Shown here piece after piece: positions 1 through 34,471 of a DNA stretch of 34,471 nucleotides. The notes beneath the pieces were generated by a model that saw only the letters and a list, made by a program, of their open reading frames with translations, did not search any database and was not told the origin of the DNA. The stretch comes from Deltaproteobacteria bacterium (GTDB lineage Bacteria; JACQOV01). The stretch covers positions 1-34,471 of the forward strand of contig JACQOV010000098.1 in the NCBI GenBank assembly GCA_016202395.1. The letters run 5' to 3'. How positions within the stretch are numbered: the stretch's first letter is position 1; the number at the start of each line of letters is the position of its first letter. Both the position numbers and the translations under genes were made by a program.

Positions 1-74
1 CCTCCTCGGGCTGCCTCGCATCTGGACCTTTTTGAACAGCCTGAGGAAAAGCGAGTTTTTCAACAGCCTACTAG
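1..74. mobile_element. Right end of a MITE/IS-derived repeat element, truncated by the window edge
   Basis: Near-duplicated motif TTTTTGAACAGCCTG (29-43) and TTTTTCAACAGCCTA (56-70), followed by CTAG (71-74). Resembles the TTTTTCAACAGCC(T) terminal inverted repeats of IS1182/IS5-like elements and their MITEs (recognised from memory). The left end is not in the window. Confidence 0.5.
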
Positions 75-96
75 TATTCTTGCTTGTCTAAGCCTT

Positions 97-588
97 TTGT
101 TGTTGATGAGCCTGTCGATTCCTGGATGCAAGAAAGGAGCTCCTCCAATGCAAGAGGGAAAATATGCAACGATCGAGATGGAAAAAGGGGGAAAGATCGT
201 CATCGAGTTTCATCCGGACTCCGCCCCTAAAACAGTTGAAAATTTCTTAAAACTCACCCGGGAAGGCTTTTATGATGGCCTGACTTTTCATCGTGTGGAG
301 CCCGGCTTTGTCGTGCAGGGAGGGGATCCTCGAGGAAATGGAACCGGAGGGCCTGGTTACCTGATCCCCGCTGAGTTTAACGATCGGCCTCACGTCACAG
401 GAACGGTAGCGATGGCTCGATCCGCAGACCCCGACTCGGCAGGGAGCCAGTTTTATATCTGTTTGGCTCCACAACCGTTCCTCGATCGAAACTACACCGT
501 CTTTGGGCAAGTCATTGAAGGAATGGATGTCGTGAGCCAAATCCAACGAGGCGATCGAATGAAACGAGTGATGGTGGGAAAGCCATGA
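97..588 (+). CDS. Cyclophilin-type peptidyl-prolyl cis-trans isomerase
   Basis: Motifs [37 protein letters not shown]. Start uncertain: TTG97 gives a lipobox-like IPGC; ATG148 has an AAGGAG SD. Confidence 0.95.
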
Positions 589-1130
589 ATCCTGGCTATT
601 GCTCTCAATGCGGGCATGCCCTGGTAGAGGGAGGGACTTTTTGTTCCCAGTGCGGCCATGCCGCAACCCCTGATTCGCCTCCAAAAAACAAACGCCGACG
701 ATTCACCTCAATCTATTGGCTCTTGGGCTTCCTGTTTTTGGGAAGCGCTCTCCTCCTCTATTTCACTCTCACCTCTCCAGCGCCGGAGCCCTCCTCTCCC
801 ATGATGGAGACTGCTGCGGATCGATTGTCCCCTTCCGCCACCGCGGATATGGATTATCGTTCCGCGATAGAACAGATTTTTCGTTCGCACCCCATCTTAG
901 GACCGAAGCTTGTAGCCGTGGGATGGTCTGCAGAGGATCGAGCCACCCTCCACGTTAAAGATTTTCCCATGGACTCGATGCCAGAAACAGTGCGGTCCCA
1001 ATTCTTAGAAAAGATGCAGACAGAGGTCAGCCAAAAACTCCGCGATTTTAATAAAGCGAATTCATTAACAGTTCAGTTCCTAGACCTCAATGGGAACCGA
1101 ATGGTGGGATCGTTTACTGCAACTCCTTGA
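585..1130 (+). CDS. Zinc-ribbon-containing single-pass membrane protein
   Basis: N-terminal CSQCG...CSQCG, basic patch KNKRRR, then one TM helix. ATGA overlap with the upstream gene. Confidence 0.8.
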
Positions 1131-3703
1131 AAGCGTTACTTCGATATTTTATTTTTCGAGATCTCAAAGCCCACGCCATACGATCCATCCTCACCACAAC
1201 GGGGATCGCGTTGGGAGTGGCCGCCTTTGTGTCGATGATCCTGATCAATCGAAGCCTCCTCCTCTCATTCGAAAGAGCCATCGATGCCGTAGCAGGAAAA
1301 GCCAAATTGGAGATCACAGGGCCTAAAAGTGGCTTTGACGAAACGGTGTTAGATCGGGCGCGAGAGCATCCTGATGTTGAGAGCGCGCTCCCTGTTCTGG
1401 AAACCACCGCGTTCCTTGAAAAACCCAAGGGGGGCGCCCTTCTTGTCCTGGGCATCGATCCCTTCTCCGATCAAGAGGCCCGCTCCTTCCGCCTCGAAGA
1501 AACGGAGGAGGACCCTCTCCTTCTCATTGTAAAACTCGATTCGATTCTCTTAAGCCAGGCAACTGCGAAACGCCTGAACGTTAAAGTGGGGGACAAGATT
1601 GAGCTTTCCACCTCTTCTAAGATTCGGCCCTTTACCGTGCGAGGGCTTCTCAAACTCGAAGGCCCCGTGAAGGCGTTAGGAGGACAGATTGCGGTCATGG
1701 ATATCGTGGCGGCTCAGATCGCTTTTGGAAAAGAGGGGAAATTCGATCGAATTGACATCATTCCACGAGCCGGCGTCCCCCTTCAATCCCTTCAGGACGA
1801 TCTGCAACGCCAGATCGGAGCGACATTAAAAGTGGGACCTCCAAAACTCCGTTCTCAACAACTTGAGAAAAATCTCTTCTTTCTGCGCATGACCCTTTTC
1901 ACCATGGGGATCCTAGCCATCTTCGTGGGGGTCTTCCTTATTTTCAACACGATGTCGACGGCCATTGTCCAGCGACGTCATGAGATTGGGATTTTAAGAG
2001 GGATTGGAGCCACTCGACGCTCCATCCTGGGAACGATCTGTTTGGAAGCCCTTCTTTATGGAATGATTGGAGGGGGCATCGGCCTATTCCTAGGCATTGC
2101 CCTGGCGAAAGGAATGATCCAGAATGTCGCAGGGACGGTCTCCGCAATGTACACGCCTGCCAATTACGCCGACATTCGCCCTTCAACGGGGATCTTGCTA
2201 GTCGGTTATGCGGTTGGAGTCTTTTCAACGCTTCTCTCAGGGCTTTATCCCGCAATCCGGGCCGCTCAGATCTCTCCCCTGGAGGCCATCAAAGAGTACA
2301 GCACAGAGAAGTCGATTCGAAGAAAGATCCGCTATAGCCTTGCCGCAGGTATCCTCCTTTTCCTTAGCTCCATCGCGCTCGCTCGATTCCAACCTCAAGG
2401 AGGGATGACCTTCCCACTCTATGGAACTCTCGCCTTGATCGGGATTCTCCTTTCACTCATCTTTCTTTCGCCAAGCGCAATCCATGTTTTTGGGAGAGGG
2501 ATTCGTTCTTTAAGCATTCGCTTTTCTGATATTAACTCTCTCATCGCCGCCGAAAATCTCCCTCGCCGTTCCGCGAGAACCGCCGTTACGGTGACCGCCC
2601 TTGCCGTGAGCCTCTCCATCATGACGCATATCTCCATCCTGCTCCAAAGTTTAAGAAAAGATCTCAACACCTGGATCGCGGACGTTATCCCGGCAGAGTT
2701 GTTTGTTACTTCGGGATCGACACTGGTGGGGCCGTTAAGCAATCCCTTAACCTTGAACTTGGCAGAAGAGCTGCGAACATTGCCGGAGGTCGAAGCCATT
2801 AACCGTGTCCGACTGAACAGGATCGATTACCAAGAAAATGAGATCGTTTTGGGAGTTCTCGATCTTCAAATCACAGCTCAACATCACGAAGATTCCTCGG
2901 TTTCCAAGTATTACGTGGGTGGAAACCGGAAAGAAACACTCAAAATCCTCAACTCCGGCGAACCCGCCGTTCTGATCTCTGAAAACTTCTCTCAAAAATA
3001 TGGACCCAGAGCGAGGGACACCCTTGTTTTGAACACGCCCAAAGGGGAACGTCCCTTTAAGGTGGCCGGTGTGATGATCGATTACACCTCGGAGCAAGGG
3101 GTCGTTTATCTCGATTGGTCGGAGTATCTTCCACTCTGGGAGGACCCGCTCGCCGATAGTTTTAACCTCTATCTCAAACCGAATACGAGCCCCAACGAGT
3201 TGCGTGAAAAGGTTCTGGAACGTTGGGGAAACGAGTATCCCATCATCGTCACAACGAAAAAAGAGTTCCATCAAGAGGCCACAACGATTCTGGATCAATC
3301 GTTTGGAGCGGCCCATGCCCTTCAGATGGTGGCTTTGATCATCGCCTTGGTCGGGATCGTGAACACGCTTCTTGCCGCCGTTTTGGAGAGAACTCGCGAG
3401 ATTGGGGTTCTTCGGGCGCTGGGCGCCACACGATCTCAATGCCGCCGAATGATCTTAATGGAAGCCATGATGATGGGGATCCTGGGATCTATTATTGGAA
3501 TCGCTTCGGGAAGCACGACGGCGGCCATCGATCTGTTTGTCACCACACGCCAGATGTTAGGGATGACGATCCATTACTTTTTCCCCATCGGACTCCCCGT
3601 GATCGCCATTAGCACCTCGATCCTTACCGCTGTAATTGCAGGGCTTTATCCGGCGCATCGGGCGACGCGCGTTGATCCGACGGAAGCGATGCGATACGAG
3701 TGA
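1127..3703 (+). CDS. ABC transporter permease with duplicated MacB_PCD/FtsX domains
   Basis: RSILTTTGIALGVA at the N-terminus, two RRHEIGILRGIGA / RTREIGVLRALGA motifs, C-terminal PAHRATRVDPTEAMRYE. Confidence 0.92.
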   Translation: MKALLRYFIFRDLKAHAIRSILTTTGIALGVAAFVSMILINRSLLLSFERAIDAVAGKAKLEITGPKSGFDETVLDRAREHPDVESALPVLETTAFLEKPKGGALLVLGIDPFSDQEARSFRLEETEEDPLLLIVKLDSILLSQATAKRLNVKVGDKIELSTSSKIRPFTVRGLLKLEGPVKALGGQIAVMDIVAAQIAFGKEGKFDRIDIIPRAGVPLQSLQDDLQRQIGATLKVGPPKLRSQQLEKNLFFLRMTLFTMGILAIFVGVFLIFNTMSTAIVQRRHEIGILRGIGATRRSILGTICLEALLYGMIGGGIGLFLGIALAKGMIQNVAGTVSAMYTPANYADIRPSTGILLVGYAVGVFSTLLSGLYPAIRAAQISPLEAIKEYSTEKSIRRKIRYSLAAGILLFLSSIALARFQPQGGMTFPLYGTLALIGILLSLIFLSPSAIHVFGRGIRSLSIRFSDINSLIAAENLPRRSARTAVTVTALAVSLSIMTHISILLQSLRKDLNTWIADVIPAELFVTSGSTLVGPLSNPLTLNLAEELRTLPEVEAINRVRLNRIDYQENEIVLGVLDLQITAQHHEDSSVSKYYVGGNRKETLKILNSGEPAVLISENFSQKYGPRARDTLVLNTPKGERPFKVAGVMIDYTSEQGVVYLDWSEYLPLWEDPLADSFNLYLKPNTSPNELREKVLERWGNEYPIIVTTKKEFHQEATTILDQSFGAAHALQMVALIIALVGIVNTLLAAVLERTREIGVLRALGATRSQCRRMILMEAMMMGILGSIIGIASGSTTAAIDLFVTTRQMLGMTIHYFFPIGLPVIAISTSILTAVIAGLYPAHRATRVDPTEAMRYE

Positions 3704-3719
3704 AATATGTTAGATTGCT

Positions 3720-4373
3720 ATGATACCCATTCAGAAACTTCATAACAAATCCATAGGACCGTTTCGAATCTCTGTGACTCAAATCAAACCGCTGAAGCTG
3801 CATGGGTGGTTTGGTTTTGAGTTAAAGCTTTTCAATTCTAAAGGGGAAATCTCGAAAACCCCTGTGGCAAAAGGGATCTACAGCAAAGGGAGAGGTTCTG
3901 AAATCGCGCCTTGGATCGATTTTAATCTAAGACAAAAGATTCAGTGGCCTCGCGGAGAAATCAATCTGCGCTGTGAAGGGCTTTTGACTCGCGCTTGCCG
4001 GGAGATTTCAAAAGTAATCCCGCCAGGAGGGCATCTGATGGTCTCCTACGAAGATCCCTTTCCTTTGCATCAAGAAACGGCGGCCGCGCTATCGAAAGGG
4101 ATTCCTCCTATCTTAAGCCCTCTAGGAAGAATTCTTTTTGAATGCGGATTCGTGAAGATCAAAGATTGGTATCTTTCAGAAAGCGGCCATGAAGGTCCCC
4201 GCAAGCTCTGGGCTGAGAAGCCCCCCGATAAATCTTGGGAAAAGGCCTGGCATAGGGAAGTTCTTGACGAATTGGACTCTTTTTTAGGCAAAAAGCGGAA
4301 GAGGAGCCTCCATTCAGAGACTCTTGAGTTTTGTGACGTGATGCGTTATAAGTTGGGTTCGGAATTGCAATAA
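3720..4373 (+). CDS. DUF1122 (Aq_328-like) family protein
   Basis: GGHLMVSYE, PLGRILFECGF and KDWYLSESGHEGPRKLWAEKP match my recollection of the DUF1122 motifs. Confidence 0.75.
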   Translation: MIPIQKLHNKSIGPFRISVTQIKPLKLHGWFGFELKLFNSKGEISKTPVAKGIYSKGRGSEIAPWIDFNLRQKIQWPRGEINLRCEGLLTRACREISKVIPPGGHLMVSYEDPFPLHQETAAALSKGIPPILSPLGRILFECGFVKIKDWYLSESGHEGPRKLWAEKPPDKSWEKAWHREVLDELDSFLGKKRKRSLHSETLEFCDVMRYKLGSELQ

Positions 4374-4389
4374 TCCAAAGGAGAAAAAC

Positions 4390-5103
4390 ATGGCAAAAAC
4401 AGCAGTGGCCAAGATGGAATCGACCGATTTTGAAAATAAAACCGCTCAAGAGGTTTTACAGTGGGCTCTTGAAACCTATCATCCTAAAATCACCTGTGCC
4501 TCCAGTTTTGGAGCGGAGGATGTCGTTGTCATCGACATGCTTGTAAAGATCCGGAAAGATGCAAGAATTTTTACACTCGACACCGGCCGCCTCCCCCAAG
4601 CCACTTACGATGTCATGCAAGCCCTCATGGATAAATACGGAATTAAATTTGAAGTTTATCATCCTAAAGCCGATGCGGTCGAAGAGATGGTCTCCCAACA
4701 GGGTCCTAACCTTTTCTACGAAAGCATTGAGAATCGAAAGAGATGCTGCGGTGTTCGTAAAATGGAGCCCTTGAGCCGCGCTTTGAAAGGGATGGAGGCT
4801 TGGATTACGGGGCTTCGAAGAGAACAAGCGGTGACACGAACAGATACCCCTCGCGTTGAGATTGATAAAAGCCAAGGTGGAATTGTGAAAGTGAATCCCA
4901 TTATTGATTGGACCACCGATCAAACCTGGGACTACATCAAAAAGAACAAAGTCCCTTACAACAAACTCCATGATCAAGGCTATCCGAGCATCGGGTGCGA
5001 GCCTTGTACTCGGGCCATCAAACCTGGCGAAGATCTACGGGCCGGACGTTGGTGGTGGGAATCTCCTGAATACAAAGAGTGCGGCCTCCACCTGAAAAAG
5101 TAA
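4390..5103 (+). CDS. cysH: Adenylyl/phosphoadenylyl-sulfate reductase, 4Fe-4S APS-reductase type
   Basis: SFGAED, LDTGRL, RCCGVRK plus SIGCEPCT cluster ligands, RAGRWWWE, C-terminal ECGLH. SD AAGGAG upstream. Confidence 0.95.
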   Translation: MAKTAVAKMESTDFENKTAQEVLQWALETYHPKITCASSFGAEDVVVIDMLVKIRKDARIFTLDTGRLPQATYDVMQALMDKYGIKFEVYHPKADAVEEMVSQQGPNLFYESIENRKRCCGVRKMEPLSRALKGMEAWITGLRREQAVTRTDTPRVEIDKSQGGIVKVNPIIDWTTDQTWDYIKKNKVPYNKLHDQGYPSIGCEPCTRAIKPGEDLRAGRWWWESPEYKECGLHLKK

Positions 5104-5112
5104 CCCGATCGC

Positions 5113-5370
5113 CTATTCTAAAAACGTATTGGACTTCGCGTTATAGAGATCTTCAATGACGCTCTCTATAGTTTTAAGGAAATCAGACCAACGCGGATCT
5201 AAAGGGAATGACGGAGAAACTTTAGGAATCATTGAGTTCATTTCGCTCAACAAAGCCATCCCTTGTTTCAGGATTACAGGAGGCACTTTCCCGTTGTGGG
5301 TCTCTTTCAGCGAGGGCTTGTGTTGGTCGTAAAAATCGCTGAGTTGTTTAAGAAGTTCGTCAGCGCTCAT
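5113..5370 (-). CDS. Hypothetical protein, 85 aa
   Basis: ATGA overlap with the ilvE stop. Fills the gap to cysH. No recognisable motif. Confidence 0.6.
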   Translation of the reverse strand: MSADELLKQLSDFYDQHKPSLKETHNGKVPPVILKQGMALLSEMNSMIPKVSPSFPLDPRWSDFLKTIESVIEDLYNAKSNTFLE

Positions 5371-6281
5371 AAATAGGTGAGCCAGGAAGTGTAGCGGGGC
5401 TCCTCCCCTTTCACCGTCGCAAAAAACTTTTTCTGTAACGCCTGAGTGATGGGGCCGGGCTTGCCTACAGCGATTTTTTTCCCATCGATCTCGCGAATTG
5501 GCGTAATTTCCGCAGCCGTTCCCGTCAAAAACACCTCGTCGGATCCTAGTAATTCTTTCGGCTTAAAATCTTTTTCTTTAAATGCAATTTTCATCTCTTT
5601 TGCAAATTGAATTATGGCGTCGCGTGTAATTCCCGGTAACGGCGAAGTAAGCGGCGGCGTTTTCAACACATTCCCCTTCACTATAAAAAGATTCTCACCA
5701 CTCGCTTCAGAAATATTTCCGTCAGGGCTCAACATAATCGCCTCTTGATAGCCGGTCTCTAAAGCATCGAGTTTCGCCATAATGGAGGCCACGTAAGAGC
5801 CGGTGAGTTTTGCTCTGGAAAGCTCTTGGCTTGCTTGACACCGAAGAAAGGAAGAGATTTTCACACGAATCCCATTTTTAATGCCTTCATCTCCCAAATA
5901 GCTCCCCCAAGGATAAGCAGCGATCACCACTTGAATCGGGTTATGAACTGCATAAAGCCCCATCTCGCCAGCGCCGATAAAAGCAATGGGCCGAATGTAG
6001 CCTTCCTTGAGCTTGTTCACTCGGAGCGTTTCCACGACAGCCAACTCCAGCTGCGAAGCCGAATACGGAATTTTCATCTTTACAATCTTTGCAGAATCGA
6101 AAAGTCGCGCAATGTGCTCCCTTAAACGAAAAACGGCAGAACGGCCATCAGTGCATTGGTAACAGCGAATCCCCTCAAAAACGGCGAGACCGTAATGAAG
6201 CGAATGAGTCAACACGTGAACATGGGCTTGATCCCATGGAATTAATTTCCCGTCAAACCAGATCTTCTCTGTTTTTTGCAT
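5367..6281 (-). CDS. ilvE: Branched-chain amino acid aminotransferase
   Basis: HSLHYGLAVFEGIRCY, YIRP, AKLTGSY (PLP lysine), EASGENLF, PGITR, GTAAEITP. SD GAGGGAG. Confidence 0.96.
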   Translation of the reverse strand: MQKTEKIWFDGKLIPWDQAHVHVLTHSLHYGLAVFEGIRCYQCTDGRSAVFRLREHIARLFDSAKIVKMKIPYSASQLELAVVETLRVNKLKEGYIRPIAFIGAGEMGLYAVHNPIQVVIAAYPWGSYLGDEGIKNGIRVKISSFLRCQASQELSRAKLTGSYVASIMAKLDALETGYQEAIMLSPDGNISEASGENLFIVKGNVLKTPPLTSPLPGITRDAIIQFAKEMKIAFKEKDFKPKELLGSDEVFLTGTAAEITPIREIDGKKIAVGKPGPITQALQKKFFATVKGEEPRYTSWLTYL

Positions 6282-6290
6282 GTCTCCCTC

Positions 6291-9218
6291 TCAAGTACGA
6301 TGAAAAAATCGCTGATAGATTTTTCGAATTTCGCGAGTCCGCTTTGTGTACTCCTCCATCAGTTGTTCTCCGGCCGTTTTACTTTGTAAATCGGCATAGC
6401 CCATTCTCCGCGCAACGGCTTCCAAAGCAATCCTCTCTTTGGGAAGTTCTGAAACCGAGTAGCCCCCCACAATCCGAAGTCGATTCTCCAAGCGCCGCAG
6501 AAAAAGATAATGCTCTTTGATGCTGGTCCCCACAGCGGGATCCAAGAGCCCGGCAGCTTGAAGCCTCTCCAACGCTTTCCAGGTGTTCGGCTCCGCAAAA
6601 GCGGCCTCCAACTCAAGTTTCTGGACAATAAACTCGATATCAACCAACCCACCGTGGCCCGTTTTAAGATTATACTTTCCACCTTCTTCGTGGGCAAGCT
6701 CTTTCTCCATGCGGCCTCGAATTCGATCGACCTCCCTCCAATCGGCTTCCAAATAGCGGGATTCTTTTAAACACCTCTCGACTGCCTGGGTCACAAGAGC
6801 CTCTAGATCCTTATTTCCCGCAATCCAACGAAACCGTGTGAGAGCGAGCTTCTCCCAAACCGCGGCTTGGGTGAGATTATAGTTCTCGAAGGTGGAAAGA
6901 GAGGTGACAAGCGGCCCTCGGGTTCCCGAAGGTCGAAGGCGCGTATCCACTTTATAGAGATAGCCCGAAGGCAAGATAGCCGCAAGATTCGAAATAACAC
7001 GTTGGGCCGCCATGGTGTAAGCTTCTAACGGGGCTGAACTTTCGTTGGGGATAATAAAAATGATATCGAGATCGGAGTGGTAGTTAAGCTCTCTCCCCGC
7101 GAGTTTACCTAGAGCAAAAATAGCCAATGGCGCCTCTATTTTAAATCGTTTTTTAACTTCTTCTTGAGCCATGCCCAAAGCGTTTTGCAGCGCGATCTCT
7201 GCCAGATCGCTTAATTGTTCACAAACAGAGACCCCATCAAGATCCCCCCAGAGATCATTGACTGCAATTCGGAGCACCTCCCCATTTTTAAATTGGCGAA
7301 GAGCGATTAAACAATCCTCTTTGTTAGAGAGAGATTTTAGACTCTCGCGAAGTTCCTCTTCAAGCTCCGCGCGTGTTTTTTGGACTTTGGCATAGCCTCG
7401 CAAAACAAGAGCATCGAGAAGCTCAAGATGCGCAATCAAAAAGTTAGAGAGAAAAACAGAGCTCCCAAACAGGTTCACCAACAGCTGGAGTGTTTTGGGA
7501 TTCTCTAAGAGGAGCGAATAGATTCCTCCACGCGAGCCGATGGCGGTCACAAAACGCTCGAGATGAATGAGGGCCTGATCCGGATTCGGGCTTGCAATCA
7601 CTTCTTTAATAAAGAGAGGTCCCAGGCGTTCAAAAGCGCGTTTCGCTTTGTCTGAGAAATAGGCGTAGGGAGGGCCTTCACGGAGAAGTCGAATATTCTT
7701 GAGCGCTGCAGAAGGATCCTGCAACCGATGATCTTGAAGCCATTGAAGGATCTCTTTCTCCGAAGCCTCTTCCCTTAAGATCCTCTCCATCTCTGGATCG
7801 GTCGCCTCAGATCGACGAGAAGAGCCGAGAAGCGTGTTGAAAATTTTCTGAACCGTCTGCCGATGAGAATCCAACTCGGAAACAAAGTCGGAAGTTTTCC
7901 AAAATCCCGATCGGCGCGCTAATTTTTCCAATTCTTCAGGCTTTGAAGGCAATCTTTGCGTTTGGCGCTCTTCCAACATCTGCAAGCGATGTTCCACCTT
8001 TCGGTAGAAACGATAAGCCGAAGAGAGCGAATCCGCAATCTCTTCTTCGATCAAACCCTCTTCAGCAGCCTGCTTCAACGCTTGGAGTGTATTCCGTTCT
8101 CGAACGCTTGGATTTTTTCCCGCATTGACGAGTTGAATCGTTTGGATAAAAAATTCGACCTCGCGAATGCCGCCAATGCCGAGCTTAAGATCCCACGTCT
8201 CTTTCTTTTGCGCCTCCACCTCTCGATTAATCCTCTCCTTGAGATTTTCGATGTCTTCAAGGGTTCCAAAATCGAGATAGCGCCGGTAAAGCCATGGTTC
8301 GAGCTGCCTCAAGAGCGACTCCCCTAGCTCCAAATTCCCGGCCACAGGACGGGCCTTGAAAAGCGCCGCCCGCTCCCAGGTGCGCCCCCACGATTCGTAA
8401 TAGGTGAGAGCGGATGTCACCGAATGACAAAGCGGCCCTTGATTCCCATCGGGGCGCAGACGAAGATCCACACGCCAGACAAATCCTTCCGGAGTGATAG
8501 CGCTCAAAGCGCGCGTGATCTTTTCCGAAAGGCGAGAGAAATATTCATGCAAAGTGGACGGAAGACCGCGATGTTGCAACGGGCTTTCGGGTTTTAGATG
8601 ATTCGTGTCGTAAAGATAGATCAAGTCAATGTCCGAAGAGAAATTAAGCTCTCCTCCACCGAGCTTCCCCATCCCTAGGACCACAAATTTCTCCTTCACA
8701 ATCTGCTGAGGATCTAAGAAATGCCGACAGGCTTGGTAAGCCGCTTCCGTACAAGCCGAGGCGAGGTCGGAGATCTCTGCTGTGATCTCTTCAATCGGCG
8801 CAAGACTGCGAAGATCTCGGATTGCAATCCTTAAAATTTGTTCATACTTGTGTCTTCTAAGCACAGCACAAAATTGTTCAAAGATATTAGGATTTTTTAT
8901 AACATTATATATTTCTTTATGAAATTGGCTGTGCGGTTTTTGTTCGTGAAGACTTTTTGAAGAAGAAATATCTAAAAAAATATCGAAATTCTGAAGGACG
9001 AAACGGGAAAGGAACGCGCTCCCCCCAAAAATGGCAAACAAGCTCAGGAGTGTTTCGGTTTGCTCCTCCGAAGAGCGCGTGCTTCTTTTTGGATTTTGTT
9101 GAAGTAAGTCTTGGATGCACCTTTCCACCTGCTCCAGGTCGGCCGCAGTCCGCAATCCCTCTTCGAGTATTTTCGCATTAACGGATGGAAAGGTCTTCCG
9201 AAGCCCCAATAAATCCAT
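6291..9218 (-). CDS. glnE: Bifunctional glutamine synthetase adenylyltransferase / adenylyl-removing enzyme
   Basis: Two NTase domains: GMGKLGGGELNFSSDIDL...RVDLRLRPDG and ALGKLAGRELNYHSDLD...KVDTRLRPSG. Confidence 0.96.
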   Translation of the reverse strand: MDLLGLRKTFPSVNAKILEEGLRTAADLEQVERCIQDLLQQNPKRSTRSSEEQTETLLSLFAIFGGSAFLSRFVLQNFDIFLDISSSKSLHEQKPHSQFHKEIYNVIKNPNIFEQFCAVLRRHKYEQILRIAIRDLRSLAPIEEITAEISDLASACTEAAYQACRHFLDPQQIVKEKFVVLGMGKLGGGELNFSSDIDLIYLYDTNHLKPESPLQHRGLPSTLHEYFSRLSEKITRALSAITPEGFVWRVDLRLRPDGNQGPLCHSVTSALTYYESWGRTWERAALFKARPVAGNLELGESLLRQLEPWLYRRYLDFGTLEDIENLKERINREVEAQKKETWDLKLGIGGIREVEFFIQTIQLVNAGKNPSVRERNTLQALKQAAEEGLIEEEIADSLSSAYRFYRKVEHRLQMLEERQTQRLPSKPEELEKLARRSGFWKTSDFVSELDSHRQTVQKIFNTLLGSSRRSEATDPEMERILREEASEKEILQWLQDHRLQDPSAALKNIRLLREGPPYAYFSDKAKRAFERLGPLFIKEVIASPNPDQALIHLERFVTAIGSRGGIYSLLLENPKTLQLLVNLFGSSVFLSNFLIAHLELLDALVLRGYAKVQKTRAELEEELRESLKSLSNKEDCLIALRQFKNGEVLRIAVNDLWGDLDGVSVCEQLSDLAEIALQNALGMAQEEVKKRFKIEAPLAIFALGKLAGRELNYHSDLDIIFIIPNESSAPLEAYTMAAQRVISNLAAILPSGYLYKVDTRLRPSGTRGPLVTSLSTFENYNLTQAAVWEKLALTRFRWIAGNKDLEALVTQAVERCLKESRYLEADWREVDRIRGRMEKELAHEEGGKYNLKTGHGGLVDIEFIVQKLELEAAFAEPNTWKALERLQAAGLLDPAVGTSIKEHYLFLRRLENRLRIVGGYSVSELPKERIALEAVARRMGYADLQSKTAGEQLMEEYTKRTREIRKIYQRFFHRT

Positions 9219-9271
9219 AGGCTAAAAACTTAAACCGAAATCAATATTTTCGCAACTTTCGGTCGTGTGCG

Positions 9272-10366
9272 TTAGTTGGAGCGATTGCGGTTGAGGACGC
9301 GCGAGATTAAATCCCACTGCCTTCGATCCTCGGGAGTAACAAAAGAGATCGCGTTTCCACAAGCGCCAGCTCGGCCGGTTCGACCGATGCGATGAATGTA
9401 GTCATCGGCCGATTGAGGGAGATCATAGTTAATCACATGGGCGATATCGGCCACGTCGATGCCGCGAGCCGCGATGTCCGTTGCCACTAAAACGCGCGCT
9501 TTTCCACTTCTAAATCCAGAGAGGGCAGAATTTCTTTGCCCCTGCGTTCGACCCCCATGGATCCAATTAACCCCAATTCCAGAAGAGGAGAGATACCGAG
9601 CCAACTGATCGGTTCGGGCTTTCGTTCGAGCGAAAACAAGAATAGCCCCTTGCCGTTGATTCAACTCTTTTAGAAGAGCCTCTCTCTTCTGTGGACTGGT
9701 TGTTCTGATCGTGGTCTGTTGAATTGCAGAGATCGGCTGGGAAAAATTCCCAACGGTCACTCGAACCGGTTCTCGGAGATATCTCTTAGACAATTGCTCC
9801 ACCTCCCGAGGCCAAGTGGCTGAGAAAAAGAGGGTTTGCCTCTCACTCGGCACAAACCGAAGGATCTGAGCAATCTGAGGCGCAAATCCCATATCGAGCA
9901 TCCGATCGGCTTCATCTAAAACTAAAATCTCGGTTTTAGAAAGATTCACGGTTTTTCGATGAAGGTGATCGGTTAGACGCCCGGGGGTAGCAATCAAAAG
10001 ACGGGGGTGTCTCGATAACCTCTGCAGTTGAGCATAAATGGGGACCCCTCCTGTCAAACAGACCGAATGAACCCCCGGTGTGAACCGCGTGAGTTGACGC
10101 CAAAAGACCTCAATCTGCTGAGCCAACTCTCGAGTCGGCGCAAGAATGAGCGCAATTTTTCCGGGAGACTCCATCAAACGGAGCAAAATGGGGAGGCAAA
10201 AGGCAGCCGTTATTCCCGTCCCTGTTTGCGCACACCCAATCAAATCCTTTCGGGAAAGAGCGATTGGGATCGCTTTGGCCTGAATGGGGGTCGGCTTCTG
10301 AAATTCCAGATCCCGTAGCGCCCTTTTAACGGGATCTGGAAATGATAACAACTCAAAATTATCCAT
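9272..10366 (-). CDS. DEAD-box RNA helicase (RhlE-like core) with a variant Walker A
   Basis: Q motif PTPIQ, PTRELA, TPGRL, LDEADRMLDMGF, SAT, ARGID, HRIGRTGRAG. Motif I reads GTGIT instead of GTGKT. Confidence 0.93.
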   Translation of the reverse strand: MDNFELLSFPDPVKRALRDLEFQKPTPIQAKAIPIALSRKDLIGCAQTGTGITAAFCLPILLRLMESPGKIALILAPTRELAQQIEVFWRQLTRFTPGVHSVCLTGGVPIYAQLQRLSRHPRLLIATPGRLTDHLHRKTVNLSKTEILVLDEADRMLDMGFAPQIAQILRFVPSERQTLFFSATWPREVEQLSKRYLREPVRVTVGNFSQPISAIQQTTIRTTSPQKREALLKELNQRQGAILVFARTKARTDQLARYLSSSGIGVNWIHGGRTQGQRNSALSGFRSGKARVLVATDIAARGIDVADIAHVINYDLPQSADDYIHRIGRTGRAGACGNAISFVTPEDRRQWDLISRVLNRNRSN

Positions 10367-10419
10367 TGGATTTCACTTTTAAAGGAATGGTGATAAGGAG
10401 AGCTATTTCAGCTGACCAA

Positions 10420-10749
10420 TTACCAACGTTTCCGTTGTCCACCGCCCCTGCCATAACCACCGCCGCCGCCGCCGCCACCACCACCACGATTATCACGAGG
10501 GGTCATGGGACGCGCTTCGTTCACTGTGAGCGCACGGCCTTCATATTCGAAGCCGTTGTATTTCGAAATCCCTTTCTGAGCCTCGTCATCGGTAGACATC
10601 TCGACAAACCCAAACCCTTTGCTACGGCCACTATCTCGATCAAAAATGACCTTGGCAGACTCCACCGTTCCGCATTCCGCGAAGAGCCCGGACAGGGTTT
10701 GATCGGTGACTGAAAACGCTAGGTTTCCTACGAAAAGCTTCTTAGCCAT
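10420..10749 (-). CDS. RRM RNA-binding protein with glycine-rich tail (Rbp type)
   Basis: RNP2 LFVGNL, RNP1 KGFGFVEM, poly-Gly C-terminus. SD AAGGAGG. Confidence 0.95.
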   Translation of the reverse strand: MAKKLFVGNLAFSVTDQTLSGLFAECGTVESAKVIFDRDSGRSKGFGFVEMSTDDEAQKGISKYNGFEYEGRALTVNEARPMTPRDNRGGGGGGGGGGYGRGGGQRKRW

Positions 10750-10832
10750 ATTTCCTCCTTAATGTTGTTGTTCAAGCCACTAAAGAGGACTCTGAGCAAT
10801 AAATACTCCGAACTCTCTAAGGCAAGGAGCGT

Positions 10833-10861
10833 AGAATGGCATAATCCTCAACTTTAGTCAA
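10833..10861 (-). promoter_or_regulatory. Putative sigma70 promoter for the RRM/DEAD-box operon
   Basis: Minus strand TTGACT-N17-CATTCT with extended -10 TG. Confidence 0.55.
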
Positions 10862-10870
10862 GACCCCCAC

Positions 10871-10900
10871 TGTCAACTTTATAAATTCTTATGGTTGACA
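10871..10900. promoter_or_regulatory. BirA-type biotin operator overlapping the -35 of the bioF promoter
   Basis: TGTCAAC-N16-GTTGACA directly upstream of bioF, matching the known BirA pattern TGT(a/t/c)AAC-N14-16-GTT(t/a/g)ACA. The right arm contains TTGACA (10895-10900). Confidence 0.85.
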
Positions 10901-10933
10901 ATAAAGAGCGGCTTTTGGTACAAGCTCTATCTC

Positions 10934-12100
10934 ATGGAATGGGTTGCGAAAGCGCTCCAAGAGATTGAAAAGAAAGGGCTTAAGCGATCGTTGCGAGAGA
11001 TTGAAGGGGTTCAGGATCGGGTTGTTATGCTGAAAGGAGTTCCTGCTCTTGTCTTCTGCTCCAATAATTATTTGGGGCTCGCCAACCATCCAAAATTAAT
11101 TGAAGCGGGGAAGAAAGCCTTAGAGAAATATGGCGTGGGGAGTGGCGCCTCGCGGTTGATTAGCGGCAACATGAAGCTCCATGAGGAGCTGGAGTCCAGC
11201 ATCGCTCAATTCAAAAGGACTGAAGCGGCGCTTCTCTTTAATTCGGGTTACCATGCCAACATCGGTCTTCTCACCACTTTGACGGGGCCCTCCGATCAAA
11301 TCTTTTCCGATGAACTCAATCATGCCTCCCTCATCGACGGCTGTCGGCTTTCTCGAGCGCAAGTCTCTGTCTACAAGCATCAGGACGTAGATCATTTAAA
11401 GAATCTCCTCCAAAAAAACGACTCCACGGGACGAAAGTTCATCGTCACGGATGGAGTTTTCAGCATGGACGGAGACGTCGCTCCTCTTCCAGAACTGGTG
11501 GAGTTGGGACGTCGCTACGAAGCCACCGTTGTTGTCGATGATGCGCACGGAACGGGTGTGATGGGAGAAACCGGCAGAGGAACCGTGGAGCATTTTGGAA
11601 TCGATCCCGGTGAAGTCATTCAGATGGCAACGTTGGGAAAAGCCTTGGGGGTTTTTGGCGCGTTCATTGCCTGCACGAAATCCCTCAGAGAACTTCTCAT
11701 GAACACGGCCCGCAGTTTTATTTTTACGACGTCTCTGCCTCCTGTGGTCTGCGCCATGGCGATGGAGGCAATAAAGATCCTCTCCGAAGAATCACAACCT
11801 CTTCAAAATCTTCGCCAAAATATAAAAAAATTTTCAGAAGGGCTTTCGCGATTGGGATGGGTCACGCAAAATCGAGCCCCTATTTTCCCCTTGTTGATTG
11901 GAGATCCGAACCCGACGATGGCGCTTTGTGAAACCCTCCTAACACAAGGAATCTACGCCCAAGGGATTCGGCCCCCTACGGTTCCAGAAGGGACCAGCCG
12001 ACTTCGATTCACACTGATGGCAACGCATACAGAAGAGGATTTGGACGCTGCATTGAATGCATTGGCCTCAACACTGTCATGGCAACAACATCGACCTTAA
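10934..12100 (+). CDS. bioF: 8-amino-7-oxononanoate synthase
   Basis: [63 protein letters not shown]10934 preferred because TTG10895 lies inside the operator. Confidence 0.95.
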
Positions 12101-13377
12101 AAAAACTGGATCACCGCTACCTCTGGCATCCTTTCACCCCGATGACCGAATGGTGCGCGGAAGATCCTTTAATCATTGAACGAGCCGAAGGAAACTATCT
12201 GATCGATACCGACGGGAAACGATATTTAGATGGGATCTCCTCTCTTTGGGTGAACGTCCACGGGCATCATCGCCCCGAGATCGACCAAGCCGTTCACGAT
12301 CAACTCGATAAAGTAGCTCACACCACCTTTTTGGGTCTGACCCATCCTCCAGCGATAGAGCTGGCAAAGCGGTTAATTGAAATTGCGCCTCAAGGGCTCG
12401 CACGCGTTTTCTTTTCAGACAATGGCTCCACCGCGGTCGAGGTGGCTCTCAAAATGGCCTTCCAATATTGGCAACAACGGGGCAAACCTCGCAAGCAAAA
12501 GTTTCTCTCTCTTCAAGAAGCCTATCATGGCGACACCGTCGGTTCCGTTAGCGTGGGTGGCATCGAGATTTTTCATCAAATCTTCCATCCCCTTCTCTTT
12601 TCAACGCTTAAAGCGGATATATCCTCGATTGAAAATCTCGTTCAGCAGATTAAAGATCACGCCGATGAGCTGGCCGCTGTGGTGGTGGAACCTCTTGTGC
12701 AAGGAGCCGCGGGGATGCTTGTAATGCCAAAAGGATTTTTGAAGGCAACTGAAAACGCTTGTCGCGAGAATAAGGTGCTGTTGATTGTCGACGAAGTGGC
12801 CACTGGTTTTGGAAGAACAGGGAAGATGTTTGCGTGTGAACAGGAACAGATCCAACCCGATTTGATGGCGATCGCAAAAGGGATTACGGGAGGCTATCTC
12901 CCTCTCGCAGCCACTCTGGCCACCGAAGAGATTTACTCCGCATTCTTGGGGCAGCCGGAAGAGTTCAAAACATTTTTCCATGGCCATAGCTACACGGCTA
13001 ATCCCCTCGCTTGCGCGGCAGCTCTCGCAAGTCTTGATGTTTTTAAGAAAGAAAAGGTTTTAGAAAAACTCCCTGCTAAAATGGCTTATCTCCAGAAATC
13101 CTTGGAGCATTTTTGGAATTTGGAGCACGTTGGAGACATTCGACAAAAGGGGATGATGGCGGGAATTGAACTGGTGCGAGATAAAAATACTCGGCAGCCC
13201 TACGAGTATAAGGAAAGGATCGGCCACCGTGTTTGCATGAAAGTCCGATCCAAAGGGGTGATTCTCCGTCCTTTAGGAAATGTTGTTGTTTTAATGCCTC
13301 CGCTGAGTATCACTTTAGAAGAGATAGATCTGCTACTGAATGCAACTTATGAAGCGATTGAAGAAATCACTTGCTGA
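12079..13377 (+). CDS. bioA: Adenosylmethionine-8-amino-7-oxononanoate aminotransferase
   Basis: [61 protein letters not shown]. Confidence 0.96.
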
Positions 13378-14170
13378 GTGGGAGTGTTTGTCGCGGTTCG
13401 GAGCCTCCGGTCGCACCCTATCGGGGCGAGCCGGCGGGAAACCTTCCGGTATAACCGGCTTTCCTCGCCGGCTCGCCCTCGATGGGTACCCGCTCCCTCT
13501 CGGCACGAACCGCTTTCAAACACTCCCACTCGGCAACGGTATCTTCATCACGGGAACGGATACGGGGGTTGGGAAAACGTATATTGGGACGCAAGTTGCA
13601 AGGATGCTAAAAGCGAAAGGGATCGACGTGGGAGTAATGAAACCGATTGAAACGGGATGCGGAGTTCGCAATGGAAAGCTCTATCCTGCGGATGGATGGA
13701 AGCTCAAAAAGGCAGCTCAAGTGGACGACCCTATTGAACTCATTGTTCCGATTCGTCTCCGAAAACCACTGGCCCCTTTCGTTGCGGCCAAACTCGATAG
13801 GGGGAAAATAGATCTTCAAAAAATCGATCGAGCTTACGAGACGCTTCGAAAACGCCATGAATTTGTGATTGTAGAAGGAGCGGGTGGAGCTTTAGTCCCC
13901 ATCCAAGAAGATTTCTTTATGCTGGATCTCGCAAAGCGATTGAAACTCTCCGTCATTCTAGTGATTGGAAATCGGTTAGGAGCGATCAATCATGCGCTCC
14001 TGACGATAGAAGCAATCCAGAAACGGCATCTCCCCTTCACAGGATGGATTCTAAACGATTTGCAACCCCCGACTGAAGCTTCCAGGACTAATAAAAGCGC
14101 CCTTAAAAGGCTCCTTAGCGCTAAAAATAATAAGCGATCCCCACGGTCCAACGCAGTTGATCATAAATAA
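13340..14170 (+). CDS. bioD: Dethiobiotin synthase with an in-frame palindromic insertion near the N-terminus
   Basis: GIFITGTDTGVGKT, KPIETG, VEGAGG, RLGAINH. The only plausible starts (ATG13340, ATG13349, TTG13358, TTG13388) lie upstream of or inside the palindrome. Confidence 0.9.
   Translation: MQLMKRLKKSLAEWECLSRFGASGRTLSGRAGGKPSGITGFPRRLALDGYPLPLGTNRFQTLPLGNGIFITGTDTGVGKTYIGTQVARMLKAKGIDVGVMKPIETGCGVRNGKLYPADGWKLKKAAQVDDPIELIVPIRLRKPLAPFVAAKLDRGKIDLQKIDRAYETLRKRHEFVIVEGAGGALVPIQEDFFMLDLAKRLKLSVILVIGNRLGAINHALLTIEAIQKRHLPFTGWILNDLQPPTEASRTNKSALKRLLSAKNNKRSPRSNAVDHK
13371..13536. repeat. ~166-bp nested palindromic element (MITE/RPE-like)
   Basis: Outer 20-bp arms 13371-13390 / 13517-13536 (19/20 match). 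Inner arms GCGGTTCG / CGAACCGC, GGGCGAGCCGGCG / CGCCGGCTCGCCC, and a central CCGGT-ATA-ACCGG hairpin. Confidence 0.88.
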
Positions 14171-14684
14171 AAGGGAACCGGCTCACGTTAAAAAATGGGA
14201 TCGCATATTGAAGAAGGTCGACCCGAAGCTGCATGTTTTCCCGAATGCGATAATCGATTCCCAAGGCCTCGGCCCCAAAAAACCATCCCCACGTTCCGGA
14301 ATCGATCCCCACGGTATCGAAATTAAGACGACTTAAACCGATAGAAACACCAAAGCGCAAAAAGAAATCGTCGGTGACCAACAAACGATAAGCCACATCC
14401 CCCGCCATATTCACCGAACCCGCGCTCACGTCGAACGTTTCAAAGGCAACGTACGGATTCTCTTCGACAAATCCACCCAAGATCCAGTTGTTGTAAGCAT
14501 AATGTAACCCGAGACGGAATCCCAAGGCAGGCTCGTCGATGCCTCCCCCTCCATCAAAAGTGAGATGATAACCTCGCAAAGAACGGTCGGCCTCTTTCGG
14601 CCAAGCCTCCCCCGCAAAGACCTGGGAAGAGAGGTTTAATACCCACAAGATGAGAGTAATCAAAAAATAATTTATAAATCGCAT
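14121..14684 (-). CDS. Small outer-membrane beta-barrel protein
   Basis: Signal peptide ending VFA, alternating amphipathic strands, C-terminal beta-signal WTVGIAYYF. SD GAGG before ATG14684. Confidence 0.75.
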   Translation of the reverse strand: MRFINYFLITLILWVLNLSSQVFAGEAWPKEADRSLRGYHLTFDGGGGIDEPALGFRLGLHYAYNNWILGGFVEENPYVAFETFDVSAGSVNMAGDVAYRLLVTDDFFLRFGVSIGLSRLNFDTVGIDSGTWGWFFGAEALGIDYRIRENMQLRVDLLQYAIPFFNVSRFPFIYDQLRWTVGIAYYF

Positions 14685-14686
14685 AG

Positions 14687-15805
14687 TTATATCCTCTTTT
14701 TTTGTCTCCATAAAAACCAGGGAACAAGGGCCAGGAGAAGCACAAACACCCCTCCTAAAAATCGTGAATCCGTGGAGCGATCGCTATCCGAAACTTGGCA
14801 TCCCAAAACAGACTCGGCTCCTAACTTATCGTTACTGTCTCCACAATCGACATCGGCCTCCACATGACTCGCGTTGCTACAAAAGTTGTTGTCGGCGTTA
14901 CAACCCGGTTGCACCGTGAACCAATCGGTTAGAAAAGTTTCAAGTCGGGCCCGACGGGCGTCCAAAGAATCGGGATTGCTGGGATCCGCGTCGGAGAGGA
15001 GCGCTAGAAACTCCGTAGAAGCCTCAATGGCCGTGTCTACTGTCACGTCGCTGCTGGTGCGGTCGCACTCACAGTCGTCCAGCGTAAAGCTGTGCTCCGG
15101 GCCATCGCGAGATTCATCCACCTCTCCACGAACGTAATCAGGCCAATTCAGAACCGTTTCAATCACTTTAAGATTTGTTGCGGAATCGGTTGTAAATGTT
15201 CGGTAAACATGAGAAAAACTATCTTGAATCGCATGGATCGCTCTCCCCGCATTAAAATAAAGGACCGAGAGAGACACGTCCATCGTCCCACGATAGAGGA
15301 TGTATTCCGGAAAATCGCCACGAATCGTTGGGCCCAAACTGCCGGTAGCCGTTGCGGTCGTTAAAATATTTTCAAACATCTCGCGAATGAAATCTTTGCA
15401 ATCTTCAATAGCCTCCACATTTCCCTGCTCGCCATCTTGATCGCGCTGCCGCAAACAGTGCTCCCTTTGATGCGACTCCGTGTTGTGAACCTGCTGGAGT
15501 TCATCAATATCGATGCTAGAGTTCCCATGAAGATCGTTCCATCGAGCCCCAATCACTAGAGAGATCGTGAAAATGTCTTTGGAAAAAGGGCCGGCATCGA
15601 ACTGAAGATTATCGAAAAGGACCTCGTCGTAATGAGTGGGAGAAGGAGGAGTTTGAAGAAATCCTGTGCTACCCAATGCGGAGGCGGTCATCTTTTCATG
15701 GCAATTCGAGGAAAGAACCGTTTGTATGTAAAAGGCGTTGGCAAAGGGAACGGGAGTGGAAATCAGAACAAAAAAGAGGCCTATGCGCCATTTTGTGCGA
15801 ATCAT
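14687..15805 (-). CDS. Secreted, C-terminally anchored protein with Zn-dependent phospholipase C / HET-C-like metal motifs
   Basis: Signal peptide ending ANA-F, then CHEKMT, WNDLH, EHCLR, GRAIHAIQDSFSH. C-terminus has GC, a TM helix and RQKKR (MYXO-CTERM-like). Start moved to ATG15805. Confidence 0.7.
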   Translation of the reverse strand: MIRTKWRIGLFFVLISTPVPFANAFYIQTVLSSNCHEKMTASALGSTGFLQTPPSPTHYDEVLFDNLQFDAGPFSKDIFTISLVIGARWNDLHGNSSIDIDELQQVHNTESHQREHCLRQRDQDGEQGNVEAIEDCKDFIREMFENILTTATATGSLGPTIRGDFPEYILYRGTMDVSLSVLYFNAGRAIHAIQDSFSHVYRTFTTDSATNLKVIETVLNWPDYVRGEVDESRDGPEHSFTLDDCECDRTSSDVTVDTAIEASTEFLALLSDADPSNPDSLDARRARLETFLTDWFTVQPGCNADNNFCSNASHVEADVDCGDSNDKLGAESVLGCQVSDSDRSTDSRFLGGVFVLLLALVPWFLWRQKKRI

Positions 15806-15912
15806 GAGTTTATGCTCGAAACGGTAACAACGCCCATGCCAGGTGTCAAGGAACTTCCTATTTTTGAATCCAAGTTGTATGCTATTAAAAAGGATCAAAC
15901 CAGGAGGTTTCC

Positions 15913-16335
15913 ATGCCAATCATTCGAAGAATCTTTAAGAAAAGAGGGGTCGTTTCGGTTCCCCCTGATGCCACCGTGGAACAAGCCGCAAGGCAGATGA
16001 CACTCGAAAAAGTGGGGAGCGTCTTAGTGATGGAAAAAGGGACGCCGGTGGGCATCTTTACAGAGAGGGATCTCTTAAATCGAGTCGTCGCAAAGGGGAG
16101 CGACGCGAGAACAACCCCGATCCGAGAGGTGATGAGTAAAAGATTGGTTACGATCGATATCGATGCCTCCACTGAGGAGTGCTACAACAGGATGCAAGAG
16201 ACCAAATGTCGCCGCGTCCCGATCTCTGAAGATGGGAAGATCGTGGGGATGATTACGATGCGGGATATTCTAGAGCGGGTGATGGAGACGCTTCAAGACG
16301 AAAATCGGCATTTACAAGATTACATTCGCTCGTAA
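15913..16335 (+). CDS. CBS-pair domain protein
   Basis: VGSVLV, GIFTERDLL, RRVPI, GMITMRDI. SD CAGGAGG. Confidence 0.92.
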   Translation: MPIIRRIFKKRGVVSVPPDATVEQAARQMTLEKVGSVLVMEKGTPVGIFTERDLLNRVVAKGSDARTTPIREVMSKRLVTIDIDASTEECYNRMQETKCRRVPISEDGKIVGMITMRDILERVMETLQDENRHLQDYIRS

Positions 16336-16347
16336 TCGCAATTCAGC

Positions 16348-17277
16348 ATGAATTCCTTAAAATATCGATCTCAACACGAATGGCGAAGGAATGGAATCCT
16401 TCTGATGATTGCCGCCTCGCTCCTCTTCTCTTTCATGGGGGCCTTGGTCAAATACACCACCGCTCGCCTTCCAGTCGCCGAAGCGGCGTTCTTTCGCGCC
16501 TTTATCTCCTTGTTAATGATCACCCCCTGGATGCTATGGAAAAGGATCCCACTGATTGGAAAGAATCTGCAATTGCTGTTACTCCGAGGCGGGGCTGGTT
16601 TCATCGCTTTGTGCCTAAGCTTTTACGTAACCTCCAAGATCGAATTGAGCACTGCCTCGATTCTGAACCACTCCTCCACCCTGTTCGTTGCAATCTTCTC
16701 CGCCTTTTTTCTTAAAGAAAAGGTGTCCACTCCTTTGATCGTCTATATCGTCTGCGCTCTCATCGGCGCCGCTCTCATTGTCAAACCCTCCTTCGGCGTC
16801 ATCAACGTCCCGGGGCTGCTCGGCCTTGCCTCTGGATTTTTTGCGGCGATTGTGTACATCTCCATCAAGCAACTCCACAAAACAGATTCCTTCTTTACCA
16901 TCGTTTTCAGTTTTAGTTTGATCTCCAGTGTGGGCTCGATCGTTTTATTCTACAACGATTTTATTCCTCCGACTTCCATCGAGTGGGTCGCTCTCATTGG
17001 CTTGGGGTCGTTTGGAACCTTTGCGCAACTTCTGATGACCTATGCCTACAAATACACGGAGGCCTCGATTGTAAGCCCTTACTCTTTTTCAGGGGTCCTT
17101 TTCTCTAGCCTTCTGGGAGTCCTCTTCTGGCGAGAAATTCCCGATGGATGGTCGATACTCGGCGGCCTTTTAATTGTCGCCTGCGGGATCGGAATTATGA
17201 AACTCAAAAAGGAGAAGGGGGAAACGGCCATTGAATATCAAGAAGACCTCGCCGATCTCAGCGAAGACAAACCGTAA
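16348..17277 (+). CDS. DMT/EamA family transporter
   Basis: About 10 hydrophobic helices in two repeats. FLKEKV, AYKYTEASIVSPYSF, WREIPD. Confidence 0.92.
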   Translation: MNSLKYRSQHEWRRNGILLMIAASLLFSFMGALVKYTTARLPVAEAAFFRAFISLLMITPWMLWKRIPLIGKNLQLLLLRGGAGFIALCLSFYVTSKIELSTASILNHSSTLFVAIFSAFFLKEKVSTPLIVYIVCALIGAALIVKPSFGVINVPGLLGLASGFFAAIVYISIKQLHKTDSFFTIVFSFSLISSVGSIVLFYNDFIPPTSIEWVALIGLGSFGTFAQLLMTYAYKYTEASIVSPYSFSGVLFSSLLGVLFWREIPDGWSILGGLLIVACGIGIMKLKKEKGETAIEYQEDLADLSEDKP

Positions 17278-17287
17278 GAGATCAACG

Positions 17288-18538
17288 TCACCAAGGAATA
17301 AAGATGGGCCAGTACCAGAAGCCCCCATGATAACGATCGTTTTCAGGAACTCGAACACCGAGATCCACAGTAAACATCATCGGTTCCGTCCCCCAAAAAC
17401 CATATTGGAAGGAACTGTTAAGGTACAGAGATCGATAGAAAAAATATTTGGCTCCCACCACCAAGATGTCCGAGAACTCCGTCGATTGGAATGTGGCGCT
17501 TCCCCGCGTATCTCCTCTGGCTTCCAACTCGAAATTGAGAAGCTGTAAGGTAAAGCGATTCTCAACGTAAGGAACAAGATTGAATCGATCGATCAACCAG
17601 TGACGCCCTACTCCCAAATACATGTTTAAAAGGGTCAAATCGTTTGTGGTGAGCGAGGCGTTTGGAATGTCAGCATCGGTAAAATCGATAGAGTCGCCGG
17701 AAGCTCCGAGGCCATTGATCTGAAAACCGAATATCCCGTGATATTTTTCCCAGCTATAGAGCATATCAATCGCTACTCCATTCGATTCCACTCGATCGTC
17801 CAATAAACTCGTGGGAATCGTTACATCTTCCAACGAAACGGCATCCAGGCTAGTGATGCCTTCATCGTAAAACCCGAAGCGGATATCTGAGATGTCGTCC
17901 CAAGATCGAACATATCCTAACTGAATATCAAATCCTTTCCGCAGCGGGCTATACTCTTCACGCCATCTAGCCACACGGTCTTCATAGTAGGCAATGAGAA
18001 ACTTTTGCGCGGTCCAATAGGCCTCCGTTCCCTTGCGCACCTTCAAAAACTCTCGGATGGCTTTCGATTTCTCGTTGCCAAAATAATAGTTGTAGCCCAG
18101 CAATAATCGAAGGGCATCGTTATCGGTTTGCTGAGTGAGTTGGGCCAATTCGTCCATCCGTCTTTGATAGGCGCTCCAATCCCCCCAGCTTGACCGAATT
18201 TTGTAATCTTTAAGAGGCAAATCCGGATAAAGATTTAGGAGGATGATGATTTCGACAACAGCTCGGTCATAATCGCCTGTGGCAAAATAAATCTCTTGCA
18301 GACCCATATGAGGCGAAGGATGATTAGGAGTTAAAACCACTGCGTTTTGATAAACCTCTAAGGCTTTCTCAAATTCCCCCAGCCGAAACAACTCCTCTCC
18401 CTCTTCTAAAATCTCCCGCCATTGTTTCTCGGCTTCCTTCTTGTCTTGTTCTTGCGCATGAGAAATAGAAAACGAAAGAACGAGGCCAAACAAGAGGACG
18501 AATTTTGAAAACAAAGAATTGTTTCTCTTCAATAACAT
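17288..18538 (-). CDS. Exported TPR protein with a probable C-terminal outer-membrane beta-barrel
   Basis: Signal peptide ending SHA-Q, TPR helices (GEELFRLGEFEKALEVYQNA, LLGYNYYFG), strand-like aromatic C-terminal half ending FWYWPIFIPW. Confidence 0.7.
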   Translation of the reverse strand: MLLKRNNSLFSKFVLLFGLVLSFSISHAQEQDKKEAEKQWREILEEGEELFRLGEFEKALEVYQNAVVLTPNHPSPHMGLQEIYFATGDYDRAVVEIIILLNLYPDLPLKDYKIRSSWGDWSAYQRRMDELAQLTQQTDNDALRLLLGYNYYFGNEKSKAIREFLKVRKGTEAYWTAQKFLIAYYEDRVARWREEYSPLRKGFDIQLGYVRSWDDISDIRFGFYDEGITSLDAVSLEDVTIPTSLLDDRVESNGVAIDMLYSWEKYHGIFGFQINGLGASGDSIDFTDADIPNASLTTNDLTLLNMYLGVGRHWLIDRFNLVPYVENRFTLQLLNFELEARGDTRGSATFQSTEFSDILVVGAKYFFYRSLYLNSSFQYGFWGTEPMMFTVDLGVRVPENDRYHGGFWYWPIFIPW

Positions 18539-19248
18539 TACTTTTGTAAAAGAGGATCTAATGCCAAGTTGATCGCTTGAATATTTTTCTTTTCGTCAGC
18601 CAGCAATTCCTCCGGAGACATATCCACGAAAGAACTGCCAGAAATTTTGGACAGGGGTTGCACTCCCCCTCTCCCAACATAGAGATCGTTTCCACCCAAA
18701 TCTTTTACTTGGATGACCAGTGAAAAAGCGTGAACAGAACCGAAAGTGCTCAGATTATTGAGCTGCCCCCAAAACCCCTCTTTAGCTCCAATGTACTGTT
18801 TGGCTCCATCCCACCTAGCCTCGGCTTGGTTATATTCCACAGGAACCACTTGAAGTATGTTGTAAAGGATAACATCAATTCCAAAATTCTTCTTCATCTC
18901 TTGAAGGCTCTTCTGCCGAACCGCTTCGACCTTCGTTTCATCCCGTTTTCCCGTCATGGGATCAAAGAAGGGACCAATCTGCTTTTCGTACTTTTTCCAG
19001 AGTTGGGAATATTCATTGGATGGTATTATTTTAAAACCGGCCTCGGTTAATCTCTGCTCAATCAGAGCTTGAAACTTTTGCCTGTTCAATTCCGGTACAG
19101 AATAGTCGGAGGGAACAAACATCGGAGCTAAAGCAATGGTGTGAACATTCTCCAGAAGATTCTCTTCTGGAACCTGATCGGCGTACTTCAGAGTACTAGC
19201 GCAACCAAACTCCAAAATGAAAAATAGCAAAAGCCATCGTCTGTACAT
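18538..19248 (-). CDS. Lipoprotein, paralog 2; possible CsgG/GNA1162-like alpha/beta fold
   Basis: Lipobox FGC, TIALAP...LTEAGFKII pattern, clear similarity to the neighbouring lipoprotein. Fold is an inference. Confidence 0.75.
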   Translation of the reverse strand: MYRRWLLLFFILEFGCASTLKYADQVPEENLLENVHTIALAPMFVPSDYSVPELNRQKFQALIEQRLTEAGFKIIPSNEYSQLWKKYEKQIGPFFDPMTGKRDETKVEAVRQKSLQEMKKNFGIDVILYNILQVVPVEYNQAEARWDGAKQYIGAKEGFWGQLNNLSTFGSVHAFSLVIQVKDLGGNDLYVGRGGVQPLSKISGSSFVDMSPEELLADEKKNIQAINLALDPLLQK

Positions 19249-19266
19249 GGCGTGTTCCTCAAAATG

Positions 19267-20031
19267 TTAAAAACTGGTCCCTGGTTCCTCTTCCCCCTTA
19301 GAGATGGTAGACGAGACTCCCTCAGAGAGGGGATCTAAAGCAACGTCAACCGCTTTGGCATTACGTTTTGCATCCACAAACAATTCATTCGTTGGAACAG
19401 AAACAAATTTCCCCACAGCCATGACCTTAGACAAAAGCTGAATGCCACCTCTTTTATAATAGAGATGATTCCCGTCGGTATCGTTAACGAATATCTTGAG
19501 AGACAGAGCCCCCATATGACCAGAGGTACCTCCTAGTATGAAACTCGCTCCAAAGGACATCACCGCTTCCGAAACTCCATCCCATTGGGCATACATTCCG
19601 TTCCATCGTGCCTCAACCACCTGAATGCTGGGATGAAGAGTAACATCCACACCAAACTTTTCCTTCAGCACCTGGCAGGTAAGGCGGTACACCTCGTTAA
19701 CTTTTTTATCATCCGCATTTCCTGTTTCTAAATCAAAATATCCCCCAATCTGCTCCTTAAAACGCTCCCAAAGGGCCGAATATTCTTGAGAAGGGATCAC
19801 TTTAAATCCTTGGACCGATAGCTTAGCTTCGATCAAACCCTGAAAATATTGTTCAACCACCTCCGGTTCTTCCAACCCAGTTGGGGCCTGAACGGGAGCT
19901 ACCGCAATCGTTTTAACTTTAGCATAAAATTCCTCTTTCGCGATCTCGAAGGGGTTTGGAGGGGACTTTGTCCCCGCACAACCACCAAGAACCATAATGA
20001 AAGCAATAGAAAAAAGAAAGATTCTCCGCAT
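19267..20031 (-). CDS. Lipoprotein, paralog 1
   Basis: MRRIFLFSIAFIMVLGGC lipoprotein signal starting at ATG20031 with SD AGGAG. The longer ORF start at 20220 would bury the signal peptide. Confidence 0.8.
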   Translation of the reverse strand: MRRIFLFSIAFIMVLGGCAGTKSPPNPFEIAKEEFYAKVKTIAVAPVQAPTGLEEPEVVEQYFQGLIEAKLSVQGFKVIPSQEYSALWERFKEQIGGYFDLETGNADDKKVNEVYRLTCQVLKEKFGVDVTLHPSIQVVEARWNGMYAQWDGVSEAVMSFGASFILGGTSGHMGALSLKIFVNDTDGNHLYYKRGGIQLLSKVMAVGKFVSVPTNELFVDAKRNAKAVDVALDPLSEGVSSTISKGEEEPGTSF

Positions 20032-20076
20032 AACGACTCCTGCTAAAATTGCGCGGTCAAAGTCAATAATGGACTC

Positions 20077-20101
20077 AAAAATAAAGAGGCCGCTTCCTCT
20101 T
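20077..20101 (-). terminator. Putative intrinsic terminator/attenuator upstream of the lipoprotein operon
   Basis: Minus strand AAGAGG-AAGCGG-CCTCTT followed by TATTTTT. Confidence 0.55.
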
Positions 20102-20217
20102 GCCGAAGCGTCGAAATTGCAAACGAGGGACCTACTGCGAAGCGATTGCCATGGTAAAGATAGCCGAATCCAAGCCTCGTTGCTACCCCCCCCCTCGCTC
20201 ACAGATCCTCCTTCGGA
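20077..20217 (-). ncRNA. Candidate sigma54-dependent structured RNA (sRNA or cis-regulatory leader)
   Basis: Bounded by the sigma54 promoter and the terminator. Enclosing helix CCGAAG/CUUCGG and internal helix GCAACGAGG/CCUCGUUUGC. Confidence 0.55.
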
Positions 20218-20227
20218 CAAATCCTAC

Positions 20228-20243
20228 GCAAGAAATGTGCCAA
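20228..20243 (-). promoter_or_regulatory. Sigma54 (-24/-12) promoter
   Basis: Minus strand TTGGCAC-ATTTC-TTGC, matching the consensus TGGCAC-N5-TTGC. Confidence 0.85.
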
Positions 20244-20293
20244 AAAGGTGGTTAGAGAGGGATTTTTCTTAAAATTTTCTAAAAGTGATATAA

Positions 20294-20306
20294 AAACAAT
20301 GAGTTA
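20294..20306. promoter_or_regulatory. IHF-like site
   Basis: AAACAA-TGAG-TTA versus WATCAA-N4-TTR (1 mismatch), in an AT-rich tract between the sigma54 promoter and the palindromes. Confidence 0.55.
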
Positions 20307-20368
20307 TCTATAAATTTTCTTCTAAACCCACGGAAGTTTTTTTCCAAAAAGCCATATCAAACTCCATG

Positions 20369-20412
20369 TTTGTAACAGATCTGATACAAATTTGTAACAG
20401 ATCTGTTACAAA
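20369..20412. promoter_or_regulatory. Tandem 22-bp palindromes, probable enhancer-binding protein sites
   Basis: TTTGTAACAGATCTGATACAAA immediately followed by the perfect palindrome TTTGTAACAGATCTGTTACAAA. Confidence 0.75.
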
Positions 20413-20526
20413 ACTGATCGGCAAAGCCCGGACACTGGATCGATTTTTCCCTACCGATGGCATGAAAAAACTCGAGAGACTCTTCCTTTTTCTCTATCCC
20501 TATGCTACATCTGCTCCACACGTTTT

Positions 20527-20847
20527 ATGATCCCTGCATTGCCCGTATTAGATGAAATCCGACTGGCCTCCCAAAGAGGTCGCACTCGATGGCGAGCTCG
20601 CGCCCAACAACACATGATGGAAAAGAAAATCTGGAGAGAAGACGTCGCACAAATCATCCGCACCGGAAAAATCGTTGAAAACCAGGAGGCGAAACAAACC
20701 TCCGCCCCCTATTTCATCCACGGAAGGCTCGGCGGAGACGATTTCCATGTGGTTCTCCTCTGGGATCCTCATGAAAAAAACATCTCCATCCTGGCGATCT
20801 CGCAACCGTCCCTCTCTAAAACGCCCAGGAGATCTAAGGAGGTCTAA
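20527..20847 (+). CDS. DUF4258-like protein, putative toxin of a type II TA pair
   Basis: RAQQHMMEKKIWREDV..IIRTGKIVE, FIHGR, FHVV pattern, directly upstream of a YgiT zinc finger gene. Confidence 0.7.
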   Translation: MIPALPVLDEIRLASQRGRTRWRARAQQHMMEKKIWREDVAQIIRTGKIVENQEAKQTSAPYFIHGRLGGDDFHVVLLWDPHEKNISILAISQPSLSKTPRRSKEV

Positions 20848-20849
20848 AG

Positions 20850-21083
20850 ATGACATCGCTCCCTAAATGCTCCTTATGCGGCGGCGCCATGAAAGCAGGG
20901 CACACCCCTTTTACCATCGATTTCGAAAAAGGGGTGGTGGTTATCCGCCATGTCCCCGCTCAAGTTTGCAACACGTGTGGGGAAAGCTGGATTGAGGATG
21001 TCACCTCGGCACAACTGGAAATTAGGGTCAAAGCCGCCCAATCCGGCCAACGACAATTCGAAGTCATCGACATGGCAATTTAG
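20850..21083 (+). CDS. YgiT-type (MqsA-like) zinc finger protein
   Basis: KCSLCGG...VIRHVPAQVCNTCGE. SD AAGGAGG. No HTH domain. Confidence 0.88.
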   Translation: MTSLPKCSLCGGAMKAGHTPFTIDFEKGVVVIRHVPAQVCNTCGESWIEDVTSAQLEIRVKAAQSGQRQFEVIDMAI

Positions 21084-21089
21084 GCCCCC

Positions 21090-21118
21090 TTGATTAATTG
21101 GGCAGCCAATGGTAGTAT
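21090..21118 (+). promoter_or_regulatory. Putative sigma70 promoter of the copper efflux operon
   Basis: TTGATT-N17-TAGTAT with extended -10 TG. The spacer contains ATTGG-GCAG-CCAAT. Confidence 0.6.
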
Positions 21119-21130
21119 AGAGGGTAATTT

Positions 21131-21481
21131 ATGAAGCGCTTATTGAAAATGGCAGGGGTAGCCTTTCTGGTCCTAGGGATTCTAGCCCCCACGATCTCAA
21201 TGGCCTGCCCTGTCAGCCCAAAGCACCTCTGCTGTGGGAAAGTGACGCATCTCAAGATGGAGCCAGCGCAGCCCGACTGTGCCGACATGACCCTCTGTGG
21301 TGTCGCTGTTCAAGACAAGAATCCTATTGTGAACACCCATTTCGAGATCCCTTTTATGCCGCAATTCACTGCAGCGTTAAACCATTCTTCTCAAGATTTC
21401 TCTCAAGTTTTTGAAATAATCCAGCCTCTCGGTCCCCAAGGACCACCGATTTATCTCGCAAATAGCGCCTTAATCATTTAA
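21131..21481 (+). CDS. Exported Cys-rich leader protein with a Pro-rich C-terminus (DUF2946/CutF-like architecture)
   Basis: Sec signal peptide ending SMA, five Cys (C, CC, C-x5-C), His/Met residues, C-terminal PLGPQGPPIYLANSALII. Confidence 0.72.
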   Translation: MKRLLKMAGVAFLVLGILAPTISMACPVSPKHLCCGKVTHLKMEPAQPDCADMTLCGVAVQDKNPIVNTHFEIPFMPQFTAALNHSSQDFSQVFEIIQPLGPQGPPIYLANSALII

Positions 21482-21482
21482 A

Positions 21483-21537
21483 ATAAAACACCTCAAATCT
21501 CCGTTGACTGGCTCTTCGCTTTAAGGAGGTGTTTTAT
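21483..21537 (+). promoter_or_regulatory. Hairpin sequestering the SD and start codon of cusC
   Basis: ATAAAACACCTC (21483-21494) is the exact reverse complement of GAGGTGTTTTAT (21526-21537). Confidence 0.78.
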
Positions 21538-22816
21538 GTCTTTAAGTCCATTTTGGAGAGGAGCGGTCCTCGGGCTATGTTGGATGACCCTTTGGAGTCA
21601 GAAGCCCGCGGCCGCCGATGAAAAAACCGAGATCGAAAAAGTAATTGACGAAGCCATCGCGCAAAACGCGGAGCTTGCGGCCGAGCGCGAAACGATTCAG
21701 GCGCTCCAAGCACGCGTTCCGCAGGCCGGGGCGCTCGAAGACCCTCGCCTGGGTTTTGGCGTTACCAATCTCCCTGTCAAAAACCCTGCCTTCAACACCG
21801 AAGAAATGACCGGGAAGGAGATCTCTATCAATCAAATGGTCCCTTTCCCCGGGAAACTCTCGCTCATGAAAAAGGCGGAAAAAGAGGCTCTAGCCTCCGC
21901 CAAAGCGATGCTTGAAGACAAAACCAATGAGATCCGCTACGAGGTGGAAGAGACCTACTTTGAGCTCTATCGAGTTGACAAAGCGATTGAGGTCCTCCAA
22001 AAGAACCGGGGTCTTCTCAATGCGATGGCCGAGGTCACCCAAGCCCGCTACGCTGTGGGGGATGAGAGCGGGGCTGACGTTTTCCGGGCCCAAACGATGG
22101 CGACCGAACTAGAGAGTGAGCTTCTGGCGATGGAGCAAGAACGGCAATCGCTGGGCGCTCGGCTCAATCAGCTGCTCAATCGCCCCATCGACACCCCCTT
22201 TACCGCCGCCTACGATTTTTCGCGCACCCCTCTCCCCGCAAAACCTCAAACGGACCAGATCGAGACAGCGCCACGACTTGAAGCCATGGGGCAAGAAGTC
22301 GAAAAGGCAAAAACCGAGCTGCGCGTGGCAAAAAGGGAGTACTGGCCGGATTTCGATTTCGGATTGAGTTACATGCAACGGGATGAGATTAAAAACGATC
22401 CTATGTCGGGATCAGATCTTTTTGCCGGCTCGGTCATGATCAATATTCCCCTTTGGGCCCATTGGCGACAGAGTCGAAAAGTGGAGGAGATGGCGGCAGA
22501 AAAGAGATCGATGGAGCATCACTATCATCACATTCGGAATGAACTCCTCTACGAGGTGGAAGAGACCTTCCGAACTCTGGAACGCCAAGATCGGCAGCTC
22601 TCCCTTTTTGAGCAGTCGCTCCTGCCACAAACTCAAGCGACCTATGAATCGGCCTATTTTTCCTACCAAACCGAACAGGCCGATTTTTTCTCAACGATTG
22701 AAGCGCTCAAGACTCTGCTGGAAACAGAGCTTGCTTTCTACGAACTCGAGTCTAATTACCAAATCACCCACGCCCGTTTAAACTGGATCGTGGGAATGAA
22801 GGAGGAACAACCATGA
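21536..22816 (+). CDS. cusC: TolC-family outer membrane factor of a heavy-metal RND system (CusC-like)
   Basis: Signal peptide, QAGALEDPRL, QMVPFPGKL, PDFDFGLSY, INIPLW, coiled-coil segments. First gene of the CBA cluster. Confidence 0.85.
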   Translation: MSLSPFWRGAVLGLCWMTLWSQKPAAADEKTEIEKVIDEAIAQNAELAAERETIQALQARVPQAGALEDPRLGFGVTNLPVKNPAFNTEEMTGKEISINQMVPFPGKLSLMKKAEKEALASAKAMLEDKTNEIRYEVEETYFELYRVDKAIEVLQKNRGLLNAMAEVTQARYAVGDESGADVFRAQTMATELESELLAMEQERQSLGARLNQLLNRPIDTPFTAAYDFSRTPLPAKPQTDQIETAPRLEAMGQEVEKAKTELRVAKREYWPDFDFGLSYMQRDEIKNDPMSGSDLFAGSVMINIPLWAHWRQSRKVEEMAAEKRSMEHHYHHIRNELLYEVEETFRTLERQDRQLSLFEQSLLPQTQATYESAYFSYQTEQADFFSTIEALKTLLETELAFYELESNYQITHARLNWIVGMKEEQP

Positions 22817-23922
22817 AGAAATATCTTTTACTGGCATCCGGGGCTTTATTGGCCGCAGCTCTCCTGATCATGAGAGGAGTACACGCGAATCCCGAAGAAA
22901 ATCCCCATGAGGGGCATGAAGGGATGATGCACGACCACGAGGGGATGATGCATGAGAATCAACATGAAACCCCTCCTGAAACGCCTAAAAAAGATGAGAA
23001 GGAACAAAAGCTCTACACCTGCCCGATGCATCCGCAGATTCGAAAAACAGAGCCGGGACAATGCCCCATCTGCGGCATGGATCTTATCCCGGTCAAAGAA
23101 CAGGAAGATCTCCCACAATCGAGTGTCCCCGGGTTTGCAACGATCCGCGTTACTCCTGAACAGCAGTGGCTGATCGGGGTAAAAACTGCGACCGTAGAGA
23201 AAAGAGAGCTCCTCCGAAAACTCCGAACCTACGGAACCGTTGCTTCCGACCGAGAGCTTTATGTCACACAGAAGGAGTATCTTGCTGCCGTTCGCTCCAA
23301 AGCCGACACTCTCATACGAGCGACTCATCAAAAGCTTCTTCTTTTGGGAATGACAGAATCTCAGATCAAAGCGCTTCGCAAAGAAGGAGAGGTTGATTCC
23401 TCTCTCTACCTCACCATTGGAACCGGGAAGGCGTGGATCTACTCGGCGATCTACGAATCCGAACGCCCTCTCATCCGTGAAGAATTACCTATCACGATCG
23501 AGACAGCCGGCGACCCGAAAAGAGGCTTCACAGGAAAAATTGACGCCATCACCCCTCTCGTCAATCCTGAAAATCGGACGTTGACTGCCCGAACGGAGGT
23601 CCAAGACCCCGAAGGGATCCTTCAGCCTGGGATGTTTCTCGATGTCTACATCGATATCCCTTTGGGAGAAAGCCTCACCATCCCTAAAAGCGCCGTCCTC
23701 AAAACGGGACAGCGGAACATCGTGATGGTCCAAAAAGATCCAGGGATCTTCGAACCCAGAGAAGTAACGCTCGGAGGGGAATCGGATGAGATGTTGCAGG
23801 TTTTATCGGGTCTGAATGAAGGAGAGATTGTGGTCACAAGCGCTAATTTCCTCCTCGATTCCGAAAGTCAAATCCGAGGAGCGTTTTCTTCTGGAGCTGG
23901 AGGGCATCAACATGGTCAATAA
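22813..23922 (+). CDS. cusB: CusB-type periplasmic adaptor
   Basis: His/Met-rich N-terminus, YTCPMHP...CPICGMDL metal-binding domain, LQPGMF, SANFLLDSESQ. Confidence 0.9.
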   Translation: MKKYLLLASGALLAAALLIMRGVHANPEENPHEGHEGMMHDHEGMMHENQHETPPETPKKDEKEQKLYTCPMHPQIRKTEPGQCPICGMDLIPVKEQEDLPQSSVPGFATIRVTPEQQWLIGVKTATVEKRELLRKLRTYGTVASDRELYVTQKEYLAAVRSKADTLIRATHQKLLLLGMTESQIKALRKEGEVDSSLYLTIGTGKAWIYSAIYESERPLIREELPITIETAGDPKRGFTGKIDAITPLVNPENRTLTARTEVQDPEGILQPGMFLDVYIDIPLGESLTIPKSAVLKTGQRNIVMVQKDPGIFEPREVTLGGESDEMLQVLSGLNEGEIVVTSANFLLDSESQIRGAFSSGAGGHQHGQ

Positions 23923-26900
23923 GATCATCGAGTTCTGTTCTCGGAATCGATTTTTCACATTTCTCTTCACAGGAATGGCTATTTTGGGGAGCCTCTATGC
24001 CATCCGAAACATTCCGCTTGACGCAATCCCCGATCTTTCGGACGTGCAGGTGATTATCTTTACCGAGTGGCCCGGCCGCTCCCCCGATATTTTAGAAGAT
24101 CAGGTGACTTACCCGATTGTCTCTGCCATGATCGCGGCCCCCAAAGTGAAAGTGGTGCGCGGTTATTCCTTCTTTGGCCTCTCCTTTGTCTACACCATTT
24201 TCGAGGACGGAACCGATATCTATTGGGCTCGCAGTCGCACACTCGAGCTTTTGAGTAAAATTCGAGGGAATCTCCCTGAAGGGGTGAATCCCGCTTTGGG
24301 CCCCGATGCCACCGGTGTTGGCTGGGTTTTCGAGTATGCTCTGGTCGATGAAACCGGCCAAAACTCTCTTGCCGAGCTGCGAAGTTTTCAAGATTGGTAT
24401 CTCCGCTATTGGCTGCAATCGGTCCCCGGGGTTGCCGAAGTGGCCTCCCTCGGAGGATTTACAAAACAGTATCAGGTGGAGATTGATCCCAATCGACTAC
24501 TCGCCTACAACATCCCACTCCATGAGGTGATCGAGGCGATTCAATCCTCGAACAATGATGTCGGAGGACGAGTGCTCGAGATGACTGGAACAGAGTACAT
24601 GATCCGAGGGCGTGGCTACATCCGTTCCCTAAAAGACATCGAAGAGATCGCCGTCCTATCGGACATACGGGGAAACCCCATCCGAGTGAAGGACCTCGCC
24701 CATGTCCAGTTCGGCTCTGACATGCGCCGTGGAGCCGCCGAATTGAATGGAATGGGAGAGGTGGTGGGAGGCGTTGTCGTGATGCGTTTTGGTGAGAACG
24801 CCTACGACGTGATCGAACGGGTGAAAACCAAACTCAAAGAGGTGGAACCGTCCTTCCCTAAAGGGGTGAAACTGGTGACGACCTACGACCGCTCCGGCCT
24901 GATTGAGCGCTCGATCCACACCCTGCAAAAGAAACTTTTAGAAGAGATGCTGGTGGTCGCGCTCGTGATTCTTCTCTTCCTCTGGCACTTCCGAAGCTCT
25001 CTCGTGCCGATCCTCTCTCTCCCGATTGCCGTGCTCCTCTCATTTATTCCGATGTACTACCTCGGCGTGACCTCCAATATCATGTCGCTGGGTGGGATTG
25101 CGATTGCCATTGGAGCGATGGTCGACGCCGCCATCATTCTGGTTGAAAACGCGCACAAACGGCTGGAGGAATGGAAAGAGCATGGAGAGAAGGAGCCTCT
25201 TTTCGATGTGCTACTCCACGCTTGCCAAGAGGTAGGACGGCCGATCTTTTTCTCGTTGCTCGTCATTGCCGTCTCCTTCATGCCGATCTTTGCTCTCACA
25301 GGACAAGAAGGGAGACTCTTTAAACCACTCGCTTTCACAAAAAACTTTAGCATCTTCTTTGCGGCGCTTCTTGCGATCACGCTCGCCCCCGCTCTCATTC
25401 AGATCCTGCTGCGCCCTGGCAAAGAGAGAGAGTTGAGGCCTCGATGGCTCTCCAAAATCTACAACTTCGTCGTCGCTGGGAAAATCCACAAAGAGGAGAA
25501 CCATCCGGTTAGCAAATCCCTTTTCCGGATCTACGCACCAATCTTGAATTGGATCTTAGAGAATAGAAAAACGGTGATTGTTATTATGGCTTTAATGATC
25601 CTCACGATTTTCCCTCTCTACTCTCGTTTGGGTTCTGAGTTTATGCCTCCATTAAACGAAGGGGATCTTCTCTACATGCCAACGACTCTCCCTGGGATCT
25701 CGGTGGAAGAAGCAAAAAAATGGCTTCAGATCCAAGACAAGCTGATCAAAACATTCCCCGAGGTGAACACCGTTTTTGGAAAGATCGGACAGGCCCGAAC
25801 CGCAACCGACCCCGCCCCTTTTGAGATGGTGGAGACGGTCGTGCAGCTCCAACCGATGCGCCAATGGCCCAAAATCGATCACGAACGTTGGTACTCTTCG
25901 TGGATGCCCGATCGGCTCAAATTCCCTTTTCGATGGATTTGGCCCGAACAAAAACGGCGCAGTTGGGAAGAGCTTGTTCAGGCGTTGAATCAAACGCTGC
26001 AACTCCCCGGGACCTCTAATGCGTGGGTCATGCCGATCAAAACGCGAATCGACATGCTCACGACAGGAATCCGAACGCCGGTCGGAATTAAAATCTTTGG
26101 GCCCGATCTCGCAACAATCCAAAAGATTGGAGAGCATATCGAGGGGGTTCTCCCTCAAGTGGAGGGGACTCGATCGGTTTTTTCAGAACGAGTAACCGGC
26201 GGATACTACCTCGATTTCAAACTTCGGCGGGAGTCGATCGCTCGTTATGGTTTAACGATAGGAGATGCCGAAGAGATCATCGAAACAGCCATCGGTGGAA
26301 TGGAGATTGCCACAACCATTGAAGGGAGAGAACGCTATACAGTGAATGTCCGCTATCCCCGAGAGCTTCGCAGTGACTTAAATCAACTCCGCCGCGTCCT
26401 CGTTCCTCTCCCCTCTGGCGCACAGATCCCGATTGGAGAGATTGCGGATCTTGAAATCACCATGGGCCCCCCTTCCCTTCGAGATGAAAATGGGATGCTC
26501 ACCGGCTGGGTTTTTATTGATATCTTTGAAGACCGGGACATCGGAGGCTATGTGGAAGAGGCCAAAGCGCTCATCTCTAGCGAAGTCGAGCTTTCTGCAG
26601 GTTATTATCTCTCTTGGAGCGGACAGTTTGAATACATGGAGCGGGCCAAACAACGGCTCCTCGTAGTCGTGCCGGTAACACTCCTTCTCATCGCCCTCCT
26701 TCTCTACATGAACACCGGGAGTGGGATCAAAACCGGAATCGTTTTACTCGCCGTGCCGTTTTCGCTCATCGGAGCCTTTGGGATCCTTTGGATCCTCGGC
26801 TACAACGTGAGTGTCGCCGTTTGGGTCGGCATCATTGCGCTCGCGGGAGTCGATGCGGAAACCGGTGTCGTTATGCTTCTGTATCTCGATCTCGCCTATG

Positions 26901-27190
26901 AGCAATGGGTCAAGAAGGGAAAGATGCAGAACTGGGAAGACCTGAAGGAAGCGATCCATCATGGAGCGGTCCAACGGCTTCGCCCCAAACTCATGACCGT
27001 AGGGGCCCTATTTATGGGGCTATTGCCAATTATGTGGGCCCCCATCCATGAATCGGGAGCCGATATGATGAAACGCATTGCGGCCCCGATGGTCGGCGGT
27101 ATATTGACTTCCTTCATTGGAGAATTATTGGTTTATCCTGCAATTTTTGCAATTTGGAAAGGACGCACATTAAAAAGAAACGTTCCATAA
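23912..27190 (+). CDS. cusA: CusA/SilA Cu(I)/Ag(I) RND efflux pump
   Basis: LDAIPDLSDVQVI, LGPDATGVGW, GAMVDAAI, GSEFMPPLNEGDLLYMP, TDPAPFEMVET, RIDML, RLRPKLMT. Start ATG23912 with SD GGAGG. Confidence 0.96.
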   Translation: MVNKIIEFCSRNRFFTFLFTGMAILGSLYAIRNIPLDAIPDLSDVQVIIFTEWPGRSPDILEDQVTYPIVSAMIAAPKVKVVRGYSFFGLSFVYTIFEDGTDIYWARSRTLELLSKIRGNLPEGVNPALGPDATGVGWVFEYALVDETGQNSLAELRSFQDWYLRYWLQSVPGVAEVASLGGFTKQYQVEIDPNRLLAYNIPLHEVIEAIQSSNNDVGGRVLEMTGTEYMIRGRGYIRSLKDIEEIAVLSDIRGNPIRVKDLAHVQFGSDMRRGAAELNGMGEVVGGVVVMRFGENAYDVIERVKTKLKEVEPSFPKGVKLVTTYDRSGLIERSIHTLQKKLLEEMLVVALVILLFLWHFRSSLVPILSLPIAVLLSFIPMYYLGVTSNIMSLGGIAIAIGAMVDAAIILVENAHKRLEEWKEHGEKEPLFDVLLHACQEVGRPIFFSLLVIAVSFMPIFALTGQEGRLFKPLAFTKNFSIFFAALLAITLAPALIQILLRPGKERELRPRWLSKIYNFVVAGKIHKEENHPVSKSLFRIYAPILNWILENRKTVIVIMALMILTIFPLYSRLGSEFMPPLNEGDLLYMPTTLPGISVEEAKKWLQIQDKLIKTFPEVNTVFGKIGQARTATDPAPFEMVETVVQLQPMRQWPKIDHERWYSSWMPDRLKFPFRWIWPEQKRRSWEELVQALNQTLQLPGTSNAWVMPIKTRIDMLTTGIRTPVGIKIFGPDLATIQKIGEHIEGVLPQVEGTRSVFSERVTGGYYLDFKLRRESIARYGLTIGDAEEIIETAIGGMEIATTIEGRERYTVNVRYPRELRSDLNQLRRVLVPLPSGAQIPIGEIADLEITMGPPSLRDENGMLTGWVFIDIFEDRDIGGYVEEAKALISSEVELSAGYYLSWSGQFEYMERAKQRLLVVVPVTLLLIALLLYMNTGSGIKTGIVLLAVPFSLIGAFGILWILGYNVSVAVWVGIIALAGVDAETGVVMLLYLDLAYEQWVKKGKMQNWEDLKEAIHHGAVQRLRPKLMTVGALFMGLLPIMWAPIHESGADMMKRIAAPMVGGILTSFIGELLVYPAIFAIWKGRTLKRNVP

Positions 27191-27201
27191 GGAGGAGATC
27201 C

Positions 27202-27624
27202 ATGAGAAAACTTTTGAGTCTAATGGTAGGACTGTGTCTTTTGGGTGTTACAACCGCTTCATCACAAGACGCTCGCGCTCAGGCGAAGATTTATATCGAC
27301 TATTATCACTCGATCCAACTCACGCCAGAGCAGGAAAAAATCCAGGAAGCGGCTCTATCCTCCATGCCAGCCCCTTGTTGCAGCAATTCCACCGCTGCAA
27401 CTTGTTGCTGCCCGTGCAACCTTGCCAAAAGTGTGTGGGGTTTGTCGGCTTTCCTGATTGCCAAACGCAATTACAATGTCGCGCAAGTAAAAAAGGCAGT
27501 AACAGAATGGCAGGAGCAAGCCAATCCGGAAGGCTACACCGGAGATTCTTGCTACAACGGCCGGTGCAATCACTCTTTTGATGAAAATGGATGCGGTGGC
27601 ATGAATGAAGAAAAGATTTTTTAG
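27202..27624 (+). CDS. Exported Cys-rich hypothetical protein
   Basis: SD AAGGAGG, signal peptide, nine Cys in the mature part: PCC, CCCPC, C-x4-C, GCGG. Confidence 0.8.
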   Translation: MRKLLSLMVGLCLLGVTTASSQDARAQAKIYIDYYHSIQLTPEQEKIQEAALSSMPAPCCSNSTAATCCCPCNLAKSVWGLSAFLIAKRNYNVAQVKKAVTEWQEQANPEGYTGDSCYNGRCNHSFDENGCGGMNEEKIF

Positions 27625-27634
27625 AGGAGGAGAT

Positions 27635-28195
27635 ATGAAAATAAATCCGAGATTTATTTTAGTGGGTATGGTCGTTATCCTTTCTGGAACCCCGTGGATC
27701 TGGGCTCATGAGAAACATCACCACGAGGAAGAAACATCTCCAAAAACAGAGGCGCCTATTCCTCAAGAGGCGCTGAACGCAATTAATCATGATTATCTGG
27801 AGAATGTGCGGCCAATCTTTAAGCAGAAATGTTTCGATTGCCACTCTCAATATACCCACTATCCCTGGTATTACGCCATTCCAGGCCTCCAACAACTTTT
27901 AGATCATGATATGGAGGAAGGGAAAAAGCATCTCGACCTGTCCAACGATTTCCCATTTAAAGGTCATGAAGACACAACCCCTCTCGAAGATTTGGAAGAG
28001 ATTGAAAAAGTGATTCAAAAAAATGAGATGCCGATGTTCCGTTACAAACTCCTCCATTGGAATGCGTGGTGGTCCGATGAAGAAAAGGAAACCGTTTTAA
28101 AATGGCTTCAAGAAAGTCAACAAAAAATCCACCCATGGGCTGGAAATATGAAAAAGGACGAAAATGATACCAGCGAGTCAATCTTGGATCGTTAA
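27635..28195 (+). CDS. Monoheme c-type (Haem_bd-like) periplasmic protein with a His-rich N-terminus
   Basis: CFDCHS heme motif, YPWYYAIP, distal EMP Met, YKLLHW, HEKHHHEEE after the signal peptide. SD GAGGAGG. Confidence 0.85.
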   Translation: MKINPRFILVGMVVILSGTPWIWAHEKHHHEEETSPKTEAPIPQEALNAINHDYLENVRPIFKQKCFDCHSQYTHYPWYYAIPGLQQLLDHDMEEGKKHLDLSNDFPFKGHEDTTPLEDLEEIEKVIQKNEMPMFRYKLLHWNAWWSDEEKETVLKWLQESQQKIHPWAGNMKKDENDTSESILDR

Positions 28196-28261
28196 AAATT
28201 GGGTAACTTTTAGTCTTTTGTCCACCTGAGCCGTCAGTAAACGCGCCGTTCTTTGCTGCCA

Positions 28262-28302
28262 TTGACAATTATTCTATTATTGAATATTCTATAATAGAAT
28301 AT
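28262..28302 (+). promoter_or_regulatory. Sigma70 promoter overlapped by tandem operator palindromes
   Basis: TTGACA-N17-TATTCT. Palindromes TATTCTATTATTGAATA (28270-28286) and ATATTCTAT-A-ATAGAATAT (28284-28302) abut the ATG at 28303. Confidence 0.75.
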
Positions 28303-28914
28303 ATGAAGAGAGGCCAAAACAACTTGATTAAAAAGGCTTTTTTAGCTAGACTTTGCCAAAGCCGGGGTCGATACACACAGGAAGAGGTCGCTTCTGCGGT
28401 GGGGATATCTCAATCCGTCCTCTCCAAGATGGAGCGAGGTTACCGGGAACTGACAGCCATGGAACTCAAAAAACTGGCCGATTTTTATCAGAAACCGCTC
28501 TCCTTCTTTTTCGGAGATAAAGAACCCTCGGTGCAAGAAAAAACAGATACAAAAAATCTTCAATATCCTGTTCCAGTCACTTTGGACATTCTCCAAAAGA
28601 TGGCTCATGAGATCGCGACCACTTTTAATCCTGAAAAGATTATCCTTTTTGGATCACGTGCCTGGGGAAAGCCTCATCGAGATAGCGATGTCGATCTGTT
28701 GGTGATGACAAAGGCGTTGAGTCCTTTAAGGCCCGCTCAGAGGCGACGGATTGTGAAAGCAATCTGTCAGCCGCCACTCGTGCCGGTCGATATTCTGGTA
28801 AATACCCCCGAGGAAGTCCATCAAAGAATAGAGAACGGCGATCTATTCTTCAACAAAATCTTAACGGAAGGAAAGGTCCTCTATGAACTCCCCCATCGTG
28901 AACGAATGGGTTAA
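28303..28914 (+). CDS. XRE-HTH / minimal nucleotidyltransferase (MNT) fusion, putative antitoxin
   Basis: TQEEVASAVGISQSVLSKMERG helix-turn-helix, then ILFGSRAWGKPHRDSDVDLLV (GS-x10-DxD). Confidence 0.9.
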   Translation: MKRGQNNLIKKAFLARLCQSRGRYTQEEVASAVGISQSVLSKMERGYRELTAMELKKLADFYQKPLSFFFGDKEPSVQEKTDTKNLQYPVPVTLDILQKMAHEIATTFNPEKIILFGSRAWGKPHRDSDVDLLVMTKALSPLRPAQRRRIVKAICQPPLVPVDILVNTPEEVHQRIENGDLFFNKILTEGKVLYELPHRERMG

Positions 28915-29269
28915 AAAGGCTGAGGAGGATCTCAAGGCTTGCCGTATCCTTTCACAAAAAGAGTTAGCAGAGGTCACCGATGTAGTCTGCTTCCATGCGC
29001 AACAATGCGCGGAAAAGTATCTTAAAGCCTTCTTGAATTCTAAAGAGCAAGAAGCGCCGAAGATTCATTCACTGAAAATTTTGATTGAATTGATCGAACC
29101 TCTCGATCCAGAGTTTCGAACTCTCTTTGAAGATGCCAGCCAACTTGAGGAATATGCTGTTGAATTTCGGTATCCCGGAGAAACGGCCATCGAGGAGGAA
29201 GCCCGTGACGCTCTACGAAGAATGGTTATCATCCGAGATTTTATACGAAAAAAACTAGGATTCAAATAG
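28883..29269 (+). CDS. HEPN domain protein
   Basis: [35 protein letters not shown]. Overlaps the MNT gene. Confidence 0.9.
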
Positions 29270-29277
29270 GAGATGCC

Positions 29278-31626
29278 GTGGCGACGGAAATAACCTCAAA
29301 CACAGCCAAAGATCCCATCTGTGGAATGGAAGTTTCACCAGAGAAGGCCAAAGGGAAGTTCGAGTACGAGGGAAAGATTTACTATTTTTGTAGTCCGAAC
29401 TGCCTAAAGAAATTTCAGGAAGATCCGAGAAAATTCGCTAATCCCCCTCACCCTAGCCCTCTCCCCAAAGGGGAGAGGGAAAGTTCGGGAACCTCTTCAA
29501 AAAATGAAAGGAGGACCTACACCTGCCCGATGCATCCGGAGGTCGCCTCCAATAAACCCGGAAGCTGCCCGAAATGTGGGATGGCGTTGGAGCCCAAAAC
29601 GATCCTCTTGGAAGAAGAGAATCCGGAGCTTCAATCCATGTCGCGCCGATTTTGGATAAGCCTGGTCCTAACGGTCCCGGTCTTTTTGATTGCGATGTCG
29701 GAGATGATTCCAGGCAAACCGATCCAGAAGATCTTAACACCCAAAACTCTCGGCTGGATTCAATTCGCGCTCTCCACTCCGGTAGTCCTTTGGGGGGCTT
29801 GGCCCTTCTTTGTTCGGGGCTGGCAATCGATCGTCAATCGCAGTCTTAATATGTTTACACTCATCAGCATCGGTGTTTTTGTCGCCTACGCCTATAGTTT
29901 AATGGCCATTTTATTTCCATCGATTTTTCCAGAATCGTTCCGTCATCACGGACACGTGGCGGTCTATTTCGAGGCTGCAGCCGTTATCGTAACGTTGGTT
30001 TTATTGGGTCAGGTGTTAGAGCTTCGAGCCCGATCCCAAACAGGGGCGGCGATCCGAGCGCTTCTGGGACTCGCTCCAAAGATGGCGCGACGCATCGAAA
30101 AAGATGGGACTGAGAAAGATGTCCCTCTGGATCAAGTTCAAGTCGGAGACAAGCTCCGAGTTCGCCCCGGAGAAAAAGTCCCTGTGGATGGAACGGTGAT
30201 CGAAGGGATCAGCTCCATCGACGAATCGATGATCACGGGAGAGCCGATTCCGGTCGAAAAAAGCCCCGGCGATAAAGTCGTCGGAGCCACCCTCAATGAA
30301 ACCGGAACATTGATAATCCAAGCGCAAAAAATCGGAGCCGACACTCTTCTTTCACAAATCGTCAAAATGGTGGCGGAGGCGCAAAGAAGCCGCGCCCCCA
30401 TCCAAAAATTAGCCGATGTGGTGGCAGGTTACTTTGTTCCCGCGGTCGTTCTCGTAGCCGTTTTCAGTTTCATCGCATGGACACTTTGGGGACCTGAGCC
30501 TCGAATGGCTTATGCCTTAATTAATGCTGTCGCTGTTTTAATCATTGCCTGCCCTTGCGCCTTGGGTCTGGCAACACCAATGTCGATCAGGGTTGCAACC
30601 GGGAAAGGGGCTACACTGGGAGTTCTTTTCAAAAACGCCGAGGCCATAGAAACTCTGAGAAAAATGGACACCCTCGTGGTCGATAAAACGGGAACTCTCA
30701 CCGTAGGAAAACCAAAACTGGTTTCTGTCAAACCTCTGCGAGATGCAGTGGAACAGGATCTGCTTCGTTACGCCGCAACATTAGAGAAAGGGAGCGAACA
30801 CCCCCTGGCTACGGCTATCGTAGACGGGGCTTTGGAACGAAGACTCTCTCTGGGGAAAGTCGAAAATTTCAAATCGATGACAGGGAAAGGGGTGGAAGGG
30901 ATCGTCGAAGGGCGTTCGATCGCCCTGGGGAACGCCGCGCTCCTGAAAGATTTGAAGATCGACCTTCGAGGAATCCACGAAGAGGTTGAACGGCTTCGAT
31001 CGGAGGGACAAACCGTGATGTTCGTGGCCATCGATGGGAAACTTTCCGGTCTCCTCAGTGTTGCCGACCCCATTAAAGAAACCACTCTTCAAGCGCTTGA
31101 ATCTCTCCATCGAGAAGGGATTCAAGTGGTGATGCTCACGGGGGATAACAAAACCACCGCGCAGGCCGTAGCGAATCGACTGGGAATCGATGAAGTGATT
31201 CCCGAGGTTCTTCCCCATCAAAAAGCGGAAAAGATTAAAGAGCTGCAAAAGCACGGAAAATTCGTGGCGATGGCGGGCGATGGAATTAACGACGCCCCAG
31301 CGCTGGCTCAAGCCGATGTTGGAATTGCGATGGGAACGGGAACCGATGTGGCCATTCAAAGCGCCGGCGTCACGTTGCTCAAAGGAGACCTTCGCGGCAT
31401 CGTTCGAGCACGACGCCTGAGCGAGGCCACAATGCGAAATATTCGACTCAATCTTTTCTGGGCTTTCTTCTACAATGCCGTGGGCGTGCCAGTGGCCGCC
31501 GGAATTCTTTACCCCTTCTTTGGAATTCTTTTAAGCCCCATGATCGCCGCCGCCGCCATGAGCTTGAGTTCCGTTTCCGTCCTCTGGAACTCCCTGCGCC
31601 TACGAAAGCTAACCCTTTCAGCCTAA
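29278..31626 (+). CDS. copA: Cu(I)-translocating P1B-type ATPase with YHS and heavy-metal-binding domains
   Basis: DPICGM...YFCS (YHS), YTCPMHP, TGEP, CPCALG, DKTGT, SEHP, GDGIND, YN, MSLSS. Confidence 0.95.
29443..29481 (+). repeat. BoxC-like palindromic repeat inside copA
   Basis: CCCCCTCACCCTAG followed by the hairpin CCCTCTCCCC-AAA-GGGGAGAGGG (29457-29479). Translated as [13 protein letters not shown]. Confidence 0.8.
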
Positions 31627-31839
31627 GAAGCCTAAGATTCAATGAACAATGGCCCCGTCCACTTCTGCTCATGGCTGACACATCGAGTCTAACTTGCCCA
31701 TTAGGAGGGCTTTTTAGGATAAAAGTGGCTGTATTTTCTTGAATCGGAAGGTGGAAGAAGGTGTTTTTAAAAAATATGCGTTCTCTCTTTGAATGAACAA
31801 ACCATTGTTCATAGACTCAAGACCGGGAGAAGCATAGCC

Positions 31840-34401
31840 ATGAGGAAATATCTTTTGGGGTTCATTGGGATTCTAGGAATCCTGAATTGTAGTCGCGAAA
31901 GTTCATCTTCATTCATTCCACCTGAAGAGGCCTCTCCACCTGAAGTTGGAGAAACAGAGACTCCACTTGAAGGAGTTTGCCCTCAGAAGGATGTCATCCA
32001 GAGAACCGCTCAGGAAGGGCCGATCCCTTCCTCGATTCCTCGAACTTACGCAAAATCATGCCCCAAACAGTTCTTGGATGGAGAAGAGGATTCCCCTGAC
32101 ATCTATATCCAGGCTTGTCATGCCTCCCTCGTCGAATGTGACAGCGCCGAAACAGCGCTCGACTGCGGGAAACGGGCTCTGGAACGGGGGGATTGGGAAA
32201 CGGCTCTCGAACAATTCTCCACCAGCGAAGCGATCGAAAACAACCGATGCCAGTCCACCTATGGACGCTATCTGGCAAGGCTGTTCCGCAACTACACCCA
32301 TTTTAATCACCTCTTCTTCGACGACGTCATTGAACCCTCTTTCAATCGTCACAAGAGTTTGCGCGCCCTTTACATTCCTTTGACAACATGGGGGCACACC
32401 TATCACAGTCACTTCGACTGCCTCTACAGGGACTCGTATCTGGATGCCACCTCGCAGCAAACGGAATTCGAGAAAGATCTTGAAGAGATCTGGAAAAACG
32501 ATTGCACGCTTCGGGCAACCGATGGAGGCCCTCTTCCAATCCGTTACACCCAGGGAAAGTGCGGAGATCCTCTTCTTGATTTGGTTTTCGTGGGCGTGTG
32601 GGACAAGGTCGACGCTTTTTTCGCCGCCTATATGGCCCCCGGCAGCCCCTACATTACCCTGCGATCCACCGTAGCCAATCTCTACAAAGGCCCCAACACA
32701 GAGCCCTGTCTTCTGGATTCCGGGGTGTGCAGCCCTCTTTTCGTGGAATCAACCGATGGGTCCCCTTTAGAAATTCCACGTCTCCCTCTCGATGTTGAAA
32801 ACTTTTTAGAGCTCAACTTTCAAAGCCTAAAAGAGATGGATAATCCCAACCGAAATCCCAACACCGTCTTTTATTATCGCGACTCCGACAACGATGGAAA
32901 GCAAAGTTATGGAGACGGAGCCTTCGTGCGCTCTTGCGATTTCAACACGGGAGAATCAACCCTCGACTATTCCAATACCACCGTCGGCTCTCTGTGGAAA
33001 TACCGACAGGCCACTCCGCCAAAAAATCCTTCAAAGCGTCAGACCGAAATATACTGCGGCCCTTTCGAAAACGAGGGGAAAGAGTGCCCTCTTTTCGAAG
33101 GAGAAGTAGTTCTCGACGCATTCCCCCCCTTTCCTGTGCCCAATGAATACAACCTCTCTCCCGATGGCACAAAAGTGGCCTTCCTGCTTGAGATCGGAGG
33201 GGGATTCCATCAAGTCTATGTTACAGACAAGGCCGGCGAAGGGATCGTGCGAGCCACGGATAAACAAATGGGGGAACGACCGCCGCTTTGCAACGGTCAA
33301 GAGTCTCTGGACAAATGCTGTATCACTTGTAAAACGTGGCCTCAGGGATTTCAGATTGGGATCTTTGACAATCAACCGAATATGGGTCTTCTTCCTCAAT
33401 GGATCAAAGGCCCCGACGGCGAACCGGTGGGCCTCTTTTTTCAAGTCAATGAGCACCCTTCTTCATGGGGATGGCAAGGACAAGGACAGGCCATCCAATT
33501 CTACGCCATTCGACTCGATGGCACAGGGGCCTCCCCTCTTCTCCCCAAAGAAACTCCCCCCGGCGCTTGGGGCTTCCAGGCCCACCTCTCTCCGGATGGG
33601 AAACAGATCTTTTGGACAGGCAGTTGGAATCCAGAATCGTTGAAACTCATCGTGGACACCCTTCTCTTTGCCGATCTCATCTATGAAGAAGAATCCAATC
33701 CCCCCTTCCGGATGGAAAAAATTCGTTTCGCTCTTCCGGGCCTTGATCATGGATTCTACGAAGCCAATGGGGTCTCACCAGAATGGCCCGAGGACAAGAG
33801 TCTCCTTTTCACAGGGGGAGGATTTTCGAAGCAATCCTTGCGCCTTTTTATGGGAACTTTCAACGAAAAAGGAGTTCTTGATAATTTTATTAAACTCAAC
33901 TGGCCTGGAGAGAGTTCTTCAGAACCGTTCGTGGTGGATAATCATCCCGCATGGTACGAACATTCAAAATTACTCGACAAGGGGCAACAGGTGTTCTTCC
34001 TCAGCACCCAAGGAAATCCCGCTTTTTCGGATGGGGCCAATCATTTTTCAGAACGCATCGATCACCTGTTAAAATTTCCTCCATTTTATGACGGTTTTTA
34101 TAGCTCTCTTTCCACCGCAGAAATGCGTTTCTTCTCCATGCCAGGGTACTACACCGAAGATTTCACCCCTTATTATATCCGCTACTGGATCTCTAATATT
34201 GATGGAACAGACCTAGAGCTCGTCACCGGCTCCGAGCCTGAAAAGAACGGCTGGGTCACACACAGTGTGGGTGTTCAAAACGGGGCGATCTACTTTGTTC
34301 AAAGCAAAGACACGCATAAAAATTCATACTGTCGAACGGCTTGGTCTAAAAATAAGTGCGAGCGTCGATACGGTGTAGTGCGTTTCGCAACCAATCCCTA
34401 G
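31840..34401 (+). CDS. Large Cys-rich lipoprotein with a C-terminal TolB/PD40-like beta-propeller
   Basis: Lipobox ILNC after ATG31840 (SD GGGAG), TPR-like helix GKRALERGDWETALEQF, DSDNDG loop, repeats LSPDGTKVAF and LSPDGKQIFW. Confidence 0.75.
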   Translation: MRKYLLGFIGILGILNCSRESSSSFIPPEEASPPEVGETETPLEGVCPQKDVIQRTAQEGPIPSSIPRTYAKSCPKQFLDGEEDSPDIYIQACHASLVECDSAETALDCGKRALERGDWETALEQFSTSEAIENNRCQSTYGRYLARLFRNYTHFNHLFFDDVIEPSFNRHKSLRALYIPLTTWGHTYHSHFDCLYRDSYLDATSQQTEFEKDLEEIWKNDCTLRATDGGPLPIRYTQGKCGDPLLDLVFVGVWDKVDAFFAAYMAPGSPYITLRSTVANLYKGPNTEPCLLDSGVCSPLFVESTDGSPLEIPRLPLDVENFLELNFQSLKEMDNPNRNPNTVFYYRDSDNDGKQSYGDGAFVRSCDFNTGESTLDYSNTTVGSLWKYRQATPPKNPSKRQTEIYCGPFENEGKECPLFEGEVVLDAFPPFPVPNEYNLSPDGTKVAFLLEIGGGFHQVYVTDKAGEGIVRATDKQMGERPPLCNGQESLDKCCITCKTWPQGFQIGIFDNQPNMGLLPQWIKGPDGEPVGLFFQVNEHPSSWGWQGQGQAIQFYAIRLDGTGASPLLPKETPPGAWGFQAHLSPDGKQIFWTGSWNPESLKLIVDTLLFADLIYEEESNPPFRMEKIRFALPGLDHGFYEANGVSPEWPEDKSLLFTGGGFSKQSLRLFMGTFNEKGVLDNFIKLNWPGESSSEPFVVDNHPAWYEHSKLLDKGQQVFFLSTQGNPAFSDGANHFSERIDHLLKFPPFYDGFYSSLSTAEMRFFSMPGYYTEDFTPYYIRYWISNIDGTDLELVTGSEPEKNGWVTHSVGVQNGAIYFVQSKDTHKNSYCRTAWSKNKCERRYGVVRFATNP

Positions 34402-34471
34402 CCTAACCCCGTTCTATTCAACACACTAGATCTCCTGAAGAGGTTGAGATACATCGGTAACAGTGGGAGTA

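Follow-up and report, generated by a model that had tools for sequence, protein, structure and literature searches.

Enhancer-dependent sigma-54 promoters such as glnAp2 (NtrC), nifH (NifA) and pspA (PspF) combine tandem activator sites with an IHF bend, and their transcripts usually start 11-12 nt from the GC of the -12 element. GlmY, CrcZ and Pxr are sigma-54-dependent small RNAs, while trp, pyrBI and the T-box are leader-peptide or terminator/anti-terminator attenuators; attenuators behind sigma-54 promoters have, to our knowledge, rarely been described. LuxO acts together with sigma-54 to activate Qrr (PMC13501541), and the TyrR box is TGTAAA-N6-TTTACA with an invariant G-N14-C (PMC4374768). 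The locus compared here lies on the minus strand of a 34,471-nt contig of a groundwater deltaproteobacterium (JACQOV010000098.1; the whole stretch is referred to as the window), where an initial annotation had proposed a new sigma-54-driven RNA with riboswitch-like terminator logic.

Similar to the glnAp2, nifH and pspA promoters, the locus carries a -24/-12 element, TGGCACATTTCTTGC, at 20242-20228 (TGGCAC-N5-TTGC), in which GG and GC are exactly 10 bp apart. The match is beyond chance. It was the only exact one in the window, where five sites with at most one mismatch compared to 1.46 ± 1.15 in shuffled sequences, and it belongs to 55 strict matches in the 1.9-Mb genome, for which our own arithmetic with equiprobable bases gives an expectation of about seven. 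The genome encodes RpoN (Sigma54_DBD match of 208 bits, contig C78) as well as 13 strong matches to Sigma54_activat, all above 200 bits. Given this element, transcription would start at about 20217/20216, the usual distance from the -12 GC. Overall, the consensus promoter proposed by the initial annotation is a genuine, activator-dependent sigma-54 promoter that drives an outer-membrane lipoprotein operon, and the evidence for it is far stronger than could be seen at the time because the promoter comes with an enhancer and an IHF-like site and has partners in a regulon. A weak sigma-54-like element within the leader (AGGTCC-N5-TTGCA, 20133-20118) was also seen by eye and resembles motifs on contigs C106 and C15.

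The resemblance to the glnAp2 type extends upstream, where two palindromes stand about 130 bp from the promoter and two helical turns apart. The promoter-distal site (20410-20393) is the perfect 18-bp palindrome TGTAACAGATCTGTTACA, and the promoter-proximal site (20388-20371) has one mismatch to it; they are spaced 22 bp centre to centre, and 128 bp separate the end of the proximal one from the -24 element. With up to three mismatches allowed, the 18-mer occurs 19 times in the genome, as nine tandem pairs and one single copy. A strong sigma-54 promoter was found 91-137 bp downstream at five of the nine tandem-pair loci (C41, C55, C79, C88 and C106); in another count of these, the strong promoters other than the present one are four. 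Two of the genes behind them encode MMPL transporters and one a sensor-less activator; the others are a 66-aa Cys-rich ORF accompanied by a REC-AAA-HTH activator, and the gene of a 625-aa secreted protein. The promoter belongs to a small envelope-related regulon of MMPL transporters, PelC/CsgG-like lipoproteins and two activators. In a self-BLAST of 20040-20440, this enhancer block of about 44 bp was the only part repeated elsewhere in the genome (on seven other contigs).

Also in common with that promoter type is an IHF-like site between enhancer and promoter, TAACTCATTGTTTTTA (20306-20291), within an A+T-rich spacer with a GC content of 0.28. The motif TAAnTCATTGnTTTTAAA is aligned and conserved in the regulatory regions of C79, C88 and C41, with a looser copy in C106; judged by eye, it fits the reverse complement of the consensus WATCAANNNNTTR. 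Three genes of the HU/IHF family are present in the genome. Candidates for the enhancer-binding activator are a 333-aa sensor-less AAA+/HTH protein (C55) and a receiver-domain activator (C88), and both genes sit behind the same enhancer, similar to the auto-regulated activator genes of the known systems. Unlike in those systems, however, the enhancer reads TGTAAC-N6-GTTACA and is no NtrC, NifA or PspF site. It resembles the TyrR box (PMC4374768), matching 10 of the 12 consensus positions and keeping G-N14-C, and TyrR belongs to the same activator superfamily as the candidates. The C55 protein matched the TyrR model with an E value of 8.7e-64, but its 216 bits fall far short of the cut-off of 576 bits; the candidate also lacks the N-terminal sensor domains of TyrR, and the boxes here stand upstream of sigma-54 promoters. 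The TyrR-box resemblance is one of sequence only.

The first gene of the operon encodes lipoprotein 1 (20031-19267), a 254-aa protein with a signal peptide and a lipobox cysteine, Cys18. The gene caller predicted the same 254-aa product, and the start at ATG 20031 is shown by the 15 homologues besides itself (239-285 aa), all of which begin at the signal peptide and keep Cys18 invariant. The AlphaFold model of the protein (pLDDT 86) gave its best PDB fold matches to GNA1162, PelBC, CsgG, PelC, LptE and LpoB (Foldseek E values of 1.9e-5 for GNA1162 4hrv, 4.1e-5 for PelBC 9h80 and 7e-5 for CsgG 4uv2; PelC as 5t0z/5t11), with modest TM-scores of 0.31-0.36 by query length. Lipoprotein 2 (19248-18538; 236 aa) is a paralogue with 40% identity to lipoprotein 1 and the second match in the genome to the family profile; neither lipoprotein matched a Pfam or NCBIfam model. 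The third gene (18538-17288) encodes a 416-aa protein with a signal peptide and an N-terminal TPR domain (Pfam matches at residues 44-100), whose C-terminal half is presumed from its sequence to form an outer-membrane barrel. The operon resembles the PelB/PelC and CsgG export lipoprotein systems in the fold matches of lipoprotein 1 and in having a TPR-domain partner gene. It differs from them in encoding two lipoproteins that are paralogues, next to which neither pel nor curli genes were seen.

Between the predicted start and ATG 20031 lies a 5' leader of 186 nt (20217-20032; GC 0.52), which is long for this genome: the median distance from a sigma-54 promoter to its start codon is 41 nt, and only 8 of 52 such distances are this long or longer. 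The promoter, the CCGAAG/CUUCGG arms, the terminator and the alternative hairpin all sit where the initial annotation had placed them. The enclosing helix P1 pairs 20216-20211 with 20108-20103 (pair probabilities 0.85-0.88) and closes a 5' domain (20216-20103) that appears in both the MFE and the centroid structure. The second helix proposed within it, 20183-20175 with 20128-20119, is present in the sequence but received a pair probability of 0.0, and the main inner helix of the MFE instead pairs 20203-20192 with 20129-20118. Likewise, the AAGGAGG described as exposed is buried in the MFE, with AAG inside P1 and GGA paired. Within the inner domain, G-U-rich pairs formed by a G9 run (20194-20186) predominate, and the ensemble is diffuse (MFE frequency 0.017 for 20217-20070 and 0.002 for the full leader). 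The 148-nt fold of 20217-20070 reached -49.1 kcal/mol compared to -47.6 ± 3.7 in shuffles (z -0.41; 65/200 shuffles did equally well), and the full leader gave a z of +0.16 (108/200). Only the P1-enclosed domain was mildly stabler than its shuffles (z -1.85; 14/200). Overall, the leader fold does not stand out clearly from chance.

Phase variation at the G9 homopolymer was considered and rejected. The genome holds six G or C runs of at least 9, this one included, and 58 of at least 8 compared to about 39 expected by our own arithmetic, and the G9 is unchanged in contigs of three sequencing runs. Five DNA runs from two studies contain this genome, with no RNA run listed; contigs from four sequencing runs showed no difference across 20038-20312, and none spans 20313-20368.

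Downstream of P1 is the terminator-like hairpin AAGAGG-AAGCGG-CCUCUU (stem 20101-20084), followed by UAUUUUU to 20077, which leaves 46 nt between the U-run and the ATG. The hairpin and U-run described by the initial annotation are present, but the stem is weak (6 bp, three of them G-C; -6.2 kcal/mol; U-run 6/8). Hairpins of its class are not enriched at gene ends, since windows after stop codons and windows inside ORFs each gave 16 of 1427, whereas longer stems were enriched after genes (30 versus 13 for stems of at least 8 bp). At the scan stringency, three terminator-like sites occurred in 1.5 kb compared to 2.2 ± 1.4 in shuffles. An alternative, anti-terminator-like hairpin CGCUUC/GAAGCG (20110-20091) pairs 20110-20105 with 20096-20091 and was recovered by the same scan; it overlaps P1 and shares bases with the terminator stem, which confirms that the proposed folds are mutually exclusive. 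Taken alone it is worth -8.1 kcal/mol, and its probability in the full leader is 0.09-0.12, compared to 0.85 for the terminator.

The 5' end of the leader also contains a Shine-Dalgarno sequence, AAGGAGG (20213-20207), 4 nt before a GTG (20202-20200) at position +14, both of them paired in the predicted fold. The GTG opens a frame of 57 codons that runs without a stop and in frame into ATG 20031. A start preceded by a Shine-Dalgarno sequence at +11 to +22 was found at 14 of the 51 other assigned sigma-54 promoters. Among 558 noncoding-like windows, seven had a Shine-Dalgarno sequence and start within the first 32 nt, and 58 had an open 57-codon frame.

We consider it highly probable that the stretch is a sigma-54 promoter followed by a cis-acting operon leader of some kind. 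Most likely the leader acts in cis for the PelC/CsgG-like lipoprotein and TPR-barrel operon, with no separate RNA gene. Our preferred reading (probability roughly 0.45) is that the stretch is simply the promoter and 5' leader of the three-gene envelope operon, and that the leader structure is incidental or merely stabilising. An activator would bind the two TGTAAC-N6-GTTACA palindromes at 20410-20371, an IHF-like protein would bend the A+T-rich spacer, and the sigma-54 RNA polymerase at 20242-20228 would be opened and start at about 20216. The transcript would carry the 186-nt leader, the two PelC/GNA1162/CsgG-like lipoprotein genes and the gene of the TPR-domain protein; its 5' end would fold back on 20108-20103, covering the SD-like AAGGAGG and the GTG, and the weak hairpin with its U-run (20101-20077) would do no more than cause leaky pausing or termination.

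This plain-leader reading is supported by the exact promoter with its tandem palindromes, IHF-like motif, rpoN, activators and HU/IHF genes, by the unexceptional fold (z -0.41 and +0.16), by a hairpin of -6.2 kcal/mol whose class is no commoner after genes than inside them (16 versus 16 of 1427), and by the 15 homologues that begin at the signal peptide. Since no sigma-70-like promoter was found in 19500-21000 (1.9 expected), the operon must be reached by read-through from the sigma-54 promoter. The leader has no Rfam match and no second copy in the genome, and none of the five homologous metagenome loci described below has such a promoter and a long leader in the upstream DNA available. However, the length of the leader (8/52) and the P1 domain (z -1.85; 14/200) fit this reading less well, only about 1.1% of 100-nt windows contain a hairpin of this class, competing helices of the all-Watson-Crick 6-bp kind were found at only 2 of 428 other sites, and the combination of Shine-Dalgarno sequence, GTG and 57-codon frame is unlikely by chance (7/558; 58/558).

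A weak attenuator in the leader is possible, and a real transcription attenuator is rather unlikely. In such an attenuator, P1 would be the default state, in which the hairpin terminates at 20101-20077 and an RNA of about 140 nt is released; occupation of the 5' arm would free CGCUUC to pair with GAAGCG, no terminator would form and the operon would be transcribed. The most plausible occupant would be a 30S subunit or ribosome on AAGGAGG/GTG, with a protein as an alternative. Similar to trp, pyrBI and the T-box, three overlapping helices offer either a terminator or a competing hairpin, and the ribosome-binding site lies on the first segment: the 5' arm of P1 overlaps the strong Shine-Dalgarno sequence, and the GTG position matches that at 14 of 51 other sigma-54 promoters. 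The states are close at equilibrium (terminator 0.85, alternative 0.12), and when the 38-nt platform is folded in isolation, its MFE is the alternative hairpin (-9.7); no promoter follows the hairpin. Across 429 terminator-like sites in the genome (stem of at least 6 bp, at least 6 T of 8), a competing all-Watson-Crick 6-bp hairpin was found at 19, and such a hairpin together with a sequestering upstream 6-bp helix at three, the present site included; of the other two, an HPF-like ORF contains one and an array of repeat hairpins the other. The three-part logic is therefore rare under strict rules, but the test was designed after seeing the case, and relaxing it gave 18/429 (5 bp, all Watson-Crick), 38/429 (7 bp with G-U) and 116/429 (6 bp with G-U). 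The hairpin has 6 bp with three G-C and belongs to a class unenriched after genes, where only the longer stems are (30 versus 13). In contrast to the classical leader peptides, the leader frame has neither a stop before the hairpin nor a run of regulatory codons, nor does the leader match any known RNA-binding motif or family model. A truly new cis-regulatory RNA, in a lineage without sequenced relatives, is improbable. It would be an attenuator driven by sigma-54, and whether its 5' arm (overlapping the Shine-Dalgarno sequence) is occupied would decide between release of the RNA of about 140 nt and transcription of the export operon; a ribosome, a protein or a small ligand may be the occupant, and the short product may have a regulatory role of its own. 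Such an RNA would matter if true, and the present evidence leaves it at the level of a hypothesis.

Use of GTG 20202 as a start, giving lipoprotein 1 a 57-residue extension or an upstream frame that serves coupling only, is slightly less probable still. Its signals (AAGGAGG, 4 nt, GTG at +14, 57 open codons in frame with ATG 20031) are typical in position for sigma-54 promoters of this genome and infrequent by chance (7/558 and 58/558), and the codon score of 0.027 is above most noncoding windows (median -0.53) yet short of 0.043, the 5th percentile for real in-frame windows, which leaves it ambiguous. However, none of the 15 homologues has the extension and all keep the signal peptide and Cys18 N-terminal, lipoprotein 1 has its own AGGAG-N5-ATG, and the predicted fold engages the leader Shine-Dalgarno sequence and the GTG in base pairs. 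The free small RNA of about 140 nt (20216-20077) proposed by the initial annotation, which would act in trans and lie upstream of the operon by happenstance, now appears very improbable. Like the sigma-54-driven Qrr (PMC13501541), it would combine such a promoter with a foldable, untranslated RNA terminating in a hairpin and U-run, and a cleaner candidate of the same kind exists on contig C75. But Qrr, GlmY, CrcZ and Pxr are standalone conserved genes with strong terminators, whereas this leader is unique in the genome, thermodynamically unexceptional, weakly terminated and directly upstream of genes without their own promoter; since the 46 nt from hairpin to ATG contain no promoter, efficient termination would silence the operon. 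Its fold is no better than that of shuffles, Hfq was not found in the genome (89% complete), and C75 provides the clean case, with a z of -4.46, a G+C-rich terminator stem of 10 bp and no ORF following it. Least credible of all is the orphan metabolite riboswitch that had also been proposed, in which the domain 20216-20103 would be the aptamer and a ligand would stabilise or open P1. The arrangement of P1, expression platform and terminator does resemble an OFF or ON switch, and the P1 domain has a z of -1.85, but the G-U-rich G9 pairing dominates a diffuse ensemble (MFE frequency 0.017), the 148-nt and full-leader folds have no excess stability, and the proposed second helix is not predicted. 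The leader lacks a second copy in the genome and is absent at all five homologous loci, and the regulated genes encode envelope proteins without an evident ligand; we found no evidence for a ligand-binding aptamer.

As the initial annotation had supposed, no known family was recognised: Rfam gave no match in the whole window, and at E values up to 10 the region 19900-20500 gave 22 matches, all far from their gathering scores. Of these sub-threshold matches, the best fall on the enhancer palindrome, away from the leader, and the leader strand had a single one, to a 16-bit snoRNA model. DNA relatives of the stretch were found in 0 of 40 other genomes, and at the phylum level this genome was the sole member in the set searched. 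No relatives of the lipoprotein were found in the genome contigs scanned with the single protein and then with the alignment. A metagenome search with an 8-row alignment recovered five distant homologous loci; within the 153-500 nt of upstream DNA available, all five lacked a TGGCAC-N5-TTGC promoter and a comparable long leader.

The solid result is ordinary in kind, an enhancer-dependent sigma-54 promoter of a small envelope-related regulon, and it is useful mainly because this groundwater lineage is represented by the sole genome of its phylum in the set searched, for which it provides a first regulatory map. For the idea of a sigma-54-dependent small RNA in this genome, the candidate on contig C75 is probably the better target.

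The sigma-54 promoter proposed by the initial annotation was confirmed as genuine and as part of a regulon, based on its exact consensus match together with a tandem enhancer, an IHF-like site and regulon partners. The element TGGCACATTTCTTGC (20242-20228, minus strand) is the single exact TGGCAC-N5-TTGC in the window; at up to one mismatch the window holds five such sites compared to 1.46 +/- 1.15 in shuffles, one of 100 of which reached five. Transcription from sigma-54 promoters usually starts 11-12 nt past the -12 GC, and by this general rule +1 would lie at 20217/20216, 186 nt from the lipoprotein ATG at 20031. Strict TGGCA[CT]-N5-TTGC matches number 55 in the 1.9-Mb, 108-contig assembly, versus about seven expected by our own arithmetic for equiprobable bases, and the genome encodes RpoN, 13 strong Sigma54_activat proteins and three HU/IHF-family proteins.

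When 20040-20440 was compared with the assembly of the same organism, a block of about 44 bp (20369-20412) was the sole repeated part, present on seven other contigs. It consists of two 18-bp palindromes TGTAACAGATCTGTTACA of the form TGTAAC-N6-GTTACA, 22-23 bp apart (20371-20410 for the window copy). The palindrome occurs 19 times in the genome at up to three mismatches, as tandem pairs at nine loci plus one single copy. At five loci (C41, C55, C79, C88 and C106) a strong sigma-54 promoter lies 91-137 bp downstream of the pair, and on C52 one follows at 343 bp; none was found within 400 bp of the pairs on C15, which is near a contig end, and at C103a and C103b. Alignment of the five regulatory regions revealed the common enhancer and, conserved in the A+T-rich spacer, TAAnTCATTGnTTTTAAA. 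The IHF consensus is WATCAANNNNTTR, and TAAnTCATTGnTTTTAAA, which fits its reverse complement as judged by eye, is a putative IHF-like site. The tandem palindromes define a regulon. Behind the shared enhancer lie two MMPL transporters (C41), a sensor-less 333-aa activator with AAA+ and HTH domains only (C55), which would therefore be auto-regulated, a 66-aa Cys-rich ORF with a REC-AAA-HTH activator (C88), a 625-aa secreted protein (C106) and the lipoprotein operon under study (20031-17288, minus strand). The palindrome agrees with the TyrR-box consensus TGTAAA-N6-TTTACA at 10 of 12 consensus positions and keeps its G-N14-C pair (PMC4374768), a resemblance rather than membership.

A lipoprotein gene (MRRIFLFSIAFIMVLGGC...) starts at the ATG at 20031 and has an AGGAG-N5-ATG of its own; it is followed on the minus strand by a paralogous lipoprotein gene (19248-18538) and by a gene whose 416-aa product carries TPR repeats at its N terminus (18538-17288). 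No Pfam or NCBIfam family was found for either lipoprotein. The first has 15 homologues besides itself (31-46% identity, 239-285 aa), all with a signal peptide at the start and an invariant lipobox Cys. The best PDB matches of its AlphaFold model (mean pLDDT 86.3) were GNA1162, PelBC, CsgG, PelC, LptE and LpoB (Foldseek E 1.9e-5 to 5.5e-3; TM-scores by query 0.3-0.36), and the three genes together resemble a PelB/PelC- or CsgG-type module for outer-membrane export or assembly.

Every helix named by the initial annotation occurs as complementary sequence in the leader, and the competing helices were, like the promoter, seen correctly. P1 pairs CCGAAG with CUUCGG (20216-20211 with 20108-20103, minus strand); a terminator-like hairpin AAGAGG/CCUCUU (20101-20084, minus strand), followed by UAUUUUU, overlaps an alternative hairpin CGCUUC/GAAGCG (20110-20105 with 20096-20091, minus strand), and both hairpins were recovered in a hairpin scan. 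The fold ensemble is diffuse (MFE frequency 0.017 for 20217-20070), and pair probabilities in the leader were 0.85-0.88 for P1, 0.62-0.85 for the terminator hairpin and 0.09-0.12 for the alternative hairpin. The proposed second helix (20183-20175 with 20128-20119) did not hold up, its pair probability being 0.0 because CCUCGUUUGC pairs instead with GUGAGCGAGGG at 20203-20192. By fold energy the leader is not a structured RNA: the MFE was -49.1 kcal/mol for 20217-20070 (148 nt; shuffles -47.6 +/- 3.7, z -0.41, 65/200 folding as well) and -56.3 kcal/mol for 20217-20032 (186 nt; shuffles -57.0 +/- 4.1, z +0.16, 108/200). The P1 domain alone (20216-20103) reached -41.8 kcal/mol (shuffles -35.7 +/- 3.3, z -1.85, 14/200) and the 38-nt platform 20112-20075 reached -9.7 kcal/mol (shuffles -7.8 +/- 2.3, z -0.82, 37/200). 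In the Rfam scan suggested earlier, nothing in the whole window reached a gathering threshold, and at E up to 10 across 19900-20500 no notable match fell on the leader; the best weak matches there were to hairpin-shaped microRNA models and lay on the enhancer palindrome. Present evidence assigns the leader to no known RNA family. A G9 homopolymer (20186-20194, minus strand) lies 8 nt past a GTG at 20202 and is among just six G/C runs of at least nine in the genome; its length did not vary in contigs of three runs, two of which end no more than 12-30 nt from it.

Three of the 6 bp in the terminator hairpin are G-C, and its stability is -6.2 kcal/mol, compared to -8.1 kcal/mol for the competing hairpin alone. 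For 1427 long ORFs, we compared the 100 nt past the stop with a 100-nt stretch inside each ORF. Hairpins of a lax class (stem of at least 5, at least 5 T of 8) occurred in 80 windows past stops versus 88 inside, and those of the leader hairpin's class (stem of at least 6, at least 6 T of 8) in 16 windows of either kind; only longer stems were enriched after genes (stem of at least 8, 30 versus 13). A hairpin of the leader's class therefore has no predictive value alone, and there is little sign that this organism, which has Rho, relies on short-stem intrinsic terminators. Hfq was looked for without success in the genome, which is 89% complete.

Overall, the RNA is read most economically as a cis-acting 5' leader of the outer-membrane lipoprotein operon whose structure is incidental or merely stabilising, a tentative reading to which we give a probability of about 0.45. 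That the leader works as an attenuator, probably responding to whether its SD-bearing 5' arm is occupied, is possible though rather doubtful. The three-part logic combines a competing hairpin that extends into the terminator with an upstream helix able to sequester this competitor. Of the genome's 429 terminator-like sites, 6-bp all-Watson-Crick helices supply a competitor at 19 and the full logic at three, namely the leader, a site within an HPF-like ORF and another within a repeat-hairpin array. The full logic appears at 18 sites with 5-bp helices and, with G-U allowed, at 116 (6 bp) or 38 (7 bp). The significance of this test is overstated because it was designed after seeing the case; even so, such an arrangement is uncommon. 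In addition, a perfect AAGGAGG (20213-20207) overlaps the 5' arm of P1, and the GTG at 20202 starts 4 nt later, at a usual position for sigma-54 transcripts of this genome: the distance from the predicted +1 to an SD-preceded start (frame of at least 60 aa) has a median of 41 nt (52 of 55 promoters assignable), and 14 of the 51 other assigned promoters have a start at +11 to +22, the range holding this GTG. From GTG 20202, 57 codons without a stop lead in register to the lipoprotein ATG. Of 558 noncoding-like windows, 7 held a GGAGG plus start in the first 32 nt, and in 58 a given 57-codon frame was open. Actual use of this GTG as a start is nevertheless improbable, as no lipoprotein homologue carries the N-terminal extension, the gene caller's product has 254 aa, and the codon score of the frame (0.027) falls just under the 5th percentile of real genes (0.043), albeit above most noncoding windows (median -0.53, 95th percentile 0.175).

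That the leader is a free sRNA, as the initial annotation had alternatively suggested, we consider very improbable. The U-run lies only 46 nt from ATG 20031, and no sigma-70-like promoter was found in 19500-21000 (1.9 +/- 1.3 expected), so efficient termination would switch the operon off, which favours a cis role. The leader (20217-20077) is also unlike the clean sigma-54 sRNA candidate at C75:2525-2637 (plus strand; locus L032:326-438), one of three among the 55 strict promoters with a terminator-like site of the leader's class within 400 nt. There, the promoter TGGCACAAGAATTGC at 2525 precedes an RNA of about 89 nt with two hairpins, the second a strong terminator with a 10-bp G+C-rich stem and then UUUUUAUUU; no convincing ORF follows. 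The MFE of this RNA, -37.1, was matched by 0 of 200 shuffles (-23.8 +/- 3.0; z -4.46), and Rfam gave only a sub-threshold suhB/mmgR match (23.3 bits versus a gathering score of 41). This RNA appears to be a much better sRNA candidate than the leader. A ligand riboswitch is the least probable reading, at the level of a slight chance.

No second copy of the leader was found in the genome and no DNA relative in 40 other genomes sampled; the phylum-level search set was this genome alone. Two scans of genome contigs returned no lipoprotein relatives, and a metagenome scan returned five loci (38-46% protein identity), of which two share a different upstream motif; in three the gene follows a TPR gene at a short distance. 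A TGGCAC-N5-TTGC-like site was absent from the upstream sequence of all five, of which 153-500 nt were available. The stretch itself was found in five sequencing runs from two studies, all of groundwater DNA, with no RNA run among those listed; across 20038-20312, G9 run included, their contigs do not differ from the window.

Elsewhere in the genome, a repeat-hairpin family GTCATyCCC(r)yG-loop-CryGGGrAT occurs, often in small arrays, for example at C106:1950-2060 (the leader behind the C106 promoter), at C87:24420-24560 and on C30, C76 and C90. Stem changes in this family are compensatory (CCCGCG/CGCGGG, CCCACG/CGTGGG, CCCGTG/CACGGG). A degenerate pattern yields 76 copies, and the hairpins look like REP-type extragenic palindromes. 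Divergent from the promoter region lies a small gene pair (20527-21083, plus strand) encoding a 106-aa DUF4258 protein (E 6e-7) and a Zn-ribbon protein of 77 aa that matches the MqsA antitoxin weakly, below cut-off (E 7e-4), probably a toxin-antitoxin module; a contig from a run of a second study covers 20503-20653 with two differences.

Follow-up and report, generated by a model that had tools for sequence, protein, structure and literature searches.

Organization of the cusCBA Locus

The window, that is, the whole stretch of 34,471 nucleotides that was analyzed, contains a predicted efflux operon in which a short leader ORF precedes genes for a CusC-like outer-membrane efflux protein, a CusB-like adaptor, and a CusA-type heavy-metal RND pump (Table 1). 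The pump scored 1045 bits to E. coli CusA vs. 490 bits to ZneA and keeps Met residues in LLYMP, EMVET, and RIDML, which we take to be the location of the three-Met site. The closer relation of the pump to CusA than to ZneA, together with the adjacent OEP, HlyD_D23, and HMBD domains, identifies the predicted products as a CusCBA-type Cu/Ag HME-RND system. CusCBA-mediated copper and silver efflux is, in the textbook case, controlled by the two-component system CusRS. Pfam scans of the 32 ORFs of the window detected no CusRS, MerR, or CsoR family, which agrees with the initial annotation of this DNA, where no CusRS, CueR, or CsoR gene had been seen. A MerR/CueR-like gene was found elsewhere in the genome (108 bits, below the cut-off); therefore, the operon could also be under transcriptional control.

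Table 1. Positions of the leader ORF, the intergenic helix, and the cusCBA genes in the window.
Feature	Position	Strand	Description
SD-like AGAGGG of the leader ORF	21119..21124	+	6 nt 5' of the leader ATG; read from the sequence
Leader ORF	21131..21481	+	116 aa, then UAA at 21479-21481; first gene of the cusCBA operon
Signal-peptide-like N-terminus, residues 1-25	21131..21205	+	MKRLLK, hydrophobic core, SMA before C26; by inspection
Cys-rich stretch C26-x7-C34C35-x-K-x-THL-x8-C50-x5-C56	21206..21298	+	From the 4-sequence alignment
QGPP	21437..21448	+	G104-P105-P106 invariant in 4/4 relatives; without Arg at -3
Hydrophobic tail IYLANSALII and UAA stop	21449..21481	+	Conserved in the leader alignment
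Helix, 5' strand	21476..21494	+	7 nt (last sense codon, stop, next A) and 12-nt arm with anti-SD CACCUC
Loop	21495..21525	+	31 nt, small internal hairpin; no -35/-10 pair seen by eye
Helix, 3' strand	21526..21547	+	GAGGUGUUUUAU (SD core to AU of AUG), bulge GUC, UUUAAGU (cusC codons 2-4)
cusC-like outer-membrane efflux protein	21536..22816	+	PF02321 OEP, 4.7e-39
cusB-like adaptor	22813..23922	+	His/Met-rich N-terminus, HMBD domain; PF16576, PF19335; NF007303 CusB 114.6 bits, below cut-off
cusA-type heavy-metal RND pump	23909..27190	+	TIGR00914, 1120.6 bits

Leader ORF and Its Relatives

The leader peptide begins with MKRLLK, a 16-residue hydrophobic stretch, and SMA/C, a start that appears Sec-like as judged by inspection alone. 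It contains five cysteines (C26, C34, C35, C50, and C56), and the last of these lies 49 aa before P105. The proline pair P105-P106 forms the 12th and 11th residues counted from the C-terminus, 10 codons 5' of the stop. The five Cys, the QGPP motif, the IYLANSALII-stop tail, and the Sec-like start had all been pointed out in the initial annotation and were found as described there, the last again by inspection.

Only three sequence relatives of the leader peptide were found, with identities of 81% (P0002), 77% (P0003), and 28% (P0006). The resulting four-sequence alignment shows no variation at any of the five Cys or at H32, K37, T39, H40, and L41, and the distance from I-Y-L-x-N-x4-I to the stop is the same in P0006 despite its 2-aa insert after PP. 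The presence of three relatives with invariant Cys, GPP, and tail indicates that the leader ORF is a real gene. A HMMER search of 1.84 billion representatives (E<=0.001) yielded five matches. Two of these were the leader and P0006; the other three, long multi-stretch proteins of 445-2110 aa, were discarded as spurious repeats after inspection of one of them (P0005). Searches for leader relatives gave 24 pattern matches in genome contigs and 244 matches in metagenome contigs, with no relative among them. The nearest Atlas clusters to the leader were small hypothetical proteins without names, and a DUF2946 structural match in Atlas (TM 0.28) was under any bar and was rejected.

Helix Between the Leader Stop and the cusC Start

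The segment ATAAAACACCTC (21483-21494), which follows the leader stop, is the exact reverse complement of GAGGTGTTTTAT (21526-21537), and the two form a perfect 12-bp helix, bearing out the earlier proposal that an arm at this position pairs with the cusC SD and the AT of its start codon. The second arm covers GAGGUG of the cusC SD AAGGAGGUG (21523-31) and AU of the AUG at 21536; the distance from the leader stop to the cusC ATG is 54 nt. A 91-nt fold had an MFE of -22.2 kcal/mol (z -2.91), and one of 200 shuffles was as good. The 12-bp helix was kept in a 201-nt fold, which added seven pairs between 21476-21482 (AUU-UAA-A) and 21541-21547 past a 3-nt bulge.

The helix was compared with stems onto the -16..+3 region of 1633 crudely called gene starts of the same genome. 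The stem at cusC (12 bp) was the longest perfect stem of the set, followed by one of 11 bp and four of 10 bp; these five runner-up stems lie within intergenic hairpins that are palindromic and GC-rich, and four of the hairpins have a core motif in common. Each arm of the cusC helix is single-copy in the 1.9-Mb assembly. Judged by MFE in a -90..+40 context, the cusC RBS opens at a cost of 8.7 kcal/mol (rank 1043 of 1633; median, 10.3), which counts against a translational gate on cusC. The helix is specific, but its stability is ordinary. Contigs matching the locus in five groundwater DNA runs from two studies belonged to the same organism: one carried six differences within 20836-21588, and another was identical to the window across 21428-21585. 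These runs yielded no usable variation at the helix.

The unexceptional thermodynamic cost would also fit a helix that has another RNA-level role (processing site, mRNA stability, or attenuation) or is fortuitous, with an ORF that is unrelated to it. This explanation appears very improbable, given that the stem is the longest and single-copy, that it spans precisely the interval between the stop codon and the SD and AUG, and that this arrangement is found again, with differing sequences, throughout a wider family (see below). Moreover, no terminator, U-tract, or terminator-like site was found between the leader and cusC, and Rfam had no match for this region. A promoter scan of the interval gave no candidate that matched 9 of 12 positions; a weak TTGATT-N17-TAGTAT (8 of 12) was noticed by eye.

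A ribosome-cover model was used to estimate the cost of opening the cusC RBS with ribosomes at different leader positions. The cost was 16.7 kcal/mol in free mRNA, 16.3/15.9 kcal/mol with a ribosome at PP, 12.2 kcal/mol with a ribosome at L114, and 9.1 kcal/mol with a ribosome at the stop, a drop of ~7.6 kcal/mol. The earlier argument that PP lies too far upstream for a ribosome there to melt the hairpin is borne out by the nearly unchanged cost at PP and the lower cost at the stop. When the ribosome was placed at the stop, the P(unpaired) of the SD decreased from 0.32 to 0.16, owing to the formation of a weak alternative hairpin; P(unpaired) is a poor measure of access to the SD, and opening energies were used instead. 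This weak hairpin still pairs part of the SD when the 5' strand is covered, which also counts against a gate.

The model values bear on the mechanism put forward in the initial annotation, in which a stall at QGPP keeps ribosomes short of the helix (OFF), whereas ribosomes that read through to the stop, or that terminate slowly, open it (ON). Such a scheme would agree with the costs at PP and at the stop, with the invariance of GPP in 4/4 relatives, and with the spacing from C56 to P105 (49 aa), which is near the 45 aa discussed for CutF of Rhodobacter capsulatus. On the other hand, no Arg precedes GPP, AGPP and AAPP are non-arresting controls in the accessible text of PMC12992588, and the PPP of CutF alone is a weak staller. 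A QGPP stall as the closed state is improbable, and the equation of a PP stall with OFF is purely conjectural.

Relation to the HYC_CC_PP Family

Comparison of the leader alignment with 26 members of HYC_CC_PP (NCBIfam NF047658) by hhalign gave 95.0% (E 3.5e-8) over 104 columns that run to both C-termini; with four members, the value was 70.6%. The NF047658 HMM (cut-off, 28 bits) matched neither the leader (P0001) nor P0006 at E<=1. The profile alignment identifies the leader as a remote homolog of HYC_CC_PP. Like the members of this family, it has a signal-peptide-like N-terminus, a CC pair (C34-C35), and a hydrophobic tail. Both also carry PP at 10-16 residues from the end, close with (L/F)(L/I)I-stop, and occur upstream of metal genes with a stop region that pairs with the start region of the next gene. 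Unlike HYC_CC_PP, the leader lacks H-Y-C after the signal peptide, where SMAC is found, and its Cys spacing is different.

Our search found no paper under the name HYC_CC_PP. When 201 genomes of one phylum were sampled, 51 had matches above the cut-off. The motif PP-x-Y-L-x5-(L/I)-I-stop, which the initial annotation had suggested looking for, was found again across phyla: PP-plus-tail leaders occur upstream of cusC homologs in several of them, and four of these leaders match NF047658, two above the cut-off. In Bacteroidota, the family precedes genes for an RND pump, a TonB-receptor plug, an HMA protein, and a beta-propeller protein. HYC_CC_PP-type leaders are a widespread, little-studied family that is likely metal-sensing. 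The closest CusA relatives (L004, L006, and L007; 70%) had no such leader upstream, which counts against the gate.

Pairing of Leader Stop and Downstream Start Regions

The duplex energy between each leader stop region and its own next start region was compared with the energies obtained with the start regions of other loci. For 13 leader loci that were picked by eye, pairing with the own start region was stronger (-12.2 vs. -9.3 kcal/mol, p 0.0047); for 12 control loci with other upstream genes, the values were -10.6 and -10.9 kcal/mol (p 0.73). The 19 Bacteroidota loci gave -9.4 vs. -5.9 kcal/mol (p 7e-7), and 11 of them were individually significant; the arms begin at the stop codon and differ in sequence between loci. 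Among 24 representative loci, with the window left out, none of 5000 permutations was as low. Significant pairing was absent in 13 of 25 representative loci, where start codons were crudely chosen, and this counts against the gate. Three AT-rich Ignavibacteria loci (L036, L065, and L013) showed no significant pairing. About half of the loci in the wider family retain the stop-to-start architecture, and this family-wide pairing of the stop region with its own start region supports the proposed architecture.

A helix of this kind could also reflect plain translational coupling, in which the leader product (116 aa) functions in the periplasm as an accessory or metal-binding protein with a CzcI- or CusF-like role and the helix ties CusC synthesis to it, with no sensing by the nascent chain. 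In the ribosome-cover model, the helix opens at termination regardless of PP, QGPP is not a strong arrest motif, the Cys pattern is kept down to 28% identity, and other cus operons have CusF-like or YHS-type periplasmic proteins at this position. In contrast, the Atlas model of the leader peptide is essentially unstructured (pLDDT 0.48), and conservation is centered on the Cys motif and the stop-anchored PP-tail, which would not be required of a folded chaperone. Furthermore, control loci with CusF-like upstream genes do not show stop-to-start pairing, and no CzcI match was obtained. Coupling to an accessory protein is a tenable but rather unlikely account of the locus.

Proposed Mechanism

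On balance, we lean slightly toward a CutF-like translational gate on cusC that is opened by ribosomes at the leader stop. In naked mRNA, the 12+7-bp helix would mask the cusC SD, the start codon, and codons 2-4. A ribosome that arrives at the leader stop or at the codons just before it would unwind the 5' strand and expose the cusC initiation site; therefore, translation of cusC would depend on translation of the leader and on the dwell of the ribosome at its end. The cusBA genes would probably be dependent as well, via their overlapping starts. By analogy with CutF, we infer that the nascent chain may be exported co-translationally, that its periplasmic Cys motif may bind Cu(I)/Ag(I), and that the metal-bound chain may alter ribosome progress or release through the conserved GPP and hydrophobic tail; the direction of regulation is likewise inferred. 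The stop-anchored tail and the stop codon embedded in the helix point to action at termination and not at the prolines, a geometry that departs from that of the only two prototypes studied, CutF and CruR. With a gate of this type, CusCBA pumps would respond quickly to periplasmic metal at the level of translation and would need no dedicated regulator, an advantage for a groundwater organism with a small genome (1.9 Mb). At the level of HYC_CC_PP, it makes a testable prediction, namely that the leader stop lies inside a helix masking the next start and that the post-PP tail is anchored to the stop.

Comparison with Known Leader Peptides

CutF-like proteins have been defined by a set of rules (Ozturk et al., 2023; PMC9973294). 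The leader ORF, with 116 aa (<150), P105-P106 near its end, and 54 nt to the cusC ATG, fits this class as far as its sequence can tell, the signal peptide being judged by inspection. The definition also asks for retrieval by iterative jackhmmer searches that start from CutF seeds. According to the accessible text of the same study, the commonest downstream neighbors of CutF-like genes are outer-membrane efflux proteins (CusC/CzcC/SilC), as found by bioinformatics only. The remark in the initial annotation that such control had not been described for cusCBA is outdated in this respect, and the supplementary clusters of PMC9973294 may already include these leaders or their stem-loops.

The mechanism of CutF in R. 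capsulatus cutFOG is treated in PMC9973294, PMC8456105, and bioRxiv 10.1101/2025.02.05.636593. Both CutF (118 aa) and the leader (116 aa) are small Cys-motif peptides encoded by the first gene of a copper operon; CutF is Sec-exported, and the leader is Sec-like by inspection. The two also share a PP motif close to the C-terminus, a short stem-loop between the genes that hides the downstream SD, and a similar spacing from the Cys motif to the Pro motif (45 aa in CutF vs. ~49 aa in the leader). However, CutF ends with GPPPRL-stop, and its PPP is located two residues before the stop; therefore, a stalled ribosome reaches the CutF stem-loop. In the leader, a conserved hydrophobic tail of 10 residues separates PP from the stop, so that the Pro stall site near the stop by which CutF melts its stem-loop has no counterpart here. 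The leader helix begins at the stop codon, unlike that of CutF. CutF contains CxxxC, whereas the leader contains C-x7-CC...C-x5-C, and the target of CutF is a multicopper oxidase, whereas that of the leader is an RND efflux operon. The earlier transfer of CutF logic to this operon holds in kind, for the CutF-like rules and for the masking of the SD as by cutF; the proline motif, as the initial annotation had itself pointed out, is too far from the stop. No sequence homology between the leader and CutF could be detected: with the DUF2946 HMM (PF11162; gathering cut-off, 23.7 bits), neither the leader (P0001) nor P0006 matched at E<=1. The sole match in a genome-wide DUF2946 search was the C82 ORF, a CruR-like RAPP leader elsewhere in the genome.

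CruR (Bp2923, DUF2946) of Bordetella pertussis, which has a Cys motif and a C-terminal PP, is encoded upstream of a metal-transport gene and controls it post-transcriptionally (PMC9973294, PMC12992588), and the leader is alike in ORF layout. In the text available from these sources, CruR arrest by RAPP was mapped at Pro-Pro (PMC12992588), and its control involves a 162-nt spacer, is Rho-dependent, and is independent of the signal sequence (PMC9973294), whereas the leader carries QGPP, is separated from cusC by 54 nt, and has a helix that masks the SD. Arg is essential for the EF-P-resistant arrest by RAPP/RGPP (PMC12992588), and this motif is absent here, with QGPP in the leader and HGPP in P0006. 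CzcI of Cupriavidus metallidurans resembles the leader in position: its gene lies immediately 5' of czcCBA, and the product, small and exported, has been suggested to act in metal-dependent regulation (PMC9973294). It has no C-terminal proline motif, whereas the leader has PP, and the CzcI HMM NF045614 did not match the leader at E<=1.

In both SecM-secA and TnaC-tnaA, the nascent chain acts within the ribosome and thereby exposes or shields signals downstream, as would the leader. SecM unmasks an SD that is held in a helix, and TnaC arrests at its own stop codon. The leader has no sequence similarity to SecM or TnaC, its effector would be an extracytoplasmic metal, and its arrest is a proposal. 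A tentative and rather doubtful extension of the gate is that HYC_CC_PP-type leaders, including that of the window, form a class apart from CutF and CruR, in which the ribosome would be held at or next to the stop and tuned by metal via the exported Cys motif. The tail would then occupy the peptidyl-transferase end of the tunnel, with PP 10-16 residues deeper near the constriction, in a manner resembling TnaC-like inhibition of release. Because the stop codon sits inside the masking helix, the time that a ribosome spends at termination would, if such a class exists, directly govern how strongly the next gene is translated, and in many phyla this would concern heavy-metal RND pumps as well as other metal genes.

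Leader ORF and Helix Upstream of the cus Operon

The Cu/Ag efflux operon cusC-cusB-cusA was preceded by a small leader ORF, and re-reading of the sequence upheld the coordinates and description given in the initial annotation for this ORF and for the helix that pairs its stop region with the Shine-Dalgarno (SD) sequence and start of cusC. The N-terminus, comprising MKRLLK, a 16-residue hydrophobic stretch, and SMA/C, looks by inspection like a Sec signal peptide, and the leader contained five Cys residues (C26, C34, C35, C50, and C56). The 5' arm of the helix matched GAGGTGTTTTAT (21526-21537) as a perfect reverse complement; this 3' arm spans GAGGUG within the SD AAGGAGGUG together with AU from the cusC-like start codon AUG (21536). 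A 91-nt fold reached -22.2 kcal/mol (z -2.91; equally good shuffles, 1/200). In a 201-nt fold (z -1.96), the helix was kept and lengthened beyond a 3-nt bulge by pairing of 21476-21482 (last codon AUU, stop UAA, and A) with 21541-21547 (cusC codons 2-4), giving 19 pairs with the leader stop codon within the helix.

Features of the leader, the helix, and the downstream metal genes
Feature	Position	Strand	Remark
AGAGGG		+	6 nt 5' of leader ATG
Leader ORF	21131-21481	+	116 aa
QGPP codons	21437-21448	+	
UAA stop of leader	21479-21481	+	preceded by ten residues IYLANSALII after QGPP
Helix 5' arm ATAAAACACCTC	21483-21494	+	starts one base past leader stop
OEP (cusC-like)	21536-22816	+	
CusB-like adaptor	22813-23922	+	HMBD domain, His/Met-rich N-terminus
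CusA/CzcA-family pump	23909-27190	+	
P-type ATPase	29278-31623	+	N-terminal YHS and HMBD domains

The pump scored 1045 bits against E. coli CusA and 490 bits against ZneA, and conserved the Met residues of LLYMP, EMVET, and RIDML, which we take to be the three-Met site of CusA. The P-type ATPase is a likely copper exporter that forms a small metal-resistance island with the cus genes, from which it is separated by an HTH/nucleotidyltransferase and HEPN pair (28303-29266). Directly 3' of cusA, an exported-looking ORF (27154-27624, +; 156 aa, or 140 aa from a later start) carried a dense Cys cluster (PCC...CCCPC) and belonged to no Pfam/NCBIfam family; it was overlapped by a Haem_bd (PF14376) protein (27605-28195, +), and both may be members of the cus operon.

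The absence of CusRS, CueR, and CsoR from the window was supported by Pfam scans of 32 of its ORFs, which contained no two-component, MerR, or CsoR regulator. The genome of the window (89% complete) yielded neither CsoR nor a CusS-type kinase above cut-off. Its single MerR/CueR-like gene, on contig C93, scored 108 bits, under the 147-bit cut-off; transcriptional control of the cus operon may therefore be exerted from elsewhere in the genome. No Rfam family, consensus sigma-70 promoter, or plus-strand terminator-like site was found in 20400-21900. By eye, a weak promoter-like TTGATT-N17-TAGTAT was seen at 21090-21118 (8/12, under the scan threshold), and its spacer holds the dyad ATTGG-N4-CCAAT (21097-21110; exact 14-mer unique in the genome), which could be an operator. 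Directly 5' of the leader (20527-21083, +) lie a DUF4258 ORF (106 aa) and an ORF of 77 aa with weak resemblance to an MqsA zinc ribbon, probably a toxin-antitoxin pair; they end 47 nt before the leader ATG, so that transcripts may read through into the cus operon. The DNA of the window recurred in groundwater metagenomes from two studies, with a contig in the second identical over 21428-21585 (158 nt), and a phylum-level genome search returned solely the window's own genome.

The Helix Against the Genome Background

Of 1657 crudely called genes in this genome, 1633 had scorable starts, each of which was examined for the longest perfect stem linking -90..-17 to -16..+3. With a 12-bp stem, that of cusC ranked first, followed by one start with 11 bp and four with 10 bp. 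These five runner-up starts were probably mis-called, and their stems fell in GC-rich palindromic intergenic hairpins of contigs C55, C76, C95, C58, and C24; four of the five belonged to a repeat family with a shared palindromic core, and the C24 hairpin was a different palindrome. In a naive scan, such palindromes can be mistaken for SD-masking stems. Each 12-mer arm of the cusC helix occurred once in the 1.9-Mb assembly, and the helix is therefore no repeat element. Forcing open the 30-nt cusC initiation region (-90..+40 context) cost 8.7 kcal/mol in MFE terms, rank 1043 of 1633 (median 10.3), which indicates that the helix is specific and well placed and that its stability is not unusual.

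Relatives of the Leader

Besides the leader, a word-based search of 5.8 billion proteins returned two relatives, namely P0002 (81%) and P0003 (77%); HMMER against 1.84 billion representatives contributed one more, P0006, a full-length match of 119 aa (E 1e-5, 28% identity), and a profile search recovered the same four sequences. Three long multi-stretch proteins from HMMER were dropped as spurious, P0005 alone of the three having been inspected. Invariant in the four-sequence alignment were all five Cys, H32, K37, T39, H40, L41, P74, and F75, as well as G104-P105-P106, I107-Y108-L109, N111, and I116 of the C-terminus. P0006 carried a two-residue insert between GPP and IYL, and tail spacing is thus fixed relative to the stop, not to PP. 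The leader matched no Pfam/NCBIfam family at E<=1, including DUF2946, HYC_CC_PP (NF047658), and CzcI, and its Atlas model was unstructured (pLDDT 0.48).

In a survey of 80 loci around CusA homologues, 49 had adjacent cusC-cusB-cusA. Directly 5' of cusC, a small Cys-containing ORF with C-terminal prolines was recognized by eye at 12 of these 49, CusF-like, YHS-type, or other genes stood at another 12, and 25 had nothing convincing. The PP-plus-tail arrangement that the initial annotation proposed to look for upstream of cusC homologues was recovered at L030, L036, L065, and L013, where leaders end SPP-x5-8-(I)Y(L/I)-x4-5-(L/F/R)I-stop. Similar hydrophobic tails occurred at L019, L033, L072, and L066; the L082 leader was weakly DUF2946-like, and those of L005, L069, and L077 were of other types. 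The closest CusA relatives (L004, L006, and L007; 70%) were without such a leader; in L006 (Gemmatimonadota), a response-regulator-like ORF (MKTIMLVEDD..., L006:2255-2605) took its place 250 nt 5' of cusC. Control schemes seem to differ between closely related pumps.

The cut-off of HYC_CC_PP (28 bits) was passed by the leaders of L013 (38.4 bits) and L036 (32.7 bits), with L065 and L030 just under it, and 51 of the 201 genomes sampled from the L036 phylum contained members above cut-off. The C-termini of these members consist of (S/A)PP, 10-16 residues, and a hydrophobic terminus, ...(F/L)(L/R)I or ...YIFY(A/S), and the genes 3' of them encode an RND pump, a TonB-receptor plug, an HMA protein, or a beta-propeller protein. 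Profile-profile comparison matched the leader family to four HYC_CC_PP members at 70.6% (E 3.9e-5) and to 26 members at 95.0% (E 3.5e-8; 104 columns, reaching both C-termini). From this sequence match, the leader is regarded as a remote relative of HYC_CC_PP, out of reach of the family HMM.

Stop-to-Start Pairing Across the Family

The best RNA duplex between the leader stop region (last four codons to +22) and the start of the next gene (-18 to +9) was compared with shuffles and all non-cognate combinations, using, besides the window, loci of the wider family, and downstream start codons assigned by simple rules. At 13 leader loci chosen by eye, the window included, cognate duplexes gave -12.2 vs. 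-9.3 kcal/mol for non-cognate ones (Mann-Whitney p 0.0047), and four (the window, L030, L019, and L072) had shuffle p<=0.05, the shuffles keeping mononucleotide composition only. The values at 12 control loci, whose upstream genes were of other kinds, were -10.6 vs. -10.9 kcal/mol (p 0.73). A further 19 Bacteroidota HYC_CC_PP loci (gap 40-135 nt) gave -9.4 vs. -5.9 kcal/mol (p 7e-7; shuffle p<=0.05 in 11). For 25 representatives (<=50% identity; window included), the values were -10.36 vs. -6.42 kcal/mol, as low in 0/5000 permutations (shuffle p<=0.05 in 12), and for the 24 without the window -10.08 vs. -6.37 kcal/mol, again 0/5000 (shuffle p<=0.05 in 10); about half of the loci had no significant pairing. 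In the nine strongest duplexes listed, the 5' arm started at or within the stop codon and paired with -18..-5 of the next gene, with different arm sequences at each locus. L019, where the spacer and AUG are held by the final leader codons and the stop, and L072, where an anti-SD 5 nt 3' of the stop pairs with AGAGGU, came closest to the arrangement in the window. This family-level pairing makes the leader-plus-helix device directly testable.

Ribosome Position and Proposed Mechanism

The ribosome was modelled by keeping the mRNA unpaired over -12 to +15 relative to the P-site, and the cost of opening 21521-21550 was calculated. This cost was 16.7 kcal/mol on free mRNA, 16.3 with Pro105 in the P-site, 15.9 with Pro106, 16.0 with Asn111, 12.2 with Leu114, and 9.1 with Ile116 in the P-site and UAA in the A-site; the residual 9.1 kcal/mol is due to AAGGA forming a weak alternative hairpin with cusC codons 2-4. 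This bore out the argument of the initial annotation that PP is too distant for a ribosome there to melt the hairpin: in the model, the mask was loosened solely by ribosomes that had reached the extreme 3' end of the leader. From the anatomy of leader and helix, cusC initiation would be coupled to translation of the leader and sensitive to ribosome dwell at its stop. By analogy with CutF of Rhodobacter capsulatus, the leader would be exported and bind metal through its Cys motif; any ribosome pausing is postulated on the same grounds. In our boldest reading, offered as a proposal, the stop-anchored tail and the helix starting at the stop suggest action at or next to termination.

Comparison With Known Copper Leader Peptides

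The initial annotation was aware of no description of such control for cusCBA, which no longer stands: the report of Ozturk et al. (2023, PMC9973294) puts the general idea for RND operons in print, from bioinformatics only. According to its text, the genes most often 3' of CutF-like genes encode OEPs of the CusC/CzcC/SilC type, 40% (normalised) of CutF-like genes occur in Bacteroidota, and intergenic spacers are mostly <100 nt; in its sections on these clusters, conserved stem-loops are not mentioned. No literature was found under the name HYC_CC_PP, none of the matches listed concerned, by title or opening of the abstract, a cusCBA translational leader peptide, and searches on CutF, DUF2946, and CruR gave nothing beyond the papers cited here.

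A second leader-like ORF in the same genome, on contig C82 (L002:1393-1710, +; 105 aa, HCAVCQ, end RAPPSSC-stop), scored 19.5 bits against DUF2946 (cut-off 23.7). CCUCCU, which encodes its Pro-Pro, is complementary to the AGGAGG SD of the adjacent downstream gene (fold z only -0.97); that gene is porin-like (weak BBP2 match) and is followed by a ZnuA-type binding protein. The ORF resembles a CruR-type arrest leader of a metal-uptake operon.

As described in PMC9973294 and 10.1101/2025.02.05.636593, copper on the exported nascent CutF chain lengthens stalling and the SD-masking stem-loop melts. CutF is reported to end P109EPEGPPPRL118, with PPP two residues before the stop (PMC8456105), whereas the leader of the window has ten conserved residues after PP. 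RAPP/RGPP arrest is stated to require Arg, with AAPP and AGPP as non-arresting controls (PMC12992588); QGPP lacks this Arg. The leader and helix are a real, well-placed device, from a different sequence family and with a geometry unlike those of CutF and CruR.
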